Positions 1 through 45,573 of a DNA stretch of 45,573 nt are shown here, piece by piece. The stretch spans positions 1 to 45,573 of the forward strand of contig NW_021835101.1 in assembly GCF_006345805.1 (NCBI RefSeq), written 5' to 3'. The first letter of the stretch is position 1; each line of letters begins with the position of its first letter. This DNA is from Octopus sinensis (taxonomy: Eukaryota). The translations under genes and the position numbers were made by a program. The notes beneath the pieces were generated by a model that had not been told where the DNA came from, did not search any database, and worked only from the letters and a program-made list of their open reading frames with translations.

Positions 1-26143: not shown

Positions 26144-26939
26144 CATATATATATGTATATATATCTATCTATATATATGTATATATATGTATGTGTCCAC
26201 ACATATATATATATATAATATATATATTATATATATAATATATATATATGTGTGTGTGTGTGGTGTGTACATATATACATATGTATGTGTATTATGTACA
26301 TATATATGTTTGTATTAATATATATATAAAATTGCTTTTTATAGAAATTTAAGATATATATTTACGTATTTAATATATATATATATACATGCCCACACAC
26401 ATTCATTTATGCATAAACACATATGCACGCACACTTATGTATGTGTGTATATATATATATATATGCGTATATATGAGTGTGTTTATAAGTATATAAATAA
26501 TCATGTATGTGTGTAAAGACAAAGATATGAACAGATAGAAAGTGAGAGAGAGGGTTAGAGAAACAAAGAGCTACAAAGTGTGTGTGCGTGTGTGTGAGTG
26601 TGTTAGTGTGTGTATGTGTGTGTGTGTGTCTGTGTGTGGTTCTCTAGAATTATCTAATATTCTCGAACATTCTAAAATGTGCAGAGATCTCCGTGGAGGA
26701 TTTTGTGCCGAAGTCACAAAGATACCAAACATTTGCAAACATTATACGGTAACATAGGAAATACGATTGATTGCCTTTATGCATCCCGCCAAAAACCTTG
26801 ATTATTTTCTTACAGCTTTACTCCTGAATTGAAAATGTCAAACTTACTTGTCACCTACAAAATTACAATGGGTCGCCATTTTGTATTTTTGAAATATTTT
26901 CCAGCCAGGTTATTATCAATCAGATGCTACACCAGTTAT

Positions 26940-27265
26940 TCAACTAGAACTTATTTTATCGACCCCGAAATGATGAAAGCCAAGTCGACCTCAGTGGAAT
27001 TTGAATTCGGAACGTAAAGACGGAGGAAAATGCCGCTAAACATTTTTACCCGGCGCGCTAAGGACTCTGCCAGCTTGCTGCCTTACACAAGTACTTACTA
27101 ATATCAATACTGAGTGGAAAAGGCGACATTTCTTCCGGCGCTTTACGTTCTGAGATCAAATCCAGCCACGGTCAACTTAGCTTTTTATTCTTTCGAAGTG
27201 AACAAGATAAGGTAGCGGTTAAGTACTTGAGTCAACGTAATCAACTAGTCTCTTCCCCTCAAAAT
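26940..27265. mobile_element. Two divergently oriented decayed SINEs of the 14420 family
   Basis: 26940-27085 minus and 27120-27265 plus; gttc.ga.t.caaat.c.gc..ggtc.actt.gc.ttt motif. Confidence 0.6.
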
Positions 27266-27270
27266 TGCTG

Positions 27271-27480
27271 TGGGGACGAGTGGTTTAGTGGTTAAGGGTG
27301 TTGGACTCATGATCGTAAGATTCTTGTTTCAATTCCTGGACCGGGCGACGCATTGTGTTCTTGAGCAAAGCACTTTATTTCACGTTGCTCCATTGAAGTC
27401 AGCTGGCAAAAATCAATAAACCTGTGACGGACCGGCGTCCCATTCAAGGGGAAAATATATACACTAGGGAAACCATGAAC
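27271..27480 (+). mobile_element. tRNA-derived SINE with V-SINE-like motif
   Basis: tggtttagtggttaag, gactcatgatcgtaag, gtttcaattcc, cttgagcaaagcactt, ctgtgacggaccggcgtccc; paralog at 33196-33404. Confidence 0.8.
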
Positions 27481-28104
27481 CCAGCATCGGACCAGCGTCC
27501 GTTCGAGGGGTATGTTGTCACCATGGAAACAAGGGAAGCGATTTGTGATTCCTTGAGCATGTTATACTCCCTCTCTACAGCCCACGGGTCCACTACATTT
27601 CTGTATGTCAGTTGAGCCCTCTACTGCATATTCTGACATACGGTCTGTAGTACACTAGGGCAGTACTGTAGTTTCATTTTCTTCTATCTTCACTTCATTG
27701 TCCACTCAACGTATCTATGTTTGTAGATCCTACATTCGAAAAAGACATAAAGGGGTAGAGGCGACCTCGTGGGATTCGAAATCGGAACATGCTGGTTCTC
27801 TGCCGGTTCACTGTAGTAGAGGCAAGGGCACAGACTCTACAGGGTTGCTGTAGCTGCTAGAAATAACAGGTGGTTCCCATTTAAGTTACTCCCCATTGTT
27901 TGCAAAACGAACAGCAATATTGTGCAACACATACGCACACATACACACACATGAATATAATTATATGTATACATACATGCAAATATGTATGTATGTCTTT
28001 TCTATTTTTTAATTATTACAAATCTTCCACTGAGGAGGGAGCTGGTTTCCAACAAAGATACAAAGCTCTATCTTTGGGATGTAGTTAACACACACAAATT
28101 CACA

Positions 28105-28700
28105 TTTGGAAAAATCTTGAATATTTTTACTGTTCCGCTCACAGATTGCACTTTTAATGTATGAATCAGCCGGTCAATTTCTTTTTCTGAAAATCCCAGG
28201 TGATCCAGATTTTCCTTTAAGCATTTACTAACAAAATTTAGCGCTCCAATTGTTATTGGTATGAATATGAATTTATGGTCTCAATATAGAAGCTGGCAGT
28301 TTCGAAGCAGTTGTCCATAGATATCCTCTTTTCCTTGGATTTTAAAAGAGATATTTATAACTGCATGGCAGCTGACCTCTATGACGGCATATACTTTTGC
28401 CCCTCTGTTCCAAACAACAATATCTGGCCTGTTATGTTTACATTTGACAGAAGTTTTGATGGGAATATTCCACCAGTTTCCTTGAGTTGGTGTTTATGAA
28501 TGTATTCCATTACAGGGATGGATATTCTAAGATTATTTGAGGACAGTCTTTTTTGCAGATGGCATTGTACTTTAGCAACAACATCGTGCCACATAGGGAG
28601 GTAGTACCGTGACGACATTTTAGAACACTTGTTAATCATATGCGTGATGTCTTCCAGAGAAACATGACAGAGAGTACACATGCTGTTAGACCAATGGATT
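28105..28700 (-). pseudogene. RLE-type non-LTR retrotransposon C-terminus (R4/Dong-like): CCHC knuckle and restriction-like endonuclease
   Basis: CTLC..EDITH..C, HDVVAK, then after a frameshift KCKHNRPDIVVW..IEVSC..K..Y..IPITIGAL. Confidence 0.8.
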
Positions 28701-28763
28701 ACAAGAGCGTCACTGTAGTTAACACAGACATATTCACATTTGGAGTATGTACGTATGATATAT

Positions 28764-28841
<78 letters not shown>

Positions 28842-28929
28842 TATACTATCTATATATATATATATAATATATATATTTTATATATATATATATATATTAT
28901 ATATATATAACATATACATATATATATAC

Positions 28930-29682
28930 TTCGCAGAATTAGGTAAGTTGAAAAATATATATATATAACGAAGTAATGGTACAAAGCATTGTCTACGTAT
29001 AGCACCAATTTAGGTTTTTTGAAATATGTTTATCACATATTTCAACTGCTAAAGGCAAGTATACTGCAGTTACTGTGGAGAAAAATCTCTCTTATGTTAA
29101 AAAAGTATGAAAACACCCAATTCGTTCAGTGTTGTCATCTCTCGAGAATCTTAAACATCGATGTTTCGAGTTTATTGACTTTTGTCAATGAGCTGTAACT
29201 AAGAGAGACAACTCTGAACGAACTAAATAAAGCATGTAGCTTTATATATAATTCAGTCAACATGTTGATTTGCTCTAGTAGATTGCCCGATCGAAATAAA
29301 TAACGAAGTAATGGCGCAAAGCAGTGTTTACGTATATTCGGAATTTAGGTTAGTTGAAATATATTTGTCTGAACCAACTGCACCTTTACTTTGTTATTCA
29401 TTTCAATCGGGCGATCTATTAGGGCAGATCAGGCAACATGTTGACTGAATTATATATAAAGCTACAAGTTTTATTTAGTTCGTTCAGAGTTGTCTCTCTT
29501 TGGTATATCTCATCGACAAGAGTCAATAATCCCGAAACATCGTTGTCTGAGATTCCCGAGAGATGGCGACACTGAACGAACTGGGTGTTTTCACACCTTT
29601 TTACCATAAGAAAGATTTTTCTGCACGGTAACTGCAGTGTATTTGCCTTTAGCAGTTGAAATATGTGACTAGCCTAAATTAT

Positions 29683-29685
<3 letters not shown>
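28930..29685. repeat. Head-to-head inverted pair of a ~335-nt non-coding unit, each arm with a decayed HHR
   Basis: Arms at ~29034-29310 and ~29388-29669 are reverse complements. Direct repeat at 28966 and 29301 gives period 335. HHR remnants at 29150-29192 (-) and 29508-29552 (+). Confidence 0.85.
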
Positions 29686-29724
<39 letters not shown>

Positions 29725-29744
29725 CATATATATATATATATGTT

Positions 29745-29952
29745 TGTGTGGCTGTGTTTGTCCCCCACAACATCGCTTAAAAACCTGTGGTTGTTTTTAC
29801 GTTCCTGTAACTTAGCAGTTCGACAAATGTGATCGATAAAATAAGTAGCAGACTTAAAAAAAAGTACTGAGTCGATTCATTCGACTAAAATTCTTCAGGG
29901 TGGTGTCCCAGCATGACTACAATCTAACCACGGAAACAATGTCAAAGGTAAA
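29745..29952 (+). mobile_element. SINE 3' half (family of 15630-16210)
   Basis: Homology to 16000-16210. Confidence 0.75.
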
Positions 29953-29992
29953 ACACATAAACATATATACATATGTAATACATGTATATATA

Positions 29993-30044
<52 letters not shown>

Positions 30045-30059
30045 ATAAAACATATACGA

Positions 30060-30562
<503 letters not shown>

Positions 30563-30764
30563 ATGTATTTTACCTTGACATTGTTACATGTTCAACAAAC
30601 CATGATGCCTAAACGAAACACCAATCAACTTAAGTAATTTAGTAAAATCACGCACTGACTGGTCAGAATACGTTCTGGAGCCTATACAAATGTATTTTAG
30701 GCACACAGTTTAGCCACCATGCTACAGTTGTAAATCGTAAGACATAACTGTCAGCACTACTACA

Positions 30765-30809
30765 TGAACCTGAAGATTGCATTGTTTAATGCATGAAAGT
30801 ACTAGTTCA
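30765..30809 (+). ncRNA. Minimal type-I hammerhead ribozyme (canonical core)
   Basis: tgaac-CTGAAGA-t tgcatt gttt aatgca t-GAAA-gtac-TA-gttca. Perfect 5-bp stem I, 6-bp stem II closed by U.U, palindromic stem III (agtact), CUA triplet. Confidence 0.85.
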
Positions 30810-31451
30810 ATCAGAATGGACATTTAATATTCTGTCATTTCATTATATTATCTTTTATTTGTTATTGTAAGATTGTAAATAATACGTGAAAATCAAAGTT
30901 GTAATTTCTTTGAGTAATATATATATATGAGTGTGTGTCTGTGTGAGTGTGTATACACATACATCTAATTATGTATGCATCTCTCTCCCCTCCTCCCTCT
31001 CTCCCTTCCTATCTCTCTCCCTCTCTCTCTCTTTCTTTCTCTCTCTCTCTCTTCTTATATATATATATTTTAGAGAGAGAGAGAGAGAGAAAGAGAGAGA
31101 TAAAATAGATAGATAGATAGAGGGAGAGAGTGAGATACACGCAGACAGCTAGACAGACAGCGTGAGTGAAAGCGAGAGAAACGTGCATGGCTGTATGTAA
31201 GTATGCATAAAAACGCGGGATGGTCACAGCTGGAATCACCTTTGATAGTAAGTTTACTTGATTAATGTTTACGTGGGCATAAATAGCAACAATAATGACA
31301 ACAACGACACAGTGTCAAATCTAGCTTGACCTTATTTCGAATGAAAAAAACTATATTTGTTACTTCATTATAACTAATGAGATCAGAGGGAAACTGTAGC
31401 GCAGGGAAATACATGATGATGATGATGATGGTGCAGAAAATTATGTTCCCA

Positions 31452-31482
<31 letters not shown>

Positions 31483-31501
31483 ATATATATAATATATATA
31501 G

Positions 31502-31532
<31 letters not shown>

Positions 31533-31616
31533 GTTGTGGTGTATATATATGCAATTGTATGCCTCTCTCTCTATATCCATTTATCTATCTGTTTCCTGTC
31601 TGTCTGCCTGTCTGCC

Positions 31617-31650
<34 letters not shown>

Positions 31651-31651
31651 C

Positions 31652-31692
<41 letters not shown>

Positions 31693-32287
31693 CAAACATA
31701 CATGTACACACACACACATGTTTATATACGTACATATAGACATTGACAAATCTGAATGTATATATATTAATGTGCGTGTTACTACACTCACCATACATAC
31801 ACAGGCATAACAAGCACCCACACACACACACAAACACACACACACAAACACACACACACACACACACAGATATATATACACATACTTGTATATGTTGATG
31901 AGGACTACGTCATCCTATATTCCCCGCCGCCTGCAACAGTTTCACGCGATCTCATTAGTTATAACGAAATATCAAACAGTTACTTTTTGACATGATACAA
32001 GGTCAGAGACTGATGTTGGTGTATCTTTGTTGTTATTGTTTAACCCAAGGTCAGCCGCAAGCGAGTAGATTTATGAGTAGAGGTGGTTCTGGCCTTGAGC
32101 ATCCCATTTTTCTAAATTTCTGGGCCAAAAACACTCTAATCTATCTTTCTTTTTTGTTGATACCTTCATAGGGAGCAAGTTGATGTAGATTTGGCTGTTT
32201 CTAGCAGTTTGTCTGTTCATCAATCAATCAAGCATTCAATCAATCAATCAACCGATCAACCAATCTTTGTTTGTTTGTTTGTTTGTT

Positions 32288-32357
<70 letters not shown>

Positions 32358-32395
32358 ATCTATCTATCTATCATCTATCTTTCTATCTATCTATT

Positions 32396-32431
<36 letters not shown>

Positions 32432-32461
32432 ATATACAAACATATATATATTATATATATA

Positions 32462-32500
<39 letters not shown>

Positions 32501-33195
32501 CAACCAACACACGTACATATATATATATATATATATATACATATCTTATATATATATATACACATATACATACATGCATACACGTACACATACACACACA
32601 TACACACACATATATATATACACACTCATATATGTGCGCATTCATGCATATATATTCCTATTTAATAAAAGTAGATATAGACGTTGCTGTGTTGATTTCT
32701 CTCATCGCTCTTGAAATCGTATTCAATAATGGAAAGAAAGAACGAAAGACAGATTGAAAAAGAATTAGCAGAAGAGAAACAGAACGAGCGTCTTATAACT
32801 TTCTGAGAAATATTCATTAATTTATTAAATTTTGCAGAGATAAGTTTTCGATTATGTTGATAAAATTTAGAAAAATAATATATATTTATTGCAAATATAC
32901 AAATGAAAAATTTGTTTTGTTTGATTTTATTTCAAGTTAATAACCATCTTACTTTTGAAAATTAGTATACATTTCATCAATTTTTTTTTTTTATAAGCAC
33001 CAAGAAATTTGATAAATGTTAAATTGTAATTTATGATATTACCCATGATAGCAAAATTATAGTCCCAAAGATACCCGTCACGTGACAGATAACACTCTAG
33101 TATATATTTATATCAATGTCTATCGTTCTATCTGTGTCTGCCTGTTTCTGTGTGAGTCCGTGTTTCAGTGTGCGTGTGTGTGTGTGTGTGGGGGG

Positions 33196-33404
33196 GAGAG
33201 TGTTTGGCTTAAGTGGTTAAGTTGTATTACTCAAGATCGTAAGATTGCCGTTTCGATTCCTGGACCGGCGACGCGTGGTGTTCTTGAGCAAAACACTTCA
33301 TTTCATGTTGCTCGAATTCACTCAGCTGGCAAAAGACCAGTGATGGATTGGCGTCCCGTTCAGGTGGGGAATATACCGTCATGAAACCAAGAAACCGGCC
33401 TTCT
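33196..33404 (+). mobile_element. tRNA-derived SINE (family of 27271-27480)
   Basis: A/B-box-like head, gtgatggattggcgtcccgttcagg, gaaaccggcc tail. Confidence 0.8.
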
Positions 33405-33419
33405 GTATATATATATATT

Positions 33420-33497
<78 letters not shown>

Positions 33498-33516
33498 AAG
33501 AGAATTGTATATATAT

Positions 33517-34361
33517 AAAGTGAATCGGAAGAGATTCCTGGATGACTGTTTCATACTCTGGAATAACAACTTAAACAAACTCCTAGAATTTAAAACACTT
33601 CTGAACAGCATCCACACAAGCATTCAATCCACAATGGAATACAACCAGCAGGCACTTCTATTCCTAGGCATCTAATTAAAAAAACAAACAACAACAAAAT
33701 CGAAATAGACATATTTTATAAAACAACAGATGCAAAACAATACCTTTTCTTTAGCTCTTGCCATCCTAGACACACAAAAACAAACATCCCCTTCAAACTT
33801 GCAAGAAGAGAAGAATCAATAAGTTAATATCAGAGAAAAAAAACTAGAGATTTAAGACTACAAGAACTGAAAAACGTCCTCCTGGATAGATGCTACCCAA
33901 TCCAACTCATTAATGAAGGAATAAAACGTGCCAAATCTATCAACCTGGAGACATTAAGAAAAACCAAAGACATTAACAAAACTCTTCTTAAAACACTACC
34001 CTACATATACAACACAGACAACCCCAGAAACAAAGAAGCATTCAGAACAATCATACAAAACCTGCCAATACTACACAAGGACCCAAAACTAAAAATAATT
34101 TTACGCGACAAACAACCTGAGTCATTAAAAAAACTGCTAACTAATGCAAAATTATTCCCCTCCACAAGTTCCAAAGCAAAAACAAAATGTAATCACCCCA
34201 AAATGTTACATGCCCCAACCATTTGCAAGGTCAGAAAGCAATTTTAAACAAAGGCAACACTTTACAATTAAATCAAATTCCACTTGTTCATCCGAAGATC
34301 TGATGATCTACGTAATCAGATGCTCGGGCTGCCAGAAAGACTATATCGGTAGCACGGGGAA
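33517..34361 (+). pseudogene. Neptune-like Penelope RT C-terminus and GIY-YIG N-terminus, frameshifted
   Basis: RFLDDCFILW, DIFYKTTD..QYL.F.SCHP.H.K.NIPF.LARR, FTIKSNSTCSSEDLMIYVIRCSGCQKDYIGSTG. Confidence 0.88.
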
Positions 34362-35410
34362 TTTCTTTTTCCGTAAAGGGAAAAATGCCTCACAAGCAAC
34401 CAAAGAAATATGCACAGTTTACAGTGATGTTTCTTTATCCGAAAGAACTGTACGGAAGTGGTTCGCAAGGTTCCGAGCAGGAGATTGTAGCCTTATTGAT
34501 AAAGAGCGATCAGACAGACCATCCACTAAGTCATTGTTCAACTACATTGCACAACCTGAGAATTGGCAGAAAACCCTCAACCTATCAAAATCCGTCGTTC
34601 ATGAGCACCTGGTAAAGCTTGGGTACACAACTCGCTACGATGTTTGGGTACCACATGAGTTGAGTGAGAAGAACCTTTTGGATCGCATTTCCATCTGTGA
34701 TTCGCTTTATAAACGGAATGAAAACGCACCTTTTTTAAAGAAAATTATGACAGGTGATGAGAAATGGAATGTCTACCGAAATGTTCAGAGAAAGCGATCC
34801 TGGAGTAAGCGACATGAGCCACCCTTAACCACCCCAAAAGCGGGTCTTCTCCCTAAAAAATTTTGCTTTGTATCTGGTGGGATTGGAAAGGAATTCTGTA
34901 CTATGAGCTTCTCCCAAGTAACCAGACAATTGATTCTGAGAAATACTGCACACAACTGGAAGAGTTAAAAGCAGCAATTCAAGAGAAACGTCAAGAATTG
35001 GCCAACAGGAAGGGTGTTGTTTTCCACCATGATAATGCAAGACCGCACGTTTCTTTGAGAACCAGACAAAAATTGCTGAAGCTCGGCAGGGATGTGTTAC
35101 CCAATTCTCCCTATTCACCAGATCTTGCTCCTTCAGATTTCCACTTATTCAGGTCTCTGCAGAATGGTCTTAATAGTGTTAATGGTAAGAATTTCAATGA
35201 CTTGGATGACGTAAAAAGATACTTTGATGAATTCTTTGCCATGAAACCACCTCGATTCTGGGAAGAGGATATTTTCAAGTTAAAGGAAAGATGGAGACAC
35301 ATTGTGCAACAAGATGGTTCATGTTTGGTTGATTAAAAATGTAATGGCAAGTATTCATTGACCTTTTCTCTTCCTTTAAAAATCGGCACGAACTTTCCGG
35401 ACACCCAATG
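34362..35410 (+). pseudogene. mariner (DD34D) transposase pseudogene with 3' TIR only
   Basis: HTH (SERTVRKWFARF), WVPHEL, TGDEKW, HHDNARPH, YSPDLAPSDFHLF; frameshift near 34860; right end aatcggcacgaactttccggacacccaa. Confidence 0.92.
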
Positions 35411-35411
35411 T

Positions 35412-35472
<61 letters not shown>

Positions 35473-35948
35473 TACACACGTGCATTTACGTATGTATTTC
35501 TTATTTTCTCATACACGCGCACACACACGCACACGCACGTATACAAATATAAAAGAAAATATAATATATATATATAATAATATAAACATCTACGGTAATA
35601 TATAGTAACTTTAAGGAGGGAGAGTTCTGATCGAAAGAATAATCATAAACCAAAAGAAATATGGCCGCCTCATACACACACGTACACTTACACAGACATA
35701 CACATATACACACACGTATATGTGTGTGTGGGTGTGCGTGTGAGTGTGTATATGTGTGTGTGTGTGTGTGTAAGTTTGACTCTGGGCGCACGTATTTATT
35801 TATGTGTATTTTGTTATAAAGTATGTATGAACGGCGTCAAAGGAAATGAACAGAGTAACTTTGCAAGCATTCTGACCTATGTTCCATTTTTAGAGATGCA
35901 GTGTGAACCCTAAATCAAAGGTTGATAGAGGGTACAAGAGAGAGAGAG

Positions 35949-35989
<41 letters not shown>

Positions 35990-36454
35990 CAGGGAGATAG
36001 AGATAGAGACAAAGAGAGAAAGTGGTGGAGAAAGGGCGTGTAATGGAAAAGAGATAGTGAAAGTAGACAGACATAAATATTTATTTGTGCGAGATAATGA
36101 AATTAACTCATGAAATAAACTAATATATATATATCTATATATATATATATATATATATATATTTCGGTGTATGTAAATATGTTTGTGTATATGGATACAT
36201 ATTTATAGACATATATACAAACGACACATACGTACATACGCACATAACACACAAATATATTAGTTTAATAAATATATATATTCACACACACATATATATG
36301 CATATATATATATATTATCAGTTACATAAGTACAAACAGTAACTGACATATATGTGTGTGTGTATTTGTGTGAATATATACATATATTTCTATGTATACT
36401 CATATGTGTGTGTGTGTGAGTGAGAGAGAGAGAGAGAGAGAGAAAGAAAGAGAA

Positions 36455-36485
<31 letters not shown>

Positions 36486-37016
36486 ATGAGTGTTTGTGTG
36501 TGAGTGTGTGACTATGTGTATCGATGAATATTTCTGTTTAAAAGGGAAGGGAAGTTAATCAATAGTTAAAGAAGAAATAACCAGAGTATTTATATTTTAT
36601 CAGAAGCTGAAACGCCTGGAATCGTGACTCTGTGTTTCACACTAGGCATTATATACACTCCGGAAGAATAGAAGTAACGTGACATGCATACAGACAAATA
36701 TTCTTGAGGATATCGAAAAATGAAATGTGACTGCATGATATTACTGCACCAGCAGTCGGTTTCGCCCAGGTTCGCGTTCGCGGCTTCCGTACTAGACCGA
36801 GCAACAGAAGTTGCTTTGGAAGCAATTGCACAACGTAAAAATGTATGTCCAATAAGGGTTGCACAACACCTCTCGGAGTCTCTCCAACCTAGAGACGAGC
36901 CAGAGTAAGATATTTGGGATCAATATGGATTGCAGTTTCAAGAATATAGGCGCACAATGATCTCAAACGCAAGCAAGCAGATCTCAAAAATGGTCGATGC
37001 CATTCCCTGCATATAT

Positions 37017-37295
37017 ATAGCTTAAAGATCCAATAGATGTAGAATAAACAGAAAAAAATACTCTATCCAGTGAGAGGTAAATATCAATTTAAATACACAA
37101 CCGAAAGAGCTACTAATAATTTCATGCTATTATGATACTTAAACAGGAATATTTAAATACACAACTGAAGGAGCCATGCATAAACAGAGCCTGAATGATT
37201 GCTTTAAGATACATGCGGTATTTTATAAATATGCCTGTTCAAGTATCATAATAGCCTGAAACTACTAGTAGCTATTCGGTTGTGTATTTAAATTG

Positions 37296-37300
<5 letters not shown>
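37017..37300. repeat. Head-to-head inverted fragments of an HHR-bearing repeat
   Basis: 37081-37147 is the reverse complement of 37234-37299; a third partial copy lies at 37151-37174. Confidence 0.8.
37186..37275 (+). ncRNA. Variant type-I hammerhead (CUGAAUGA core, long stem II)
   Basis: agagc-CTGAATGA-ttgct..gatac...gtatc..agcct-GAAA-ctactag-TA-gctat. The inverted copy has gctct, which restores a 5-bp stem I. Confidence 0.6.
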
Positions 37301-37326
<26 letters not shown>

Positions 37327-37614
37327 CAAACATACATATATATATGTATGTATGTATATATATATATTATATATATAGGTATTTCGTTGTGTAATTGTCC
37401 TGTACACCATTTTTGTTGTTTTTAAAAAATGTCCAGTTCCTTTGGTTTGTGTCTATGTTTTCGTTTCTCTTTGTGTTCGATGTCCCTTTGGTGTCCTGTA
37501 CTCATATATGCGTGTATATGTACATGTAGAGGTAGGTACGTACATATATGTTTATATATATGCATATGTTTTATTTCATTTATTAATATATATATATATA
37601 CATATATATATGTA

Positions 37615-37937
37615 TATAAGGATATTGTTAATAATTTACAATAATATTAGTGGCCAGCATGTGTAAAAGAACCATAAAGGTAAAATTATCAATTAATAAT
37701 GAAGCGTGCTACTTGTAACTCCAGCATCATAAAAATACCAGTCAAAACGACTCACCCACAGTTTTCAGTTATGCACAGGGACGAAATCGAGGGAACGAGC
37801 AGTAAAATTTTAAGACCCCTGTAGCATAGACGAAAAGAATCGAAAATGAAAATCAGACATACCCATATCACAGTGATTTCGAACTTTGAGAACGATCACT
37901 TTGTTCTCATCAGTGAGTAATACTGACCAGGGCCAAC
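37615..37937 (-). mobile_element. Non-coding HHR-bearing unit (retrozyme-like or Penelope pLTR), copy 1
   Basis: Reverse-complement homology to 39208-39292 and 39377-39565; contains the intact HHR at 37860-37919. Confidence 0.75.
37860..37919 (-). ncRNA. Type-I hammerhead ribozyme (canonical core)
   Basis: Minus strand: tactca-CTGATGA-gaac..gttc-GAAA-tcac t gtga-TA-tgggta. 6-bp stem I, 4-bp stem II, near-palindromic stem III, AUA triplet. Confidence 0.88.
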
Positions 37938-39207
37938 TAGTAGCTTCCACGTTGTGATTTCCGGGTAAGAAACTGGTTCTTGGTGACCAGCTTTTTGTTC
38001 ATAGTGCTGGCCGCCTGCCCTACTATCCCAAGGATACTTAGAGTATCTCCCTTGAAGACTTTGAGAAAATTGTGGTTTTGGTACTTGATTGCAGTTATTA
38101 CTGTCTTCATATTTCCGTACGTTTCTGGCATTTGGACACTATGACCAATTGGCACAGATGCAGCTGTGTTGCCATTGTAGAGAAGAACACCCTTTAAACT
38201 TCTGTTAGAAGAATCAATGAAGAGCTCCATTCATCTACTTTGTACGACATCCCCATATGTTCAATAAGGCCAGAAAATTTTGAACAGAAAACTAAAGAAT
38301 ACTCTTTCTTAAAGAACTGAGTGAATCCCACTTCACAATGACGGTACCAAGCGAATGTTGTTCCAGGAGCTATAAGTGTGTTTCTGCAGTCTACAGCCAA
38401 GTAACTGCACGTTCTTTTGGAAGGTTAAGGTCTCTAACCAAGTCATTGAGCTCAACTTGGTTGAAGAATTTAGGATCGCCATTTGTTGGTGGACCATCGA
38501 CCACTTCCATCTCATTAGTATCATAAGTATCAGACTCTGATGAACTTTCCCATGTCTCAGGTGACACATGTATAGGAATATCAGGAATATCATCTGAGTG
38601 TGGAACATGCCTTATTGCTGAAGGAATATTTGGGTATATCATGCGAACTTTAGTATTTTTGTTGAATCCGGTTACTTTAGTTATACAAAAGTAGCAGTCA
38701 TCATAGTGGTTCATCTGCTCCCGCCACACCATTGGTACTCCAATGGGCATACATTCAAGTTTTCCGACTGACCACATTTGAAAGCTTACTGATGCAACTC
38801 TTGCAAGCTTTGTGAGGTGCAAATGGCTTGTCCTGGTCTCCCAGTTTGCAGCCAAAATAAGCTAAATAGCTGCGCTTCAGCAAAGGAGTAATATTGCTCC
38901 GGGAGTCTGAAGGGGTGAATTGCCCGCAGACATAGCAAGAAATATCTGGTGAATTGATGCAGCCTCTAGACATATTCACAGACCGAAAATAAAGAAAAAT
39001 ATATTAGATTTAACGTTCAAGTCAATATAAGGTAAGCGTTTTAATTTATCATTTACTTGTTATACGAAAAGAGAAAATTAACGTCTCCGTATAACTTGAC
39101 AACCTGATGTGATAGAGATGGATAAAAAACACAATGACTCATTATTTTTCATATATATTCAGCAAAAGATACCATACAGCCAATAAATTAAATCATGCAC
39201 ACCAGTG
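37937..39207 (-). mobile_element. Chapaev3 (CMC superfamily) DNA transposon, 3'-truncated, frameshifted transposase (ATG ~38973)
   Basis: CYVCG..YFGCKLGDQDKPFAPH..C..C, PMVWRE..NH..DCYFC, ELNDLVRDL, LFIDSSNRSLKGVLL, WDSRA..HY. 5' end CACTG preceded by TAA (plus cagtg-tta, 39203-39210), matching CAC termini and TWA targets. Confidence 0.82.
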
Positions 39208-39563
39208 TTATTAATTAATGATTTTCCTTTTACGGTTCTTTCACACATACTAGCCACTGATATTGTAAATTATTAACAATAATATTCTTATATATTTAAA
39301 ATGTTTATTCACTTCGATCATCTTTTTTTAAATTTGCCGTGCCATTAAAAATGAGTATCGAACACATGGACGAAGCGAGCATGGTTTTGGCCCTGGGTCA
39401 GTAATACACACTGACGAGAAAATTCGATTCTTTTTGTCTATGGTACTGGGTCTTAGAATTTTACTGCCCGTTCCCTCAATTTCGCCCTTGTGCACAAGTG
39501 AAAGTTTTGAATCGTTTTGACTGCTATTTTTAGCATGCTGGTGCTACAAGTAGAACGCCTCAT

Positions 39564-39565
<2 letters not shown>
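39208..39565 (+). mobile_element. Non-coding HHR-bearing unit, copy 2 (circularly permuted, HHR internally deleted)
   Basis: Keeps tacaca-CTGACGA-gaa, then jumps to ttcgattc, lacking ~60 nt present in copy 1. Confidence 0.7.
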
Positions 39566-39596
<31 letters not shown>

Positions 39597-39951
39597 AGAT
39601 CCATGGATTTAACTGTAGGAGGCTTGGAAGCTTCAAGTAGTCCATGGCAGGTATAGAAAACAAAGTGGACAGTTTGCGGTGAGGAACACTAACGATTTAT
39701 TGGCATCGAGTTACAAACTTTTGCCCTTATCAAAGTTACGAGGAATTTCGATAAGCTGGTTTCTGTGTAGCTCATGGCTAGCAACTAGAGTTGCAACAAA
39801 TGTGATTAAAAATCGATATTTATATGTACACATACATACATACATACATACATACATACATACATACATACATACATGCATGCATGCATACATACATACA
39901 TACATACGTACGTACATACATACATACATACATACATATACACATATACAT

Positions 39952-40145
39952 ATTCGCCATGATTGATAGCTTGCCACTAAACCTTTTTTCTATTTTCTCT
40001 CCCTGTTTATTTGTGTGTTGCTTTCTGTCGAAGAGCGTAGGCTTGAAACGTAAAAGACTTTCTCACTTCCCGAGCGTTAAACTAATACAACTGTTTGTTG
40101 TTTACACACCCGTCTTCGGTTTTTGTTTTTTTGTAAATTCTCACT
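39952..40145 (+). mobile_element. Dispersed repeat with a CUGUNGA hammerhead-like motif at 40021-40056
   Basis: cttt-CTGTCGA-a-gagc gtag gctt-GAAA-cg-TA-aaag; homologous to 15160-15352. Confidence 0.65.
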
Positions 40146-40181
40146 ATATACATACATGCATATATATACATATATATACAT

Positions 40182-40213
<32 letters not shown>

Positions 40214-40385
40214 TATATAAATATATGTTATATATATATATATATTACACATATATATGCACACACACATGCATACATACATACGCACACATACACACGT
40301 ATGTATGTGTGTATCTCTCTCTCTCTCTCTCTCTCTGCATATACTGTTTCACCATATTATATTGTAAGTAAAGCCTACATTATTA

Positions 40386-40604
40386 CGAGGGGCTACTGAA
40401 AACGGCCTGTCTTTAAGGATATCCCGAAAAGCCTGGCTTGAGGCCCAACCTTCCGAGTTTCTTTCCCGGGCTTAGAAAAACTGATGAACCGCTACAATAA
40501 GTGTGTGAACCTGAGAGGGGAATATGTTCAGTAAAATCACAATTAACTGGTTCCCCTATATTTTCTTTAACCCAAAAGCCAGGTACTTTTCAGCTCCCCA
40601 TCAT
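40386..40604 (+). mobile_element. mariner-derived MITE
   Basis: TA-cgaggggctactgaaaa / ttttcagctccccatcat imperfect TIRs; retains the transposase end GLEKLMNRYNKCVNLRGEYVQ*. Confidence 0.75.
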
Positions 40605-40933
40605 TCATTGAATGATCTTGTGATACTGTAGGACAGCGTATTACAGTGTATTACTTCTATCATTTCTACACTATCACCCTCACTACAACGCCGCCAAAAA
40701 TGACCACCAAAAGCGCTGCAACTATTGTTATTAATACCATCTCCATTAAAAGCAGCATCATCACCACCACTTCAATATTCCTTCAGATACCGCATCTTTC
40801 TCATCGTCATCATCACCATCATCCTCATCATCAATACGATAGTCGTTGTCGTCATCATTATCCTCCTCCTCCTCATCGTCATCATCGTCGTCGTCGTCGG
40901 AATCATCATCATCATCATCTTCTTCATCTTCTT

Positions 40934-41310
40934 CATCCGCATCATCTATGTTCCCTATCGTTTTTATAGCGACTTAGCGACTTGAAAGGAACATTCCCAG
41001 ACTCGAGTGTGTGTGTGTGCGTGTGTGTATGTATGTGTGCCTCTGTGTGTGTGTGTGTGTGTGTGCGTGTGCCATGCCATGTCGTAACTGCGTTGAGACG
41101 TGGCCAACAGAACATCATCATCATCATCATCATCACCATCCGCATCATCTACGTTCCCTGCAGTTTCTATAGCAACCTGAAAGCAACATTTTCAACCTTG
41201 TGTGTAATGTACGTTCGCGAGTATGTGTTTATGTATGCGTGTGCGTGCGTGTGCCGTGCCATGCCACTCCATACCATAACTGGGCTGAGACGTGGCCAAC
41301 GGAGCACTCT
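40934..41310 (+). repeat. Diverged ~200-bp tandem duplication
   Basis: catccgcatcatcta.gttccct...tgaaag.aacatt...gtgccatgcca...tgagacgtggccaac occurs twice. Confidence 0.8.
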
Positions 41311-42007
41311 CCTCCTCCTCTTCCTCCTCCTCCACCTAATCATCATCATCATTATCACCGCCAGTCAGACAGATCCAGTCCATTGTTGTTCCTATGTAAA
41401 GTGGTTTCCTTCCATGCCAGTATAATAGACGTCGAAGCGTTTAAACGAACACTATTATTTCAATTTATTACTGTTGAGAACCTTGAGCAATTATCTCAGT
41501 GTCTCATCAATGATAAACTCTCATATATAATTAACTGTGTGATTTCCGACCAGCTCTTTAAATTTTGTAATAATGATAATAACCCAGGACACACAGACAC
41601 AGTGTAGCCATTGCTGTTGATGGAATATATTCCATTGTTGCTAGTTTCACCGAATTCAGGACTAGAAGACAACTTCCCTATTCTTACTGATATAAAGAGG
41701 CAATCAAAAGCCTGTTTTCTATGTAATGTATTGCTTTATTTTACTGAATTGTATATCTCTATATACATGCATGTATGTACGCATTGAATGAATGTAGCAT
41801 GCGTGTATATATGAAATGTATATTATTACATAGTATTGTATTATATTGTATATATATATATATATATATGAATGTGTACACGTATCTATTTGTGCAGTAA
41901 TATATGCATTATACATACATATATATATACATATATGCATTTATCTATGAATGTATGCATGTACGTAAGCTTGTATACGTGTATTGTATGTATGTATGTA
42001 TATATAT

Positions 42008-42071
<64 letters not shown>

Positions 42072-42655
42072 TGTATGTATATATGCATGTATGCATGAAA
42101 CTATGTATGTATGAATATAAATATGTCAGCATGTATGAATGTAAGTATGTCGGTATGTATGTGTTCATGCATGTATGTGTATATATGAATGCATGCACAT
42201 ATATATGTAGTTATGTATGTCTGCATGTATATATGAATATATATATAACTATATATTATATATATTTATACATGGAAATATATATATAAATAACTATATA
42301 TATATAAATATATGCATATGTATATATATATGCATACATGGATGTATCTGTCTATCAACCTGTCTGTCTGTCTGTCTATCTATATTTATATACACATATA
42401 TAATCTCATGCATGTACAGATACTGACACGCACATATGATACTAAAAGAACCGGCTGCCGCTCTTGACTATCACTAAACTCCCCTCTGCGCCCCATTCTC
42501 TACTGCCACGCCCTTCATCCTGCTCTTCCGCATCCATCTCTTAATCTACACATCTCTCACTACACCAACCCCTCTGATGTCACTGTCTCTTTCTGTGTCT
42601 TTCGCTCTACGTCTTTATCTCTTTGAATAACTACACATACATACACAGAGCGCCA

Positions 42656-42727
<72 letters not shown>

Positions 42728-43396
42728 CCAGTTAAATATATATTTACATATATACGTATATTTATATATATGCATATGTATGTGTATACGCACACACAAA
42801 CATACACACGTTGTGTGTATACAAGCGCTTACATACATATATGCATATATGTATATATTGTACTTTACGTTCTTCGTATTGACGGAACATTGTAGTTAGA
42901 TTTTGAAAAGCAGTTATAATAAAACGCACCGTTTCCAGTAGATTTCCAATTGTCCATGGCATAATAATTACACCATAGAAAAGCCACAGCTACAAACCAG
43001 CTATAACCACAATCAGAACAACCGACCACAGCTCCAACAATAACAACAACAGTAATAGCAACAAATATAACCACAATCACAGCCAGAATCAGAGCAGACG
43101 GCACATATGGTTGCTTCTTGAACGAATATCATTGTTAGATAATTGATGGGTTGTAACTAATTTCCTTTTCTACTATAATTAATGATTGGCATAAAATCTC
43201 ATTCAATGAAAGTCATCAATGGAAAAATAATTCCATTCCATACAAACTTTCGCCTTTAGCTTTCCAATTCGAAAACGTCGGACGCAAAAATTGGTCAGCA
43301 AATGGAGGCAAGCAGACGACAACGACGCCGTCGTCGCTACATCGCTCATTCCCATGTATCACGAAAACTGCTATCTGTGTCTGTGTGTGTGCACGC

Positions 43397-43427
<31 letters not shown>

Positions 43428-43564
43428 CGTGTGTGTGTAGAGTATGTACATCAATGTATCTATACATGTAAGTGAATAATAATATTTGTATTACTTTCGT
43501 AAATTGTGATTTGTATTTGTTTCCATATAATGTCGATATACATACGTACATATATACAGACATG

Positions 43565-43606
<42 letters not shown>

Positions 43607-43662
43607 TGTGCGTGTATATATATATATATATAATTCAAAACTGTTTGATTCGAATTCCGAGC

Positions 43663-43705
<43 letters not shown>

Positions 43706-43867
43706 CGCACATACATATAATCATTGATACATACATATATACATACGTACGTATATCTATGTATGTGTATATAATATCTATACATAGGTATAGATATTGC
43801 ATATATGCATTATATATATGTATGTATTATATACATATGTATATATACATTCACGCACACATGTCAT

Positions 43868-44112
43868 CATCATCATCATTGTTCGACCGTGGTCGAGACA
43901 ATGGAATTTACCATGCTACGCCAGACTTCAGGGTCCATCATGGCATTACGGAGGTCCTGTTGCTGGATGCCTGTATCCCTGGAGATTACATCAGGGTAGG
44001 AGAGTGTGCGCCCTCTGGTGTTGCGAGTAGATGGCTTCCAGAGGAGAAGAGTAGAAATTACCTCTTTTTCAGCTCTACAACAATGTCCAGCAAACTGGAC
44101 TCTCCTACCTTT
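43868..44112 (-). mobile_element. RTE-type LINE 3' end with TSD
   Basis: [29 protein letters not shown]; (tga)n tail; TSD cacatgtcat at 43858-43867 and 44113-44122. Confidence 0.85.
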
Positions 44113-44294
44113 CACATGTCATATCCATGCACACATGCATACATACACACACATATTATACGTACACACATATAGCGTGCGTATTAGTGTGTGTGCATGT
44201 ATGTATGTGTTTGTGTCTGTGTGTGTGTACGTTTGTGTATGTTTGCGTACTCGTGATTGTGTAATAAACATGTATCTTTTTATTCTTATATTTG

Positions 44295-44660
44295 TTTCAA
44301 TTACTTTACTGCGGCCATGCTGGAGCACCGCGTTTAGTCGATCAAATCGACCCCAGGACTTATTCTTTGTTAGCCTAGTACTTATTATATAGGTCGCTTT
44401 TTTGCTGAACCGCTATGTCACGGGGACATAAACACAGCAACATCGGTTGTCAAGCGATGGTGGGGGTACTAAAAAACAGACACAAATAACAAATACATTC
44501 ATACATACGATATACGACAGGCTTCTTTCAGTTTCGGTTTACCAAATCCACTCACAAGGCTTTGGTCAGCCCGAGGCTATAGTAGGAGACGCTTGCCCAA
44601 TGTTCCATGCAGTGGGACTGAACCGGGACCCATGTGGTCGGGAAGCAAGCTTCTTACCAC
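44295..44660 (-). mobile_element. Full-length SINE (family of 15630-16210)
   Basis: Minus head gtggtaagaagcttgc...ggttcagtccc; body colinear with 15630-16210. Confidence 0.85.
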
Positions 44661-45144
44661 TGAATATGCACAATATGAAGCTAAAAAAATCTAGAATCCG
44701 AAAAGACACTAGTTTTTTAGTGAGGACTTAGTACCGTTCTTGGTTAGAAATGATATATATTTAAAACAAAAGGCCTTCCTGATCGGGATATCTTTACGAT
44801 TTTGTACTATTTCTACCATTCGTTACGTAGCTAAATTTTAGATTGAATTACATGAAATCAGATGTCCTTGTCAATCTCTCATTACACACACGCTTGCGCA
44901 CCCTAGTTCGACTGGGTCACCGTTACTTTTCTCCTTTTCACTCAACCTCTTTCTTCTGGCCATTTTATCACATTGAATCATTAACCCCTACAATATTTTA
45001 TCTCTCTCCGTTTTCTCTTTGTTCTCTCTCCTTTTTTTCCCTCTCAACCCTTTCTGTTGAAGAGCTAAGGATCTTTTCCATTCTTCCCGAGCGTCAAACT
45101 AATACACCTGCTTGTTGCTTCTTCACCGATCTTCGTCTTTTCTG

Positions 45145-45290
45145 AAACCTCGAAGTATTTATTTTTTATAGCCTGGTACTTAACATAACGGCTTCTCTTG
45201 CCGATTGCTAAGTTACAGGTACGTAAACACATGAGTACCGGTTGTCAAGCGGTGGCAGGGGACAAACAAAGATACAAAGATACAGACACG
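45145..45290 (-). mobile_element. SINE 3' half fragment
   Basis: ccaccgcttgacaaccgg...taagtaccagg on the minus strand. Confidence 0.65.
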
Positions 45291-45305
45291 CACATATCAC
45301 ACACA

Positions 45306-45347
<42 letters not shown>

Positions 45348-45355
45348 CATATATA

Positions 45356-45414
<59 letters not shown>

Positions 45415-45533
45415 ATGTGTGGATGAAACTATTAGTAGCGCTATAATAATGTACTGTGACCTTTAAATAAATAACATTTGTCTCACCAGATGGAAAACCT
45501 TTTCGTTGAATTTTCTATCACGGAACAGTACAT

Positions 45534-45573
<40 letters not shown>

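Follow-up and report, generated by a model that had tools for sequence, protein, structure and literature searches.

Among the closest described relatives of the repeat analyzed here are the non-LTR retrozymes, repeats of 150–450 nt that carry a type I hammerhead ribozyme (HHR) and no ORF, and whose circles are expressed in mussel, among others (Cervera & de la Pena 2020, PMC7229834). A Penelope origin has been argued for the non-LTR retrozymes (Li, Clavereau & Pollet 2026, 10.64898/2026.07.22.740005). Specifically, the arguments linking the two draw on shared ribozymes, co-occurrence, and phylogeny (PMC7229834; 10.64898/2026.07.22.740005). Penelope-like elements are described as leaving partial tandems beside an inverted, 5′-truncated copy, with a tail confined to one end and insertion into (TA)n targets (Craig et al. 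2021, PMC8557442). Purified Penelope protein is reported to extend both target strands, with two internal start sites defining the tail in vitro (PMC11167929), and pairs of HHRs lying close together on opposite strands were reported in 2014 (Cervera & De la Pena 2014, PMC4209133). Chapaev3 DNA transposons follow a rule of their own: insertion duplicates a 3-bp TWA between an A and a T (Zhang et al. 2014, PMC4079192).

Here, we describe a locus of Octopus sinensis in which sequences resembling all of these systems adjoin. The window, by which we mean the whole stretch of DNA that was analyzed, comprises 45,573 nt (RefSeq assembly GCF_006345805.1, contig NW_021835101.1, positions 1 to 45,573, forward strand) and makes up an entire unplaced contig of a 2.72-Gb assembly. 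Its microsatellites and SINEs appear typical of octopus-type genomes. Between positions 37580 and 39591, two inverted arms of an HHR repeat, 82–83% identical to one another in their segments Y and X, flank a Chapaev3-type fragment. We consider it highly probable that three ordinary steps, namely insertion of the repeat, entry of the transposon, and a deletion, gave rise to this arrangement, in which inverted arms of a 420-nt hammerhead repeat enclose a broken Chapaev3-type fragment.

The left side of the target is a (TA)n microsatellite (37580–37614, from sequence) that borders copy 1 where its 3′ end lies. Copy 1 (37615–37937, minus strand, monomer 183 to 90) reads H-Y-tta-X from 37937 to 37615 and ends at the family’s long, or “tail,” 3′ site. 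Its segment X (37615–37696, minus strand), as delimited by family arm-end mapping, is an optional tail of ~85–90 nt. The transposon occupies 37938–39207 on the minus strand, and its CACTG terminus, running downwards from 39207, abuts the TTA at 39208–39210 as the first-pass annotation had described. Copy 2 (39208–39565, plus strand) reads tta-X-Z-H′-Y-tta, with X at 39211–39294, Z at 39295–39386, and Y at 39423–39563, and it ends at the family’s short 3′ site. A second (TA)n microsatellite (39563–39591, from sequence) forms the right side of the target, where copy 2 has its 3′ end. BLAST alignment of copy 1 to copy 2 bears out the annotated inverted homology around Chapaev3-type sequence: 123 of 149 positions match in Y (83%, E 6e-40), 74 of 90 match in X (82%, E 5e-22), and 30 of the 34 nt preceding the ribozyme match (88%). 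Copy 2 is 358 nt long and lacks 57 nt of ribozyme (a span of 69 nt in copy 1 versus 12 nt in copy 2), close to the ~60-nt deletion that had been annotated; together, the two lengths approximate one monomer.

Copy 1 carries a type I hammerhead motif (37861–37918, minus strand) recognized by motif and predicted fold. Stem I consists of 5 bp (37918–37914 with 37865–37861). The core begins at 37913 with CUGAUGA. A 4-bp stem II, lengthened by an internal loop and hairpin, follows, and after it come GAAA, a palindromic stem III of 4 bp, and the AUA triplet, an arrangement of type I topology. Cleavage is predicted at AUA, between 37866 and 37865. Every core letter is present, and 16 of the 17 helix pairs are canonical. 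The core pattern is kept in 12 of 25 other near-complete copies; in copy 2, the core is deleted, leaving a remnant on the plus strand that retains the start of the core (39411–39417). In copy 1, a substitution present in one of 19 gap-free copies creates a rival helix. The predicted pairing of G8 and A9 is 0.93 in copy 1, compared with 0.00–0.32 in six of the seven other copies tested and 0.92 in L086. The rival helix is thus predicted to trap G8 and A9, so that the copy 1 HHR would misfold. Consequently, the earlier description of this HHR as intact is true of its core letters and probably not of its folding. A search of the HHR region against Rfam returns four matches at E<=10, none of them a hammerhead, and the best 150 of 288 matches in a wider Rfam scan likewise contain no hammerhead, all being microsatellite-driven miRNA matches. 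Because Rfam reports no hammerhead, our HHR assignment relies on motif and fold. Unconstrained folding of HHR stretches gives uninformative z values of -0.39, 0.34, and -0.59. A weak hammerhead-like core also exists near 11876 on the minus strand. Finally, at two of 47 loci, a SINE-like element, presumably a tRNA-SINE, is inserted antisense directly past the predicted AUA cleavage site (monomer 253–254; L003:934-1375 and L015:1355-1484). These insertions may reflect chance or a nick-prone palindrome.

The repeat belongs to a dispersed family. Three queries of the organism’s own genome (copy 2; HHR plus Y; X) were used, and the best 40 candidates of 178, 149, and 165, respectively, were scored; the copy 2 query yields 91 matches in its best 40 of 178. 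From these, 47 distinct loci other than the window were mapped on the L002 monomer, with overlapping duplicates and locus-less matches omitted. At these loci, the repeat lacks an ORF and is sometimes tandem. The tandem units at L002 recur every 420 nt, matching the ~420-nt template period proposed by the first-pass annotation, and the monomer has a GC content of 32%. The order Y-X-Z-H-Y is contiguous at L002, L003, and L004, so the tandem arrangement is found away from the window, contrary to what a mere local rearrangement would predict. The HHR repeat, its period, and its tandem copies together support the annotated retrozyme-like or pseudo-LTR-like unit. Of the 47 loci, 27 consist of a pair of head-to-head arms, and the other 20 show a single orientation. 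Arms exceed one monomer at four of the 47, the longest reaching ~1.8 monomers per arm. Two intact HHR cores in one array were found at none of the sampled best-match loci, and both tandem cores at L002 are mutated. Thus, the sampled arrays fall outside the “active” category of 10.64898/2026.07.22.740005, given there as two consecutive units with complete HHRs.

Several mapped loci show features of their own. L086 (G000:C8:38431985-38433084) harbors a pair of Z-H-Y-X copies, divergent yet identical to each other, that lie 809 bp apart and have 53 of 53 non-majority letters in common; their identity indicates that a local duplication, of recent date, produced them and not a retro-tandem. L006 (1732-2663) and L079 (1751-2691) possess a common non-coding repeat of ~1 kb (994 bp), 76% identical between them, that begins after a short (TA)n behind the 420-nt repeat; the end sites differ. 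At both loci, the 420-nt repeat likely inserted into the TA tract of another element. At L005, L027, and L079, the repeat is interrupted within ~12 nt of the AT-rich Y|X junction, and foreign DNA separates the pieces.

These properties place the repeat beside the described systems. Like the non-LTR retrozymes of PMC7229834 and 10.64898/2026.07.22.740005, it has an ORF-less monomer of a size (420 nt) inside the published range and a low GC content, a type I HHR motif, tandem and solo copies, and Penelope-like elements in the same genome. Unlike the retrozymes described there, its arrays are short, and its insertions are mostly inverted and 5′ truncated. Like the Penelope-like elements of PMC8557442, it displays partial tandems, an inverted 5′-truncated copy, a tail at one end, and (TA)n or AT-rich targets, and, like the Penelope pseudo-LTR insertions of PMC4209133, it houses an HHR within the repeat. 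In contrast to the Penelope-like elements described in these sources, it carries a tail of ~85–90 nt rather than 30–40 nt, its HHR departs from their minimal form in having a palindromic stem III of 4 bp, and an ORF of the RT–GIY-YIG type is present at none of the 47 loci. Specifically, tblastn finds no Penelope-type ORF at these loci with ~1.5 kb of flank on which to search, and ORFs were listed for the earlier loci. The 420-nt repeat is a new family of a known kind, that is, an animal non-LTR retrozyme or non-autonomous Penelope-type element. Among the titles and abstract openings screened, we found no published description of the family; supplements, Repbase, or Dfam may hold one.

The family inserts in a strikingly regular pattern of Penelope type, as the ends of its arms show. 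Specifically, 28 of 74 arm 3′ ends lie at the end of X, 27 lie at the Y|X junction around TTA, and 19 lie elsewhere. Thus, 55 of the 74 fall inside two intervals covering ~14% of the monomer; the end classes were defined post hoc, and the loci are the best matches to three queries, among which X enriches for tailed ends. Many family 3′ ends continue into TA-rich repeats. In all 11 inverted loci at which both ends can be classified, a tailed arm is paired with an untailed one; the remaining 16 of the 27 inverted loci have at least one end outside the two classes. This pairing of tail with no tail, never two alike, suggests that priming is two-ended and uses a different start site at each end. 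By contrast with the 3′ ends, the 5′ ends are spread over monomer positions 1–414, with none at the cleavage site and one of 74, at L019, exactly at the Y|X TTA. The pair in the window fits the family: copy 1 is tailed, copy 2 is untailed, and both run into (TA)n. The window arms are the family’s standard inverted-insertion footprint.

A candidate source of the enzyme exists in the same genome. RT plus GIY-YIG-type elements are abundant, with at least 150 matches (the best of 8110 candidates), and Penelope-type long frames span 782 aa and up to 804 aa (RVT_1, E 6e-07). At the DNA level, only chance-level matches connect the repeat unit to 30 Penelope-type loci, a set that covers two related families out of the 8110 candidates. 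We infer that the repeat is mobilized in trans by a Penelope enzyme.

Other repeats populate the window, in which the output of a repeat finder is dominated by microsatellites. Within 33828-35340, a Penelope-type ORF fragment (linker plus GIY-YIG-like; 33828 to ~34400) runs into a mariner transposase (HTH_48 and Transposase_1 matches). An inverted pair of 267 nt (11934-12200 and 14059-14325), 84% complementary, with arms beside (TA)n and 1858 nt apart, may represent a further retroelement end in inverted orientation. A MITE-like fold-back (29033-29668) has 235-nt arms that are 89% complementary around a 166-nt spacer, and a palindromic, MITE-like dispersed repeat (37010-37300) has many relatives of 70–90% identity in the genome.

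The sequence between the arms had been annotated as a Chapaev3 transposase. By its termini and target duplication the element is Chapaev3-type, and the transposase itself is a broken fragment. For comparison, 29 other Chapaev loci were taken from the best 40 of 244 candidates; the least rearranged two-ended copies among them measure ~2.2 kb (1.4–2.8 kb, n=13) and have 13-bp terminal inverted repeats (TIRs). As in the Chapaev3 elements of PMC4079192, the termini read CAC...GTG, with both TIRs present in 13 other copies, and the duplication is a 3-bp TWA between A and T. In the window, the 5′ TIR (CACTG...; 39195–39207, minus strand) matches both ends of other copies. Unlike the elements described in PMC4079192, the window copy is a 5′ fragment of 1270 bp with one TIR and a broken frame; the 3′ ~900 bp and the 3′ TIR are gone, and queries with the 3′ parts of six copies find no such sequence in the window. 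Relative to L033, a fuller copy, the transposase contains frameshifts, a stop, and deletions of 31 and 15 nt that take out conserved stretches. A Pfam search with four transposase pieces returns nothing at cut-off. Motifs resembling the C(2)C, LH, and H(4)H of PMC4079192 can be read by eye in the broken frames of L033 and are deleted or truncated in the window copy.

Target-site data bear on how the transposon came to lie against copy 2. A-TWA precedes 14 of 22 aligned Chapaev 5′ ends, all with different flanks, and an exact TTA duplication is present in seven of 13 two-ended copies. The intact Y|X junction of the repeat reads A-TTA-T, one of 10 A-TWA-T sites per monomer. This A-TTA-T context marks the left TTA of copy 2 (39208–39210, plus strand), located where Y would meet X, as the Chapaev3 target duplication, of which it would be the remaining half. 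The right TTA of copy 2 is the untailed 3′ end of the family, and the apparent circular permutation of the two copies follows from these two origins. Thus, the earlier reading of copy 2 as one turn of a circle opened at TTA is not needed. The arm-end data neither show nor exclude a circular template.

A stronger form of that reading would make copy 2 a discrete one-turn product of circular RNA opened at TTA, its TTA-to-TTA length being mechanistic rather than an accident of nesting. Copy 2 does amount to one monomer once its deletion is restored, arms pass through the cleavage site and surpass a monomer at four of 47 loci, the published mollusc retrozyme circles of PMC7229834 measure ~350–400 nt, and the L019 arm starts at TTA. 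We nonetheless regard this account as very unlikely, because the spread 5′ ends pile up neither at TTA nor at the cleavage site, a TTA-to-TTA monomer occurs at none of the 47 other loci, and a multimeric linear transcript accounts for long arms equally well.

The order of events could also be reversed. In that case, a Chapaev3 element would already have lain between two (TA)n tracts, and cDNA arms, from one or two events, would have been joined by microhomology to its TTA flank and within its body, deleting its 3′ part. Both joints do show microhomology with the repeat, the ages of the two components overlap, few derived letters are common to the arms, and L019 provides an arm that begins at the Y|X TTA. 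Indeed, given that the L019 arm starts there naturally, Y is not required before the left end of copy 2. Such an order would require a random 5′ truncation, of the kind seen once in 74 ends, to hit the TIR boundary with a full A-TTA-T, a boundary that Chapaev insertion yields without coincidence; moreover, an arm adjoins the transposon at none of the 29 other Chapaev loci. We judge it improbable that the transposon came first, and favor its insertion into an existing arm.

The inner junction tells of a different event. Here, the transposon family reads ..CTAGTTGACCC, the repeat reads ..TTTTGGCCCTGG, and the window joins transposon body and repeat across a common TTGRCC(C) of 6–7 nt (37930–37937, minus strand, by comparison with both families), a likely deletion breakpoint. 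This microhomology suggests a later deletion. The 37937 junction is spanned by contigs of two public sequencing runs from two studies: a contig of run X3 has 0 differences in 210 nt, with 39 nt on the short side, and one of run X9 has 6 differences in 302 nt. A run X2 contig over 37937 that has just 21 letters on one of its sides was left uncounted, and run X11 has no near-identical piece among the pieces listed. Because the X3 and X9 contigs bridge it, the junction is real DNA, is not recent, and is no assembly artefact. For the 39207 junction, no spanning contig was found among the pieces listed, with 1171 more beyond them.

The first-pass annotation had offered two alternatives for the locus, a chance nest and a composite ribozyme/DNA-transposon unit. 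In the latter, the HHR repeats would constitute the inverted termini of a Chapaev3 transposase unit moved as a whole, as the inverted arms flanking a transposase fragment might suggest. A composite that moved should recur, and no recurrence was found. A TIR-TTA-X pattern allowing <=3 mismatches, in which either TIR would be detectable, has one match in 2.72 Gb, the window itself; the nine transposon-side letters are in none of 46 other HHR-region matches; and Chapaev sequence is absent from the flanks of all 47 repeat loci. The recurrence searches score best candidates only and might miss a rare recurrence, and the pattern scan is genome-wide within its mismatch limit. At one Chapaev locus, L051, a match of 40–46 bp (~80%) to the AT-rich end of X lies 1.2 kb upstream of the element. 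Furthermore, the outer ends of the window arms are (TA)n rather than CAC..GTG, and the transposon has lost its second TIR and carries a broken transposase. The composite reading is largely refuted in this assembly, and we assign it an extremely low probability. With unique junctions, and Chapaev–repeat adjacency at no other sampled locus, the chance nest is the alternative that stands.

The three steps of that nest would run as follows. First, a Penelope-type RT/GIY-YIG enzyme acting in trans would have copied multimeric or circular repeat RNA into (TA)n, with reverse transcription from two fixed sites ~90 nt apart. The product would be a tailed arm (..H-Y-X) head to head with an untailed arm (..Y-tta-X-Z-H-Y). 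Second, in keeping with its observed site preference, Chapaev3 would have entered the plus arm at the A-TTA-T where Y meets X, duplicating TTA. Third, a deletion bounded by the 6–7-nt microhomology, with one breakpoint in the body of the transposon and the other in the minus arm, would have taken out the inversion point and the upstream Y together with the left TTA and the transposon’s 3′ ~900 bp, second TIR included.

Divergence fits this sequence of events. With CpG-prone columns excluded, the transposon differs from its yardstick at 65 of 1200 positions (5.4%) and the arms at 20 of 302 (6.6%) and 25 of 324 (7.7%). Arms older than the transposon is the expected order, and the difference is not significant (65/1200 versus 45/626, Fisher p 0.15). 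The arms have two of ~18 non-majority letters in common; with so few shared derived letters, a single joint insertion of both arms is not shown by sequence. No pre-insertion, pre-deletion, or allelic copy was found in the best 40 candidates per flank or in the run contigs listed; both outer flanks are themselves repeats, whose best other matches are 81% and 83%. Both parts of the locus are decayed, lying 5–8% from the family yardstick, and mobility of either is unlikely.

The locus is thus decayed, ordinary nested mobile DNA that matters little in itself. Novelty would have lain in a composite ribozyme/DNA-transposon unit, and the evidence speaks against one. The 420-nt family has more to offer. 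With its inverted arms, one-sided tail, and (TA)n targets, it adds structural evidence to the retrozyme–Penelope link, and, being small, devoid of ORFs, and mapped at two end sites, it could serve as a substrate for testing two-ended priming. We tentatively entertain a more specific mechanism, one that we hold to be possible and somewhat doubtful: a dimer of a Penelope RT-endonuclease may insert the circular RNA of the ORF-less retrozyme, priming each target strand from its own fixed start, with the two starts ~90 nt apart. If so, the strict tail/no-tail pairing would be an in-genome footprint tying animal retrozymes mechanistically to Penelope enzymes, and two-start priming would fix how inverted Penelope insertions form.
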